Assembly (NCBI GenBank): GCA_033764315.1
Contig: JANRJA010000075.1
Location: forward strand, 1 to 64,000
Origin: Oculatellaceae cyanobacterium bins.114
Lineage (GTDB): Bacteria; Cyanobacteriota; Cyanobacteriia; Elainellales; Elainellaceae
Reading direction: 5' to 3'
DNA length: 64,000 nucleotides
The notes beneath the pieces were generated by a model. The model made no database searches. It was given only the letters and a program-made list of their open reading frames with translations, and was not told where the DNA came from. Shown here one piece after another: positions 1 to 64,000 of this stretch. Made by a program: the position numbers and the translations under genes. Every line of letters begins with the position of its first letter. Positions within the stretch are counted from its first letter, which is position 1.

Positions 1-1
1 T

Positions 2-2755
2 AACTTCTTGATGGCGATCGGTCTGTTTACCGAAAACGATCAATATGACAACATCTTTTTAAGCAACTACGCCGATCTATACATGGTCGATGCGTTGCGG
101 CGAATTCGAGGCGTGGGTAATGTCATTATTTTTGGTGAACGTCAATATGCCATGCGCCTCTGGATCGATCCAACCCGATTAGCGAGTCGCAATCTGACCC
201 CTCAAGATGTAGTGGATGCGCTCAATGCTCAAAACCTGCAAGTGGGGGTGGGGCGCATTGGTCAACAGCCTTCATCTGCAGAACAGTTATATCAAGTAGA
301 CTTGCGGGCGGTGAGCCGATTAACAGAACCCGCGCAATTTGAGAATTTAGTGCTGCGAACGGAAGCGAATGGCACTCTGATCAAATTTAGAGATGTTGGG
401 CGGGTTGAGTTAGGAGCCGAAGACTACAACTCGTTCTTGCGATTTAGAGGTAAGGAAGCTGTGGGTTTAGGGATTACCCAACTTCCCGGAAGTAACGCGC
501 TAGACGTTGCCCATGCCATTAAACAAGAGCTAGAACGGCTCAAAACCACCTTTCCTCCAGGGTTAGAATATCAAATTGCCTTTGATACGACGTTGTTTGT
601 CGAGGTATCGCTAGAAGAACTAGTCGTCACGCTAATTGTTGCTGTGGGTCTGGTCGTGCTGGTGATTTTCATTTTCCTGCAAGACTGGCGAAATACATTG
701 ATTCCGGCGATCACGATTCCGACGGCTTTGATTGGCACCTTCATTTTTGTGAAGGCGTTTGGGTTTACCCTCAATACGTTGACGTTGTTTGGCTTGACGT
801 TGGCAACTGGGATTGTGGTGGATGACGCCATTATTGTGGTGGAAGATATCAGTAAGAAGATTCAAGATCAGGGCATGAGTCCGCGACAGGCGGCAATGGA
901 GGGGATGCGTGAGCTAACCAGTGCCGTTATCGCTACCTCACTTGTTTTGATTGCGGTGTTTGTGCCAGTGGCATTTTTCCCTGGAACGACAGGCGCACTC
1001 TATCGCCAATTTGCACTGACGATCGCCTTCTCGATCACCATTTCCACGTTTCTTGCCTTAACCCTGACTCCTGCTCTCTGTGCTTTGATCTTGCGTCGAG
1101 GACAGGGAATTCATGGAGGACCGTTGGGGTGGTTTTTCGATCGCTTTAATCGCACTTTTGATGTCATTCGTCAACGCTATCAGCGATCGCTCAACTTCCT
1201 TTCTCGTATCAAAGCTTTTGTGATTGGGCTGTTTATTGTGTCATTGGGGTTTACTGCGCTCCTCTATGTCAATGTCCCAACCGGCTTTTTGCCAGAGGAA
1301 GATCAGGGCTACTTCATCACCATTGTGCAAGCACCTGAGGGAGTCTCTCTCAACTACACCGATGAGGTGATGCAAAAAATTGAAAAAGAACTGATCGCAC
1401 TGCCAGAAGCCTTAGGAGTTTTTGCGGTAGGTGGTTTTAGTTTGGGAAGTGGCAACATTGCCAATAGTGGTGCCATCTTTACCACGCTCAAGCCGTGGGA
1501 AGAACGCAAGGGACCAGGGCAATCGGTTCAGGCGATCATTGGTCAGATGTTTGGTAAGTTTTCTACCATCACGGAGGCAAGGGTTTTTCCGGTTAACCCG
1601 CCAGCGATCCAAGGGTTGGGTAGCTTTGGCGGCTTTGCCTTCCAATTGCAAGATCGACGCGGTACAGGTGATATCAATCAATTGGTGCAAGCCATGGGGC
1701 AACTCTTGGGACAAGCCAACCAAACCCCTGGATTGCAAGCCGTATTTAGCACCTATGCCGCCAGCACGCCGCAACTTTTAGTAGAGGTCAATCGAGATGC
1801 GGCAGAGGCGTTGCAAGTCTCCGTTGAGGATGTATTCAACACCTTGCAAACGTCGATCGGGTCTGAATATGTGAATGACTTTACTCTGGGGCAACGCAAC
1901 TATCGAGTTTATGTGCAGGCCGATCAACAGTTTCGCTCGAAACCAGAAGATGTGGGACAAATTTATGTTCGTTCCGCTACGGATCAAATGATTCCTTTGA
2001 GTAATTTGGTGACATTGACGCCGCGCACTGGAGCACAAACGATCAACCATTACAACCTGTTCCGCTCGATTGAGATCAATGGCGGTCCGGCGCCTGGATA
2101 TAGCTCTGGGGACGCGATCGCTGCGATGCAAGGGGTTGCCGAACAGGTTTTGCCTACTGGATTCGACTATGAATGGACAGGCACTGCCCTAGAAGAAATT
2201 GAATCAGGGGGACAAGCACCCTTGATCTTTATTTTCGGAATTATTTTTGTGTTTCTGGTGCTAGCCGCTCAGTATGAAAACTACTTTGACCCGTTAATCA
2301 TTCTCTTGTCTGTACCGTTAGCGGTCTTTGGTGCACTGGCAGCCCAATCATTGCGAGGCTTGATCAATGATGTGTATTGTCAAATTGGGTTGGTGATGTT
2401 GGTGGGTCTCGCCAGCAAAAACTCCATTTTGATTGTGGAGTTTGCTAACCAACTGCGAGCAACTGGAATGTCAACGGTGAAAGCGGCGATCGAAGCTTCT
2501 CAAGAGCGGTTACGACCGATTTTGATGACCTCCTTTTCAGCTGTAGCGGGTAATATTCCCCTCTTGGTTGCAACTGGAGCGGGTGCCGGAAGCCGACTTT
2601 CTCTAGGGACAGCGGTCACAGGTGGCTTATTAGTCTCTACCTTCCTCAGTCTGTTTGTTGTGCCCGTCCTCTACATTGTCATCGTTTCTCTGCGCGATCG
2701 CTTGCAAAAACGGTTTGGCTCTGGTGAAGAACCACAACCGAATGAGGAGTATTAA
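2..2755 (+). CDS. RND (HAE1/AcrB-type) efflux transporter permease subunit, 5' end truncated by the window
   Basis: Frame is open from base 2. AcrB motifs GIVVDDAIIVVE, GFLPEEDQG, KNSILIVEFA and RLRPILMT are present. Confidence 0.95.
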   Translation, partial: NFLMAIGLFTENDQYDNIFLSNYADLYMVDALRRIRGVGNVIIFGERQYAMRLWIDPTRLASRNLTPQDVVDALNAQNLQVGVGRIGQQPSSAEQLYQVDLRAVSRLTEPAQFENLVLRTEANGTLIKFRDVGRVELGAEDYNSFLRFRGKEAVGLGITQLPGSNALDVAHAIKQELERLKTTFPPGLEYQIAFDTTLFVEVSLEELVVTLIVAVGLVVLVIFIFLQDWRNTLIPAITIPTALIGTFIFVKAFGFTLNTLTLFGLTLATGIVVDDAIIVVEDISKKIQDQGMSPRQAAMEGMRELTSAVIATSLVLIAVFVPVAFFPGTTGALYRQFALTIAFSITISTFLALTLTPALCALILRRGQGIHGGPLGWFFDRFNRTFDVIRQRYQRSLNFLSRIKAFVIGLFIVSLGFTALLYVNVPTGFLPEEDQGYFITIVQAPEGVSLNYTDEVMQKIEKELIALPEALGVFAVGGFSLGSGNIANSGAIFTTLKPWEERKGPGQSVQAIIGQMFGKFSTITEARVFPVNPPAIQGLGSFGGFAFQLQDRRGTGDINQLVQAMGQLLGQANQTPGLQAVFSTYAASTPQLLVEVNRDAAEALQVSVEDVFNTLQTSIGSEYVNDFTLGQRNYRVYVQADQQFRSKPEDVGQIYVRSATDQMIPLSNLVTLTPRTGAQTINHYNLFRSIEINGGPAPGYSSGDAIAAMQGVAEQVLPTGFDYEWTGTALEEIESGGQAPLIFIFGIIFVFLVLAAQYENYFDPLIILLSVPLAVFGALAAQSLRGLINDVYCQIGLVMLVGLASKNSILIVEFANQLRATGMSTVKAAIEASQERLRPILMTSFSAVAGNIPLLVATGAGAGSRLSLGTAVTGGLLVSTFLSLFVVPVLYIVIVSLRDRLQKRFGSGEEPQPNEEY

Positions 2756-2830
2756 GGGAAGAGAGAAAAAAGAAGAGAGAAAATAGAAGAAAGAACAGTT
2801 TCATGACTTGAGTCAGGCGATCTGCTGTTG

Positions 2831-3928
2831 CTATAAAGTTTTGGTGGGCAAGGTAATCAACACCGTCGTTTGTTGTTGAGGAATGCTCTTGATGGTGACG
2901 CTTCCACCATAGAGTTCGGTCAGGCGTTTTGCTACGGATAAGCCCAATCCAGAGCCTTGCTGTTCATGCAAGCGTCGCTCAAACTGCATGTAAGCCCCGA
3001 CACTGGCAATTTGTTCTACGGTCATGCCTCGTCCATGATCGCTCACTATTAGCCAAAACTCGTTAGGTTTGATATGAGTTGTGATGGTGACCAGAGTGCC
3101 TGCTTGAGAAAATTTGAAGGCATTATCAATGATTTCTTGAGCGATCTTTTGCAGATGTTGTTCAGCGATCGCCACACTTCCATCCTGCAAATCAATCTGC
3201 AAATCGGTTTCTCGGTTATGCTTTGTGGCAACAGACCTAGCTGGGTCAGCGATCGCCTGTCGGATGCTCTGAGTTTGTCTGCGTCGCAAGGCGGCGATCC
3301 GTTCAGGATTAGTTGCGATCAACTCCAACTCAGCTTGCAACAAAAAATTTTGTGTCAACCCATACAGTTGCTCTGCGGCACCTCGAATCATCTCGATCAT
3401 TTCTCGTGTGTCTGATGCGGGCTGCTTGTCACAGTCTTCTAACAGCACTTCTGAGAGGCTAATAATCGCAGAAAGAGGAGTATGTAATTCATGGGGCAAC
3501 GACAGTGTGATGTTATTGCGGAGAACATCAATGGTTTGTTGCGTTTTGCGGATGATGGCTTCTTGTTTACGTAATTGAGCGGCGATCGCGGCTAACAACT
3601 CCTTTCGGGTAAAAGGTTTTGTCAGATAGTCATCTGCCCCTAACTGCATTCCCTGCCGAAGATCGGCTTTATCTGTTCGAGCGGTCAAAAAAATAAAGGG
3701 AATGGTAGCTGTCAGAGTGTTTTTTCGCAGTTCCAAAAGTACCTGATGCCCATCTAACGCAGGCATTGTGACATCACATAAAATCAAATCTGGCTGTTTA
3801 CTTTGGGCTAACTCCAAACCGATTTGACCATTTGCGGCTCCTATCACTTGAAACTTTTCAAGATTAAGCAATTCAATAATCTCTTCCCGCAAAGCCTCTT
3901 GATCTTCGATTACTAAAATCTTGGTCAT
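2831..3928 (-). CDS. Hybrid response regulator receiver / histidine kinase
   Basis: N-terminal receiver (KILVIED...DLILCD...KPF), HisKA H-box HELHTPL, HATPase N box IIDNAFKF and G boxes DHGRG, GSGLGL. Start placed at MTKIL. Confidence 0.9.
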   Translation of the reverse strand: MTKILVIEDQEALREEIIELLNLEKFQVIGAANGQIGLELAQSKQPDLILCDVTMPALDGHQVLLELRKNTLTATIPFIFLTARTDKADLRQGMQLGADDYLTKPFTRKELLAAIAAQLRKQEAIIRKTQQTIDVLRNNITLSLPHELHTPLSAIISLSEVLLEDCDKQPASDTREMIEMIRGAAEQLYGLTQNFLLQAELELIATNPERIAALRRRQTQSIRQAIADPARSVATKHNRETDLQIDLQDGSVAIAEQHLQKIAQEIIDNAFKFSQAGTLVTITTHIKPNEFWLIVSDHGRGMTVEQIASVGAYMQFERRLHEQQGSGLGLSVAKRLTELYGGSVTIKSIPQQQTTVLITLPTKTL

Positions 3929-4017
3929 CTTGTCTCTATTGCTTGCTGTTTTAACCTGTTTCAAGGATGAATGGGGCTGGATGATCAAATTTTGCCTTTT
4001 GAGAGGATATCAAGGTA

Positions 4018-4123
4018 ACCTAATGTGCAACTTTTCTGAGACTACCGCCAGTTCTGACCCTCACCCCAGCCCTCTCCTATGGGAGCAGGTTTGGGATGAG
4101 GGCAAATGAGTTGTACATCACGT
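4018..4123. repeat. Short palindromic dispersed repeat / MITE-like element
   Basis: Imperfect terminal inverted repeats acctaatgtgcaact / agttgtacatcacgt enclose the common cyanobacterial ccctcacccc...gggatgaggg hairpin. Confidence 0.55.
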
Positions 4124-4314
4124 AAAGTATGGATCTTGAACAAAAGAAATGCACAGAGATGGGGATCAGGTTTACTGCGTTGTATTGTGAGCAAAGCAAT
4201 TAAATTGAGCAATGCTCTGCCTCAAAAAAACTTAGGCTAAAATACAAAATACCCTTGAGAGATTACCTAATATCGCTTCAGAGATAAAATTGATACAACT
4301 AAACATAGAAAGCA

Positions 4315-5532
4315 ATGTTGCCGACTGAGTTGCTGATGTCTCGGCAATCAGGGGAAGAAATTACACCCAAACAGTTGCCGCTAAATGACCGCAATCGAGC
4401 GATCGCCCAAGACTTGATTACCTTGTTTCAACAGGCTCAGGGCAAGACCCAAGGAGAGTTGAATCAACGCCTTCAAGCATTAGAGGGTGAAGAAACAGAC
4501 TATCGGATCAAACGGGGCTTAGCGCATTTGTTGCGAGCGAACTTCAGCACGTTTGAAGTCGTGAGTCCGCTTGATCCTCAACAATTGCGAGAACGAGTAT
4601 TTGCGATCGCCGCTCAAACAGTTGCCTTACCTCAATTAGCCAGCACAACCTTGGCAACGGTCGCTCAGCAACTCAGTGAAGAGTTAGGACAAGAAATAAT
4701 GCCCTCTCAACTGCACACTGGGCTATACGCAGATCTGATTGAAAATCGGCTCCTGACGCAGTTTGAAGTGCCCACACCAGACGCACTATTACACCGTTAC
4801 AATTTATCCCAGGTTCAAGGGATTTTCTATAAAGCCAATCACATTCAAATTACGGCTCACCGCAACGATCCAGGGGAATACAAGCTGCTGTTTCGCTATC
4901 TCAAATTGTTTGGCTTGATGGCATACATTGAAGGCGATGCCGATCATGGATTTACTATCACTATTGATGGACCCGCCAGTCTGTTTAAACCTAGCACTCG
5001 CTATGGGCTTGACATTGCTAAATTGATTCCAGCGTTGTTGCATGTCACGAAGTGGAGCCTCAAAGCAACCCTAATCATGCGTGACCAATACAGCAATACC
5101 TCCAGGACTCGTTATTTTACGCTCAACTCTGACTGTGGATTGGTCAGCCACTATCCTCCAGGCAAGCCCTATGACAGCATGATTGAGTCGTCTTTTGTCG
5201 ATCGCTGGACCGCGCTCAATTCTGAGTGGAGCCTAGAGCGAGAGGTCGATTTACTGCCGATTCCAGGGAGTGTGATGATTCCTGATTTTCGCTTGGTGCA
5301 TCCTGATGGGCGCAGTTTTTTATTAGAGATCGTGGGCTATTGGCGACCCGAATATCTCCGCAAAAAATTCTCTCAGGTGCGTCAGTGCGATCGCGATAAT
5401 TTAATTCTCGCTGTCTCAGAGCGACTTAACTTAGAGAAAGCAGGCATCAAAGTCAGTGACACCCCAGCGCGAGTCATCTGGTTTAAAGACAAGCTGTTGC
5501 CCAAATCAGTCTTAGCCGTATTAGATGATTGA
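4315..5532 (+). CDS. DUF790 family protein (Bax1-like PD-(D/E)xK endonuclease)
   Basis: Motifs RYNLSQVQG, DGPASLF...RYG, YDSMIESSF and MIPDF...LEIVGYW. Confidence 0.85.
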   Translation: MLPTELLMSRQSGEEITPKQLPLNDRNRAIAQDLITLFQQAQGKTQGELNQRLQALEGEETDYRIKRGLAHLLRANFSTFEVVSPLDPQQLRERVFAIAAQTVALPQLASTTLATVAQQLSEELGQEIMPSQLHTGLYADLIENRLLTQFEVPTPDALLHRYNLSQVQGIFYKANHIQITAHRNDPGEYKLLFRYLKLFGLMAYIEGDADHGFTITIDGPASLFKPSTRYGLDIAKLIPALLHVTKWSLKATLIMRDQYSNTSRTRYFTLNSDCGLVSHYPPGKPYDSMIESSFVDRWTALNSEWSLEREVDLLPIPGSVMIPDFRLVHPDGRSFLLEIVGYWRPEYLRKKFSQVRQCDRDNLILAVSERLNLEKAGIKVSDTPARVIWFKDKLLPKSVLAVLDD

Positions 5533-5537
5533 GGGAA

Positions 5538-7073
5538 TCATAACCCCAAATCAACGGCGACACGGTGAGCACAGGCAAAGCCCGAAAACGCTACGGCGTT
5601 CAAGCCCTGTCCTGGAAATGTACTATCTCCGACGCAATATAACCCTGGCACAGCGGTGCGATTAAAGGGCATGCCCAACAAGCCCATCAACTTGCGACGG
5701 GGAATGGGGCCATAGGTACCGTCATCGCGCCCTAAAAAGCGGCGATGGGTGCGAGGAGTTCCGGCTTCTTGATAATCGAGGGCATCGACAACGCCTGGAA
5801 AGATCTGATTGAGGCGATCGACAATACGGGTTGCCGTAACCTCTTTTTTGTGTTGATAGTCAGTTGAAGTCAAACCCTGCCAATCGTCTATCCAACTGGG
5901 GGTAAAGACGTGCAGAATGTGGTGATCTGGTGGAGCAAGGCTAGGGTCTAGCAACGTGGGAATCGAAACAAAGATAGTGCCTTCAGCTGCTTCTAACTGC
6001 TCCCAATCTTCTAGCAAAATGTGATGACACTCTGTTCCGACGGGCAAAGCATCGGCTTTAATGCCCAAGTGCAAACTAAAAAAGCTGGGCGATTTTTGAT
6101 AGCGGTGTTGCCATTTCTGCTCAGCACGGGGCATGGCTGCCGGGGGTAATAATTTCTCAAAGGTGTCCCAGCGAGTGGCATTAGAGACAACCCGTTTAGC
6201 GCGATAGACTTCGCCAGATGCCAGTCGCACTCCGATCGCCCGCCCGTTTTCTTGAAGAATGTCAGTGACTCTAGCTTTGTATTGAATGTGACCTCCAGCT
6301 TTTTCCAATCCCTCGACTAACTTCTGAGCGATTTGCCCCACTCCCCCTTTGGGATAGTTGATGCCGCCATAGTGGCGATCGCTAAACACCATGCCTGCGT
6401 TGATCATGGGGGTGCGATCGGCGGGTACAACCGACCAGCAATAGCACTCCATATCGATGAATTTGAGCAATGCTGGATCACTGATGTAGCGACGAGCGAT
6501 ATCTCCAACATTTTGGGGCAGGTACTTGACCAACCCCAGACAAGCAAAGGGATGCTGAAAAAACACTCGCGTTAGATAGCGGGGTTCTTCAAGGGAGAGC
6601 AAATCCATCACATTCAGGCAGTTAAACACGGCCCAACACTCGTCGTAAAACTTGCGAATGCCCTGCTTTTCGTGAGGAAAGTGAGCCGTCAACTCTTGCA
6701 AAAACATCTCATAGTCTCGATGTACCTTGAGATCCAACCCCTGTGGCAGGTGATAGTGAATTTGTACTGGGTCAGGAATCGTATCGAGACTGACGTTTAC
6801 TGCTTGCAACGCACGGGTCAGCAGGTTTGTTGTGCCGCGATCGCCAAACCCAAAAATCATTGAGGCTCCCACATCAAAGCGGTAGCCATCCCGCTCAAAA
6901 TATCCTGCGCTGCCTCCTGGAATTAGATATCGCTCTAAGACCAAGACGTTGGCTCCTTTCGCCGCTAACTGAGTTGCTGTTACCAGTCCGCCAATTCCAG
7001 AGCCGATGACAATCACGTCATATTCTTCAGCGAGGGGTGATGCAGAGCGAGAAGCTTCGGAGACGGCGGACAT
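5538..7073 (-). CDS. crtH: Carotenoid (prolycopene) isomerase
   Basis: FAD-binding [23 protein letters not shown] and C-terminal [17 protein letters not shown]. Confidence 0.93.
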
Positions 7074-7190
7074 ATTTTAAGAGAGCCACGACTATTGACA
7101 ATTATTAGTGTAAAGGGAAAGGGAAGAAGGAAAAAAGGGTAAAGAAGCTCTCGCTCACTCAGCCTTCAACTATTTTCCTTACCCTCGCAT

Positions 7191-7252
7191 AAAAAAGGGG
7201 GATCAGTCTGCCGACCAACCCCACCTGCCGATCCTTTGAGAGGAGAACACTA
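7191..7252 (-). ncRNA. isaR1: IsaR1 iron-stress-activated small RNA homolog
   Basis: Minus strand reads agtgttctcctctcaaaggatcggcaggtggggttggtcggcagactgatccccctttttt: a CU-rich 5' seed, a terminator hairpin and a U-tract. It resembles IsaR1 as I recall it, and the crtH/upp neighbourhood matches the known context. Confidence 0.85.
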
Positions 7253-7258
7253 AAATTA

Positions 7259-7287
7259 AGTCTAGTCTTGTTGAGAAATAGTGTCAA
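7259..7287 (-). promoter_or_regulatory. IsaR1 promoter: -10 element TAGACT (7264-7259) and overlapping Fur-box-like palindrome (7271-7287)
   Basis: ttgagaaatagtgtcaa resembles TTGAGAAT-N-ATTCTCAA and lies over the -35 region of the sRNA. Confidence 0.7.
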
Positions 7288-7572
7288 TAGTATTGCGTAT
7301 TTTCTTAGTTCAAGCTTTGTTGAAGGGGTTCAAAGTGGGCAGATAGTGATTGAATTTAAGAAAAATGGGCGATCGCCTCTTTTGACCCACTCGTCTTTGA
7401 CAACAATAAATTGAGAATTACTTGCAGTAGAGGGCTGTGGTTATGGGTCACAGGCCGCCGTTACCTCGGTGGCATTCTGGTATGAATGGATATCTTTCCA
7501 TCGCCGGAAAAGAGTATGATAATGCAGATTTCTGAGCGACTTTTTCTGCTGTTTTCTTTTGCTTTTCCCTCA

Positions 7573-8223
7573 ATGGCTCTCAAACTGCGTGTTCACGTTC
7601 CGCCTCATCCTCTGATTAAGCACTGGTTAGGGGTGGCTCGCGATGAAGCGACCCCATCAGTGTTATTCCGAAGTGCAATGACTGAGCTAGGGCGTTGGCT
7701 CACCTATGAAGCCATTCGTGAATGGTTGCCAACGATCGATACTACGATTCAAACCCCGCTATCACCTGCTCCAGCCACCTTTATTAATCCAGAAACACCG
7801 ATGGCGATCGTGCCTATTTTGAGAGCGGGTCTGGCCTTGATGGAAGGTGCACAAGCGTTGTTGCCATTGGCATCGATTTATCACATTGGCATGGTGCGCA
7901 ATGAAGAGACATTGGAGGCAACCTGCTATGTCAACAAGTTGCCCGGTCAGTTTGCGCCTGAAACAAGAGTGCTGATTAGTGAGCCGATGTTGGCGACAGG
8001 GGGCACTATTACGGCTGTGATGGCAGAGTTGGTGCAACGAGGAGTGGATCCTGCGTTGGTGCGAATTATTTCGGTGGTGACGGCTCCTACTGCTCTGCAA
8101 AAATTAGGAGGGATGTATCCTGATCTCACCATTTTTGCAGCAACGATCGATGAGGGCTTGAATGATCAAGGGTTCATCGTACCAGGGTTGGGAGATGCGG
8201 GCGATCGCACCTTTGGGACATGA
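7573..8223 (+). CDS. upp: Uracil phosphoribosyltransferase
   Basis: HPLIKHWL, VPILRAG, PMLATGG and FIVPGLGDAGDR motifs. Start placed at MALKL. Confidence 0.95.
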   Translation: MALKLRVHVPPHPLIKHWLGVARDEATPSVLFRSAMTELGRWLTYEAIREWLPTIDTTIQTPLSPAPATFINPETPMAIVPILRAGLALMEGAQALLPLASIYHIGMVRNEETLEATCYVNKLPGQFAPETRVLISEPMLATGGTITAVMAELVQRGVDPALVRIISVVTAPTALQKLGGMYPDLTIFAATIDEGLNDQGFIVPGLGDAGDRTFGT

Positions 8224-8371
8224 GTAGTCGCATCTTGGATACAGAGCTTTTCTGCTTACCGTTGTAGGCAATTTTGACAGCAAGCAGGTAAGCTGAGAGC
8301 AATGAAAAGATGAGAGATGTGTTAAGTCACGATTTTTTTGTCAAGATTAGCTGAATTACCATTCGAGCGTC

Positions 8372-8710
8372 ATGAGTCAACAAGATAACTTTGTCGGTGG
8401 GTTTTTTGCAGGGGCTGTCGTAGGGGGAGTCGTCGGAGGGATTTTGGGGGTTTTAATTGCCTCAAAAGTCGCTAACAACGATGCGACTGCCTCAGAAGAG
8501 ACGTTTCCTAAACTGGGTGTCAAGCCCAATAAGAGCCGAAAAGGTCAACTTAGACCACCCACTGAGCAAAGTATTGAACTTGCCCGTCGGGGTCTAGAAG
8601 ATAAAATTGCCCAGCTTAATGAAGCGATTGACGATGTGCGTCAACAGTTGGGTGGAGTGAATGGCGCGCCTAAAGAGAATATAGAAAAAGCGATCGCTAG
8701 AGATTCTTAA
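8372..8710 (+). CDS. Conserved cyanobacterial hypothetical protein (N-terminal Gly-rich TM helix, C-terminal coiled coil)
   Basis: GGFFAGAVVGGVVGG helix and LEDKIAQLNEAIDDVRQQL coil; upp-X-yggT arrangement. Confidence 0.8.
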   Translation: MSQQDNFVGGFFAGAVVGGVVGGILGVLIASKVANNDATASEETFPKLGVKPNKSRKGQLRPPTEQSIELARRGLEDKIAQLNEAIDDVRQQLGGVNGAPKENIEKAIARDS

Positions 8711-8746
8711 AGCATTTAAGCTCGCTAGAGATTCTTAAAGGCATTG

Positions 8747-8867
8747 GCGACTAAAGTCGCAGCTAAAAGGGCAAAACCTGCCTTCGCAGGTTACAGAAAG
8801 CCTGATTGACTTAAGTCTGTGGCGGCGGACGAGTAGACTTTAACGATTAGCCTGCAACTTTAGTCGC
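8747..8867. repeat. REP/MITE-like palindromic element
   Basis: Terminal inverted repeats gcgactaaagtcgcagctaa / ttagcctgcaactttagtcgc with an internal hairpin aacctgc...gcaggtt. Confidence 0.65.
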
Positions 8868-9002
8868 GGGCTGAATGGAACGGAGGCAAAGAAAGCGTTT
8901 AAGCTTCAAACTCTGCTCTAAGATATGACGTGAATTCGGTCATATCGGTTAGACTAATTCTAGTATCTCAATCTCATCCCTATCCTTCTTTAAGGCAGCT
9001 CT

Positions 9003-9275
9003 ATGTCACTTGTTGCCCAGTCTCTCGTTACCTTTCTAAACTTTTATTTTGTCCTGTTGCTGATTCGGGTTCTGCTGAGTTGGTTTCCCAATGTTAATTG
9101 GCTTAGCCCACCCTTCAATTGGCTCAGCCAAATCACCGATCCCTATCTCAATGTTTTCCGTTCGATTATTCCTCCCCTCGGTGGCATTGATTTTTCGCCG
9201 ATGCTGGCAATCTTCTTGTTGCAATTTGTGACTCAGTTGCTAGCACCGTTGGGTCAGCCCTCATCAGGCTTCTAA
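9003..9275 (+). CDS. YggT/YlmG family membrane protein
   Basis: RVLLSWFP, ITDPYLNVFRSIIPPLGGIDFSP. Confidence 0.93.
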   Translation: MSLVAQSLVTFLNFYFVLLLIRVLLSWFPNVNWLSPPFNWLSQITDPYLNVFRSIIPPLGGIDFSPMLAIFLLQFVTQLLAPLGQPSSGF

Positions 9276-9303
9276 AACTATTCTCTGAACTTAATAGATT
9301 GAG

Positions 9304-9341
9304 ACAGGACTGAGATGGCGATCGCTCTCAGTCCTGTTTTT
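9304..9341 (+). terminator. Rho-independent terminator
   Basis: Stem acaggactgaga / tctcagtcctgt followed by a T run, downstream of yggT. Confidence 0.75.
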
Positions 9342-9431
9342 GTGAGAATTGAGTGCGGATGGATTAACGAACGCTTTGATCCCCCTCAATCTTCTACTCA
9401 GCAAAGCCTTCAAACCTAACCACTTCAGCAG

Positions 9432-9866
9432 TTAGCGGCGAACTTTGCCTGCAAACCCAGCGGCTTTAAACTGTTTTAGTTGCAGTGGAGTGGGTTGGTT
9501 GGCGGCGACACTGATTCGCAGTTCAAAATCGCTGGTGCCAGGAGGTACTGCTTCAATGGAGCCGAGCCGAGTGCGGTTTTGCATGACTGGGTTGTTGTTG
9601 GCATCGTAAACGCGCCCAAACACATCGGCGTTATAGACTGGCTTTCCAGAGTCGTTTTGGGCTTTGCCAGTAATCAAAAAACAACTCGCTTCCATGCTGG
9701 TTCCCCCAGAGGTGACTGACCCCTCGGCTAGCTCGGCAGGGCACTCGTGATAGGTTAGATCAAGCAGTTTGATCTGGGTAAGTGCGATCGCTTGAGGTGT
9801 GGCGATAAAACTAAACAGCCAGAGACAGCAAGATAAAAATGCGAGGGTGAGTACTCGAAATGACAT
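9432..9866 (-). CDS. Conserved exported hypothetical protein
   Basis: Signal-peptide-like N-terminus; ADVFGRVYDANNNPV motif; two Cys. Confidence 0.75.
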   Translation of the reverse strand: MSFRVLTLAFLSCCLWLFSFIATPQAIALTQIKLLDLTYHECPAELAEGSVTSGGTSMEASCFLITGKAQNDSGKPVYNADVFGRVYDANNNPVMQNRTRLGSIEAVPPGTSDFELRISVAANQPTPLQLKQFKAAGFAGKVRR

Positions 9867-10123
9867 ATAAAGTGTGGGGATAGGCTGGTTTAGATTGAGA
9901 TTTAGGCGGCTGAGGCAAATGAGATAGAGCTATCAGAGGCTTTTATGCTCCTCCCCAGATTACCGTAGGTCGGTCAGCCCTAATTTGAAGAATCATAGCG
10001 TCTTACCAGATGTGGTTAAAACTTAATAGCGTTTGTAATAATTAGAGTTACTACATTACAATGAGCTACTCAATAGCTGTAATGGCTGGGGATCATCCCT
10101 GGGTTGAGTAAGGCGATTCGACG

Positions 10124-10864
10124 GTGATGGGTTCCATGACTGACGCTGAGATTGAAGCAGCCTTAGCAATCGCATTCAGCCAATGCGAAGCGGCTGGAAT
10201 TCCGTTAGAGGGGCGGCAAAAAGCAATTTTGCTGCATGTGATGGCGCAGATTCTGCAAAATGGGGCTGCTGCCATGACTCGTGCGGGAAGCTATGAAGCA
10301 AACACCAATGGCGACCGTCGTCTAGTCTCAGACGTTGAGGAAGGAATTAACCCTTTAGAAGACCTGACTCAAAAGCAGCGTCAAGCACTTCTACAATTCA
10401 TCCAAGACCATGATACTCAGGAGTATCCCTGGAAGATTCAGTTGTTAAATGACTGGCTGCAAGGACAAGATTCTGGTGCTGTGCAGTTTGTGCGGGAGGA
10501 GCTTGGACTTCAGTGGTTAGAACGAGTACAGCCGGTGCATATCGCTCAATATGCCGATGAGCTGGAGTTAAAGCTAAAGGTGGGCGATCGCATTGAGGTG
10601 TCAAACAGTTTATGGGAGTGGGTGCAGGATGATGGCCCCTGTTGCCGAGAATGGTATCCCTGCACAGTGGTGGCGATCGCAGAGGGAATATCGGATGCTC
10701 CTCTAACGGAGGCTGTTGAGAGTGACGCTTCTAACATGTCTGACGCTTCTAACATGTCTGACGCCCCGTCTACAAGTTGTACAGTTCGCTTTGACAACGG
10801 CAGTGAGTATGAAATTCAAGCAGTGTATAGCTGGAATCAATATCAATGGCGTTGGGCAAGGTAA
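10124..10864 (+). CDS. Hypothetical protein with C-terminal SH3/Tudor-like beta region
   Basis: 246-aa ORF; LKVGDRIEV...WYPCTVV...CTVRFDNG pattern; 3' end overlaps aroE by 22 bp. Confidence 0.7.
   Translation: MMGSMTDAEIEAALAIAFSQCEAAGIPLEGRQKAILLHVMAQILQNGAAAMTRAGSYEANTNGDRRLVSDVEEGINPLEDLTQKQRQALLQFIQDHDTQEYPWKIQLLNDWLQGQDSGAVQFVREELGLQWLERVQPVHIAQYADELELKLKVGDRIEVSNSLWEWVQDDGPCCREWYPCTVVAIAEGISDAPLTEAVESDASNMSDASNMSDAPSTSCTVRFDNGSEYEIQAVYSWNQYQWRWAR
10723..10764 (+). repeat. In-frame 18-bp tandem repeat (tgacgcttctaacatgtc x2.3)
   Basis: Read directly; encodes SDASNM repeats. Confidence 0.9.
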
Positions 10865-11709
10865 GAGAGCAGGGCTTGGCGCATGATATCTATCGGGACA
10901 GCTTGTTGTAACCACAAGTCTAGGGCTGCGGCTCCCTGTTGCACTAACATTTCTAAGCCGTCAAGCCTGATCGCCCCTTGTGCTTGAGCCATCTGCAAAA
11001 ACTTTGTAGGGCGTGGGGTATAGATCAAGTCATAGGCGATCGCTCCTGCTTGTAGAGCTTGAATCTCACGCTCACTTAATGGGGCTTGCTCGATTTTGGG
11101 AGACATGCCGATGGGGGTTGTGTTGACGACTAAGTTGGCTTGTGGCAACAGGGCAGGCAAATCGCTCCACAGATGCACAGACAGATGGGAGGCAAGAGGG
11201 GAATTGCCCCAACTCGTGCGAAATGTCTCCAATCTCTCCGAGTCACGTCCTACCACCCAGATTTTGGCACACCCTAACTGAGCACAGCCTGCCACGATGG
11301 CTCTGGCAGAGCCACCATTACCTAACACCAGGGCGATCGCGTCACTCCAATCTCGCTGCATCGCTTTTAAGGGAGCCATAAACCCAAGCACATCTGTATT
11401 GGTGCCCCACCATCCTTGCTCAGTCCAACAGACGGTGTTGACCGCTCCGATCGCCTGTGCCACCTCTGACACCTGGTTGAGCAGGGGAATGACCGCTTGT
11501 TTGTGGGGAATGGTCACATTAAATCCTTGTAGACCAATCGCTTGAAACCCGGCGATCGCCTGTTCTAGTCGATCGGGGGCAACTGGCAAAGGGAGGTAGA
11601 CATAATCAACCCCCAACTGGGCGATCGCGGCATTGTGCATGATGGGCGACAATGAGTGTTCTATGGGATGACCCACAACTCCCAATAATTTGGTTGTACC
11701 CGAAAGCAT
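10843..11709 (-). CDS. aroE: Shikimate dehydrogenase
   Basis: HSLSPIMHN, GFNVTIPHK, GAVNT, NTD and GLEMLVQQG motifs. Confidence 0.95.
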   Translation of the reverse strand: MLSGTTKLLGVVGHPIEHSLSPIMHNAAIAQLGVDYVYLPLPVAPDRLEQAIAGFQAIGLQGFNVTIPHKQAVIPLLNQVSEVAQAIGAVNTVCWTEQGWWGTNTDVLGFMAPLKAMQRDWSDAIALVLGNGGSARAIVAGCAQLGCAKIWVVGRDSERLETFRTSWGNSPLASHLSVHLWSDLPALLPQANLVVNTTPIGMSPKIEQAPLSEREIQALQAGAIAYDLIYTPRPTKFLQMAQAQGAIRLDGLEMLVQQGAAALDLWLQQAVPIDIMRQALLSYLAQRH

Positions 11710-11932
11710 AGGTTTAATTAAGATAGGAGAATAGAAATCGCGCAGGCATAGGAGTCCGGTTAAAGATTATAAGGGTTAGAACAAGCGCAAACGTAAACAT
11801 CCAAGAAGGGATAGACTAGATTTCTCAAACGTTAGTGATTTGTTTTGGGTTTCTTCTCCTTCTATCCGAACGAGGTATCAGACCCCCTAGGATTGTGTGT
11901 CAAAATCAGTAAACGATGCATATTCGGTTACC

Positions 11933-14134
11933 ATGCTGGGAACTTTGCTAGGTGGGCGTTATAAGATTATTGCGGTTTTAGGGGCTGGCGGCTTTGGTCA
12001 GACCTATTTGGCAGAAGATACCCAACGGCCAAATAACCCTCAGTGCGTGGTCAAGCAATTTAAGCCAGCTAGCCAAGATTCTCGCTTTTTAGAAGTTGCT
12101 CGTCGTCTCTTTAACACTGAAGTCGAAACCTTACGTCGCTTAGGGCAGCATGATCGCATCCCAGAACTCTATGGTTTCTTTGAGGAAGACCATGAGTTTT
12201 ATCTGGCGCAAGAGTTCATCGATGGCACGGCGTTAAGCGATGAATTTATTCGGAATGGGCGATTGAGCGAAGCAGAAATTCTCGATCTACTCAAAGATGT
12301 GCTGGGAACGTTGGAGTTTGTGCACACGAATCGAGTGATTCACCGAGACATTAAACCAGCCAACCTGATTCGGCGTAAGAGTGACGGCAAGATTGTCTTA
12401 ATTGACTTTGGTGCTGTTAAAGAAATTCAGACTCAAATTGTGAGTGAGCCAGGGCAAAGCAGCTTTACGGTTGGCATTGGCACCCAGGGCTATACCCCGG
12501 CTGAGCAACTTGCAGGCAAACCCCGATTTTGTAGTGATATCTATGCTCTGGGGATCACGGCAATTCAGGCTCTCACAGGGTTGCAGCCCTCACAAATCAA
12601 TGAAGATGCTGATACCTCTGAATTGTTGTGGCAAGAGCATGTCACGATTAGCCCTGGTTTAGAATTCATTCTCGATCGCATGGTGCGCTATCACTACAGC
12701 CAGCGTTACCAATCGGCGGCTGATGTGCTGACTGCTCTGCAAAGAATGTTAGAGTTGCCGACTGACATTACAGAGGTGTCACCTTCTTTGTTACTGCCAG
12801 AGTCGCTATTGCGGCAGGAAACGTTTCTAGACTCCCCTCTTGATTGGCGCAGCAAGCTTAAGCGAGGGCTAAAAGTAGTGGCGATCGCCAGTGTGGCGGT
12901 GGGTGGGTTAGTGTTGGGTATCCGTCAACTAGGCGGCCTCCAGGGGCTAGAGATGGGGGCATATGACCAGATGATGCGCCTTCGCCCAGAGATGCCGCTC
13001 GATCCCCGGTTGCTAGTGGTTGAGATCTCAGAGCCAGATCTACAAAAACTCCAGCGGGCAACTCCCTCGGATAGTGACGTAGCCAAGGTTTTGGCAAACT
13101 TACAGCAATATCAACCGAGAGTGATTGGTTTAGACCTCTATCGAGATTTGCCTCAAGATACTGGACGTGAGCAACTGTTGGCTCAGCTGGGTGCTCCTAA
13201 TGTTGTTGTGATTACCAACTTAGGCAACCCACCCAAGTCTGATAAGGTGCCGCCACCACCTGGTATTCCCGCTGAGCGGGTTGGGTTTAACGATATCCCG
13301 ATTGACCAGGATGGGATTGTTCGGCGCAACTTGATGTTTGCCAGTACTGGAGGACAGGTCTATCACTCTTTTGCGCTGCGCTTAGCCCTACTTTATCTAG
13401 CGAAAGAGAACATCCTGCCGCGTAACAGCGAGCAAAATCCAGACTATATCGAGATTAATAACGTCACGTTTCCCATTCTGCAACCCAATGATGGCAGCTA
13501 TCAAGGATTAGACAATGCTGGATATCAGATTTTGCTGAACTATCGTGCTTCTCAGGTGGCTCAGCAGGTGACGTTTACAGATGTGTTGGCGGGCAATGTG
13601 AATCCTGAATGGGTGCGAGATAAGGTGGTGTTGATTGGCACGACGGCTCCCAGTAGTCGAGATGTGTTTGATACGCCCTATAGTGGGGGGCAGAGCCGAG
13701 ATTTTCAAATGGCTGGGGTGGTCATTCATGCTCAGATGGTCAGCCAATTGCTGAGCGCAGTGTTGGATGGCAGACCGTTGATTTGGTTTTTCTCAGATTG
13801 GCTAGAGGGAGTATGGATCGTCGGTTGGGCCGTTGTGGGTGGTAGTCTGGCCTGGTGGATGCGTCATCCAGTGTTATTGGGGCTTAACAGCACAGCCCTG
13901 TTGGTTGTGTTGACCGGGAGTAGTGCTTTGCTCTTTGTAAATCATGCTTGGGTGCCTGTAGTGGCTCCGGCGATCGCGTTTGTGGCTACCAATGCAGCAG
14001 TGACGGCTTATCGCTCGTATCGCACTCAGCAAGAAAAACAGGCATTGACCCAGATGTTTTGGAAAGATCGCCCTTTAGGAAGCGTGAGCCGACCGAATCC
14101 TAGCCATCCTAATCAAAATCCTAATCAGAAATAG
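11933..14134 (+). CDS. Hanks-type Ser/Thr protein kinase - TM - CHASE2 - 3 TM sensor
   Basis: LGAGGFGQTY, HRDIKPANL and DFG kinase motifs; CHASE2 motifs VIGLDLYRD, DQDGIVRR, KVVLIG, GVVIHA; three C-terminal TM helices. Confidence 0.93.
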   Translation: MLGTLLGGRYKIIAVLGAGGFGQTYLAEDTQRPNNPQCVVKQFKPASQDSRFLEVARRLFNTEVETLRRLGQHDRIPELYGFFEEDHEFYLAQEFIDGTALSDEFIRNGRLSEAEILDLLKDVLGTLEFVHTNRVIHRDIKPANLIRRKSDGKIVLIDFGAVKEIQTQIVSEPGQSSFTVGIGTQGYTPAEQLAGKPRFCSDIYALGITAIQALTGLQPSQINEDADTSELLWQEHVTISPGLEFILDRMVRYHYSQRYQSAADVLTALQRMLELPTDITEVSPSLLLPESLLRQETFLDSPLDWRSKLKRGLKVVAIASVAVGGLVLGIRQLGGLQGLEMGAYDQMMRLRPEMPLDPRLLVVEISEPDLQKLQRATPSDSDVAKVLANLQQYQPRVIGLDLYRDLPQDTGREQLLAQLGAPNVVVITNLGNPPKSDKVPPPPGIPAERVGFNDIPIDQDGIVRRNLMFASTGGQVYHSFALRLALLYLAKENILPRNSEQNPDYIEINNVTFPILQPNDGSYQGLDNAGYQILLNYRASQVAQQVTFTDVLAGNVNPEWVRDKVVLIGTTAPSSRDVFDTPYSGGQSRDFQMAGVVIHAQMVSQLLSAVLDGRPLIWFFSDWLEGVWIVGWAVVGGSLAWWMRHPVLLGLNSTALLVVLTGSSALLFVNHAWVPVVAPAIAFVATNAAVTAYRSYRTQQEKQALTQMFWKDRPLGSVSRPNPSHPNQNPNQK

Positions 14135-14144
14135 AGGAACGACG

Positions 14145-15440
14145 GTGGCTGTTCCCAATGTGCTTCCTGGTATCACCTTAAGTCGGCAACAGCGTAAAGT
14201 GTTGCGGCAACTTGAGAAATTTACCCGTGGTCAAGAAAAACTGTATTTATTGACAGGCTATGCTGGGACGGGCAAAACGACGTTGTTGCAAGCGTTAATC
14301 AAGCGGATGCGCGATCGCGGTGACCATCGCAAAGTCGTTTTTACAGCCTTTAGCAATAAAGCCACTAAAGTTTTAGAACGCATGTCAAATCAGTGGAATC
14401 TTGAGATTGACTGCATGACCTGTTGCAAATTGCTGGGGTTGCGACCCGACATCGATACCACTACAGGCAAACAAGTGTTTAGAGCCGATCGCACAGGTGA
14501 AAATCATTTTGATCGCTATCGTTTAGTGATCGTAGACGAAGCTTCTATGATCAATGCTGAGATGTGGGATCTGTTGGTTGCAGCCGTCTCTACCCTGACG
14601 CAACAGACACAACTCTTATTTGTGGGTGATATTGCCCAATTGCCTCCGGTTAACGAACCTGAGTCTCACGTTTTTACCCAGATTCATCATCGCTCTGACT
14701 TAACGGAGGTGATGCGCTATGGCGGTGCGATCGCCTTACTCGCTGAATCGATTCGCAACAACCTCACCACTCAACAACTGCCCCCATTCGCCACAGATAC
14801 CAATGGCGATCGCACTGAAGGCACCTTCTGCGTTCCCACGTCAGAATGGGAACGGTTACTGATTAAAGCCTTTCAAAGTGAATCCTATAAAAATGATCCC
14901 GACTATGTCAGAGCGTTGGCTTATACCAACAATCGGGTCAACGCCCTGAATCAGAGAATTCGGACTGCCATCTATGGAGCGCGATCGCCTCGTTTTGTCC
15001 CCGGTGAACGGCTCGTTGCTAACACCCCCTACTTGATTCAAGACAGTGTTTTGCTTCAAACTTCCAGTGAATGCGAGGTGGTAGATATCCACCCTGGGCA
15101 GCAAGGAAGCTGGTCAGTCTGGTTCTTACACGTCCTCACGGATGAGGGTAAATATCGCGACATTACTGTCCTTCACGAGGTCAGCCAATCCCAATTTCAG
15201 CGACTTTTAGAGGCTTATGCCAGTGAAAAACGGTGGCAAGAATTTTGGGAATTAAAGAATTTATTTGCCGATCTGAACTACGCTTACTGTCTGACCATTC
15301 ACAAATCGCAAGGCTCGACCTTTCAAAATGTGTTTGTCGATGTCTCTAACGCTCTGATCAACCGCAACGTTCGAGAGCGCAATCAATTGTTGTATGTAGC
15401 AGTGACCCGTGCTGCCAAACGGTTGTTTATCTGTCAGTAG
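14145..15440 (+). CDS. RecD-like / Dda-like superfamily 1B DNA helicase
   Basis: Walker A GYAGTGKT, DEASM, GDIAQLPPV, TIHKSQGSTF and LYVAVTRA motifs; GTG start after gagg. Confidence 0.9.
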   Translation: MAVPNVLPGITLSRQQRKVLRQLEKFTRGQEKLYLLTGYAGTGKTTLLQALIKRMRDRGDHRKVVFTAFSNKATKVLERMSNQWNLEIDCMTCCKLLGLRPDIDTTTGKQVFRADRTGENHFDRYRLVIVDEASMINAEMWDLLVAAVSTLTQQTQLLFVGDIAQLPPVNEPESHVFTQIHHRSDLTEVMRYGGAIALLAESIRNNLTTQQLPPFATDTNGDRTEGTFCVPTSEWERLLIKAFQSESYKNDPDYVRALAYTNNRVNALNQRIRTAIYGARSPRFVPGERLVANTPYLIQDSVLLQTSSECEVVDIHPGQQGSWSVWFLHVLTDEGKYRDITVLHEVSQSQFQRLLEAYASEKRWQEFWELKNLFADLNYAYCLTIHKSQGSTFQNVFVDVSNALINRNVRERNQLLYVAVTRAAKRLFICQ

Positions 15441-15572
15441 AGAGATGACTTGACACCCTCATACCCTTGCTCTTGCTGGTTACAAAAAGTGCAACTCAGC
15501 CCCAATCCGCTTGAACCTTAAATATCTTCTAGAGAAATAGGTTCACAGTACGACGTTTTAGAGCGTTGAAGG

Positions 15573-16994
15573 ATGGTGGTTATGAAAACAGGTTCTGGAC
15601 AATTTCTGATTCTATTAATGTTGGGTTTATTGGTTCCGATGCTCATCAACCGCGCAGCAATGGCAAACTCAACCCCTTCTAATTCTCAATCATCTCCTGA
15701 GAGAACACCCTCCTCTGAAATGGAGCGCGATCGCCACTATCAGGAGGTGATTCGGCGTACTGTGGATATGGTGCGTGACCCTGAAGCAACAGAGTTAGCA
15801 CGACGCGCTGAACTCGATATTTTAGATGTCACATGGGAAGACACAGGGCGTTATTACAACTCTGCGGTTGGGCCTAATATCAGTGATATGACCATTCAGG
15901 TGCAGCACCAAAACCCGGATACGGGTGAACTGAGATTGAATCTGATGCCTGTGATTCGTCATCCCAACTTTGCCGATAGAACGGCCGATATTCCCCTCGA
16001 TCGCTTCTTTTTATTAGTGGGCAATGAACAAGGGGAAGATCTGCGGCGCGTGTCATTGCGAGAGTTTTTGGGCAACATGCGCCAATATCTCAGTGAACCC
16101 AGTTCTTGGCGTGGCAGAGAGCGATCGCTGTTAGCCGATCGCGATACCCATGTGTTGGTGAGTGCTCAAGCTTGTTTTTTGCCTGTCCCTCAAGCGGGGA
16201 TGGCTCAATTTAATCCGGTGTTGTTTAACTATCAATCTTCGGCAGGCAACCCAGCCGTCTTAACCATTTTGGCGACCCGTGAAGGCACCAGCGTGACCAT
16301 CATTGACAATCAACGGGATGCTTTTGAGGCAGGGGCAACCTGGGGACAACGCCTTTTCTTTAACCATAATGGCGAACGAGCGAGCCTCACAGGTCAACGG
16401 ATTAGCGATTTTCGGCAAACTGAGGGGAATGATCCCACGGCTCCAGCACCAACCGCCGCTGGCGAAAGTGGCTTAAACATGGTGATGTTGATTCAAGTTC
16501 CCTTGCGCCACCGAGAACCGGAATATCGCCAAGGAGCCGTTGCTGCTGATGAGGCACTCATGGCTCCTCCTGCCCCGATGGCAGCGGCTAGTCGAGGGGG
16601 TAGTGATGTCGAAGCGGCAGTGATTGGGCATGGAGACCTGGAAGGTCCGTTTACTGAAATTGCTGGATTGCCGATCGAGCGTGATCCTCGCTTCCCGATT
16701 CGGGTGACGGTGCAGTTTTATAAAGCAACGAGTAATGGAGTGGTTTCACCCACCGATATTCAAGAGATTCGCCAGCAGATTGCCAAGATCTATGATGATG
16801 CTGATTATGTCGGCAGTTTAGTGGTCGATGGTGCCAGCGATCGCCCCACAGAATACGATGGTTCTCATGTTGAACCCAGTGACTGGTGGCAAGAATTTTG
16901 GCAACGCTATGAGCAAAATACAGGACGATCGCGGACTGAGGCGATTGAGCTGTTTCGTTGGCTCAGGGGGGAAAGCGATCGCCGCAGTGAATAA
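15573..16994 (+). CDS. Exported hypothetical protein (WEDTGR...GPNISDMT motif)
   Basis: 473-aa ORF with a signal-peptide-like N-terminus; no function recognised. Confidence 0.8.
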   Translation: MVVMKTGSGQFLILLMLGLLVPMLINRAAMANSTPSNSQSSPERTPSSEMERDRHYQEVIRRTVDMVRDPEATELARRAELDILDVTWEDTGRYYNSAVGPNISDMTIQVQHQNPDTGELRLNLMPVIRHPNFADRTADIPLDRFFLLVGNEQGEDLRRVSLREFLGNMRQYLSEPSSWRGRERSLLADRDTHVLVSAQACFLPVPQAGMAQFNPVLFNYQSSAGNPAVLTILATREGTSVTIIDNQRDAFEAGATWGQRLFFNHNGERASLTGQRISDFRQTEGNDPTAPAPTAAGESGLNMVMLIQVPLRHREPEYRQGAVAADEALMAPPAPMAAASRGGSDVEAAVIGHGDLEGPFTEIAGLPIERDPRFPIRVTVQFYKATSNGVVSPTDIQEIRQQIAKIYDDADYVGSLVVDGASDRPTEYDGSHVEPSDWWQEFWQRYEQNTGRSRTEAIELFRWLRGESDRRSE

Positions 16995-17095
16995 CACCTG
17001 AATACTCTACATCTAGAGCACACAGATGCAGTATGCTGATCCACATAGAAAAATCAGATTGTTTCTCAAAACAGTTCTGCGATTAGCGTTTATTC

Positions 17096-18262
17096 GTGTG
17101 CAGCATGGTTGTTGTGGCATCCCGATTGCGTATTTCCCGTCATTTGACTGCCGCTATCCTTGGTGGGCTAGGTATGCTTATAGGGGCGATCGCTCCGGTG
17201 GGGAACTGCGAGGCGATCGCGCTTCCCTCTGAGACGTTGCTGGCATCCCTACCCACTAATGCTGCCTCCTGGCAGTTAGCCCAAGCTCAGGTTCCTGAAG
17301 AATCAGTAGTGCCTGTCTACGAATTAGCCCCTCCCACTATGCAGCCAAATGCTGTTTTAGAGGATCCCGGCCTCCCGTCTTCTACAGAGGACTATTGGGT
17401 GGGCGCGCTGCATCGCGATCACAACGGCAATTTGTGGATTGGCTCATGGCAAGGGTTAGCCTGCATTGACCCTAACACAGGGGCAATTTTGACCCGCTTT
17501 GCGTTGACAAATAGCACGGTTGAGGCAATTGTCCAAGACCAGCGTCAACAAATTTGGATTGGGGCTTACGATGGCTTAAGACGCATTGACCCAGCCACTG
17601 GGATGGTCGCGCTTCAACCGCTAGCAATGCCCTCTGAACACATTCTGTCTTTGTTGGTCGATCGAAGAGGGTTGTTGTGGATTGGCACAGACTTTGGTTT
17701 AGCTCTGGTTGACCCTGAGCAAGGGGTGTTGATTACTACCCTGCAAACGCTTCCAGGTGGCACTGCCAACAGTCTGGTGTTAGATACAGACGGACATCTC
17801 TGGGCAGGGACGATCAATGGGTTAGTACAGATTAATACAGCTAGTGCCCTGGTCATAGGTCAGGTTACTCAATTGCCAGGGCAAATTGTTCAAGCCCTTA
17901 CGGTTGGGCAAGACAATATGCTTTGGGTAGGCACTCCAGCTGGGTTGTTAGTGGTCAATCCGACAACCAATACGGTGGTGCGCAATGTCACTCAATTTCG
18001 AGGGCGCAGCGTTACCTCGGTTCAGTTCGATCGCACCAATACTCTGTGGGTAGGGACTGAAAATGGGCTGTTCCAAGTCAATCAGAATAACGGTGCCATC
18101 CTGAGTCAAGTCCTCGATTTACCCTCCAGTCAAGTTCTAGATGTCATCCCTGATACGGGTAACAAAGTTTGGGTTGGCACAACTCAAGGGTTAGCGTGGG
18201 TTAGCCAAACCACTGGGCAAACCCGATCGCATCTTGCCTTTAGTCGCCGTAGTTTTGAATAG
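17096..18262 (+). CDS. Exported beta-propeller protein (two-component regulator propeller-type repeats)
   Basis: Seven repeats of D-x-x-G-x-LW(I/V)GT-x-x-GL. Start codon uncertain. Confidence 0.8.
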   Translation: MCSMVVVASRLRISRHLTAAILGGLGMLIGAIAPVGNCEAIALPSETLLASLPTNAASWQLAQAQVPEESVVPVYELAPPTMQPNAVLEDPGLPSSTEDYWVGALHRDHNGNLWIGSWQGLACIDPNTGAILTRFALTNSTVEAIVQDQRQQIWIGAYDGLRRIDPATGMVALQPLAMPSEHILSLLVDRRGLLWIGTDFGLALVDPEQGVLITTLQTLPGGTANSLVLDTDGHLWAGTINGLVQINTASALVIGQVTQLPGQIVQALTVGQDNMLWVGTPAGLLVVNPTTNTVVRNVTQFRGRSVTSVQFDRTNTLWVGTENGLFQVNQNNGAILSQVLDLPSSQVLDVIPDTGNKVWVGTTQGLAWVSQTTGQTRSHLAFSRRSFE

Positions 18263-18384
18263 CCAAGATCACAAACTGATCCGAAAATCATTAGATTAAT
18301 GAGGACGATCGGCAATTCAGCCGAAGTGGTTTTTGCCGTAATTCCACATAATTATGTGTATAAATTGCTACTGTACCACTGGTT

Positions 18385-18576
18385 ATGACTCCCCAAGAAT
18401 TTCGCCAACTCTATCTCAATTCTCAAGATCAATTAGGCAACAACCTCCAGACCCTAACGACTCTCGCAAGCGAGTTTGGGTCTGTGATTGAGCAAATTAA
18501 TCAAAATTACGAAACCATCAATATCGCGCTTGATGCATTTCTTAATCAACTGGAGGCTCAGCCGGGGGAAGAGTAG
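18385..18576 (+). CDS. Small helical hypothetical protein
   Basis: 63-aa amphipathic ORF with ATG start; overlaps the convergent gene. Confidence 0.55.
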   Translation: MTPQEFRQLYLNSQDQLGNNLQTLTTLASEFGSVIEQINQNYETINIALDAFLNQLEAQPGEE

Positions 18577-18940
18577 GATCCACGAAGCTACAGGCAACAC
18601 ATTGTTCTAAAACTTCAAGGCTGACAGGTTTTGTGAAATAGTGGGAAACCCCAAAGCTTTTGGCTTTTTGTTTCTCAGCTTCAAATGAATAGGCAGACAC
18701 AATGATAACTGGCGTTTTTCGCCAGGATGATTGGTTCAATTGTTCTAGTAGTGTAAACCCATCGACTACTGGCAACCTGAGATCGAGCACAATCAGATCA
18801 GGTTGAAACTTTGCCAGAGTAGACAAAAAACTGCATCCGTCTGCTAAGCCTTTAACCATATACCCTTTATGGCTAAAGAAGTCTTCGGTGAGTAAACGAT
18901 GGATGTGGTTGTCTTCAATGACAAGAATACGTTTGCTCAT
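18542..18940 (-). CDS. Single-domain response regulator (CheY/DivK-like)
   Basis: RILVIED, DLIVLDLRLP..DG, SA and KP motifs. Confidence 0.88.
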   Translation of the reverse strand: MSKRILVIEDNHIHRLLTEDFFSHKGYMVKGLADGCSFLSTLAKFQPDLIVLDLRLPVVDGFTLLEQLNQSSWRKTPVIIVSAYSFEAEKQKAKSFGVSHYFTKPVSLEVLEQCVACSFVDPTLPPAEPPVD

Positions 18941-19171
18941 GAAATTTTGACTCTGTGTTGCCTCCATGAATGGCTTTAGCTATTCAATGTTGTGCAGGAT
19001 ATTAGATCTTTGAATTTGGGCTAAGTTAGCGTGAAAGATTCACTCCCTTAAATTCTAATAAGATCTCTTGTTTCAAGTTAAAGGATGTTTGCAAAGCTTG
19101 GGACGATATCATTACTATTAGGAAATAAGCTTTCTAAATAAGAATTCCAGCCATCGTAGAAATCAATTATC

Positions 19172-19235
19172 TATAGCAGTCCTAAATCAGTTGTGAGAGG
19201 CGCACTCATCTCACAACCCATCTGCGATTGCTATA
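19172..19235. mobile_element. TATAGC-bounded MITE, short copy
   Basis: tatagcagtcctaaatcagttgtgaga...tctcacaacccatctgcgattgctata; same family as 22885-22977. Confidence 0.7.
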
Positions 19236-19298
19236 TTAAGGGTTGTCTATTTAGAGGAGTTACTTTTGTTAACCATTGTCTAGGCGATATCCAGGCAA

Positions 19299-21491
19299 CT
19301 ACTCAAAAGCAACATCCTTTTGAAAAAATTGATAACAGTTTTTTCCTAATCCCTTAGCTTCATACATGGCAATATCTGCTTTTTTAATCAGTTCGTCTTC
19401 GTCCTGCGTATCGTTGGGATAAATACTAATCCCAATGCTAGTGCTGACTGGGATCATTTTTCCATCTAAAATAAACTGTTGAGAAAGGGTTTGTAAAATT
19501 TTGTCAGCCACTCTGGCAATGTCTTGCACACTAGGAATCGCTGGTAGCAAAACCACAAACTCGTCACCACCATAGCGGGCAACTGTGTCACTGCTACGGA
19601 GACAACGGGTTAACCGTTGGGCAACGGCTTTAAGTAGCAAATTGCCCATATCATGTCCATAAGTATCATTGATTTGCTTAAATCCATCTAAGTCTAGGAA
19701 GAGAATTGCGATCAGTTGATCGTGATTTTTAGCCCACTCTAGTGATTGATTTAAGCGATCGCTCAATAGTTCACGGTTAGGTAGCCCCGTTAGAGCATCA
19801 TGATATGCCATGCGACGCAACCGATCTTCAGCCTGACGCAATTCTGCGTTAGAGCGGACTAACTCTGCGGCAGTGCGCTTGAGTTCTTCCTCTGCTTTTT
19901 TACGCTGAGTAATATCTCGAATGACCCCTACCAAAAATACGTTACCTGCTGCATCTCGATGGAGCGATCGCTTAGTAGCAATTGCATAGGTTATACCGTT
20001 GGCATTTGTAAACTCTTCCTCAGCTTCCTGCTCAATCCCATCTTTAAACACTAGATTGTCTTGTTGCCAAAAAAGAGTTGCTTGTTCTACGGGCAAAAAA
20101 TCAGGTTCAGATTTGTCTAAAAGCTGTTCTAAGGAGTGGCCAATAAAGCGACAGTAGGCACTGTTGAGCACGATCCAGCGGTGGTTTTGGTCTTTGACAA
20201 AGATCGGATCGGGAATGGTATTAATAACGGAATTGAGAAATTCTTTTGATTTTTTCAGTTCTTCTTGCAAGTAAGCAATGTAGCTGGTCATGGTTACGGC
20301 TGACCCTATCAGAGTAAATAGGGGCGGCACCAGCGGAATCCACCATTCCAACAGGAAAGCAAGATAGCAGATGCCAACCAAACTTGCTCCTGCTAAAAGA
20401 ATGGCCAAGCCTGAGCGTAGGGGCAGGCGCAATCGCCAACTCAGACTGGCACCAATCCATGCCCAGATCACAATCCACAGAAATTCTACAGGGTCGGGAA
20501 TGACCTGAATCAGCGATCGCCCCTCTAAGGCAGCATCTAAAATTTGACTAATAAAGTTGGCGTGTAACTCTACGCCTGGGATGGGCTGGGCATTACCCTC
20601 TGTGCTGCTGCTATAGGGGGTGTAAAAGAAGTCTTTGAGACTGGAGGCCGTAGAGCCAATTAAAACAATGCGATCGCGCATCAGCGATGCAGAGATGTCG
20701 CCGTTCAACACCTGCGTTAGAGAGACGGTCTGAAAGCGTGAATTGGGACGGCTCAGATTAGCCAGAATTTGATATCCCCCAATATCGGTGCGGACATATC
20801 CACCATCACTGGCTTGCAAGCGATCGAAAACTCGTTGCCCCAGTTGCAACAATGCTGGGTTATTAGGGGCAGGTTTGGCATAAATTTCATTGGACTGAAG
20901 GTAGATCATGGCCAATTTCAAGGCAAAGCTATCATGAAATTTGCCGTCTACCTGCCAAAACAAAACCGATCGTCGGACTCGGCTATCGACATCGACTACA
21001 ACGTTGTTAAACCCAATTTGGTCTCGCTCTGCCAAGGCAGCAGGAGGCTGCACTCCGACGCTTTCCCCATCTTGTAGTTTTTCAATGCCAACTAAATTGG
21101 GAGTTGTCTCAAACACCTGTTGCAGTTGGGCTTGCCCATCGCCAACCGGAACATCTCGATAAATATCCAGACCAATTGCTCTCGGTTGATAAGATTTCAC
21201 TTGTTGCAGCAACCGTGCCATCAACTCATCCGTTAAGGGCCACGTTTGTAGGGCATTGATGTCTGAGTCATCTAATCTGATGATGACGATGCGATCGTCT
21301 GGTGGCTGAGGTGGGCGTAAGCGAAATATTTGATCGAGGGCACTCAACTCTAACGGTTGCAATATGCCTAAAAGACGTAAGGTCGTTACTAATGTGGTAA
21401 CGCCTGCGGCGGTAAACAAGACTTTATGCTCATGCTTAAACCATTGTTTTAGGGCTATTCCTACATTGATTGGGTTCTTCATGCGGCGCAC
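19299..21491 (-). CDS. CHASE2-PAS-GGDEF diguanylate cyclase
   Basis: CHASE2 (IGLDIYRD, GVELHA), 3 TM, PAS (IPDPIFVKD...DIT), DALTGLPNR, I-site RSSD and intact GGDEF. Confidence 0.93.
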   Translation of the reverse strand: MRRMKNPINVGIALKQWFKHEHKVLFTAAGVTTLVTTLRLLGILQPLELSALDQIFRLRPPQPPDDRIVIIRLDDSDINALQTWPLTDELMARLLQQVKSYQPRAIGLDIYRDVPVGDGQAQLQQVFETTPNLVGIEKLQDGESVGVQPPAALAERDQIGFNNVVVDVDSRVRRSVLFWQVDGKFHDSFALKLAMIYLQSNEIYAKPAPNNPALLQLGQRVFDRLQASDGGYVRTDIGGYQILANLSRPNSRFQTVSLTQVLNGDISASLMRDRIVLIGSTASSLKDFFYTPYSSSTEGNAQPIPGVELHANFISQILDAALEGRSLIQVIPDPVEFLWIVIWAWIGASLSWRLRLPLRSGLAILLAGASLVGICYLAFLLEWWIPLVPPLFTLIGSAVTMTSYIAYLQEELKKSKEFLNSVINTIPDPIFVKDQNHRWIVLNSAYCRFIGHSLEQLLDKSEPDFLPVEQATLFWQQDNLVFKDGIEQEAEEEFTNANGITYAIATKRSLHRDAAGNVFLVGVIRDITQRKKAEEELKRTAAELVRSNAELRQAEDRLRRMAYHDALTGLPNRELLSDRLNQSLEWAKNHDQLIAILFLDLDGFKQINDTYGHDMGNLLLKAVAQRLTRCLRSSDTVARYGGDEFVVLLPAIPSVQDIARVADKILQTLSQQFILDGKMIPVSTSIGISIYPNDTQDEDELIKKADIAMYEAKGLGKNCYQFFQKDVAFE

Positions 21492-22257
21492 ACTAATGTC
21501 CTAATACCAATGATGAATAGAGGGAATCCCTTTAAGGTGGGCAATAGACCCAATGAGAATGTTCTTTCTTATACCTGCCTTTTACGCTTTGAGTTTCGTT
21601 TTAGGAAAGTTGATAACGGCCAAAACCGTAGCAATTTCAGACGTAGCTTGGTCTTTGTTAGAGTTCCCGCTTTAATCAATAGGATCAACGATGAATCTGG
21701 GAAAGTCAGCAGATGACTGTAATTAAATATGAAACCTGGTAATTTTGCATAGAGATCTGTGGAAGAGCAGTGAATTTTTGTAGGTTTAGACTTGCTTAAA
21801 GCAGGTTGGGACGTTGCCGAGCCGATGCACAAATGGTGTACGAGCGTTTCGGTTGAAAGTGATACTCAGCCTAATATTTACAGAAGTTTGAGAAATAATT
21901 GCTTACCCTCTCAAATCGTGCAATCAGTTATCTTATCTGGGTTATGGGCGATCGCGATTGGTTTATCTATCCCTCAAGGCAGAGCCAAAAGAGACATCTC
22001 GACTGTGCTATTCAATCTGGGGGGAGATGTGACAGAGAAGATATTCAAGCTATTAAATTCTACGGGGGCTAGATAAAGCCCCTTACAGCGATTGTAAATT
22101 GCGATTGTAAATTGCGATCGCTTGAGTACATAACGGTAGATGTCAACTAAGAAACAAAAACCTAAATTAATGCAGGTGGAACCAAGCTGCAAAACTTAGA
22201 GCCGCTTGGTTGCTTGTTTCGCATCTTTAACATGTTCTACAACTGGAGGAAATCTAT

Positions 22258-22623
22258 ATGCAATCCTTGCGTTTGAAAATCGCCGCTTTTCGTCCTATTC
22301 AACTTTTGATGATTGCTGTTGTTTGTGTGGTGTTGTTCTTGGGCAGTGTGATGCCAGCGTATGCTATCAGCAGTACTCCGAGCGATCCTCGTTCGGGTGA
22401 AACTTCGTTAGATGAAATTTTTGAACGCTCTGAGGATGCTCTGAGAGCTGAACCTCGCACGATGAAACAACTCGAATCTGAAGCGAGTAAAGGCATTAAT
22501 GAAGTGCAGGGGGACGCTGATTTAAACAGCAGTCAAATGAACCGTCCAGACAACTCCCAAAATGCTACTTCTGCGGAAGAGCAAGTGGAAAACGTATTAC
22601 GCAAGCTGACTCATAAAGAGTAA
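22258..22623 (+). CDS. Exported hypothetical protein (resembles cyanobacterial low-temperature/stress-induced proteins)
   Basis: ggagg RBS, signal peptide, GINEVQGDAD motif. Confidence 0.75.
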   Translation: MQSLRLKIAAFRPIQLLMIAVVCVVLFLGSVMPAYAISSTPSDPRSGETSLDEIFERSEDALRAEPRTMKQLESEASKGINEVQGDADLNSSQMNRPDNSQNATSAEEQVENVLRKLTHKE

Positions 22624-22670
22624 AGCGATGATAAATAACAACGTCAACAATAATTAACCTCTGTTGACAG

Positions 22671-22706
22671 AGTCCCTGGCTGATTCAGTAAGCTGGGGAC
22701 TTATTT
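22671..22706 (+). terminator. Probable intrinsic terminator
   Basis: agtccctggct...agctggggact hairpin followed by a T-rich tail. Confidence 0.5.
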
Positions 22707-22884
22707 GTATAAGTTGTTTCATTTTTGTCTAAATCGTCTCAAAAATGTCTATTCTCTGTACTTCTAATTAAGGCATAGAGCATCTTGCAATTCGTTGGAA
22801 GATGAGAGCTATTTAGAATTGCGATACGTGAAGCCGCTGGGTGTTAATTCCTAAAGTTCCTCTAAAGATATAAAACTAAAGATA

Positions 22885-22977
22885 TATAGCAATCCCAAAT
22901 GGGTTGTGAGAGGCGCACCCCTCAGGGGTGCGCCTCTCACAAACCGCCCATTTCATAACTGATTTAGGACTGCTATA
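22885..22977. mobile_element. TATAGC-bounded MITE, longer copy, inverted relative to 19172-19235
   Basis: tatagcaatcccaaatgggttgtgaga...tcataactgatttaggactgctata with a perfect internal hairpin ttgtgagaggcgcacccct/aggggtgcgcctctcacaa. Confidence 0.75.
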
Positions 22978-23511
22978 AAAGCTTTTTGTTATTTGAACAA
23001 CAGGCTTTGTTAAGAAGCAGTTGAGAATCGTCAGCCAATTAACAGCGATTTTGCAAAAGCTTGACGCTGCTTGATTTTTTGAAGTGAGGTTGATTAGGGT
23101 TAATGCTCTAAAAGGAATGATTTTGGGGTAAGTAGGTGTTGTGTCAAGTGTGGCGTATACCTACCTGTTTAGAACTACCTTTAACTTGAAGAAAAGGAAA
23201 AACTAGAGGCTCTTTAAAGTAGCTGTTAAAGTATTTTCTGTAGATCTGAATCTCTCTAACCTTAAGCTTTCCTTCAAATAATGGGTCGGCTGAATTGTCT
23301 AACCGCTGGCTTTAGGGATGTTTGTTTACTTAAAGTAAACTTCTGAAAAAAAATGAAAAGTGAATAGCAGTAAAAGCTAAAAAAAACGGAAGCTATGAAA
23401 TGAGAAGTATTTGCCTGAAAAGGGGAAGGGTAGAGATTTTCATACCTGTGCTTGTCAAGGTTATGCAGTCATTGTGCAAGTTATATTGACTCGCAGCGCA
23501 CTATCTTTGAT

Positions 23512-23904
23512 ATGAAACTATCACAGAGTTATGTTTTGGTCTTAGATCATCATTCTGGCGACTTAAAAATGCTGGAATCGTTGCTGATGCCACTTCGATG
23601 TTCTATTGAAGTGGTTAGCTCTGTTGAGCAAGCGATGGTCAGAGTAAACCAGGCTCCCCCTTATTTGGTTATCCTAACGGGTAGTCGCCAAAATTGGTCA
23701 CGTACGCTAGTTAACAAACTGCGAGACCAAACGAATGCATCGAATGTCACGATTGTTGCGTTGACGGATGTTCATGCTCCTAGTTGGCAGCACCAGGAGG
23801 AAAATCCAGGGTTAGACGGTTTTCTGGTCAAACCGTTGAGTGGTGATGTGTTAGCATCATTGGTTCAATCTGCCTGGGCACGGCAAACTTACTGTTCTGC
23901 ATAA
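23512..23904 (+). CDS. Atypical (pseudo-)receiver domain protein
   Basis: Receiver-fold motifs VLVLD, IVALT and DGFLVKPL are present, but the phosphoacceptor position reads LVILT. Confidence 0.8.
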   Translation: MKLSQSYVLVLDHHSGDLKMLESLLMPLRCSIEVVSSVEQAMVRVNQAPPYLVILTGSRQNWSRTLVNKLRDQTNASNVTIVALTDVHAPSWQHQEENPGLDGFLVKPLSGDVLASLVQSAWARQTYCSA

Positions 23905-23918
23905 GGCATGGCTTTGTT

Positions 23919-24629
23919 TTGATGCATTTTGCGCCTCTTTACCCGGTTTTACATTGGATTCTCAAACCGCTTTTCCCAGATTGTTTGTGGGAGGGGTTTG
24001 GGAACTCCAAGACGATCGCCCTTACCTTTGATGATGGTCCACATCCACAACACACCTTGCCCCTATTGGAGGTACTTGCTCGCTATCAAATTACAGCCAA
24101 CTTCTTTTGGTTGGGGGTTTGCGTCAACCGCAACCCTACGATCGCCCGTGAGATTTATCAACAAGGACACTGGGTTGGGCTGCATGGTTATGACCATCGC
24201 ATCTTTCCAACGCTGGCGGTGGATGAGCTAAAAGACCAACTCGAAAAAACTCAACTGGCGATCGCCCGGGCGTGTGACTTAGATCTGTCCTATGTGCAAC
24301 AACACATTCGAGATGTGCGTCCACCGGTAGGTGTCTTTACTCCACAAACGCTGATCTATTTACAGCAATGGCACTATCGTCCTGTGATGTGGAGTGTGGT
24401 TCCTGAAGATTGGGTGCGACCTGGTGTGGCGATCGCCACCCAACGAGTGCTCGAGCAGACTCAAAACGGGTCACTGATTGTGTTACATGACGGCTATCAT
24501 GGCGGTGAAGATGTGGCTGCGATCGCTTCAACTGTCATTCCCACATTGCTTGATTTGGGCTATGAGTTTGTCACGATTGATCAGCTTTGGCAACAACGAC
24601 AGCTAACAGAGGCATCAAAAAATATTTAG
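23919..24629 (+). CDS. Polysaccharide deacetylase (NodB/CE4 family)
   Basis: ALTFDDGP, HGYDH, RPP, EDW and LHD motifs. Confidence 0.92.
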   Translation: MMHFAPLYPVLHWILKPLFPDCLWEGFGNSKTIALTFDDGPHPQHTLPLLEVLARYQITANFFWLGVCVNRNPTIAREIYQQGHWVGLHGYDHRIFPTLAVDELKDQLEKTQLAIARACDLDLSYVQQHIRDVRPPVGVFTPQTLIYLQQWHYRPVMWSVVPEDWVRPGVAIATQRVLEQTQNGSLIVLHDGYHGGEDVAAIASTVIPTLLDLGYEFVTIDQLWQQRQLTEASKNI

Positions 24630-24672
24630 CACAAACAAAATTTTGCTGCGAATGTGAGATTCTGGAGGGGTT

Positions 24673-25038
24673 TTGGGATATCTAATGAGTAGTTATACTA
24701 CGAGCAAGATATGTAGGCGTTGTAAATACGTGTTGCCCCCAGTTATTGACGAAGAAAAGCTATTTCCCTTCAAATTCTGGTTTAACAACAGCATTCAAGA
24801 TGGAATGTTTTACCGGAATGAGTTGTTTTATCGGTTGCACAGCATTGACATCCGCAATCGGGCGCGGCTATATCACTATGCCTGTAGAATAGCTCAACGA
24901 GATAGTGTGGTTGTCAGTGCCACTGATGTCAGTTGCAGCATTTGGGTGAGCCTGCGTAGTTCTCATGCTCAAGCCTCTACTTTACACAATCACAGATTGC
25001 CTTCATTTATGGAGCTGATTCAAGAGATAGAGGACTAG
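24673..25038 (+). CDS. Hypothetical protein (cyanobacterial FKFW...G motif type)
   Basis: ORF with PFKFWFN..IQDGM and CSIWVSLRS segments. Start uncertain (possibly GTG at 24730). Confidence 0.65.
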   Translation: MGYLMSSYTTSKICRRCKYVLPPVIDEEKLFPFKFWFNNSIQDGMFYRNELFYRLHSIDIRNRARLYHYACRIAQRDSVVVSATDVSCSIWVSLRSSHAQASTLHNHRLPSFMELIQEIED

Positions 25039-25047
25039 CTAAAGTTT

Positions 25048-25611
25048 TTAGCCTCCAGCATTGGGCTCTAAAAAAGGACGTGCTAGCAGCAGACTAGAGA
25101 TGGATTTGGCATCTACAGGTTCACCTGCCAAGATGGCTTGCTCTAGCTCTTGTGGAGTCATGAGAATCGTTTCTATGTCTTCGTCATGATCTTGAGGAGG
25201 TGGAGTCTCCAGCTTTTCCAAATCTTGTGCCAAAAACACATGAATCACTTCGTCTGAATATCCGGGAGCTACAAAAAATTTCCCAAGTTTTTGCCAGCGA
25301 TGGGCGCGATAACCCGTTTCTTCTTCGATTTCTCGCTCAACGGTGGTTGCCGGATCTTCGTCGGGCTCAATGGTGCCTGCGGGAAACTCGATCAACCGTC
25401 CTTGAGCTGCAAATCGATATTGCCTGACCAGCACTAGCTTGCCGTCAGCGGTCAGGGGCACAGCGACCGCCCCACCCGGATGGCGAATGCATTCCCAGTC
25501 TCCTTCGGCTCGGTTGGGTAAGCGCAAGCGGCTCACTTCAAAGTCAAATTTGCGCCCTCGATAGAGCAGTTTTTGTTTGAGTAGTTGAGGGGGTTCGGAG
25601 CCAACAGCCAT
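25048..25611 (-). CDS. NUDIX hydrolase (ADP-ribose pyrophosphatase-like)
   Basis: Nudix box EFPAGTIEPDEDPATTVEREIEEETG; RQYR and PGYSDE motifs. Confidence 0.92.
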   Translation of the reverse strand: MAVGSEPPQLLKQKLLYRGRKFDFEVSRLRLPNRAEGDWECIRHPGGAVAVPLTADGKLVLVRQYRFAAQGRLIEFPAGTIEPDEDPATTVEREIEEETGYRAHRWQKLGKFFVAPGYSDEVIHVFLAQDLEKLETPPPQDHDEDIETILMTPQELEQAILAGEPVDAKSISSLLLARPFLEPNAGG

Positions 25612-25740
25612 GAGATGATTTTAAGGAGAATTGATTAGAAGACAGTAGTGCTAGAAAGGGCAGGAAGACAAAAGGAGGAGATGTCGCAGAATGCCCATTA
25701 TTCCTCAACTATTCTTCATCCTTGCCTAAAGTAGGACTAC

Positions 25741-26232
25741 CTAGAAGTGAATTAGAGTTACTCCCGAACAGTCTACCGTTTTCGCCAGATCTGCGATCGC
25801 CTTCCCTGAAATTGGGTCAACCCAATTAGGCGCAATTTCTGCTAGGGGAACCAGCACAAAAGCCCGTTCATGCATGCGGGGATGGGGGAGTTGCAGGTTG
25901 GGCAGGCTGAGAATCGAGTCATCAAAGAGTAACAAATCGAGGTCGAGTAAGCGGGGACCCCAACGTTCTCGTCGAATTCGCCCAAACTGCAACTCAATTG
26001 CCAAGAGCGATCGCAACAGTTGTTCTGGGGTGAGATTGGTAGAGACGATCGCGCAGCAGTTTAAGTAGTCAGGTTGGGGAGGCCCAACGGCGAGGGTTTG
26101 ATAATAGTTAGACGCGATTTCTAGCGTGATACCAGGGGTTTGGTTGAGTGTTGTCAGGGCTGCTTTTAAGATGGCATGAGAGTCGCCCAGATTACTTCCT
26201 AGAGCGATCGCCGCCCGGTGTTGTTGCATCAC
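25741..26232 (-). CDS. folK: 2-amino-4-hydroxy-6-hydroxymethyldihydropteridine diphosphokinase
   Basis: IALGSNLG, RWGPRLLDLDLL and LPHPRMHERAFVL motifs. Confidence 0.95.
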   Translation of the reverse strand: MMQQHRAAIALGSNLGDSHAILKAALTTLNQTPGITLEIASNYYQTLAVGPPQPDYLNCCAIVSTNLTPEQLLRSLLAIELQFGRIRRERWGPRLLDLDLLLFDDSILSLPNLQLPHPRMHERAFVLVPLAEIAPNWVDPISGKAIADLAKTVDCSGVTLIHF

Positions 26233-26235
26233 ACC

Positions 26236-26472
26236 CTACCAACTTGGGTCAACATACAGATTAATCGTAAGTTGTTGAGTTCCCGGTGGCACGGCACTAA
26301 TGCAGGCACATACAGTATCGCCTTCGACTTCAACCTCACAGGCATGGCATGACCCCATCAAACAGCCCGTGGGAATGGATAAACCTGCCCGATCAGCCAC
26401 TTGTAACAGTGGCTCACCAACTTCGGCTTTGACCGTGATGTTATCGGGCACAAAGTGAATTTGAACGCTCAT
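26236..26472 (-). CDS. Small 2Fe-2S ferredoxin
   Basis: C-x4-C-x2-C (GCLMGSCHAC) plus distal CAC. Confidence 0.88.
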   Translation of the reverse strand: MSVQIHFVPDNITVKAEVGEPLLQVADRAGLSIPTGCLMGSCHACEVEVEGDTVCACISAVPPGTQQLTINLYVDPSW

Positions 26473-26522
26473 CGACTCGATTTAGATAAGTGGGTGGGTA
26501 GACGTTCTACTTTTCTAAAGTT

Positions 26523-28022
26523 CTACTTTTCTAAAAAAGACAACAGACGCGGAATGTCTAAATAAGACTCAACGACATCGCCCAATGAGTCTAGCATTGC
26601 TTCACGTTGTTCTCGATAGTTTGAGATGCCTGTCGGCAAAGACTTTAAGCCTCGCTGTTGGCGCAGTCGGTTAAGCCATGCTCGTCGCCACGGGCCGTTG
26701 TCAAAAATGCCATGCAAATAGGTGCCCAGGATGGACTGGGTAGAATCGACGATGCCTAAATTGGCATCATCAAACAAGGGTTTGTAGTTGATTGTGCCGG
26801 GTTCGGTGCTGTCGTTGTCTACCAAATGGCTGCGTCCCTGATGAATTTCATAGCCTGTCACAGGTAAGCCGACCTGAGGAAAGTTGGAGGTGACGAGCCG
26901 TTGTCGAGCTACCTTTTGTCCAGTGATGACGGTTTTTAAGGGTAATAAGCCTAGCCCTTTGTAGCGTCCTTCTTGACCCTCTAAGCCTTCTGGGTCTGCC
27001 AGCAGTCGCCCCATCATTTGAAAGCCACCACAAATGCCCATCACCGTTCCACCTGCGGCAGCATAGTTTTGGATGGCTTCTGCCATGCCTGTGCGTTGCA
27101 TGGCGACTAAGTCCGCGATCGTGGTTTTAGAACCGGGAATGATGACCGCATCGGGATAACCGAGGGAATCTTTTAGCCCCAAGTATCGGACAGTGACGGT
27201 GGCTTCTGCCTCTAGCGGATCAAAATCAGTGAAGTTTGAAATGCGCGGTAAACGAACGACTGCTACGGTGATTTCGCGGGGCATTGCGCTGGACTGGCGA
27301 TCGAGCAATGACAGCGAGTCTTCGGCAGGGAACGAGTGATCTAACCAGGGGATCACGCCTAAAACGGGGATGCCAGTCCGTTCTTCGAGCCAAGTGATGC
27401 CCGATTGCAGGAGCGATCGCTGACCTCGAAACTTATTGATAATCACCCCTTTGATCAACGCTCGTTCTTCGGGTTCCAACAGTTCCAATGTGCCAACCAC
27501 ATGGGCAAAAGCCCCTCCCCGATCAATATCTACGATTAGCAATGTCGGTGCATTGAGGTGTTTGGCAATTCGCATGTTTGCCAAATCTCGATGTTTGAGG
27601 TTGATCTCAGCAGGACTGCCTGCCCCTTCACAGATCAACAAATCAAACTCTTCATTAAGGCGGGCAAGAGACTCTTCGATCGCCAACCAGCCCGGTTCAA
27701 AAAACTGTTCGTAATAGTCGGCTGCTCCTACTCTGCCAACGGCTCTGCCTTTTAGCACCACCTGGGAGGTCATATCTCCTTGTGGTTTCAGCAAAATTGG
27801 ATTCATCTCAACCCGAGGGGTGACTCCGGCGGCCCAGGCTTGCACGGCTTGAGCATGACCGATTTCGCCTCCGCTCGCTGTTACATAGGCATTGAGTGCC
27901 ATATTTTGCCCCTTAAAGGGAGCCACTCGCCAACCCCGACGGCATAAGATTCGGCATAGGGCTGCCGTCAACAGCGACTTACCAGCGTGGGATGTTGTGC
28001 CCACCACCATAATGGCTTTCAT
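26523..28022 (-). CDS. cobQ: Cobyric acid synthase
   Basis: GTTSHAGKS, FKGQNM, EGAGSPAEINL, GICGGFQM and GTYLHG motifs. Confidence 0.96.
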   Translation of the reverse strand: MKAIMVVGTTSHAGKSLLTAALCRILCRRGWRVAPFKGQNMALNAYVTASGGEIGHAQAVQAWAAGVTPRVEMNPILLKPQGDMTSQVVLKGRAVGRVGAADYYEQFFEPGWLAIEESLARLNEEFDLLICEGAGSPAEINLKHRDLANMRIAKHLNAPTLLIVDIDRGGAFAHVVGTLELLEPEERALIKGVIINKFRGQRSLLQSGITWLEERTGIPVLGVIPWLDHSFPAEDSLSLLDRQSSAMPREITVAVVRLPRISNFTDFDPLEAEATVTVRYLGLKDSLGYPDAVIIPGSKTTIADLVAMQRTGMAEAIQNYAAAGGTVMGICGGFQMMGRLLADPEGLEGQEGRYKGLGLLPLKTVITGQKVARQRLVTSNFPQVGLPVTGYEIHQGRSHLVDNDSTEPGTINYKPLFDDANLGIVDSTQSILGTYLHGIFDNGPWRRAWLNRLRQQRGLKSLPTGISNYREQREAMLDSLGDVVESYLDIPRLLSFLEK

Positions 28023-28315
28023 TCAAAACCCTCCAAGAGACCTAGCAAACAGGCATCATTGCCAGCGTTTAAAACTGTGGTGATTTTCCTTCTAAAGATT
28101 AACAACTGAATTAAATGACTGTTAAGGGAATTAGAGAATATTGACCCTTTTGGGAGCGCATCTCTGCTGAGTATGTCAGCCAGTGGTAACATTTGCGTTG
28201 CTGGCAGCTATAAAAGCTAATTTGTAAACAAAGGTTTCGAGTTCCCTCGATTTTCCCTAAAGCGGCAGACTTCAAGCGTGTAACTGTGCTCGCAAGGGTT
28301 CAGAACTACTGCAAC

Positions 28316-28729
28316 TTATACCCAAGCTGGTAGTCGCAACCACCGTTGTAAGAGGTTGAGGACGCGATCGCCCCAGGTAGCTGTTGAGAAGGGTTGACCT
28401 TGTTGCCATTTTTGCACCAGTTGTCGCCCTAGTGGGGTGAGTCTAAAGCTATCGGTTAACCCTTGACCATCTACTTCACGTCGGAGTAGCCCCACTTGGA
28501 TCAGCCAGAGCAATTCGTTTTCCACGATTAACTCAGGTAACGGACGCTCAGTATAGCCATTTTTGACGCCGTCTGTTGTGGCGATCGCTCTGACATCGAC
28601 TCCTTGCCACCCCATTGTGATAAATAACTGCAATTGAAATGGAGCGCAGCGAACAGCCCGTTCTGCCCGTTGAAGGGTGCGCTGATCATAGCGGATAGAT
28701 GGGTTGCGAGTGGGGTGGGTCGAGGTCAT
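28316..28729 (-). CDS. Npun_F0494 family conserved cyanobacterial protein
   Basis: WLIQVGLLRREVDGQGLTDSFRLTPLGR motif; usual neighbour of cobQ. Confidence 0.85.
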   Translation of the reverse strand: MTSTHPTRNPSIRYDQRTLQRAERAVRCAPFQLQLFITMGWQGVDVRAIATTDGVKNGYTERPLPELIVENELLWLIQVGLLRREVDGQGLTDSFRLTPLGRQLVQKWQQGQPFSTATWGDRVLNLLQRWLRLPAWV

Positions 28730-29236
28730 GGGTTGAGTTGGCGTAGTTGAACTAGGCGTAGGTATTCAGAATTAAAGAAGGGTGTGATGCATCAGAACGG
28801 TTGTGCCACCGACTGACCTGGAGCAGCCCATTGGAAACTTTGGATTACGGCATTTTCCAGCGATCGCTTGCTGATTCCGGATCATGAGCATCGAATTTTG
28901 AATGATTTTTCTATCTTATTGTTTCCAGTTGTAAAAAAACGAGCAGAATTGAAACTATTTCGACGGGATGTATTAGAACTATGGCAATTAGAGTGAGTGC
29001 ATCTGTTTTGACTCATGTTGCGACTCGATCGTTGACTTGATCTAATGTTTCATTGGGGTTGAGTTCCACATTGTTTTGAGAGGAGTTGCTGGGGCATGGT
29101 TAATTGCCCAAAGCCTCTCTGAAAACTCCCTGATGCGATCGCATGAGTGAGAAGGTTGATCGAAACCAATTCAGGGTGAATCTAGCGTTAACCCAATGAA
29201 ATTTAATCTTTAATTTTGTGTTCTAGTTTGAGCTGA

Positions 29237-31336
29237 ATGCGTTATTCTTCAGGGTTATTCAGTGCTGTTAAAACCACTTCGCGCTTAGTTATTGGTGTTA
29301 GGAGAGAATTCATGGATTCTACGCGTTCCCACAATAAACCCAGAGTCGCCCTCAAGTTTGTTTCAGGTTTAGGTGTGGTGACTGTCGTGTTGCTAAGTTT
29401 GGGAACAGAGAGTGCGATCGCTCAAGTTTTGCATCCCCCAACGGCGACGGCTCAAACCCTGGCTCAACTCTCTGCACCGATTACCGGATATTTTCTCTTT
29501 GTCAATCCCACGATTGGCAATAATGCGGGTGACGGCAGCCAACGGTTTCCCCTGCGCACGATTACCCACGCTTTACAACTGGCACAACCCAATACGGTGA
29601 TTGTGTTGAATGCTGGAACCTATAGCACTGAAACGGGTGAGACGTTTCCTCTAGCTCTCAAGCCCGGTGTGACGCTGCAAGGAGATGTCGCCAGTCGAGG
29701 ACGAGACATTGTGATTCGGGGGGGTGGAGAGTTTATTAGTCCCACCTTTGCTCGACAAAATATTGCTATGTTGGGGGCCAATCAAGCCCTTGTGTCAGGG
29801 GTGACGATCACCAATCCCAACCCACGAGGTTATGCATTGTGGATTGAGTCGAGTAGCCCAACCGTAGTCGCTAATACGTTTAGCAACAGTACGCACGACG
29901 GCATCTCAATCACGGGACATGGAGCACCTGTGATTCAGGGAAATGTGTTTTTGCAAAATGGGGCAAATGGCATCACGGTGTTTGGTACGGCGCAGCCGCA
30001 AATTCGGGAAAACGTGTTTGAGCGGACTGGTTTTGGGGTCAATGTTGCTCAACAGGCGGCTCCTGTTGTAATTGGCAATCGCATCATCAATAACGAAGAT
30101 GGTGTGGTGATTCAGGGTGACGCTCGACCCGTGCTAAGAGGCAACACGATTGAAGGAAATGAACGGGATGGGGTAGTGGCGATCGCCCGCTCTTTGCCAG
30201 ATATGGGAACGGCGACTGAAGCAGGGCAAAATGTGTTTCGCAATAATGGTCGCTATGACATCAACACCAGTGCGGCGACTCAGGCGATCGCGGCTTGGGG
30301 CAACGAACTAGCCAGTAATCGGGTTTACGGCTCACTCAATCTGTCGGGTCAAATGATTGCAACTCGCAATAGCTCGGCCCCTGGGCGACCCACAACATCT
30401 GTGGCTCCTGTTACGGCGGCTCCTGTTACGGCGGCTCGTCCTGCTAACTCAGCCGGGAGTTTTGCTGCTGTGCCCTCATTGCCGCCTGCTGCGCCGATTG
30501 CATCTCCGACTCAACCCGTGTCTCAGGGCACCTCGCAACCGACTCGCCCAGAGCGACTGCCATTGTTATCTCAAGCGGGTTTAAATCCAGCCCGGTCTAC
30601 GAACTCAACTCCGGTGGTGAGTCGTGCGTTTCCTGCTCCCAGTGGCATTAGCCCTTCCCCCAATACCTCAACGGGGGCGATCGAGATTCCCGTGCCTCCA
30701 CCAGGCATGACAAGAGGGCAATCTGTGACGATCAATCAACCTGTTGCCACGCGACCGTCTACCCTCCCTGTGACGACATCTCCTGTAACGGCTCCGGTAC
30801 GTTCTACGAACCTAGTTCGTGAGGTTGCGGTGCAACGATCTACATCTCCATCTCTCATGGCGGCTCAATCAGCATCGCCAGCCGCGATTGAGATTCCGGT
30901 GCCACCTCCTCAATCCAATCGTCCAGCCCAATCCCCTCTGCCTCAGCAAACGGCATCTCGCGCCTTGAGACCTGCTGCACCTGTTCCCAGCAGTAACGTG
31001 TTGCCTGTGCCCAATGGCAATGCACCTGTAGGCAACATTGGGGATATGCCAACGGTAGTTGTTTCTCAAAACCCGCTTCAACGTCGTGCTAGTGTGCCCT
31101 CGACGGATCCTAATCGAGCGGTCGCTTTGGGGTTGCGCTATCGAGTTGTGGTTGAAGCCGAGGATGAAAACACTCAAGCAATTGTGCGATCGCTGATTCC
31201 GGGGGCATTTCGGACTCAAGCGAATGGACGCATCATGATGCAGGCGGGGGCTTATAGCGATCGCGCCAACGCTGATGAAACGGTGCAGTGGTTGACCAGC
31301 AATGGACTGAGGGCGATCGTGCAACCTCTAAACTAA
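29237..31336 (+). CDS. DUF1565 / parallel beta-helix protein with Pro/Ser/Thr-rich linker and SPOR-like C-terminus
   Basis: GTYSTETGETFPL, beta-helix repeats, low-complexity linker, C-terminal QAGAYSDRANA. Start may be 29312. Confidence 0.85.
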   Translation: MRYSSGLFSAVKTTSRLVIGVRREFMDSTRSHNKPRVALKFVSGLGVVTVVLLSLGTESAIAQVLHPPTATAQTLAQLSAPITGYFLFVNPTIGNNAGDGSQRFPLRTITHALQLAQPNTVIVLNAGTYSTETGETFPLALKPGVTLQGDVASRGRDIVIRGGGEFISPTFARQNIAMLGANQALVSGVTITNPNPRGYALWIESSSPTVVANTFSNSTHDGISITGHGAPVIQGNVFLQNGANGITVFGTAQPQIRENVFERTGFGVNVAQQAAPVVIGNRIINNEDGVVIQGDARPVLRGNTIEGNERDGVVAIARSLPDMGTATEAGQNVFRNNGRYDINTSAATQAIAAWGNELASNRVYGSLNLSGQMIATRNSSAPGRPTTSVAPVTAAPVTAARPANSAGSFAAVPSLPPAAPIASPTQPVSQGTSQPTRPERLPLLSQAGLNPARSTNSTPVVSRAFPAPSGISPSPNTSTGAIEIPVPPPGMTRGQSVTINQPVATRPSTLPVTTSPVTAPVRSTNLVREVAVQRSTSPSLMAAQSASPAAIEIPVPPPQSNRPAQSPLPQQTASRALRPAAPVPSSNVLPVPNGNAPVGNIGDMPTVVVSQNPLQRRASVPSTDPNRAVALGLRYRVVVEAEDENTQAIVRSLIPGAFRTQANGRIMMQAGAYSDRANADETVQWLTSNGLRAIVQPLN

Positions 31337-31417
31337 CCCCTTCTGAGGACTAGACCCTCTTGGAGATTGCCATTGAGAGGATCTAAGATACTGTGGGAAT
31401 AGTGATGCGATCGAGTC

Positions 31418-32110
31418 ATGGCAAGAAACGAACTTCTGTCTCGCAGTTTCATGTTGATGAGCTTTGCGGCGGCGGCATTTTTGGTCGTCACTCAATGGCA
31501 AACTGAGCCAGATTTGGCGGCTGATCAAACAGCGGCAGCGACTGTGGTTGCGCCTATGGAACAAGCTGCTTATGCGGCTGAGACACCAACAGCGGCTGAG
31601 ACACCAACAACAGCCAGTTCTAATCCATCAGCCAATGCTCCTGCTTCTGTTGCATCTACTACCCCTCAACCTCTGGTTAAATCTGGGTTGTCTTCCTCGT
31701 TGCCCAGTTTCTTGATCGCTGATTTGCCTCACCTGATAGTAGACTTGAGCGATCGCCAGGTCTATCTCTATAAAGGAAACCAAGTGCAAGCCACCTATCC
31801 CATTGGCATTGGTCAACCCGGATGGGAAACCCCCATTGGCAGTTTTCAGGTCAATCACATGCAACCTGACCCCATCTGGCAGCACCCCATCACTGGGCAA
31901 ACCATCGCCGCTGGACCCGATAACCCCCTCGGCTCCCGCTGGATTGGCTTTTGGACAAGTCGCAACTATGAGATTGGCTTTCACGGCACCAATCAACCCA
32001 GCACGGTTGGCAAAGCCGTCTCGCATGGCTGCTTGCGCATGCATGACGCTGATGTAAAAGCTCTCTATGAGCAGGTCAAGCTGGGTACAACGGTGGTTGT
32101 GCGTCAATAA
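31418..32110 (+). CDS. L,D-transpeptidase (YkuD family)
   Basis: NPLGSRW and IGFHGT...SHGCLRM catalytic motif. Confidence 0.93.
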   Translation: MARNELLSRSFMLMSFAAAAFLVVTQWQTEPDLAADQTAAATVVAPMEQAAYAAETPTAAETPTTASSNPSANAPASVASTTPQPLVKSGLSSSLPSFLIADLPHLIVDLSDRQVYLYKGNQVQATYPIGIGQPGWETPIGSFQVNHMQPDPIWQHPITGQTIAAGPDNPLGSRWIGFWTSRNYEIGFHGTNQPSTVGKAVSHGCLRMHDADVKALYEQVKLGTTVVVRQ

Positions 32111-32135
32111 AGCTGAGGCTACCTGACCATAATGA

Positions 32136-32176
32136 TTGACACATGCTTTATTAATATGCATAATGCATGCATATTA
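32136..32176 (+). promoter_or_regulatory. Sigma70 promoter with overlapping palindromic operator for marR-eamA
   Basis: TTGACA(32136)-17 bp-CATAAT(32159); a perfect 10-bp inverted repeat taatatgcat-N5-atgcatatta (32152-32176) covers the -10. Confidence 0.75.
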
Positions 32177-32199
32177 TGGATTGACAATTTACCTTAGCG

Positions 32200-32718
32200 A
32201 TGGATGATGAACGAACCCTGAATCTATTGGGGGCTTTAGCTTTGAGCATTGTAGATGCGCTCAATCCTGTGCTTGAAGCTAATGCGGGTCATGGGGGTGA
32301 GACTCCTGCTGCACTGGTGACACTGGGAGCCGAACCAGGTATCTCAATCAATACTCTGCGGCAGATTTTGAATTTGTCTCATCCTGGAACGGTGCGACTA
32401 ATCGATCGCCTAGAAGCACAGGGTTTGGTAGAACGGCGATCGGGCGTAGATGGTCGAACGTTGGCCTTGTTTTTGACCAATGCGGGATGGGAACGACGGC
32501 AGGCTATCTTGACAGAGCGACGGCAGGCATTGCAAGTTGCCCTTCAACCCCTGACCCTAGATGAGCGATCGCAACTGACCACGCTCTTAGAAAAAATGCT
32601 GATGGGAATGACGACGGATGAGTTGCGTGCCTATGCGATTTGTCGTCTGTGCGAAGAAGAAGTGTGTCCGGGCGATCGCTGCCCAGTAGAACAGCAATAT
32701 TGCCAAATGGTGAACTGA
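32200..32718 (+). CDS. MarR family transcriptional regulator with Cys-rich C-terminal tail
   Basis: wHTH LSHPGTVRLIDRLEAQGLVER..DGR; tail ICRLCEEEVCPGDRCP. Confidence 0.9.
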   Translation: MDDERTLNLLGALALSIVDALNPVLEANAGHGGETPAALVTLGAEPGISINTLRQILNLSHPGTVRLIDRLEAQGLVERRSGVDGRTLALFLTNAGWERRQAILTERRQALQVALQPLTLDERSQLTTLLEKMLMGMTTDELRAYAICRLCEEEVCPGDRCPVEQQYCQMVN

Positions 32719-33608
32719 TGAATCGAGTCGTAATTGCCTTGAGTTATGCCTTTTGTTGGGGTGTTGGGGTAACGCTGACTAAAATTGCGCTTTCAGAAAT
32801 TACAGCAACGACCCTGTTAATTATTCAGTTGCTTTCGAGTGTGCTGTTTTTGGCGATCGCCTGTTATCTCAAGACGCGCCAGTTACCGTTTTCCCTCAAG
32901 CATCTTAAACGTGGTTTAGCGGGCATTTTTGAACCTGCCTTGGCCTATATGGTTGGCATCTTTGGCGTAGAAATGACAACCGCCAGCAATGCCACGTTGA
33001 TTGGGTCAACTGAGGTTATTTTGACTATTTTGTTTGCGGCTGTTTTTCTACAAGAAAAGCTCACCTATTCCAAATTAGGTTTAGCAGGCATTAGCTTTCT
33101 AGGGGTTCTTTTACTTCTGCTAAAAGATGCTCAAGGGACTGGCTATGCCTCTCTAACAGGTGATTTATTAGTGCTTTTAGGTACTTTGTTCGCTGTGTTT
33201 TATGTGCTCTTTAGCAAGAAGCAAATTGCTACTGAAGATCCACTGCAATTAACATCGTCACAACAATTAGTGGGCTTAATTACGACTCTAATCTGTTTTG
33301 GGGGGTTATCTATTTTGAACCCTGTCTATGAAGTGCATGCTACCGGAATTTCGCTGCAATTTTGGTTGTTGGCGATCGCTTCAGGTGTTATGCAATACGC
33401 CTTGGCGTTCTTACTGTATCTCACTGCATTGAGACATGTGCCTGTCAGTCAGGCTGCTTTTTATGTCGCCCTCATTCCGGTTTTTGGGGTAGCCAGTGCA
33501 GTGGTGATGATTGGTGAGAAACCCAGTTTGACTCAATGGATTGGAGGTTTTTTAGTAATTGGAGCATCTTATTATGCCAATCGGTTGCAACCGACTGTAG
33601 ACGTTTAA
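32718..33608 (+). CDS. DMT/EamA family transporter
   Basis: About 10 TM helices in two EamA repeats; TGATG translational coupling to marR. Confidence 0.9.
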   Translation: MNRVVIALSYAFCWGVGVTLTKIALSEITATTLLIIQLLSSVLFLAIACYLKTRQLPFSLKHLKRGLAGIFEPALAYMVGIFGVEMTTASNATLIGSTEVILTILFAAVFLQEKLTYSKLGLAGISFLGVLLLLLKDAQGTGYASLTGDLLVLLGTLFAVFYVLFSKKQIATEDPLQLTSSQQLVGLITTLICFGGLSILNPVYEVHATGISLQFWLLAIASGVMQYALAFLLYLTALRHVPVSQAAFYVALIPVFGVASAVVMIGEKPSLTQWIGGFLVIGASYYANRLQPTVDV

Positions 33609-33942
33609 GCATTCTTGGCTCTCAACCAGAGAGCACCCACCACCCCAAAAACGTCAACCAGTTTGATGGCTGTGTACCGTTTGAGCCAAAAATTAAGACA
33701 TAGGTGAGAGGTGCCAAGCGTCTTTGATCTTTTAAGCTGAGGATGAACTTATCCACTCGGCGATCGCTGCACAACCGAGCACCCCTATGACCTCAAAAGA
33801 CTCCACATCCAACTGGCGAAGGTATTGCTGGAGGAGTTTGAGAGCGTTTTGCAACCATCTTAAAGAACTTGTCAAGTGAATGGTTACAATTTAAACCAAC
33901 GACTTAAATCAACAACCCACTCCAGGCAAATTAACCTTGGGA

Positions 33943-35283
33943 ATGCCAGAGGCGATCGCTCTTTTTTTCTCCTACTCTCACAGAGATGAGCCACTGCGCG
34001 ACAAACTCGCAGAACACTTGAAGATCCTGGAACGCCAGGGTGTGATTTCCTCATGGCACGATCGCCAGATTGGTGCAGGAACTGAGTGGGCAACCGAAAT
34101 CGAGACGAATCTCAACCAGGCAGATATTATTCTGTTGCTAATTAGTGCATCGTTTCTCAGTTCTGACTATTGCTGGGGCATCGAGCTACAACGGGCAATG
34201 GAACGCCATGAGAGCGGGTCAGCCTGTGTCATTCCCGTGATTCTGCGCCCAGTAGATTGGAGTGGTGCCCCCTTTGGCAAACTCCAGGCATTTCCCAAAG
34301 ATGCTAAACCCATCACCCGTTGGGACGATCAGGATGAAGCCATGATGAATGTGGCACAGGGCATTCGAGCCGCAGCAGAACGGTTGAAAACCTTGCGTCA
34401 ACAACAGCGAGTTACAGAAGGGGGAATTGCTCCCTCCGCTCAAGATCCTACAACTCAACAAATCCGACAGTCAGGGCAGGGGGAATCGCACTATCGAGAC
34501 GAAGTGCAACACTGCTTTTGTGAGGACGGGGGGATGATTTCACCCGTCAGTCGGGTCTATTTGGATGGCTTACGCAATAGCTTAAAACTCTCAGTAGAAC
34601 AGGCAGAGGCGATCGAGCAAGATACCCTCAGACCCTACCAGACCTATGCTCAAACCTTGAGTGCCATGCTGCAACAGCAGTATCCCTTAACTCCATCGGC
34701 TCAAACTCTATTAGAGCGATTGCAGAAGACGTTGAACCTGAACGATGAAGAGGTTAAGACTCTGAGCGATCGCGTGATTGCTGAAGTTGCACCACAACCC
34801 TCTGACGACGATGATCTTACTTCTGAAAGGGGAATTGACTATACACAATTACGTGGCTTTTTAAGGGCAGGTCATTGGGAAAAAGCAGATCAGGAAACTT
34901 ACCGAGTCATGACTCAATTAGTGGGAAAAAGCCAGAAAAGTTGGTTGACATCTCATGATTTGTTCACTTTCCCCTGCATCGACCTGAGGACAATCGATCG
35001 CTTGTGGGTCAAATATAGCAATGACAAGTTTGGCTTTAGCGTGCAGAAACAGATTTATGTTGAGTGTGGTGCCCAATTGGATGGCAATTATCCTGGAGAT
35101 GACATTTGGTATAAGTTTTGTGAGTGTGTTGGCTGGAGAGTTAACGGAAAAAACGTAAGCCACGCTGATTTGAAAAAGAATCCTTTATTCTCTTTTCCTG
35201 GGGAATTGCCTACTTTAAGCGTGTTAGGAGTGAAGCGAGGAGGTGGCTTCATTTTCTCTCGTATCGAAACTTGTAAACTGTAG
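33943..35283 (+). CDS. TIR domain - helical linker - GUN4-like domain protein
   Basis: TIR motifs FFSYSHRD, WHDRQI, SDYCWGIE and VIPVIL; GUN4 motifs DYTQLR..L..G.WEKADQET, FPCIDLRTIDRLWVKYS..KFGFSVQKQIY. Confidence 0.9.
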   Translation: MPEAIALFFSYSHRDEPLRDKLAEHLKILERQGVISSWHDRQIGAGTEWATEIETNLNQADIILLLISASFLSSDYCWGIELQRAMERHESGSACVIPVILRPVDWSGAPFGKLQAFPKDAKPITRWDDQDEAMMNVAQGIRAAAERLKTLRQQQRVTEGGIAPSAQDPTTQQIRQSGQGESHYRDEVQHCFCEDGGMISPVSRVYLDGLRNSLKLSVEQAEAIEQDTLRPYQTYAQTLSAMLQQQYPLTPSAQTLLERLQKTLNLNDEEVKTLSDRVIAEVAPQPSDDDDLTSERGIDYTQLRGFLRAGHWEKADQETYRVMTQLVGKSQKSWLTSHDLFTFPCIDLRTIDRLWVKYSNDKFGFSVQKQIYVECGAQLDGNYPGDDIWYKFCECVGWRVNGKNVSHADLKKNPLFSFPGELPTLSVLGVKRGGGFIFSRIETCKL

Positions 35284-35423
35284 CAGACCCTTGCTCCCCG
35301 GATGCTTTAAGCAACCGGAGAGGTGCAGCCCCAAATGGGAGGCATGAAGGAGCGATCGCTGGTTCACCCAATGTTGGCTGTTTGCTAGAATGCGGATGTT
35401 CCTTCAACAAGCTGTAATTGGCA

Positions 35424-35609
35424 ATGAGTGACAAAGAAGCAGTGCTTGAGCTTGTAAAACGTTTACCTGCGACCGTGTCTCTGCGTGAAATTTTGCGAGA
35501 GATTGAATTTATTGCGGCAGTCAAAGAAGGGTTAGAAGAGATTGATCAGGGACAGGGGCTTTCAATTGAATCTGTTGAGCAAATGATGAACACATGGACT
35601 ACACCGTAA
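35424..35609 (+). CDS. Putative antitoxin (small acidic protein upstream of RelE/ParE)
   Basis: 61 aa; GLEEIDQGQ motif; overlaps the toxin start. Confidence 0.75.
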   Translation: MSDKEAVLELVKRLPATVSLREILREIEFIAAVKEGLEEIDQGQGLSIESVEQMMNTWTTP

Positions 35610-35890
35610 TTCTATCTCCTAAGGCAGTTGGAGATTTAGAGGCGATCGTCCGGTACATTACGTTGAACAATCCAGAAGCTGCTCGAATGGTTGGGCAAAA
35701 TCTTCTAAACAAAGCCAAGGAATTGAGCCAGTTTCCATTGAAAGGGCAAATGGTACCAGAGTTCAATAGTCCTGACATTCGGCAGGTTATTCTGAAGCCC
35801 TATCGGATTGTGTATCGAGTTGAAGAAGATAGGAAACGGATTAGTATTGCCCGATTTTGGCACTCCGCTCAAGACAACTTAGAGCTTTGA
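35594..35890 (+). CDS. Type II TA toxin, RelE/ParE family
   Basis: AVGDLEAIVRYI..NNPEAA, FPLKG..VPE, YRIVYRV and FWHSAQ motifs. Confidence 0.88.
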   Translation: MDYTVILSPKAVGDLEAIVRYITLNNPEAARMVGQNLLNKAKELSQFPLKGQMVPEFNSPDIRQVILKPYRIVYRVEEDRKRISIARFWHSAQDNLEL

Positions 35891-35996
35891 CCAGACTCCC
35901 CATCCCACCTCATTTAGAAGTCTTCAGTTATTTGTGAGAATAGCGACGAGTCTAGCAACTGAACAAATTTGATGGACAGTTTGCGCTCTAAAGGAG

Positions 35997-37016
35997 CTAC
36001 CGCATATTTTGTTTGCGTTCTTTTTTCAGGTCGCGAGTTTCTGCTGCTGCGAGATCAGCATCCAACAACGTTCTGCCGGTAGCCGCGAGGTAGACATCAT
36101 CTAAACTGGGACGTGACTGCGATACGCCAAATGTGGGCAATCCTGCCTCTTTTAAAGCTTGTTGAATGGTGAGTAGCGCATCGCTTTGGGCGTCAACCAC
36201 CAAATTTAACGAGTTGCCTTGTGCCTCATTGACGATCGCCTCTTGCACAAAGGCAAAGTTAGTCAGCAGCGTCTTAGCGGTTTCAGCTTCCTCACGGGGA
36301 GTAAATTCGCGAATTCGTAAGGTGATGCGATCGCCCCCAATCTGGTCTTTCAACTGAGAGGGAGTGCCTGACGCAATCACTAACCCGCGATCGATAATGG
36401 CAACGCGGTCGGCTAGGGCATCCACTTCTTCGAGGTAATGGCTGGTGATTAAGACGGTCGTTCCTTCGCTTCGCAGTTGCCGCAAAAAGTTCCACACGGC
36501 AGAGCGGCTCTCGATATCTAGGCCAACCGTCGGTTCATCGAGCACCAGCACATCGGGTTGATGCAACAATCCCGCAGCGAGATCGAGGCGTTTTCTCAAT
36601 CCGCCTGAATAGGTGCCTGTTTTTTTGTCTGCCCATTCGCCCAAACCTAAGAGCGACAGCATTTGGTCAATGCGTTCAGTGGCGATCGCTCGTGGTAGAT
36701 GATAGAGTGCGGCTTGTAGTTGCAGCAGTTCGCGTCCGGTCAAGACTTTATCAATGGCAACCTCTTGGGCGACGTAACCCAATCGTTGTCGGGCTAATTT
36801 AGGCTGTTCTAAAACTGAGATGCCAGAGACTTCAATCTGCCCTGCATCAGGAGTCGTCAACGTGCAGAGACAGCGGATGGTCGTGGTTTTGCCTGCTCCA
36901 TTGGGTCCGAGCAAACCAAAAATTTCACCAGGTTCAATGTGCAGTGACACGTCTTTGACGGCTTCAACCTGCCCATACCGTTTTTGTAATTTTTCAACGA
37001 CAACTGCTGGAGCCAT
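35997..37016 (-). CDS. ABC transporter ATP-binding protein (DrrA-like, ABC-2 type)
   Basis: GPNGAGKT, YSGG, LDEPT and H-loop TSH. Confidence 0.93.
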   Translation of the reverse strand: MAPAVVVEKLQKRYGQVEAVKDVSLHIEPGEIFGLLGPNGAGKTTTIRCLCTLTTPDAGQIEVSGISVLEQPKLARQRLGYVAQEVAIDKVLTGRELLQLQAALYHLPRAIATERIDQMLSLLGLGEWADKKTGTYSGGLRKRLDLAAGLLHQPDVLVLDEPTVGLDIESRSAVWNFLRQLRSEGTTVLITSHYLEEVDALADRVAIIDRGLVIASGTPSQLKDQIGGDRITLRIREFTPREEAETAKTLLTNFAFVQEAIVNEAQGNSLNLVVDAQSDALLTIQQALKEAGLPTFGVSQSRPSLDDVYLAATGRTLLDADLAAAETRDLKKERKQNMR

Positions 37017-37163
37017 TGTTTTGCCTAATAGTTGAGCGATCGCTGTGATTCTCTACTCTCTATCTTACTGAAAGGAGAGCCAGTAAAAGACGGCAGGGTT
37101 AAGGCTTGCTACAAAGATAACCGGACAGAGAGATAACCAGAAAGGTGGAAGAAGGGTCAAGTG

Positions 37164-37198
37164 AAACCCGTTGGGTTGCTCAGTAACCCAACGGATTT
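37164..37198 (-). terminator. Hairpin / probable terminator after ctaB
   Basis: ccgttgggttgc / gtaacccaacgg stem flanked by A/T runs. Confidence 0.5.
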
Positions 37199-37221
37199 AC
37201 GTCTATCTATTCCTCGGTTAT

Positions 37222-38211
37222 CTAGCCCATCATCACACTCGCGACGGTGCTCACTAGGGTGTTGAAATAATCAACCGCTGATGCAGTTAGTTGATGGGTC
37301 ACAGGTAGGCTATCGACTGCCATGCCTGCGCTCAAGAGCATCATGTAAAAGATGGAGTATTTGAACAGCGATCGCGCCAAGCCGAGATCCGTTGGCTCTT
37401 GCAGCAAGCTCCAGGCTTTAGAGACAAAGATGCCGCCGAGGAGAAGGGCGATCGCAGTATAGACTGCACCCATCACATGTAAGGGATAGACCAACAACAG
37501 CGTCACAGGAATCAGCAACAGAGTATAAATCCAGATTTGCCGAGCGGTGGGTGCTTCACCGACGATGACTGGTAGCATTGGCACCCCTACCTTGGCGTAG
37601 TCTTCGCGAATCATCATTGCCAGTGCCCAAAAATGGGGAGGAGTCCAGAAAAAGATGATGGCAAAGTAGACCCACGCGGCCCAACCTAAATCTCCGGTCA
37701 CGGCTGCCCAACCTACCAGGGGTGGAATAGCACCCGCCGCACCACCAATGACAATATTTTGAGTGCTATGCCGCTTGAGCCAGTGGGTATAGACCAGCAC
37801 GTAGGTCACAATGCCAGACATGGCTAACAGCGCACTCAGCAAGTTAGCAAAGACAGTGAGCAACGTAAAAGAAATAATGGCAAGAGCGATCGCAAAAATG
37901 AGTGCATCACGGGGTTGGACTCGACCCGATGGCAAGGGACGGTGACGAGTGCGTTCCATCTCGTAATCAATGTCTCGGTCATAAAGACAGTTGATTGTGT
38001 TTGCCGAAGCAGCAGCGAGTGCCCCACTCAGCAAGGTGACTAACAGTAAAAAGGGATCAACCTGCCCTTTGGCAGCAATCCACATGCTGCCAGCTGTGGT
38101 GATCAACAACAGGACAATAATGCGGGGTTTGGTCAGTTGCCAGTAACTCTGAAGCACCTGCCAGATGTTTCGATGGTGACGAGTTGTTCCGGCAAAAACG
38201 GTTTCATGCAT
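37222..38211 (-). CDS. ctaB: Heme O synthase (protoheme IX farnesyltransferase)
   Basis: LTKPRI, DRDID..MERT..RPLPSG and [11 protein letters not shown] motifs. Confidence 0.95.
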
Positions 38212-38328
38212 CAGCTTAAATTCCTAATGAATATGGGTTCTAAGGCTGGTCAAAGCGCAATAAACACGGTTGAGGAGCTAAGCGGAAGGAGTGTGAACGG
38301 TTCCCATGCAGGGGTGTGCCAACAAGAG

Positions 38329-39297
38329 TTAGGGTTCGATGCTTTCTAAGACGCGACGAAAGGCAGTTTTGCTCTGGGTGTTATCGCGCCATCCTAAGAC
38401 CGCAAAACAGACCAAAATGCCTAAAAGGGCGGCTCCGACACTTTGGTGAGCCACCGTCAACAACTCCACTTGCAGATGTAAGCGGAAGGTGGAAACCCCT
38501 AGAACAAGTTGCACCAGCAACAACCCGGCGGCAAGGTTGATCAATTGCCGCAGCACCGGATGCAATGCTGGAGTGCGCCATGCCAGGGTCACGAGAACAA
38601 TAACCATCACACTCGTGGGAACCACGCCCAACAGATGGCTATTCATCACGCTACACAGTTGAGCGATCGAGAGGCATTGGTGCAGTGCCCACTGTGACCC
38701 AACCAGGGCACCTGTGAGACTTTGCAGATAAATCAGCAGGGCAGCACCTAGGCTAATCCACGGTAACTGACTCGCTGTACCCGTTCCCTGATAAGGCAAT
38801 AGCGCACTGCCCATGACTAATAGGGTGATAAAGAAGAGAAGGGCGGTGCCTAAGTGAGCCGTGACGATGTCAAACCGCAGCATTTCAGTCACGGTCAAGC
38901 CTCCTAAGACTCCCTGAAACACGATCAGGAGGAGGGCAAGGCTAGCTCCCCAGGGAAGCCAACGAGGTAAGGTGCTGCGGTGCCACACACTCAAACCCAC
39001 CAGGGCGATCGCCATCAGCCCAATTAATGCTGCATCCAGGCGATGAATCCATTCTAAAAACACCTGAAAATTCATCTGCTGACTGGGAAACAGTGTGCCA
39101 TAGCAGAGAGGCCAGTCAGGACACGCTAGCCCTGCATTCATAACCCGTGTAGCACTGCCAATTGCCATCAAAATTAAGGTGGCGATCGCAATTTTCCAGA
39201 TTAATTTCCGAATTCGATCGACAGGTTGAATCAGCTCTGATGAACGAGTAACATCAATCGCCTCTAGGGCACGTTGATGAAGCGCAGAATCAGTCAT
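38329..39297 (-). CDS. ctaA: Heme A synthase (COX15/CtaA)
   Basis: GLACPDWPLC, EWIHR and conserved His residues in TM helices. Confidence 0.93.
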   Translation of the reverse strand: MTDSALHQRALEAIDVTRSSELIQPVDRIRKLIWKIAIATLILMAIGSATRVMNAGLACPDWPLCYGTLFPSQQMNFQVFLEWIHRLDAALIGLMAIALVGLSVWHRSTLPRWLPWGASLALLLIVFQGVLGGLTVTEMLRFDIVTAHLGTALLFFITLLVMGSALLPYQGTGTASQLPWISLGAALLIYLQSLTGALVGSQWALHQCLSIAQLCSVMNSHLLGVVPTSVMVIVLVTLAWRTPALHPVLRQLINLAAGLLLVQLVLGVSTFRLHLQVELLTVAHQSVGAALLGILVCFAVLGWRDNTQSKTAFRRVLESIEP

Positions 39298-39688
39298 TCC
39301 CCGTGCCCCCCAACAAATAAAAATTCATTGCACATCAAACACTAAAAAACACTAAAGTTAATCTCTAACCGAGCCGTAACTTCAGCCGACGTAACGAGGT
39401 GATCTAGTTACTACTTTAGTGATGCTATTCAGAATTGGCAGAGCTTTTAGAAATTCTTCGGATTGTTGTACCTATTTCTTAAAGAAGAAATTAGAAAGCT
39501 TCCTTCATAATCATCAAAATTTAGTTACATAAATTCATGATTTATTTCCAGATGTAGTCAATGTCACTAAATCGGAATCACAAAAGCATCCTGATCCTAA
39601 AGAAATTACTAAAGATATCTACTTTTTAACGCTCTGAATCGGTTTGCTGCTTTAACGTGGTAGTTAGCATTAGGTAATTGATTTAGCC

Positions 39689-40693
39689 GTGAACATTCCA
39701 AGTAACATCCTCACAATGTTGGCTGGCATCTCCTTGACGCTAGTTAGCATCTGGTACGGACAAAATCACGGTTTGCTGCCCGTAGCAGCTTCCGAAGAAG
39801 CTTCCATCATTGATGGGCTGTTTAACACGATGATGACGGTGTCCGTTGGGCTTTTTTTGTTAGTACAAGGCATCTTAGTTTTTGCTCTGTTCAAATTTCG
39901 GCGGCGTGCTGGCGATCGCACGGATGGCCCCCCCATTCATGGCAATCTTGCTCTAGAGATTGTTTGGACGGCGATTCCAGCGGTCGTCGTGCTAGTCATT
40001 GGTGTTTACAGCTTTGAGGTTTATAACCGGTTAGGTGGGTTTGACCCCAATGCGGCGTCCGATCGGGGTGTAGAAGTGGCTATGCTTCCCGGTGACAACT
40101 CATCTGGCTTGATCGACGCTCCCAAGCCTCACAAAATGGCAGGGCATCACCACATGGCATTAGGAATTGGTGCAATGCCTGGAGAAGAAGGCACAGCGGC
40201 AGATTTGTCGGTTGATGTAATGGGGCTGCAATACGCCTGGATCTTTACCTACCCAGCCAGCGGCATCACCACGGGTGAGCTACATGTTCCTGTGGGCAAA
40301 GAGGTGCAATTGACGATCAAGGCGCAAGACGTGATTCATGCGTTTTGGCTACCTGAGTTTCGTCTCAAGCAAGACGCAATTCCAGGACGCGATGCTGAGT
40401 TGCGCTTTAGACCCCAGCTTGTGGGCGAATATCCCATTGTCTGTGCTGAGTTGTGTGGTCCCTATCATGGTGCAATGGGTGCCAAGCTCTTTGTGCACTC
40501 TCCTGAGGACTACGATAATTGGCTGCAACAGCAGGTCGCTAGTAACACCAATCCGACTCAGGTCGTCGCCATGCGTCCAGATGATCGCTCTGAGGCAGAT
40601 TACCTCGCGCTGATTGTGGAACACCTGATGGGAGACAGTGTTGCCCCTGAAGCCTTGGCGCAATTACATCCTCACCACTCTACAATGCCCTAA
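39689..40693 (+). CDS. ctaC: Cytochrome c oxidase subunit II
   Basis: LEIVWTAIP; CuA ligands DVIH...CAELCGPYHGAM are present. Confidence 0.95.
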   Translation: MNIPSNILTMLAGISLTLVSIWYGQNHGLLPVAASEEASIIDGLFNTMMTVSVGLFLLVQGILVFALFKFRRRAGDRTDGPPIHGNLALEIVWTAIPAVVVLVIGVYSFEVYNRLGGFDPNAASDRGVEVAMLPGDNSSGLIDAPKPHKMAGHHHMALGIGAMPGEEGTAADLSVDVMGLQYAWIFTYPASGITTGELHVPVGKEVQLTIKAQDVIHAFWLPEFRLKQDAIPGRDAELRFRPQLVGEYPIVCAELCGPYHGAMGAKLFVHSPEDYDNWLQQQVASNTNPTQVVAMRPDDRSEADYLALIVEHLMGDSVAPEALAQLHPHHSTMP

Positions 40694-40779
40694 TGGTGAC
40701 AATGCCCTAATGGTGACCGTTTTTAAGAACTTCAACTTGCTTTGGCAAGCCATCTAATATTTACGAGAACCAAGCACGT

Positions 40780-42489
40780 ATGACTCAAGCAGAATGGCAG
40801 TCCACCGCGATACCACCCGTGGAGCACGAGCAACCACCTGATCGGAAATGGTGGGAGTACTTTACATTTAGTACCGATCACAAGGTCATTGGTCTTCAAT
40901 ACCTGGTGACAGCGTTTTTCTTTTACTTGATTGGGGGAGCTTTGGCGACTGCCATTCGCACTGAGTTGGCAACGCCTGCCTCTGATTTTGTTGCGCCTGA
41001 TGTCTACAACGGCATGTTGACCCTGCACGGCACAATCATGATCTTTTTGTGGATCATTCCAGCGGGTGCCGGATTGGCGAACTACATGATTCCCCTGATG
41101 ATTGGGGCAAAGGATATGGCATTCCCCAAGCTCAACGGGGTCGCCTTTTGGATGATTGTGCCAGCGGGAGCGGCACTGATCCTCAGCTTCTTTTTAGAGC
41201 CTCCTCAAGCGGGTTGGACGTCCTATCCACCACTGAGTTTGGTGTCTGGCAAAGTGGGTGAGGGCATCTGGATTTTTGGCTTGCTGACCCTGGGTACTTC
41301 CTCCATCTTGGGAGCACTTAACTTTTTTGTAACGATCCTGCGGATGCGGGTTCCTGGCATGGGCATCAACGATATGCCCCTGTTTTGCTGGGCGATGTTA
41401 TCTACGTCAGGGCTGATTTTGATCGGCACCCCTGTGTTGGCAGGGGCGTTAATTTTGTTGGCATTTGACCTGCTTGCGGGGACTGCTTTTTTTAACCCCA
41501 CTGGGGGCGGTGACCCAGTGGTGTATCAGCACATGTTCTGGTTCTATTCCCACCCAGCGGTTTACATCATGATTTTGCCGCTGTTTGGGGCAATTTCTGA
41601 GATTCTGCCTGTGCATGCTCGCAAGCCACTCTTTGGGTATCGAGCGATCGCCTACTCTAGTGTCGCCATCAGTTTCTTGGGCTTGATTGTCTGGGCACAC
41701 CATATGTTTACCAGTGGCACGCCAGCTTGGCTACGGATGTTCTTTATGATCACCACAATGGTGATCGCCGTGCCCACGGGGATCAAGGTCTTTGGGTGGT
41801 TAGGCACGATTTGGGGTGGCAAGATCCAGCTCAACAGTGCCATGCTGTTTGCGCTAGGGTTTATCTCGATGTTTGTGATTGGCGGTATTACTGGGGTCAT
41901 GGTCGCTTCAGTGCCGTTTGACATCCACGTTCACGATACCTACTTCATCGTCGCCCACATTCACTATGTGTTGTTTGGGGGCAGTGTGTTTGGCATCTAT
42001 GCAGCCGTTTACCATTGGTTTCCCAAGATGACGGGACGCATGGTGAATGAAACCTGGGGCATTGTGCATTTCATTTTGACGTTTATTGGCATGAACCTCA
42101 CCTTTATGCCAATGCACGAGTTGGGGCTGTTGGGCATGAACCGCCGGATCGCTATGTATGATCCTAAGTTTGCAGGCTTAAATATGATCTGCACGGTTGG
42201 TTCCTATATTCTGGCAGTGTCTACCATTCCCTTTTTGGTGAATGCGGTTTGGAGTTGGTTGTACGGCAAGAAAGCGGGCAATAATCCCTGGCGAGCACTG
42301 ACCCTGGAGTGGTCAACCACCTCACCACCCCCCATCGAAAATTTTGAGGTGACACCTGTTCTGATTAGTGGTCCCTATGATTACGGTTCTGGCGATCGCA
42401 ACCCCGATGTTGCTCTAGAAGAGCAAGAGACAAATACGGAGGCACCTCCTGGCTTTATTCCCCCTGAAGAGGCGCGGGCTGGAAAGTGA
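40780..42489 (+). CDS. ctaD: Cytochrome c oxidase subunit I
   Basis: TDHKVIG, GWTSYPPL, WFYSHPAVY, VWAHHMF and HDTYFIVAHIHYV motifs. Confidence 0.97.
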   Translation: MTQAEWQSTAIPPVEHEQPPDRKWWEYFTFSTDHKVIGLQYLVTAFFFYLIGGALATAIRTELATPASDFVAPDVYNGMLTLHGTIMIFLWIIPAGAGLANYMIPLMIGAKDMAFPKLNGVAFWMIVPAGAALILSFFLEPPQAGWTSYPPLSLVSGKVGEGIWIFGLLTLGTSSILGALNFFVTILRMRVPGMGINDMPLFCWAMLSTSGLILIGTPVLAGALILLAFDLLAGTAFFNPTGGGDPVVYQHMFWFYSHPAVYIMILPLFGAISEILPVHARKPLFGYRAIAYSSVAISFLGLIVWAHHMFTSGTPAWLRMFFMITTMVIAVPTGIKVFGWLGTIWGGKIQLNSAMLFALGFISMFVIGGITGVMVASVPFDIHVHDTYFIVAHIHYVLFGGSVFGIYAAVYHWFPKMTGRMVNETWGIVHFILTFIGMNLTFMPMHELGLLGMNRRIAMYDPKFAGLNMICTVGSYILAVSTIPFLVNAVWSWLYGKKAGNNPWRALTLEWSTTSPPPIENFEVTPVLISGPYDYGSGDRNPDVALEEQETNTEAPPGFIPPEEARAGK

Positions 42490-42584
42490 TGTGAGTTTGT
42501 CACGCGATCGCTAGCATGGGTCGCACCCTTCCTATCTATCGAAATCCTTTTGGATTTGTGTCCCACTCATCACAATTGAGGTTT

Positions 42585-43205
42585 ATGCAAGGTTCAACTA
42601 TTGATCCCACGAAGACGGAACTGAACTATCACCACGCAGCTGCATCTGAGCATCATGAGGCCCATCCCGATCACCGTTTGTTTGGGGTTATCGTCTTCCT
42701 GATCGCTGAAACCATGATTTTTGCAGGGTTGTTTTTGGCGTATTTCACCTTTCGTTTGGTCGCGCCGACTTGGCCCCCTGAAGGGACTCCAGAGTTAGAG
42801 TTGCTGTTACCTGGAATCAACACTGTGATTCTGCTGTCCAGTAGCTTTGTGATTCACCAGGCCGATGTCGCTGTTAAAAAGAATAATGTTTCTGGGCTGC
42901 GGTTCTGGTTTGCAGCTACTGCTATTATGGGCGCAATTTTCTTGGCCGGACAGGTCTATGAATATAGCCACCTAGAGTTTGGGCTAAAAACCAATTTATT
43001 CGCCAGCACGTTTTATGTGTTGACTGGGTTTCACGGTTTACACGTCCTCTGTGGCATTGGGTTGATTACGGCTGTGTTAGTGCGATCGTTCAAAAAAGAC
43101 CACTATTCTAGCGATCAACATTTTGGCGTTGAAGCGGCTGAGCTCTATTGGCACTTTGTCGATGTGGTGTGGGTCGTTCTTTTCTTGATCCTCTATCTGC
43201 TCTAG
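42585..43205 (+). CDS. ctaE: Cytochrome c oxidase subunit III
   Basis: NTVILLSSS, TGFHGLHV and YWHFVDVVW motifs; start at MQGST after gagg. Confidence 0.95.
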   Translation: MQGSTIDPTKTELNYHHAAASEHHEAHPDHRLFGVIVFLIAETMIFAGLFLAYFTFRLVAPTWPPEGTPELELLLPGINTVILLSSSFVIHQADVAVKKNNVSGLRFWFAATAIMGAIFLAGQVYEYSHLEFGLKTNLFASTFYVLTGFHGLHVLCGIGLITAVLVRSFKKDHYSSDQHFGVEAAELYWHFVDVVWVVLFLILYLL

Positions 43206-43228
43206 CGATCGCCCAATTTTTTCTCACT

Positions 43229-43265
43229 AAAAATACCCTTACCATCCTGGGTAGGGGTATTTTTT
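43229..43265 (+). terminator. Rho-independent terminator of the cox operon
   Basis: aaaaatacccttacc / ggtaggggtattttt stem with T tail. Confidence 0.75.
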
Positions 43266-43338
43266 ATGGGAGAGTGCTACGCTCCGCAAAGAGTGATGAG
43301 TGCTGACACTTTTCATCCTTCATTTTTTTCTTTCCCTT

Positions 43339-44514
43339 ATGCTGTTGCATCGACTGATTCAACCTCTACTTAAACGGCTGATGTTGGGGTTGCTCCTGGT
43401 TTGTCTGACGGGTTGTACATTGCCGCGTGTAAACGCTGAGGACAGGCTATTTCTGGATCTGTCCCTTGATTTCTTGGGTGCTTATGAACTCCCGATTGAA
43501 ACCTTTGAAGACACCCCCGTCGGAGGTCTATCCGGGATCACGTATGATCGTCAGCGCGATCGCCTTTATGCCGTTTCTGACGATCGCAGCAGCAACGCTC
43601 CGGCTCGCTTCTACACATTAAAGTTGGATATTGTGGCAGATGAGAATCAACCCCGGTTAAAAGATGTGGTGATCGAAGACGTTACAGTGCTCAAGAACGA
43701 GGCTGGAGACCCTTTCCCTCCTGATAGTCTTGACCCTGAAGGCATCGCCCTCTCGCCTCGGCAGTCAGTGTTTATTGCCAGTGAAGGGGTAGCCAGGTTG
43801 GGGATCAGTCCCTTTATTCAAGAGTTTGATTTAACAACTGGGCAAGCCAAAGGGCAATTGCGGCTTCCAGAACGATATATCCCTAAAACAGTGGATGGGC
43901 AACCGCAAGGCATTCAAGACAATCTGGGGTTTGAGGGATTGACCCTCAATCCGGGTGGCTTTAGCAACGCCTGGTTGGAGCCATTTCGCCTGTTTGCGGC
44001 TAACGAGGCGGCCTTGTTACAAGACATTCCAGAGGCAACAGACTCCACTGAACCGCAACCAAGTCGTTCTCGCTTTCTGCACTATCTGATTGGAGACGAA
44101 CTGCCCACCCTCATCTCGGAGCATTTATATTTGGTTGATCCCCCAACGGGTACGGCGATCGCCAACGGATTGACCGAAATCCTCACGCTCGATCAGGCGG
44201 GACACTTCCTTAGCATTGAACGCTCCTATGGCCCAGATGGGTTGAGTGCCAAGATCTTTCAAATCGCAACCGGAGGAGCAACTGATATTTCCGGTATTTC
44301 AACCTTGAAGGGAGATATCGAAGGCATCCAACCCATCCGCAAAGACCTGTTGCTCGATCTAAACACTCTAGGGATCACCCTTGACAACCTGGAAGGCTTG
44401 ACCCTCGGCCCTCAGCTTTTTGATGGCACCCCTAGCCTGTTGCTTGTGAGTGACGATAACTTCAGTGACAACCAGACCACTCAATTTCTCTTGTTTCGGC
44501 TGAGCGGGATATAG
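43339..44514 (+). CDS. Esterase-like activity of phytase family lipoprotein
   Basis: Lipobox LTGC; GGLSG, SDD, DPEGI, NLGFEG, DNLEG and VSDDNF motifs. Confidence 0.88.
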   Translation: MLLHRLIQPLLKRLMLGLLLVCLTGCTLPRVNAEDRLFLDLSLDFLGAYELPIETFEDTPVGGLSGITYDRQRDRLYAVSDDRSSNAPARFYTLKLDIVADENQPRLKDVVIEDVTVLKNEAGDPFPPDSLDPEGIALSPRQSVFIASEGVARLGISPFIQEFDLTTGQAKGQLRLPERYIPKTVDGQPQGIQDNLGFEGLTLNPGGFSNAWLEPFRLFAANEAALLQDIPEATDSTEPQPSRSRFLHYLIGDELPTLISEHLYLVDPPTGTAIANGLTEILTLDQAGHFLSIERSYGPDGLSAKIFQIATGGATDISGISTLKGDIEGIQPIRKDLLLDLNTLGITLDNLEGLTLGPQLFDGTPSLLLVSDDNFSDNQTTQFLLFRLSGI

Positions 44515-44675
44515 AAAAGCTCAAGGGGAATGGGGAGTCGGCAATCGAGAGTTAGAAAAGTCAAGGGGTAAGATGCTCATTGCCCCTGCTGCCGTGATTT
44601 TTTTTCTTTTTTTTCTCCTCTTTTTTCCGCCTTCCCTCATGTCATAATGATGCGACTGTTTTTCTGAATGCTGGA

Positions 44676-45728
44676 ATGGTTGCAACTCAATTTACCCGCG
44701 ATATTACCCCTGCTGGCATTGAGCCAGAATTAGAGCTGCAATTTCAACTGCCTGACCCGGATGATGAGGCCATCTCAGAGCACGAATTTCAGAAGCAAAT
44801 CGATACGGCCTGGTTGGTGTGCGATCGCTTTGACTTGCAGACCGACATCTGGCGCGGGCGGATTTTAAAGACAGTGCGCGATCGCGAAAAGCGCAGTAGC
44901 GACGGTCGGGGCACAGGATTTATCAACTGGCTCAAGGATCGGGAAATTAGTAAAAGTCAAGCGTATGCGCTGATCGAGTTAGCCAACAGCGCCGATACCC
45001 TGGTCGAGGGGGGCATGTTAGAACCAGAAGACGTTAATCAGTTCAGCAAGCGGGCGTTTGTAGAAACGGCAAAATCAGCCCCGGAAGTGCAACAGATGGT
45101 CAGTGATGCAGCACACCGGGGCGATCGCATTACTCGGCGTGAGGTGCGACAACTGTCAGATGAGTGGGTTGCTATGTCTTCTGATTTATTGCCCGATGAA
45201 CTCAAAGAAAAAGCCGCTAACAACACTATTCCCACGCGATATATGGCTCCCTTTGTGCGCGAGCTAGAGAAATTACCTGCTGCTCATCAGACTTTCTTGC
45301 AAGACGAAATTGCTGAGAATCCTGATGTAGACACCCTCAAGCAAGTCACCGCAGAAGCCCGCTATCTAGCTAAATACCTCAGTTCGGCAGCTCAGGTGCA
45401 GACCTTTGACCAAAATGCCCTCGATCTGGAATCTGCCCTGGAAGAAGCCCTGCGAGTCGGTTGTCTCAACTCCACCGCTGATTTGGTGAACAATGCCGCT
45501 CAGTTAGAGCAGTTGATTGCCAAGCTCTACACCACCTGGAAACGGCTTAATAGTCTGGCAGAGCGGGTTTATCTCGACAGTGGAGCCAGTACCCCTCACC
45601 TGCGATCGCTCCTCAGTAGTCTTAATGCTCTATCGGGGAATATTCTAGAACTGCAACTGGGCGATCCCGAAGGTCAAAGTTTCTCCCGCATCATTCGGCT
45701 GCAAATCTTGCCTGAGTTAGAGGGGTAG
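44676..45728 (+). CDS. Conserved cyanobacterial hypothetical protein
   Basis: 350-aa ORF with CDRFDLQTDIWRGRIL and FSKRAFVETAK blocks. Confidence 0.8.
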   Translation: MVATQFTRDITPAGIEPELELQFQLPDPDDEAISEHEFQKQIDTAWLVCDRFDLQTDIWRGRILKTVRDREKRSSDGRGTGFINWLKDREISKSQAYALIELANSADTLVEGGMLEPEDVNQFSKRAFVETAKSAPEVQQMVSDAAHRGDRITRREVRQLSDEWVAMSSDLLPDELKEKAANNTIPTRYMAPFVRELEKLPAAHQTFLQDEIAENPDVDTLKQVTAEARYLAKYLSSAAQVQTFDQNALDLESALEEALRVGCLNSTADLVNNAAQLEQLIAKLYTTWKRLNSLAERVYLDSGASTPHLRSLLSSLNALSGNILELQLGDPEGQSFSRIIRLQILPELEG

Positions 45729-45733
45729 GAGGT

Positions 45734-46600
45734 CTAATTTTTGATTCCCGTGGCAGCAATGCCTTGAATAAATTGCCGCTGCCCCACTAAAAACAGCGCC
45801 ACAACCGGAAGAGTGGCAATCGCCACCGCTGCCATCATCAGTGACCAGTTGTTGGTAAATTGCTCCTGAAACTCAGCCAGAGCCAGTTGCACGGTACGTA
45901 ACTCCGGACGAGTAGTGAAGACAAGTGGCTTAAACAGATCATTCCACTCGGCGATGAAAGTGAATAAAAACAGGGTGACGAGAGCCGGACGTGCCAGTGG
46001 TAACATGACTCGCCAGAGAATTTGCAGTCGATTAGCCCCATCGATCGCCGCCGCTTCCTCCAATTCCACTGGAATGGTCTGAAAGTATTGACGCATCAGG
46101 AAGATGCCAAAGCCATTGGCGGCGGTGGGCAAAATTAAGGCGGCATAGGTATTGATCAAATGCCCCCACTTCAACACCAAAAAGACAGGGATCACCAGTA
46201 ATTGAAAGGGAATGACTAGAGTTGCCAGGACAATCAGCAAAATGGTTTGCTGTCCCCAAAACTTGAACCGAGCCAGGGCATATCCCGCCAAAGCTGAGGT
46301 CACAATTTGCAGACCTGTGACCGCCAGTGCCACAAACGTCGAGTTGGCAAAGGCTAGCAAAAAATTGCCTCGCTCCCAGGCTTCTCGATAGTTTGCCCAA
46401 GTCCATCCGGTGGTTGAGCCTACGCTGAGATTAGACACCATGCCAGAAGGGGTCAGTGAAGTCAGGAATACGATGAATAGGGGGAGCAAGACGATGCCTG
46501 CTCCAAGCCATAACAACCCTGCATTCAGCCAATTGAACCAGGGGATTGTAGAGTTAGCTCCGGCACGAAGGTCTGGGGGAGTGTTAGCATTAACATTCAT
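45734..46600 (-). CDS. Carbohydrate ABC transporter permease
   Basis: EAA motif ELEEAAAIDGA; AGYALAR and WND motifs. Confidence 0.92.
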   Translation of the reverse strand: MNVNANTPPDLRAGANSTIPWFNWLNAGLLWLGAGIVLLPLFIVFLTSLTPSGMVSNLSVGSTTGWTWANYREAWERGNFLLAFANSTFVALAVTGLQIVTSALAGYALARFKFWGQQTILLIVLATLVIPFQLLVIPVFLVLKWGHLINTYAALILPTAANGFGIFLMRQYFQTIPVELEEAAAIDGANRLQILWRVMLPLARPALVTLFLFTFIAEWNDLFKPLVFTTRPELRTVQLALAEFQEQFTNNWSLMMAAVAIATLPVVALFLVGQRQFIQGIAATGIKN

Positions 46601-46784
46601 AGGAAATGGGTGCTGCGATCGCTGTATTGAGATGGAGGATAGTGATCATTCGGTTTTCTATATTCAAAACCGCTTGTAAATTTCTGGTGTAACCCAGTAG
46701 GGTATAGATTAGAAATACAAAAATTATCTAGCCATTTTTATGTGGTCGTGATCGGCACATTTTTAGCCAGGAGACGATGGAGTT

Positions 46785-47480
46785 ATGCCGCAGCTTGAGG
46801 TTATCTCAGAGATTGATTTCCGTAGTGAAACCTACAAAGACGCATATAGCCGAATTAATGCGATTGTAATTGAAGGTGAGCAAGAGGCTTTTGAAAATTA
46901 TCAACGCCTCGCTGAACTCCTCCCAGATGAGAAGGATCAACTGATCAACCTGTCTAAGATGGAAAACCGCCACAAAAAAGGGTTTCAAGCCTGTGGTCGG
47001 AACTTAGACGTTGATCCTGATATGGAGTTTGCTCGTGAGTTTTTTGCCGATTTGCATCGCAACTTCCAAGAAGCGGCGGCTACTGGCAAAATTGTGACTT
47101 GTTTGCTTATTCAGTCACTCGTCATCGAATGTTTTGCAATCTCGGCTTATAACATCTACATCCCTGTGGCTGACGATTTTGCCCGCAAAATTACCGAGGG
47201 TGTAGTCAAAGACGAATATCTTCATCTCAATTTTGGTGAAGAGTGGTTAAAGGCAAATTTTGAAGCCTCAAAAGCAGAGCTTGAAGAAGCCAATCGTCAA
47301 AATCTACCTTTGGTTTGGCGCATGCTAAATCAGGTTGAGCGCGACGCTCACGAACTGGGCATGGAAAAAGAAGCCCTGGTTGAAGATTTCATGATCAGCT
47401 ATGGTGAAGCTCTCAGCAATATTGGGTTCACTACCCGTGACATCATGCGGATGTCGGCTTATGGATTGGCTGCTGCCTAA
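46785..47480 (+). CDS. ado: Aldehyde-deformylating oxygenase (alkane biosynthesis)
   Basis: [19 protein letters not shown]; di-iron ExxH motifs ENRH and EYLH; 231 aa. Confidence 0.97.
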
Positions 47481-47510
47481 TCTTTTGAGACAGGTTGACT
47501 GATGTAATGG

Positions 47511-47595
47511 TATAGCCGCTGTCCAGACAGTTTTTTCCGCTATAGCTCTAACCCACAGGATTGTTTTTGCAGTGCAACCTGTGGGTTTTGCTATA
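47511..47595. repeat. Two abutting TATAGC/GCTATA-bounded palindromic elements
   Basis: tatagc...gctata (47511-47544) and tatagctctaacccacagg...cctgtgggttttgctata (47541-47595). Confidence 0.55.
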
Positions 47596-47603
47596 GGTTG
47601 CCA

Positions 47604-48230
47604 CTATACCCACTGCAACTCGACCCAGGCGATCGCCGCAAACAGTAAAAACAAAGCACCTCCCAGGGCAGTAATGGTGCGCTCAGAGATGCGTCCTGCA
47701 ATCAAGCATCCCCCTAACACCGCGATCGCCGCACAGATGGAATGCCCCAAGATGGCCCCCAACGTTACCCCAACTGGATTTTGATCGGCAGCAATGGCGA
47801 TCGTGGCAAATTGAGTGCGATCGCCCCACTCTGCTAAAAACGTCAACGTAAAGGCTTCTGCTAACACTCCCAGTCCCTGCCTTTGGCGTTTTTTAGATTT
47901 CTCAGCTTTGTCTACCAGTTCTACTGCTTCTTGGCACTCATCTACCCCTGCTGCTTTTGCGGGCATACGATTGGCATCGTACAGCAGCTTACAGCCAAAC
48001 CCAATAAACAAAACAATGGTGGCAATACTAACCCAGATTTGAGGTAAGAATGCGATCGCCTGTCCCATGACAACCGAGATAATTGTCATCGCTGCCAGGG
48101 CGGCTGCGACTCCAGCAAACACGAGCCCACGCGAGTGACGCATCGACAACACAACGGCAATAAAAAACGTTTTATCACCCAATTCTGAGATAGTAATCAG
48201 CAAAAGACCGGCAGTAAAAGCGTTCAGCAT
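47604..48230 (-). CDS. TMEM165/GDT1 (UPF0016) family Mn2+ transporter, Mnx/PAM71-like
   Basis: Two E-x-G-D-(K/R)-T motifs: SELGDKTF and AEWGDRTQ. Confidence 0.93.
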   Translation of the reverse strand: MLNAFTAGLLLITISELGDKTFFIAVVLSMRHSRGLVFAGVAAALAAMTIISVVMGQAIAFLPQIWVSIATIVLFIGFGCKLLYDANRMPAKAAGVDECQEAVELVDKAEKSKKRQRQGLGVLAEAFTLTFLAEWGDRTQFATIAIAADQNPVGVTLGAILGHSICAAIAVLGGCLIAGRISERTITALGGALFLLFAAIAWVELQWV

Positions 48231-48328
48231 TTCCTCAAAGCTCTCCCCAAAAGTGACGTGGCGGATTTGGGTGAACTTGATGAGGCTGCTAGCGATCGCT
48301 TCACCAAGCCCACCCCATGTGGACTCAG

Positions 48329-48465
48329 TGAAAGTCTCGCTTGCAAAGATTAGCTTGTGTGAGTCGCGGCGACTCTACATCGGCTCAAACTTCGTCATCT
48401 GAACCAGGGTCATCCCCAGTATGTTGATTCAGATGGGCTGGCGTACCAGCAGCTACTCCCTTTCA
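48329..48465 (-). ncRNA. yybP-ykoY manganese riboswitch
   Basis: Minus strand: tgaaagggagtagc...catctgaatcaacatactggggatgaccctggttcagatg...gcaagcgagactttca. It shows the GGAGUAG, UCAACAUAC and GCGAGAC signatures, a P1 stem tgaaag/ctttca, and lies about 100 nt upstream of a GDT1 transporter. Confidence 0.88.
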
Positions 48466-48661
48466 TTTCTTAGGCAATTATACACAAAATTCCAACCACA
48501 AGTCAGTGACTAGGTAGAGACGTAATGATGGGTAAGACGCATTTTGACTCCCATTCGACTTGTTCAGGACAAGCCGCTCAATGCTTAGAATCTTTTCTCT
48601 AAGAGGGTTGGGCGTTATTCATTAATTTTTCACGCTGCCCCTTTTTGTCTTGGGCTTCCTA

Positions 48662-49174
48662 CTAATATATCCAGGGAATCAGCTTCTTAACCCGCTGTTG
48701 ATAAACCGAATAGTCTGGGTATTTCTCCATCAGCCACTGTTCTTCTTGGTTCGCTTTGGCGTTGAAAAAGAGAAAAAACACAAGGGTGGCGATCGCATGA
48801 GACAGACTGAGATTAAAAATGGCCCAACTGAGGACGCCTAAAATCAATCCGCTATAGAGAGGATGGCGCACGATGGCATATACCCCCGTTTGCACCAGTT
48901 GCCCATCTTCACGAGGATAGGGAAGTGGAGTTAGATTTTTGCCCAGGTCGAGTAGACCTTTGAACAGGAGGATGAGGGCAAATAATCCTATGGCAAGGGC
49001 GATCGCCCACACCCCATACCAAGCAATAGACGCAAGTTGAATCACTACAGGTCGATAAATCGGCACAAAAAACAGAGCAATCAACAGCACAGCCTGAGCT
49101 ACAACCCAATATTCACCGCGCTGTCCCTGTTGCCATCCTGCTTTAGTGAATCCCCAATCAGTGAGTAGTTTCAT
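48662..49174 (-). CDS. Isoprenylcysteine carboxylmethyltransferase (ICMT/PEMT) family membrane protein
   Basis: LVQTGVYAIVRHPLY and EE..L...YPDY motifs. Confidence 0.88.
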   Translation of the reverse strand: MKLLTDWGFTKAGWQQGQRGEYWVVAQAVLLIALFFVPIYRPVVIQLASIAWYGVWAIALAIGLFALILLFKGLLDLGKNLTPLPYPREDGQLVQTGVYAIVRHPLYSGLILGVLSWAIFNLSLSHAIATLVFFLFFNAKANQEEQWLMEKYPDYSVYQQRVKKLIPWIY

Positions 49175-49278
49175 GGTTCACGTCCTGTAGTGCTTCCCTT
49201 AGTTCAGCCTTTTTCAGCTATATCATGGGTTTATCTAAAATAGAGCGATATGCACTCAGTTTGTCGAGGGAAAACGCG

Positions 49279-49851
49279 ATGTCTGTTGCTGTAAAACCGA
49301 TGACCCTTGAAGAGTATCTCAACTATGACGACGGCACTGACACCCGCTATGAACTGGTGAATGGGGAACTGATTGCCATGCCACCTGAAAGTGACTTGAA
49401 TACTCAAATTGCTTCGTTTCTGTTCGCAACTTTTTTGAAAGTTGGCATTCCTTATTATTGCTTGAGAATCGGGGCACAAATTGCTGTTAGTGGAGCACGG
49501 GCAACGGCGAGAGAACCCGATCTGATGGTTTTATCAGAAGAGGCTTTTGCAGCATTAGAGGGTGCAAGCAAGTGTGTCATCACTCACGATATGCCACCAC
49601 CGTTGTTAGTAGTTGAAGTGGTCAGTCCCCAACAAGAAAGCCGCGATTATCGCCACAAACGTACTGAATACGCGGGACGACGCATTCCTGAGTATTGGAT
49701 CGTAGACGCGATCGCTCAAAAAGTAACGGTGTTGGAATGGGTGGATGGCTTGTATGAGGAACAGGTCTACCAGGGTGAACAACCTATTGTTTCGTCGCAG
49801 CTTACTGGGTTAAACCTGACAGCAGCAACCGTCTTATCAGCAGGACGATAA
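49279..49851 (+). CDS. Uma2 (DUF820) family endonuclease-fold protein
   Basis: YELVNGEL, PDLMV, LVVEVVSP and K..EY...IPEYWIVD motifs. Confidence 0.92.
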   Translation: MSVAVKPMTLEEYLNYDDGTDTRYELVNGELIAMPPESDLNTQIASFLFATFLKVGIPYYCLRIGAQIAVSGARATAREPDLMVLSEEAFAALEGASKCVITHDMPPPLLVVEVVSPQQESRDYRHKRTEYAGRRIPEYWIVDAIAQKVTVLEWVDGLYEEQVYQGEQPIVSSQLTGLNLTAATVLSAGR

Positions 49852-49974
49852 ATTGAGGGGAGTGGGTCTTGTTCATCGAAGGGTTAATTTAATTATCTAC
49901 CAAAGATAATTTGCTTAAAATCAGGAGAAGTGGCTCAAGTTCCTGAACTGTGGTGAACTATCCCAGCGAATTCC

Positions 49975-52467
49975 ATGAGTAACCAGCGCGATCGCGGTCG
50001 TATTCTCACTCCTGAAGGGCTGCAAAAACTCCAGCAGGCAATTCGCGACTGGGAAATTCGGCATGAGAAGCGGTGTACGCAGGAGCGGATTAAGGAACTG
50101 ACGAGCGCATTTAAAGAAGGGGGACTCGATCCAGCTACCATCAGCAGAATTCTGAAAGCGAGAGGTGTTGATCTCGACTCCATTCGCTGTCTATTTAAAA
50201 CATTTGGATTGCAACTGGATGAAGCCGATTGGGTATCTGCTACTCCATTCAATGTTCAGGTTGATCCTAACTTTGTGGGAAGGGAAGAGGCGATCGCTGC
50301 CCTCAACGCTCTGGTCAGTCGGGGTGCAAAGGTGATCGTGATTCAGGCACGGGGCGGAGTTGGCAAAACTACCCTGGCACGAAAGTATCTGCAACAAAAA
50401 TTTGGCTCTTTTTTAGAGATTGCGATCGCTAAGGAAACAAAAGATATTGCCTCGATCGAAAGCTTGATTGAAGAGAAGCTGCGTCAGTTGGGAGAAGAAC
50501 CCGGACGAGAGTTTATTGTGTCGTGCGATCGCCTCAAACGCAAACTGCAATCTGAACCGATTGGCATTTTGATAGACAACCTGGAACCTGCCCTGGATGC
50601 TGCGGGTAAGTTCATCGAACCGCATCGTCGTTACGTCGAATTGCTGCGGGTTTTAGCTGATCCAACGGTGCAATCTGTGACACTCATTACCACTCGTGAA
50701 CGCTTGCACGAAGCGAGTGTGACTGTGCAACGCTATCCCTTAAAAAGTTTAGATGTTGAGTCTTGGCAGCAGTTCTTTCAAAGCCGCAATATTCAACTTA
50801 CGCCCCCCTTATCGTTGCAGATCCCCCCTAACCCCCCTTGCGAAAAGGGGGGAACCAGATTGGAAGTCCCCCTTTTTAAGGGGGATTTAGGGGGATTGCA
50901 GGGGAGCGTGCAAACTGTTGACATCTCAAGCGAGGATCAATCTGCCCTAGCTGCTTTGCATCATGCTCATGGCGGCAACGCAAAAGCGATGGAGATCATT
51001 AGTGGTGCAATTCAGCAAGATTACTCCGGCAATGTGGAAGCCTATTGGCAAGCCAATCAAAATGACCTGTTAAGTGAACGTTCTCTGGAAGATTTAGTCA
51101 TTCAACAATTTGAACGGTTACAGCAACATAATCTTGATGCTTATAACCTGCTTTGTCGTATGGGTTGTTACCGCTATCAAGACGTGCCAAAAGTGACCAT
51201 TGAAGGGTTGTTTTGTTTGCTATGGGATGTGGCGGAGAATCGACAGCAACGAGTCATTCAATCTTTGCAAGATCGATCGTTGATTGAAGTTGAAGATAGA
51301 GAATACTGGTTACATCCAGTAATAAGAGCAGAATCGATCACTCGCTTGAGAAAAATTGAGGATTGGAAAATTGCCAACTATAAAGCAGCACAAGAATGGA
51401 AGGTGAGCGTTAAGACTATTGAAACATTGTTAGACGCTCAGAAGCCTTTCGAGGCTTGTTATCACTGTTTAGCAATCAACAATTTTGAACTTGCCGGAAG
51501 GATGATAATAGAAGAAAAGAAAGCTAAGTATTCTAGATTTGGGGATACTGAACCTCTTGGTCGATTATTTCATAAATTCGGAGTAGTTGAACAGTTAATT
51601 ATTGTTATTGACTTAATTCTGAAAAATATCAAAGCTGGCTTTGTGCTCGTAAAACTGTGTTCTATACTAGGTGATCTCCACTCGTCATTAGGGAATATTC
51701 ATAAATCCATTGCCTGTTTTAGAGAGTCATTAAGGGTAGGAAAAGAAATTTTGGATGAATCATTACTTAATATCAGTAAAGAAGATTTTCAGAAAATTAT
51801 ATCAGTTAAAATACATTCTTTTTTCAATGTTGGCATCTGCAAAATATTTCTCTGGGAATTAGATGAAGCGTTAGAAATATTTGAACAAGGAGAAGCCTTG
51901 TTCTTAAGTAAAAATTTGTCTTTGCTTGAAGTATTTGAATTGAATAAAATCCTCACATTTTATTTTCTATTTATAAAATCCTACTTACGTAATGAGACAG
52001 AAGTGTCTATTGCTGCTAACAAAATCTATAATGAAATTTTTGACGTGTCAGAATTACCTAAATGGTGTACAGAGTATAGATTGTTTTTTTTAGGAAAAGC
52101 ACTTACAAACGTAGGGGAATATGCAAAGGCTTACAAAGTTTATCAGAAGGCTGTTTGCATTGCTGAAGAAACTGGATTTAGACAGGTAAAAGGAAAAGCT
52201 TTGTATGGTTTAGCAGAGATTTATCGAGAACAACAAAATTTTGATATGGCATTTTTAAATCATTCCAATTCAGTTGAATTACTGAGAATAATAGGATCTA
52301 AGCACGATTATGCCGAGTCTCATTTTCAACTTGGGTTGACTTATCAAGTAGTGGGTGATTTTGAGAGAAGTAATATAAATTTTCAAGAGGCAATTCGGTT
52401 ATTCAATGAAATGGAAGCACCGAGGCAGGTGGAGAGAGTGAGGCAGTCAATGCAAAATGAAAAATGA
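49975..52467 (+). CDS. STAND (NB-ARC-like) ATPase with N-terminal HTH-like region and C-terminal TPR repeats
   Basis: NFVGRE, Walker A ARGGVGKTT, Walker B ILIDNLE, LITTRE, LHPVIR; TPR-like helices at the C-terminus. Confidence 0.88.
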   Translation: MSNQRDRGRILTPEGLQKLQQAIRDWEIRHEKRCTQERIKELTSAFKEGGLDPATISRILKARGVDLDSIRCLFKTFGLQLDEADWVSATPFNVQVDPNFVGREEAIAALNALVSRGAKVIVIQARGGVGKTTLARKYLQQKFGSFLEIAIAKETKDIASIESLIEEKLRQLGEEPGREFIVSCDRLKRKLQSEPIGILIDNLEPALDAAGKFIEPHRRYVELLRVLADPTVQSVTLITTRERLHEASVTVQRYPLKSLDVESWQQFFQSRNIQLTPPLSLQIPPNPPCEKGGTRLEVPLFKGDLGGLQGSVQTVDISSEDQSALAALHHAHGGNAKAMEIISGAIQQDYSGNVEAYWQANQNDLLSERSLEDLVIQQFERLQQHNLDAYNLLCRMGCYRYQDVPKVTIEGLFCLLWDVAENRQQRVIQSLQDRSLIEVEDREYWLHPVIRAESITRLRKIEDWKIANYKAAQEWKVSVKTIETLLDAQKPFEACYHCLAINNFELAGRMIIEEKKAKYSRFGDTEPLGRLFHKFGVVEQLIIVIDLILKNIKAGFVLVKLCSILGDLHSSLGNIHKSIACFRESLRVGKEILDESLLNISKEDFQKIISVKIHSFFNVGICKIFLWELDEALEIFEQGEALFLSKNLSLLEVFELNKILTFYFLFIKSYLRNETEVSIAANKIYNEIFDVSELPKWCTEYRLFFLGKALTNVGEYAKAYKVYQKAVCIAEETGFRQVKGKALYGLAEIYREQQNFDMAFLNHSNSVELLRIIGSKHDYAESHFQLGLTYQVVGDFERSNINFQEAIRLFNEMEAPRQVERVRQSMQNEK
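50800..50909. repeat. In-frame palindromic dispersed repeat inside the STAND gene
   Basis: Nested inverted repeats acgcccccct/aggggagcgt and atcccccctaa/ttagggggat enclose two hairpins; translates as PPNPPCEKGG...VPLFKGDLGG. Confidence 0.85.
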
Positions 52468-52481
52468 AAAATGGAGGATGA

Positions 52482-52790
52482 ATGCGTGTTATCAGTCGAA
52501 AAGCACTGAGAGAATTTTGGGAAATTCATGCTACTGCTCAAACTGGATTATTACTCTGGTATCAACGAATTACAGAGGGCGACTTTCAAACATTTAATGA
52601 TCTTCGACAAATATTTCCTTCGGCAGACTTGGTAGGTAATCTCACAGTTTTCAACATCAGTGGTAACAACTTTCGATTAATCGTATACATTGACTATCCC
52701 TATCAACTCATATTTATCCGCGCTGTCCTGACCCATGCAGAATACGACAAGGAGAATTGGAAAAATGACGATTGGTTTGAAAACTCCTAG
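52482..52790 (+). CDS. higB: Type II TA toxin, HigB family
   Basis: MRVISRKALREFW, FPSAD, VFNISGNNFRLI and LTHAEYDK motifs. Confidence 0.92.
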   Translation: MRVISRKALREFWEIHATAQTGLLLWYQRITEGDFQTFNDLRQIFPSADLVGNLTVFNISGNNFRLIVYIDYPYQLIFIRAVLTHAEYDKENWKNDDWFENS

Positions 52791-53208
52791 CAGCTACTAC
52801 ATGGAACTGATTAATGCGTTTCCACCGCGTCCAATTACAAATGATGCTGAGTTAGATGCAACCCAAGATCAAATTAATTTGATACTAGATCGGGGTCGGC
52901 TCACTCAAGACGATCGCGATTACTTAAAGGTACTGGGAATGCTTGTCTATGACTACGAGGAACAACATGAACAAATGCCTCTGTTGAAAGGTATTGAATT
53001 GCTCAAAGCTTTAATGACAGAATCCAACTTTCAACCCAAGGATTTAGTCCCCATCCTCGGAAATGAGGCAGTTGTTTTAGAGATTCTTAATGACAGAAGT
53101 GAACTAACAGATACTCAAATCCAAGAATTGGCTTCTTTTTTCCATATATCTCCCACTTCTTTGGTCAAAGAAAGTGTAACTCCATTAACGCTAGAGGATG
53201 AATCATGA
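52765..53208 (+). CDS. higA: HigA-type antitoxin (HTH)
   Basis: FPPRPI, LVYDYE and C-terminal Xre-like HTH; overlaps higB. Confidence 0.88.
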   Translation: MTIGLKTPSSYYMELINAFPPRPITNDAELDATQDQINLILDRGRLTQDDRDYLKVLGMLVYDYEEQHEQMPLLKGIELLKALMTESNFQPKDLVPILGNEAVVLEILNDRSELTDTQIQELASFFHISPTSLVKESVTPLTLEDES

Positions 53209-53426
53209 AAGCGTATCATATCAATATCTTTTATAGCGAAGAAGACGAGGGATACATCGCTGATATTCCTGATTTGAAACATTGTTCTGCATTCGGTGAA
53301 ACAGAAGAAGAAGCTTTGCATGAGGTTCTAAATGCAAAACAAGCCTGGTTAGAAGTCGCAAAAGTAGAAGGCAAGCCTATTCCTGAACCGAGATATCGTC
53401 CAGCAATTTACCAAGTTGCTTCTTAG
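53205..53426 (+). CDS. HicB family antitoxin (short, no HicA partner)
   Basis: YIADIPDL..CSAFGETEEEAL...WLE...G.PIPEP; ATGA overlap with higA. Confidence 0.88.
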   Translation: MKAYHINIFYSEEDEGYIADIPDLKHCSAFGETEEEALHEVLNAKQAWLEVAKVEGKPIPEPRYRPAIYQVAS

Positions 53427-53478
53427 TCAAAATAAAAGCACCAAAGCAAGTGGAGTGAGTGATACAAAATACCTTCTT

Positions 53479-53718
53479 TTAGTTGGATGTACTAGACTCG
53501 ATTGGCATAACCAACAACGTGTTACCTTCAATACCACGCACCATCACCGATTCACCCGAAAAAATTGTTTTAGGGCAATCCTCCTGAAACCGAGCAAACC
53601 AGGATGTTCCCTGCCAAAACACCCGTCCCCGTTTGTTAGGTGTAATACTCTGCTCAACTCTGGCACGAGAAGGAGGTGTTAAGAATTCTGGGGTATCAGG
53701 AAAGAATGCGAAACTCAT
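53479..53718 (-). CDS. Short NfeD-like OB-fold protein
   Basis: GRVFWQGTSWFAR...V.V.GIEGNTLLV motif; no TM segments. Confidence 0.8.
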   Translation of the reverse strand: MSFAFFPDTPEFLTPPSRARVEQSITPNKRGRVFWQGTSWFARFQEDCPKTIFSGESVMVRGIEGNTLLVMPIESSTSN

Positions 53719-54045
53719 GGCTCAAACTCCCGTAACTGATTGGGGTGTTGAGTTCAATTTCATCCTGAAAAGATTGATAAACCCAGCGACAATCCTGGAG
53801 TTTAGCAATGAACTTAAGCGGTTTGAAATCACTGTTTTAGAGAGCCGTTTCTGCTGAGCTTTTGCTAGCGCAAAGAGTTCAGCCATTGATCTCGATCAAC
53901 TCGCTTAAGATCAGCAGTAACTCCTTATCTTCCAGACATTAACCCTTAACTTCAGAAATCCTGGATAAGGTGTGTTGGGTATTTGAGTAAAGCTCACCAA
54001 AACCCCGTCTATACTGAAAACACGACTTGAGCTATTTGGGTCACT

Positions 54046-54588
54046 ATGATTGCTGCTCACGATTCAACAACTGCACCGATCGCCCTAGAGGTTTGGCTCG
54101 ATAATCCACCAGTTAGAACAGAGTGGGTTGACGGTAATGTGCTGCAAAAACGCGATATGACCCTCAAGCATAGTAAAATTCAGCGGCGATTAAGCACGTT
54201 ATGGAGCAATTATATTGATACTCAAGGTTTTGGGGGTGAAGTGTATACAGAAGCCCCTTGTCGGACAAAACAGCAGGGACGTTCACCTGATGTTGCCTAT
54301 CTAACCCCAGATCTGGTGGCTCAGTATGGAGACGCTAAAGTATTGCCCCAAAGTTTTCCTTTGAGTGCTGAGGTGATATCACCGACCGATTTAGCAGAAG
54401 AGGTGATTGCTAAAGCATACGAATATTTAGAATTTGGGGGTGAAGAAGTCTGGCTTGTTTACCCAGATAACGGTTGGATTATGGTCATCACAGCGGAATC
54501 CAAGCAAATTTTTAGTCGGGGAGAAGTAGCTGTCACCCAAAAGGTAATACCAGGCTTTCAGATCAGTGTTGATGAATTGTTAGCTTGA
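54046..54588 (+). CDS. Uma2 (DUF820) family endonuclease-fold protein
   Basis: EWVDG, PDVAY, AEVISP and K..EYL..G.EEVWLV motifs. Confidence 0.9.
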   Translation: MIAAHDSTTAPIALEVWLDNPPVRTEWVDGNVLQKRDMTLKHSKIQRRLSTLWSNYIDTQGFGGEVYTEAPCRTKQQGRSPDVAYLTPDLVAQYGDAKVLPQSFPLSAEVISPTDLAEEVIAKAYEYLEFGGEEVWLVYPDNGWIMVITAESKQIFSRGEVAVTQKVIPGFQISVDELLA

Positions 54589-54642
54589 ATCGTTGGCGAT
54601 CGCCTCTCTCCTTTAAATTGACCTGCCCATCTTCTATTTCAA

Positions 54643-55062
54643 CTAGACCGCAAAGATGGCTTCATCCTGTTGAAAGGCTTTGAACTCCAACGCATGTCCA
54701 GTGGGGTCAAGAAAAAACATTGTGGCTTGTTCTCCCACTTCTCCCGCAAAGCGAGTATGAGGCTCAATAACGAACTCTATTCCTTGCTGTTGAAGCCTAT
54801 CGGCTAGGGCCTGCCATTGCTGCATCTCTAAGATGACACCCCAATGCTGCACTGGAACCTGTTTTCCGTCTACCTCATTAGTGGGAATTGTCGCATCTTG
54901 AGATGAGCTTAAATGGGCTGTGACTTGATGCCCAAATAGGTTGAAGTCAATCCAGGTTTCAGATGTCCTGCCAATCGTACAACCAAGGACTGTTTCGTAG
55001 AAATGGCGAGTAGTTGCTAAATCTTTGACAGGAAACGCGAGATGAAACGGACGGATGCTCAT
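54643..55062 (-). CDS. VOC/glyoxalase family protein
   Basis: PFHLAFPV, GHQVTAH and FLDPTGHALEFK motifs. Confidence 0.9.
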   Translation of the reverse strand: MSIRPFHLAFPVKDLATTRHFYETVLGCTIGRTSETWIDFNLFGHQVTAHLSSSQDATIPTNEVDGKQVPVQHWGVILEMQQWQALADRLQQQGIEFVIEPHTRFAGEVGEQATMFFLDPTGHALEFKAFQQDEAIFAV

Positions 55063-55087
55063 ACTAAGTCTTGAATTGGTTAACGCA

Positions 55088-55187
55088 ATGTGCAATTTAC
55101 GGGTTTAGATCCCCGATTTCTCGTCGGCTCTGACTGAAGGGTGCCTAGTGACATCTCTAAAAACCGAGGATCTGGATAGCCGCACAT
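55088..55187. repeat. Palindromic dispersed repeat (agatccccga-type)
   Basis: atgtgc/gcacat termini and agatccccgattt/aaaccgaggatct imperfect inverted repeat. Confidence 0.5.
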
Positions 55188-55304
55188 AGGGCTTGGTTAT
55201 TCACGCTCAACCCCTCAAGTGTAATCAAGTTGAAGCGTAACCTCAGTAGGAGGTCAAATTAGTCGCGATCGGGTTAAGCCTCCTTTTGCAAGAGCCGCAG
55301 ATCT

Positions 55305-56249
55305 CTATAAATCACGGGTCACTTGGTCAATCTCTGCCTTCTCTTCATCGGTCATTGACCAACCTATCGCCCCAGCATTTTGGCGTGCTTGGTCTGCCGT
55401 TTTTGCTCCTGGAATGGGAATCACATTGCCTTGAGCAATTAACCAGTTGAGCGCAACTTGAGCCGGAGTTCGTTGATAGCGATCGCCCACGTCTTTCAAT
55501 ACCTTCAGAATTGGAGTTAGTTTCTTCAATCCCTCTTGGCTAAAGCGGGGGTTAAAGCGACGCGCACCCGTCGGTTCAGTGTAGTTTTCAGCATTATATT
55601 TACCTGTTAACAAGCCTTGTGCGAGTGGACTGTATGCCAAAATTGTGACGCCCAACTCACGAGCCGTTTCTAAAACGCCATTGTGTTCGATCTGTCGTGC
55701 CAGCAAAGAGTATTCCACCTGATTCACCGCCAGCGGAACGCCTCGCTTTGCCAGCAACTCGTGTGCCTCACGCATTTGCTGAGCAGAATAGTTGCTCACC
55801 CCAACCGCCTTGATTCTGCCCTGCTTTACCTCATCGGCAAGGGCATTCATTAAGGTTTCTTGAGACATAAAAAAGCTAAAGGGTTGATGCACCTGATAGA
55901 GATCCACGGTGGGCAACTTTAGTCGTCTTAAACTAGCGGTGAGGGCATCGGACACGGCATCAGCTGTAAACCGCCACGGCACTGGAAAATATTTGGTGGC
56001 AATATAAACGGGTTGTTGCGATCGCTGCATGAACTGCCCAATCAAGGTCTCTGATTCACCAAAGCCATAGATCTCAGCGGTGTCGAAGAAATTTACACCA
56101 GAGGCGATCGCTTCTTGAAACGCGGCTTCTAACTGGTCAGCGTTGTAGTCTTTGCCATAGCTCCAAAATAGTTTGTCACCCCATGCCCAGGTGCCAATGC
56201 AGAGCGGGGGAACGGCAGATCCGTTTGCACCAAGAGTAAGAGTTTGCAT
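55305..56249 (-). CDS. Aldo/keto reductase
   Basis: GTWAWG, DTAEIYG, ATK, GVSNY, YSPLAQG and IPG motifs. Confidence 0.93.
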   Translation of the reverse strand: MQTLTLGANGSAVPPLCIGTWAWGDKLFWSYGKDYNADQLEAAFQEAIASGVNFFDTAEIYGFGESETLIGQFMQRSQQPVYIATKYFPVPWRFTADAVSDALTASLRRLKLPTVDLYQVHQPFSFFMSQETLMNALADEVKQGRIKAVGVSNYSAQQMREAHELLAKRGVPLAVNQVEYSLLARQIEHNGVLETARELGVTILAYSPLAQGLLTGKYNAENYTEPTGARRFNPRFSQEGLKKLTPILKVLKDVGDRYQRTPAQVALNWLIAQGNVIPIPGAKTADQARQNAGAIGWSMTDEEKAEIDQVTRDL

Positions 56250-56417
56250 TCGTTTGTCTTTATAAAACTTAATACTCTCAGTTTATCGCTCATTCAGTTT
56301 TCGGGGCGATTACCCAAAGAGGGAACTGCTTTGCATCGCTGATCGTTCCTTTCAACCTTTATCCTTAATGAATGAGAAGGTATTCACTAGCGATTGTTCC
56401 AAGGTTAGATTTTTGCC

Positions 56418-57839
56418 ATGACAATGGGTGATTTTTCAGATAATTCGCTTACACAATCCCCAATCGGCGGGGCAATCCCTCAAATCAGTCTGTTTACGAT
56501 GTTTCGTCTGGGACTGTTTCAGATGGGACTTGGGCTGCTGTCGCTATTGACGCTGGGCGTGCTAAATCAGATTTTGATCTCAGAGCTAAAAATTCCAGGA
56601 ACGATCGCAGCGGGGGCGATCGCTATGTACCAGTTTGTTGCACCTGCTCGGATCTGGTTTGGTCACATGTCAGACTCCAGACCCATCTTGGGGCATCACC
56701 GCACTGGATATATTTGGTTGGGTTTAGCACTTCAAGCGGTTTGTTTATTTCTGGCGGTGCAGGTGGTTTGGCAACTGGGAGCCAGTACCGCCAACGGCTG
56801 GACAACGCAAAGCACGGGCTGGACAGCATTATTGGCGTTTATGTTTGCCTTGTATGGGCTGTGTATTAGCTCTAGCTCAACTCCCTTTACAGCACTGCTA
56901 GTGGATGTATCAGAGGAGGGAAACCGTTCAAAACTGGTTGGCATCGTCTGGGCAATGCTGATGGTGGGGATTGTAGCAGGGGCGATCGCAGGCGAAAAAA
57001 TGCTGGAAGGCATTACCCCAGAAACATTACAATCTTCCATCAATCGTTTATTTATGATTTTCCCGATCGCTGTTGTGGGACTGGGAATACTGGCAACGTT
57101 TGGGATTGAGAAAAAATATTCCCGCTATCGATCGCGCTCCACAATCGTAGAAAGGGAGGATCGAATTACCTTGAGAGCTGCGCTCAAAGTTCTCACAGCT
57201 TCTCGGCAAACGGCAATTTTCTTCACCTTTTTGCTGGTAATGACGATTAGCCTGTTTTTACAGCAGCCCGTGTTAGAACCCTACGCCCGTGAAGTGTTTG
57301 GCATGACAATCGGTGAAAGTGCTGGACTTAATCAGTTTTGGGGCTATGGCATTCTGACGGGTATGGCAATTTCAGGGTTTGTTATTGTGCCGCGTCTGGG
57401 TAAGCAAAAAACGGCTCAGTTAGGGTGTCTATTCACCGCAGGCTGCTTTGTGCTGGTGATTCTGTCAGGTTTGACCGAAACGCAAGTGATGCTCAGAAGT
57501 GCAGTGATGCTGTTTGGGTTAGCTTCCGGCATTTTGACGAATGGTGCGGTGAGCCTGATGTTAGACCTGACCGCAGCAGAAACCGCAGGGACATTTGTGG
57601 GGGCTTGGGGACTCGCACAAGCTCTATCTCAAGCAACTGCAACGGTTGCAGGGGGAGCCTTATTGGATTTAGGGCGGAATGTGTTTCAAAGTCCGCTTCC
57701 TGCTTTTAGTCTGGTTTTTGCCTGTCAAGCGGTTGGAATGTTAATCGCAGTTTGGCTCCTGAGCCGTGTTGATGTGCAAGAGTTTCGCACAAGGGCATCG
57801 AAGGCGATCGCCGCTGTTTTAGAAGCTGAAATGGATTAA
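56418..57839 (+). CDS. BCD/PucC family MFS transporter
   Basis: RLGLFQMGLG, GHMSD, STPFTALL.D, LEPY and AGTFVGAWG motifs. Confidence 0.9.
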   Translation: MTMGDFSDNSLTQSPIGGAIPQISLFTMFRLGLFQMGLGLLSLLTLGVLNQILISELKIPGTIAAGAIAMYQFVAPARIWFGHMSDSRPILGHHRTGYIWLGLALQAVCLFLAVQVVWQLGASTANGWTTQSTGWTALLAFMFALYGLCISSSSTPFTALLVDVSEEGNRSKLVGIVWAMLMVGIVAGAIAGEKMLEGITPETLQSSINRLFMIFPIAVVGLGILATFGIEKKYSRYRSRSTIVEREDRITLRAALKVLTASRQTAIFFTFLLVMTISLFLQQPVLEPYAREVFGMTIGESAGLNQFWGYGILTGMAISGFVIVPRLGKQKTAQLGCLFTAGCFVLVILSGLTETQVMLRSAVMLFGLASGILTNGAVSLMLDLTAAETAGTFVGAWGLAQALSQATATVAGGALLDLGRNVFQSPLPAFSLVFACQAVGMLIAVWLLSRVDVQEFRTRASKAIAAVLEAEMD

Positions 57840-57852
57840 CGAAGGACGCTGG

Positions 57853-58665
57853 ATGACTGATTTTTGGACGGATATTCTCACTTTTGCTGAAACCACTACC
57901 CAGCGTGTTGGAGCACAACTGCTCAAAGACTTTGGACAGGCACAGGCATCTGAAAAAGCCGATGGTAGTTTAGTCACCCAATCCGATCAGTGGGCAGATG
58001 AAGAGTTGCGGGGGGCGATCGCCACTATCTTCCCTGACCACGGGGTCTTGAGTGAGGAAGTGGCTCACATCTTTCCTGATACCGAGTGGTGTTGGGTTAT
58101 CGACCCTGTAGACGGCACCACCAACTTTGCTAGAGGTTTGCCGATCTGGGGAGTGTCATTGGGATTGTTATATCGCGGCACTCCTGTCTTTGGTTATGTG
58201 CATCTACCTCCGTTGAGGCAGTCCTTTCATGGGTTTTGGTATGGCGAGTCGGGCTTGACCGGACCCACCGGAGCCTTTTTGGATGGTCAACCGATCCATG
58301 CCAGTGCCGATGCCATTAGCCCCAATCACTTCTTTAGCCTGTGTGCTCGCAGCATCGCCGCCCTAAAGCAACCCTTTCCTTGCAAAATTCGCATGTTAGG
58401 GGTCGCCACGTATAACCTGCTCACTGTTGCGGCAGGAGCGACTCTGGGTGGCGTAGAAGCCACCCCTAAAATCTGGGACATTGCGGCAATTTGGGCAATC
58501 ACACAAGCGGCAGGAGCGGTGTGGCATCCATTAGAATCAGAACCAATTTTTCCCCTCAAGCCAGGGCAAGACTACGGTAAGCGATCGTTCCCCACGCTGG
58601 TGGTGAGTCAACCCAGTTTGATTCCCGTGTTTGAACCCCTGGTTCACTTTTTGCGCCAAAAATAG
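57853..58665 (+). CDS. Inositol monophosphatase family protein
   Basis: SEE, WVIDPVDGTTNF and WDIAA motifs. Confidence 0.92.
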   Translation: MTDFWTDILTFAETTTQRVGAQLLKDFGQAQASEKADGSLVTQSDQWADEELRGAIATIFPDHGVLSEEVAHIFPDTEWCWVIDPVDGTTNFARGLPIWGVSLGLLYRGTPVFGYVHLPPLRQSFHGFWYGESGLTGPTGAFLDGQPIHASADAISPNHFFSLCARSIAALKQPFPCKIRMLGVATYNLLTVAAGATLGGVEATPKIWDIAAIWAITQAAGAVWHPLESEPIFPLKPGQDYGKRSFPTLVVSQPSLIPVFEPLVHFLRQK

Positions 58666-58734
58666 CACAGTCTCCTGACCCCTCTGTCGCTGACGTCCAA
58701 AATCATAAATCTGAAATCCAAAATTGGTATAACG

Positions 58735-58748
58735 GTAGCCCCCGATAC
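58735..58748 (+). promoter_or_regulatory. Possible NtcA site GTA-N8-TAC
   Basis: gtagcccccgatac lies 70 bp upstream of the GS-like gene. The flanks lack the extended TGTA/TACA consensus. Confidence 0.3.
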
Positions 58749-58818
58749 TCAAAAACTCAACTTTTTACAGCAGTCTCAATTAGAGATCTAGTAGCGCAGT
58801 TGAGTAGGAGCGATCGCA

Positions 58819-60198
58819 ATGGTGATGGAAATGGTGCCACCGGGGGAATTACGGGACGATCAGCAGCAAACGAATGGGGGAGATGCGATCGCCCAATTCA
58901 TCACTCAACTCAAAGAGCAAAACATTGAATACTTGCGGTTTGAACTCCCTGATCTACACGGTGTCTCTCGCCTCAAAGTGGTTCCAGTTGACAAGGTTGA
59001 AGGCTACACCCGCAAAGGCTTGAATTTCTACGGTGGCACGCTGGCACTCGATACGGCTTCTATGGTCGTTCCCGATTCTGGCTATCATGGAGAGCGCAAA
59101 TATCGCGATCATCTGATCTTTCCCGATCTCGATAGCCTTACCCCAGTTCCCTGGCTTGACAAAACCGCCAAAGTGATTTGTGATCCCTACTGGAGCCATG
59201 AGGAACCCCTCACCGTGGCTCCTCGTTATGTCCTCAAAACTCTGCTTAAAAAAGCGGCAGACCTGGGCTTTGATGTGATGATGGGTCACGAGTTTGAGTT
59301 CTATCTATTAACCGCTGACAAAAAGCCGATCTTTGACGGGCTGCACATCTTCAATCACATCCGCAACCAATACATCCCTGAAATCGATCAGATTCTCGAT
59401 TACTTGAGAGGGTCAGGCATAGATGTGATTACGCACAACTGCGAATACGCCCCTTCTCAGTTTGAGATCAACTATGGAGCATCCAAAGGCATCTTGGGCG
59501 CAGACAAAGCCTTCACCTTTAAAAATGCAGTCAAAGAAATCGCTCATCGTCTGGGCTACCATGCCACCTTTATGTCAAAGCCTTTTGCGGGGATGTCAGG
59601 TTCCTGTTGCCACTTCCATCTCAGCCTCTGGGAACGCAACAGCGACACTAATGCCTTTTTAGATCCCGCGGCTGAGTATGGACTCTCCAAAACCGCACGG
59701 GCATTTATTCAGGGAATTCTTGACCATGCTCCAGCCATGTTGCCGTTTATTGGCCCCACCCCTAATTGCTATCGTCGGCTTAAACCTCATACCTTTGCAC
59801 CCTCAAATATCAGTTGGGGCATTGAAGATCGTTCTGCCATGATTCGAGTGAAGGCAACAGGCGATGAAGGCACCCACCTCGAAATGCGGGCTGGCTCAGC
59901 TATTAGTAATCCTTATCTAACGGCTGCGGCGACTTTGGCAGCGGGTTTATTGGGGATTCAGCAAGAGCGTGAGTTGCAACCGATGGTAGATGGCCCCAGT
60001 GAGGACGATCCCTCGTTATCCAAATTTCCGCAAACGTTGGATGCTGCTTTAGAGGCACTGGCAGCCGATAGGGAGATGCAGGAGATGTTGGGGCAAGACT
60101 TTTGCAACCTCTTTACCACCGTCAAGCAGTTTGAGTTGGCTCGTTTTCACGACCACCTGACTGACTGGGAGACAAATGAATACATGGATGTCTATTAG
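58819..60198 (+). CDS. Glutamine synthetase family protein (probable gamma-glutamyl-amine ligase, PuuA/GlnA-like)
   Basis: GHEFEFY, EYAPSQFE, ATFMSKP, GSCCHFHLS, NCYRRL and EMR motifs. It lacks the GYEAP and N-terminal DGSS of canonical GS I. Confidence 0.88.
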   Translation: MVMEMVPPGELRDDQQQTNGGDAIAQFITQLKEQNIEYLRFELPDLHGVSRLKVVPVDKVEGYTRKGLNFYGGTLALDTASMVVPDSGYHGERKYRDHLIFPDLDSLTPVPWLDKTAKVICDPYWSHEEPLTVAPRYVLKTLLKKAADLGFDVMMGHEFEFYLLTADKKPIFDGLHIFNHIRNQYIPEIDQILDYLRGSGIDVITHNCEYAPSQFEINYGASKGILGADKAFTFKNAVKEIAHRLGYHATFMSKPFAGMSGSCCHFHLSLWERNSDTNAFLDPAAEYGLSKTARAFIQGILDHAPAMLPFIGPTPNCYRRLKPHTFAPSNISWGIEDRSAMIRVKATGDEGTHLEMRAGSAISNPYLTAAATLAAGLLGIQQERELQPMVDGPSEDDPSLSKFPQTLDAALEALAADREMQEMLGQDFCNLFTTVKQFELARFHDHLTDWETNEYMDVY

Positions 60199-60341
60199 AG
60201 GGTTATTAAAACATGACCTCATGGTGGTGTGTCAGACATCCTACCGTTTACTTAAAATCAAGGCTGGCTTTTGAGTAAATCTCAAGGCTCTGAGCTATTG
60301 ATCCAAGACTTGTTTGACTTTGTGGAGTAATTGCTGCACAA

Positions 60342-60371
60342 GCCTCTCACAATCCATTTGGGATTGCTGTA
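60342..60371. mobile_element. Single end of the TATAGC MITE family
   Basis: gcctctcacaatccatttgggattgctgta matches the reverse complement of the left end of 22885-22977 with two mismatches. Confidence 0.6.
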
Positions 60372-60473
60372 GAGTGGCTGAGTAGAGTTGCACCAGATCG
60401 ATCGAAAGCGATTTAACCTGAAATAACTCACTATCAATCCATGTTACTCAATAGCTCATGGAAGCAATGGCTC

Positions 60474-60950
60474 ATGGAAACGTCTCAATCGTCTAAATTA
60501 TTTCAATTTGAGGAGGATTTTGGTGACTCCTTACGGTGTATTCCCATGCGAGTGCGACTCAAACTCGACACCTGTGGCATCAAGCTCAAACTGCCTCAGT
60601 GGAATCAGTTCACTCTAAGCGATCGCCAGCAACTCCTCGATCTCCCCTGTGATAGTGAGGCCGCGATCGCCACCTATCGGGCAACCTTGCAACACCTGAT
60701 TCAAGAGCGCACGGGTGAAATTGCGACCGAGTTGGCGATCGACCCTACTCCGGCATGGCAAGATACGGCGACTATTCCCACGAGTGTGCAAGCACGAGCC
60801 GATGAACTAGGACTGACCCTGATGCAGCACCAATGGGCAACGCTCACACCCGATCAACGCTTTGCTCTGATTAAACTTAGCTGCTCTGAACACGAACACC
60901 GCAACTTTTTGCCTGCACTAAAAGAATTTCAGATCGTTGAGACGGTATAA
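60474..60950 (+). CDS. narM: Nitrate reductase associated protein
   Basis: FQFEEDF..SLRCIPM.VRLKLD.CGIKLKL and QRFALIKL...HEH.NF motifs. Confidence 0.88.
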   Translation: METSQSSKLFQFEEDFGDSLRCIPMRVRLKLDTCGIKLKLPQWNQFTLSDRQQLLDLPCDSEAAIATYRATLQHLIQERTGEIATELAIDPTPAWQDTATIPTSVQARADELGLTLMQHQWATLTPDQRFALIKLSCSEHEHRNFLPALKEFQIVETV

Positions 60951-61026
60951 GTAACGATTCACTATTAACGAGTGGTACAGTAGGAGTGCCGAAACATTTC
61001 GTAATATTTCTCTTATTTAATCCTCT

Positions 61027-61608
61027 ATGCTGAATCGTCGTGCCTTGCTACAAGTCTTGTGGATTGGTTGCATTGCTCTTTTATGTTCTTTAAGTGCGCT
61101 TCCCCCAACCGGGGGACTGCTTGGCATCGCCCCAGCTTTTGCATTGGGTGGAACTCAACCCCCACTCAATCAACCCGCCCCAGCTTTTACGTTGCCAACG
61201 AATGTTGGGAATGGTGAAATCTCCCTCAGCGACTATCAGGGCAAGTGGGTCGTTGTCTATTTTTATCCCAAAGACTTTACCTCTGGCTGCACCTTAGAGG
61301 CGCGTCGGTTTCAGCAAGACTTACCCAAATATCGAGATCGCAACACCGAGATTTTGGGCATCAGTGTCGATGATGTCGATTCTCATGCTGAGTTTTGTGA
61401 CTCTGAGGGACTGCGCTTTCCGCTATTGGCTGACACCGATGGATCGGTTAGCAAGGCATATGGTTCATGGTTAGGGGTTGCCTCTTTGCGACACACCTAT
61501 ATCGTCGATCCGCAAGGGATTCTACGAGAGCGGTTTTTAGGCGTCCAGCCTGCGGTTCACAGTGCTGAGGTATTGGCTCGATTGGATGAGCTACAACAAG
61601 AAGGATGA
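61027..61608 (+). CDS. Peroxiredoxin (PrxQ/BCP family), exported
   Basis: YFYPKDFTSGCTLEA peroxidatic motif; N-terminal RR/hydrophobic signal. Confidence 0.92.
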   Translation: MLNRRALLQVLWIGCIALLCSLSALPPTGGLLGIAPAFALGGTQPPLNQPAPAFTLPTNVGNGEISLSDYQGKWVVVYFYPKDFTSGCTLEARRFQQDLPKYRDRNTEILGISVDDVDSHAEFCDSEGLRFPLLADTDGSVSKAYGSWLGVASLRHTYIVDPQGILRERFLGVQPAVHSAEVLARLDELQQEG

Positions 61609-61690
61609 AGAATGAAAAGTGAAGAATGAAAAGCGAAGAGTGAATTTAAACGTTTCCTTCTTCTTTTTTCTCTCTTTCCTTCTTAATAAT

Positions 61691-61822
61691 GTGCCGGGGC
61701 ATGAGGCGGGGGCTTACCCATGCCGATCCTGACGAAGGGAAGGATCTTTGGCTGATGTCGTGTTACCTGAAAATGATGATAGGGCTGTACAGGTGTGCGA
61801 CATAAGTCAGTTATCCGGCATT
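61691..61822. ncRNA. Candidate structured non-coding RNA of unassigned family
   Basis: Closing stem tgccgg/ccggca encloses stems ggcatg/catgcc, gatcct/aggatc and a long stem ggctgatgtcg..acctg / caggt..cgacat..tcagtt. A minus-strand promoter is adjacent. Confidence 0.55.
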
Positions 61823-61852
61823 GCTTAATCCGATGTATTACTTATACTACAA

Positions 61853-61881
61853 ATACTACATCAGTCTCTATGATCTGTCAA
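61853..61881 (-). promoter_or_regulatory. Near-consensus sigma70 promoter TTGACA-17-TAGTAT pointing into the structured element
   Basis: Minus strand: ttgaca gatcatagagactgatg tagtat. Confidence 0.6.
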
Positions 61882-62003
61882 TCGATCTTGAGGCAATCCG
61901 CGATCGCCTCTTAGAGAGCAGTACTGCGATCGCCACAGACTTGACTCAAAGAGTAAACATCCTTTAGCAAAATTGCCTATTCTGGAAAAGGATGTGCAAA
62001 TAA

Positions 62004-62966
62004 ATGGGTATGAGTAATCAAAGGGAAGCTGAGCGGCCAGATCAGATTGTCACGATCGCTGTAGTAGGCGATGTTCATGACCAATGGGATCGGGATGATG
62101 AACATGCGCTCAAAAAAATGGGGGTCGATCTGGTGTTGCTGGTGGGTGATTTTGGCAACGAAGCGGTGAATCTGGTGCGATCAATTGCCAATCTTTCAAT
62201 TCCCAAGGCGGCTATTTTAGGCAATCACGATGCCTGGTATACGGCGACTGATTGGGGTAGAAGCAAGTGCCCCTACGATCGCACCGTGGAAGACCGGGTA
62301 CAACAACAGCTTGATGCATTAGGTGCGGCCCATGTGGGCTATGGCAACCTAGATTTACCTCATTTGGGGCTGAGTGTAGTGGGGGCGCGTCCCTTTAGTT
62401 GGGGTGGCTCGACCTGGAAAAATGAGGAGTTTTATCGCGATCGCTATGGTGTGACGAGCTTTCAAGAATCCATCGACAAAATTGTGGGCGCGGCTCAACA
62501 GACCACATCAGACACCATCATTTATCTGGGGCACTGTGGTCCTATTGGGTTAGGCGATCGCCCCGAAGACCCTTGCGGCAAAGACTGGCAACCTCTAGGG
62601 GGTGATCACGGCGACCCTGATTTTGAAGCGGCGATCGCTCAAACCCGTGACCTTGGCAAAACCATTCCCCTAGTGGCGTTTGGGCACATGCATCACCAGT
62701 TGCGGCACACCAAACTGCAACTCCGTCGTCCAGTTCATGTGGATGCTCAAGGCACGGTGTATGTGAATGCGGCTTATGTACCGCGTATCATTCCTACTGA
62801 GGAAGATTGCTTGCGTAACTTTACGATTGTCACTCTCAAAAATGGGGTGGTGTTTCAGGTGGCACTGGTCTGGTTAAATCAAGACCTTGCCATTCAGTCA
62901 AAGCAGATCTTTCACCAACAACCCTTCCCAGTTGAAGAAGAAGTGGAGGAACTGGCTTCAACTTGA
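62004..62966 (+). CDS. Calcineurin-like metallophosphoesterase (TIGR04168/DevT-like)
   Basis: GDVH, GDFGNE, GNHD and GHMH motifs. Confidence 0.88.
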   Translation: MGMSNQREAERPDQIVTIAVVGDVHDQWDRDDEHALKKMGVDLVLLVGDFGNEAVNLVRSIANLSIPKAAILGNHDAWYTATDWGRSKCPYDRTVEDRVQQQLDALGAAHVGYGNLDLPHLGLSVVGARPFSWGGSTWKNEEFYRDRYGVTSFQESIDKIVGAAQQTTSDTIIYLGHCGPIGLGDRPEDPCGKDWQPLGGDHGDPDFEAAIAQTRDLGKTIPLVAFGHMHHQLRHTKLQLRRPVHVDAQGTVYVNAAYVPRIIPTEEDCLRNFTIVTLKNGVVFQVALVWLNQDLAIQSKQIFHQQPFPVEEEVEELAST

Positions 62967-62984
62967 TGGTGGTTAAACTCCCAA

Positions 62985-63374
62985 TTATCCTTGAGTTGTC
63001 TGCTCTACTTTAGGCTTGGCTCGACCGAGGGGACGCAGTTCGGTAATGACAGGCTCGTACTTGCAATAACACAACACAATCTGCCTCTGAGTAACATTGG
63101 ACGATGCAGCATACTGCTCTACTCGTGTAATGACCCAATCTCCCTCACGTACATGGGTCGAACTTTCAGGATATTCAGGATCAGCAAAGCTTTCTATCTT
63201 CAAGAATTGTCTGAAGCGATCGCCCACTTGCGGCAGGTTGGAACCTGTGTAATCCCATTGCTCATCTAGAATATCGGTCAAGCCTCCCATTGGAAGTTTC
63301 CGCTCTTCCCAACCCGGTTGATTTGGTTCTGCCAGAAATAGTATCCAGGTTTCAGCCATAGACATCACCTTCAA
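62985..63374 (-). CDS. Hypothetical protein
   Basis: 129-aa ORF; PQVGDR and DWVITRVEQY motifs; 4-bp overlap with the upstream gene. Confidence 0.7.
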   Translation of the reverse strand: MKVMSMAETWILFLAEPNQPGWEERKLPMGGLTDILDEQWDYTGSNLPQVGDRFRQFLKIESFADPEYPESSTHVREGDWVITRVEQYAASSNVTQRQIVLCYCKYEPVITELRPLGRAKPKVEQTTQG

Positions 63375-63958
63375 AGCTGGTCTGCCTCATAATTCAATCT
63401 TCTGCTAATTATTAGCCGTAAAAGACCAAACCCTAAAACTAGTACTAACAGTTCTGGCATCCCTATTAGCATCAAAATACTAGCTACAGATAGTACTCCA
63501 GATACCAACAAAACCAAATTCAGCGAAGGAGCAATTTCTCCAATGTGCCTTCCGGGTCGAAGAATGAAATTTTGAATTGCGGGTATTAAACGTATTGAGA
63601 GAGAAAAAGCAAATAACGCAGTCATTCCAAGTGGTGAGTATTTTCCAAATTGATGAGGATGTAGCTTCACCCAGCCCAGTAAATTATCCATTACAAGCAG
63701 AAAAACAACTAGAATCACCATTGGGATGAGGGACAGCACGCGGATCGGAACCCCCTCTCTTATCGGCACATCCTCTATTGAGGCAGTAGGAATGAAACCA
63801 ATTCTGCTTATTTGCGCAATGACCTCTGATGCAGCAATTGAGGGTGAAAAGCGAATTTCTGAAGGGTACTCGGTCAGAATGTGTTTGATGAGAACTGATC
63901 CTGAATCTGTCTGTTCTAAAGCAGCGATTTGTTGAGATTCAAATTTGTACTCAACCAA
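63371..63958 (-). CDS. Hypothetical membrane protein
   Basis: 195-aa ORF with about four hydrophobic segments. Start uncertain. Confidence 0.65.
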   Translation of the reverse strand: MVEYKFESQQIAALEQTDSGSVLIKHILTEYPSEIRFSPSIAASEVIAQISRIGFIPTASIEDVPIREGVPIRVLSLIPMVILVVFLLVMDNLLGWVKLHPHQFGKYSPLGMTALFAFSLSIRLIPAIQNFILRPGRHIGEIAPSLNLVLLVSGVLSVASILMLIGMPELLVLVLGFGLLRLIISRRLNYEADQL

Positions 63959-64000
63959 GAAGGATCGTAGAGTGATTTGGCTTGAGGTAATTGTCAGGAT

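Follow-up and report, generated by a model that had tools for sequence, protein, structure and literature searches.

A candidate lineage-specific small RNA with C-rich loops in the spacer between prxQ and a TIGR04168-family gene of a filamentous-type cyanobacterium

Trans-acting small RNAs (sRNAs) with C-rich loops are known in the Firmicutes, where they include sRNAs of the RsaE/RoxS type and the hairpins of RNAIII. Cyanobacteria have intergenic sRNAs, such as Yfr1/Yfr2, PsrR1, NsiR4 and IsaR1, which are conserved across cyanobacteria, and cyanobacterial genomes commonly hold sRNA candidates that are specific to a lineage. Retrons carry an msr-msd non-coding RNA in which a short closing stem, made of terminal inverted repeats, surrounds two small hairpins and one long hairpin. 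Here we describe an element of about 130 bases that resembles each of these in some respects, as well as MITEs and ERIC/RUP/Correia-type repeats.

The element lies at 61691-61821 of the window (the whole stretch of 64 kb that was analysed) and folds into a four-way junction on either strand. Like RsaE, RoxS and RNAIII, its minus strand has several CCC or UCCC hairpin loops with almost no G, it comes with a promoter-like site of its own and without an open reading frame (ORF), and by analogy it could pair with Shine-Dalgarno regions. Unlike these Firmicutes RNAs, to which it has no sequence or Rfam similarity, it belongs to another phylum, it is known here from sequence alone, and its hairpins are enclosed in a closed four-way junction instead of standing in a row. 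With Yfr1/Yfr2, PsrR1, NsiR4 and IsaR1 it shares an intergenic position, a candidate promoter of its own, a length within 100-250 nt and a single-stranded stretch rich in C and U. The cyanobacterial sRNAs were compared through whichever of them Rfam 15 holds, and no Rfam family scores above 19.5 bits; unlike these conserved sRNAs, the element occurs at none of the 80 orthologous TIGR04168 loci listed, a comparison that would hardly detect a single-copy gene situated in another part of a genome.

The resemblance to MITEs and to ERIC/RUP/Correia-type repeats lies in the size (about 130 bp), the intergenic position, the strong fold, the terminal inverted repeat and what may be a target-site duplication. 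On the other hand, the terminal repeat of the element is about 7 bp long, no other copy was found in the window, the 80 loci listed or the plasmids, and there is no related transposase nearby. The terminal structure speaks against a MITE: the inverted repeat is below transposon length, and the CTTAAT direct repeat does not abut it. As in retrons, the plus strand of the element has a closing stem around two small hairpins and one long hairpin, but no reverse transcriptase gene is adjacent to it, and the gene downstream is a conserved housekeeping-type TIGR04168 gene which lacks the element at the 80 loci listed. A retron RNA was rejected, the neighbours being AhpC/TSA and metallophosphoesterase genes and a reverse transcriptase domain being absent from the 52 ORFs scanned in the window.

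The spacer that holds the element (61609-62003, 395 nt) is bounded on its 5' side by prxQ, an AhpC/TSA peroxiredoxin gene (61027-61608, plus strand), and on its 3' side by a gene for a metallophosphoesterase of the TIGR04168 family (62004-62966, plus strand), whose closest named relatives among the matches listed are Leptolyngbya-like, Elainellaceae and Thermoleptolyngbya; the nearest TIGR04168 match listed (P0002, encoded on a 14.6-kb contig) has 84% identity. We take the DNA of the window to be chromosomal and to come from a HIP1-rich (GCGATCGC-rich) cyanobacterium of the filamentous type, the HIP1 repeats having been identified by recognition. A first, sequence-only reading of this DNA had described a GC-rich island in the spacer. 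The GC content of the element block (0.54) does exceed that of its flanks (0.36-0.42), but it is simply at the local coding level (0.47-0.59).

Elsewhere in the window, Pfam identifies a protein that combines an N-terminal TIR domain with a GUN4-like one (33937-35283), a ParE toxin (35594-35890), a HigB toxin (52482-52790) and two putative endonucleases of the Uma2 family (49225-49851 and 54046-54588). Downstream of the TIGR04168 gene, two overlapping minus-strand ORFs of 129 and 195 aa (62985-63374 and 63371-63958) match no Pfam family and have no tblastn counterpart (E<=1e-5) in the 80 loci listed.

The multi-way junction that the sequence-only reading had drawn was recovered as a four-way fold with all of the helices listed earlier. 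In the minimum free energy structure of the plus strand of 61685-61830, from which the coordinates of all helices are taken, the closing stem P1 (61691-61697 with 61815-61821) encloses the hairpins P2 (61698-61724; 61698-61707 with 61712-61724) and P3 (61725-61746; 61725-61730 with 61741-61746) and the bulged stem P4 (61748-61810; 61748-61769 with 61790-61810), which ends in a 20-nt apical loop. The free energy of this plus-strand fold is -56.2 kcal/mol, as compared to -41.9 +/- 3.9 kcal/mol for shuffled sequences (z -3.68), and that of the minus-strand junction is -43.1 kcal/mol, as compared to -30.0 +/- 3.1 kcal/mol (z -4.30); on either strand, 0 of the 200 shuffles are as stable. The non-Watson-Crick pairs of the plus-strand fold are all G.U (six of six, four of them within P4) and none is A.C. 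On the minus strand these six pairs become A.C positions which open the outer part of P4, and the junction is 13 kcal/mol weaker.

Read on the minus strand, the hairpin loops are AAGCCCCC, UCCCUUCGUC and UACAGCCCUAUCAUCAUUUU; they are C-rich and almost G-free, with CCC in each, and UCCCUUCGUC is the P3 loop exactly where it had been reported. The unpaired bases of the minus-strand fold comprise 24 C and three G out of 64. Those of the plus-strand fold are A/G-rich and C-poor (3 C out of 50), and unpaired bases of this kind are typical of structural RNAs.

The clues to the strand of the element conflict. The lower free energy, the G.U instead of A.C pairs and the A/G-rich, C-poor unpaired bases speak for the plus strand. 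The minus strand has the promoter-like site, the C-rich and nearly G-free loops, the better z score against shuffles and the tighter ensemble (positional entropy of 0.243 vs 0.426 on the plus strand, ensemble diversity of 8.6 vs 13.2); in addition, a long hairpin at 61597-61685 is significant on this strand only, and a 257-nt model of the minus-strand transcript folds with -70.3 kcal/mol (z -5.20). The G-U pairs had been put forward as an argument for a plus-strand RNA. The six pairs exist, but the argument is weaker than claimed, because the energy gap between the strands ranks only 318 of 3194 in the scan described below, and both the shuffle z and the long hairpin favour the minus strand.

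The stability of the fold was set against a GC-corrected background of 3194 overlapping 140-nt segments across the 64 kb. The plus-strand fold ranks 9th (z -3.1) and is the third distinct region, 22901-23040 and 50821-50960 being more stable, while the minus-strand fold ranks 333rd (z -1.1). Considering its rank, the plus-minus gap of -11.5 kcal/mol is ordinary for the DNA of the window. One 140-nt segment as stable as that of the element is roughly what chance yields in 64 kb.

The two regions of greater stability have features of their own. The most stable 140-nt segment of the scan (z -6.2) holds the nearly perfect hairpin, about 25 bp long, of a copy (22888-22976) of a small palindromic repeat family with the ends TATAGCA...TGCTATA; a second, shorter copy is at 19172-19236, and the family has no similarity to the element. 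The 22888-22976 repeat is faced by a promoter-like site of the minus strand, TTGACA-16-CAAAAT at 23147. The second most stable region (50820-50900) contains two hairpins of the G5/C5 type (CCCCCCUUGCGAAAAGGGGGG and UCCCCCUUUUUAAGGGGGA) inside the ORF of a TPR protein (49975-52467). They may be an inserted repeat, or else this ORF may have been wrongly joined.

Regarding transcription, the sigma-70-type promoter-like site TTGACA-17-TAGTAT that had been reported on the minus strand, facing the element, is present at 61853-61881, with 10 matches out of 12, a perfect -35 and 17-nt spacing. A transcript would start near 61846-61848. Sites with at least 10 of 12 matches occur in 9.4% of 2000 shuffles of the spacer, and the whole window has seven of them vs 10.1 +/- 3.2 in shuffles. 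Six of the seven are wholly intergenic, intergenic DNA being 16% of the window, and none is wholly inside an ORF; in shuffled intergenic DNA 2.4 +/- 1.5 are found, and 4% of 500 shuffles reach six. Judging from their positions, about four of the other six sites directly precede a gene of the same orientation. On balance, we lean slightly towards the minus-strand site being real. It is divergent from the promoter-like motif of the TIGR04168 gene, at a distance of about 100 nt, and upstream of the element the scan gave no promoter-like site on the plus strand. The -10 of the site is overlapped by a tandem heptamer, ATACTAC-AA-ATACTAC (61844-61859, plus strand), which yields two TAGTAT on the minus strand; it could be the site of a regulator, or it could be due to chance.

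The terminator scan found no canonical intrinsic terminator. The long hairpin at 61597-61685 (minus strand) is A/U-rich, has one purine-rich and one pyrimidine-rich arm and overlaps the prxQ stop codon (61606-61608); its free energy is -32.1 kcal/mol on the minus strand (z -4.43) and -27.3 kcal/mol on the plus strand (z -1.43). According to this folding model, it is possible that it works as a terminator without the canonical U-tract, either in both directions or on the minus strand. Its weak matches to miRNA precursors in Rfam mark it as a generic long hairpin. The 3' arm of the hairpin, beside the element, is one of four polypurine/polypyrimidine sites in the window, all of which are intergenic (2753-2795, 7110-7147, 44597-44638 and 61651-61685); with a threshold of at least 24 nt and at most one mismatch, such tracts give 66 overlapping matches vs 0.6 expected.

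In agreement with the earlier view that the element does not match 6S, SRP, tmRNA, RNase P or familiar riboswitches, a search of the whole window against Rfam gives no match at gathering score. When Rfam 15 is searched at E<=10, the best scores are 17.2 bits over the element (171 nt; gathering score 42) and 19.5 bits over the spacer (501 nt; gathering score 60), which is noise in both cases. P2 resembles the MS2 operator hairpin at 9.2 bits, which was dismissed as noise as well, and ARAGORN finds no tRNA or tmRNA gene in the window. It was also right that there is no minus-strand gene downstream of the promoter-like site: the largest ORF there has 29 aa, and none reaches 30 aa. On the plus strand, an open frame of 38 aa has no relative in a word-index search. 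Its sole phmmer match among 1.84 billion representatives (P0121), a protein of 1028 aa, was rejected as a bias artefact, because it is repetitive and gives no BLASTP alignment to the query. The small ORFs give nothing above the Pfam cut-off, and the element is most probably non-coding, judging from these ORF lengths and homology searches. The literature on cyanobacterial MITEs, on transcription starts and non-coding RNA in Leptolyngbya, and on TIGR04168 yielded nothing pointing to the element, which, as far as Rfam and this limited literature search go, is undescribed.

Within the window, the element is single-copy, with one match at up to three mismatches and a longest partial copy of 13 nt. 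A dispersed repeat, which the sequence-only reading had considered as an alternative, is not seen there, although this excludes very high copy numbers only. Relatives were sought in an orthologous set of at least 80 TIGR04168 loci (1.22 Mb, with at most 72% identity among the matches listed, the source genome not being among them). Neither blastn (word 7) nor nhmmer detects the element in any of the 80 loci listed, and a single-sequence covariance model (E<=10) finds only its self-match (172.5 bits) over 1,283,679 bases that include these loci. Such a search has almost no power for a single-copy homologue located elsewhere in other genomes; what it shows, at the level of sequence similarity, is that the element does not accompany TIGR04168 as a conserved feature at the 80 loci listed. 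The plasmid collection gives no match at E<=1, and a match in the phage collection (61 nt, 75% identity, E 0.4) was rejected as noise.

In none of the 80 loci listed does prxQ adjoin TIGR04168. A prxQ orthologue is present in only one of them, L036, where it is downstream of TIGR04168, on the opposite strand, with 68% identity and without the element; a convergent ORF comes directly after it, with no such structure (z +0.68). Prediction of targets of the minus-strand RNA by RNAduplex, against the 58 gene starts of the window, gave -28.7 for prxQ and -24.0 for TIGR04168 vs a mean of -27.5 +/- 6.4. This search was dropped as uninformative, because the duplexes were unrealistically long and neither neighbour stood out.

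The sequence-only reading had also suggested that the element might be a leader of the gene that starts at 62004. Upstream of this gene and outside the element, a promoter-like motif on the plus strand (61973-61992) consists of a -10-like TATTCT followed by GGAAAAGGA. The motif cCTATcCTGGAaAAGga is conserved upstream of TIGR04168 genes across several cyanobacterial orders. In the form TATNCT[GT]GA it is found in 37 of 79 orthologous loci listed, mostly 10-35 nt ahead of the start codon, the background being 90 per 2.44 Mb, and TG(Y)CAAAA often occurs about 16 nt upstream of it. From its sequence and position, cCTATcCTGGAaAAGga looks like a conserved promoter (-10) with a ribosome-binding site, or like a regulator site. 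We know of no description of it, and the literature search on this family was without result. The copy of TATNCT[GT]GA in the window (61978-61986) is 18-26 nt ahead of the start and about 160 nt downstream of the element. As the motif resembles the gene's own -10 and ribosome-binding site, the leader is expected to be short, and a role of the element as leader is disfavoured, since it is situated about 160 nt upstream of that motif. The suggestion is not supported, and a cis-regulatory leader or riboswitch of TIGR04168 is disfavoured in general: if the motif is taken as a guide, the element is outside the 5' UTR, and it recurs at 0 of the 80 orthologous loci listed.

We propose, with a probability of about 0.4, that the element is a lineage-specific, independently transcribed sRNA of the minus strand, about 160-250 nt long and with loops rich in C and poor in G. 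The arguments for it are the site with 10 of 12 matches and its divergence from the TIGR04168 motif, the enrichment of such sites in intergenic DNA, the z scores of the junction and of the longer transcript model (-4.30 and -5.20), the tighter ensemble, the C-rich loops, the preference of the long hairpin for this strand (z -4.43 vs -1.43) and the absence of any ORF of 30 aa or more. We count against it the fold that is 13 kcal/mol weaker and ranks 333 of 3194, the 9.4% chance of such a site in the spacer, the lack of a canonical terminator and the duplex search that singled out no neighbour among 58 gene starts; nor is there support from conservation or covariation, because no homologue was found in the 80 loci listed, the plasmids and the phages.

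A rival reading is a plus-strand RNA structure in the 3' UTR of prxQ, or in read-through from this gene. It would act in stabilisation or processing, or as a terminator of an unusual kind, and would lack its own promoter; in that case, the site on the minus strand would be accidental or have another purpose. Such a structure would have the orientation of both neighbouring genes and the more stable fold (-56.2 vs -43.1 kcal/mol, rank 9 of 3194), and it would agree with the six G.U pairs out of six and with the A/G-rich unpaired bases (3 C out of 50). We nonetheless find it unlikely. The energy gap between the strands is ordinary (rank 318 of 3194), and the plus-strand ensemble is less well defined. 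No plus-strand promoter-like site was found upstream in the scan, the long hairpin and its pyrimidine tract separate the element from the prxQ stop codon, and the TIGR04168 gene has its own conserved motif further downstream. Besides, the prxQ orthologue of L036 (68% identity) is followed by a convergent ORF and no structure (z +0.68).

It may also be that the element has no RNA function of its own. An insertion relic, MITE-like or from another mobile palindromic element, would fold through its inverted repeats; it would explain a discrete block with coding-level GC within an A/T-rich spacer, P1 as a short inverted repeat at the ends, and the CTTAAT direct repeat on both flanks (61682-61687 and 61824-61829). 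The absence of the element from 80 of the 80 orthologous TIGR04168 loci listed, the adjacency of prxQ and TIGR04168 that is not conserved, and the presence in the genome of another small palindromic repeat family (22888-22976 and 19172-19236) go in the same direction. However, the terminal inverted repeat merely has about 7 bp, the CTTAAT copies stand 3-4 nt outside it, and a shared flanking 6-mer is expected by chance in 3.4% (empirical) to 6.4% (shuffles) of cases. The interior consists of three distinct hairpins, not of one long hairpin made from two ends; the next best match in the window is 13 nt, which is still compatible with a few hundred genome copies, and no copy is found in the 80 loci listed (1.22 Mb), in plasmids or in phages. 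In the window, 52 larger ORFs were scanned with Pfam, which detects no transposase, integrase or reverse transcriptase among them, and on the whole we regard such a relic as improbable. We give an equally small chance to a fortuitous fold beside a fortuitous promoter-like site, with no function at all. With some 450 independent 140-nt segments per strand, the most extreme z to be expected is close to -3, the local probability of the promoter-like site is 9.4%, nothing is conserved at the 80 loci listed and the site was picked after a scan of all 64 kb; conversely, on neither strand is the observed energy reached by any of 200 shuffles, a single spacer of 395 nt combines the fold with the promoter-like site and the hairpin, the unpaired bases are skewed (3 of 64 are G on the minus strand, 3 of 50 are C on the plus strand) and promoter-like matches are enriched in intergenic DNA.

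To return to the minus-strand sRNA, what is observed is how the element folds, that a promoter-like site faces it, that it has no ORF and which bases its loops contain; from this we infer the transcription, the 3' end and the mode of action of the RNA as follows. Transcription from TTGACA-17-TAGTAT, divergent from the TIGR04168 promoter, would start near 61846-61848 and give an RNA with a 25-nt A/U-rich leader, then the four-way junction from 61821 down to 61691. The 3' end would be at or within the long hairpin 61685-61597, which would be common to the convergent prxQ, and read-through would carry the RNA into the 3' end of prxQ, in antisense orientation. The C-rich loops would base-pair with the purine-rich ribosome-binding regions of target mRNAs. 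In its fullest form, the proposal is that of an sRNA not described before and restricted to one cyanobacterial lineage, which would be transcribed from the minus strand with a length of about 160-250 nt and whose four-way junction would present three C-rich, G-free loops as seeds for targets of the Shine-Dalgarno type. It would be a cyanobacterial analogue of the C-rich-loop RNAs of Firmicutes, with divergence from TIGR04168 and a terminator shared with prxQ. We advance this detailed version tentatively and consider it somewhat doubtful as a whole.

The element opens no long-standing question as a candidate. If it is transcribed, it would add one more orphan regulatory RNA to those of the poorly studied filamentous (Leptolyngbya-like) cyanobacteria, and its design, with several C-rich loops, would be worth comparing with known sRNAs. 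The more general by-product of this analysis is the promoter-like motif that is found upstream of TIGR04168 genes in many cyanobacterial orders.
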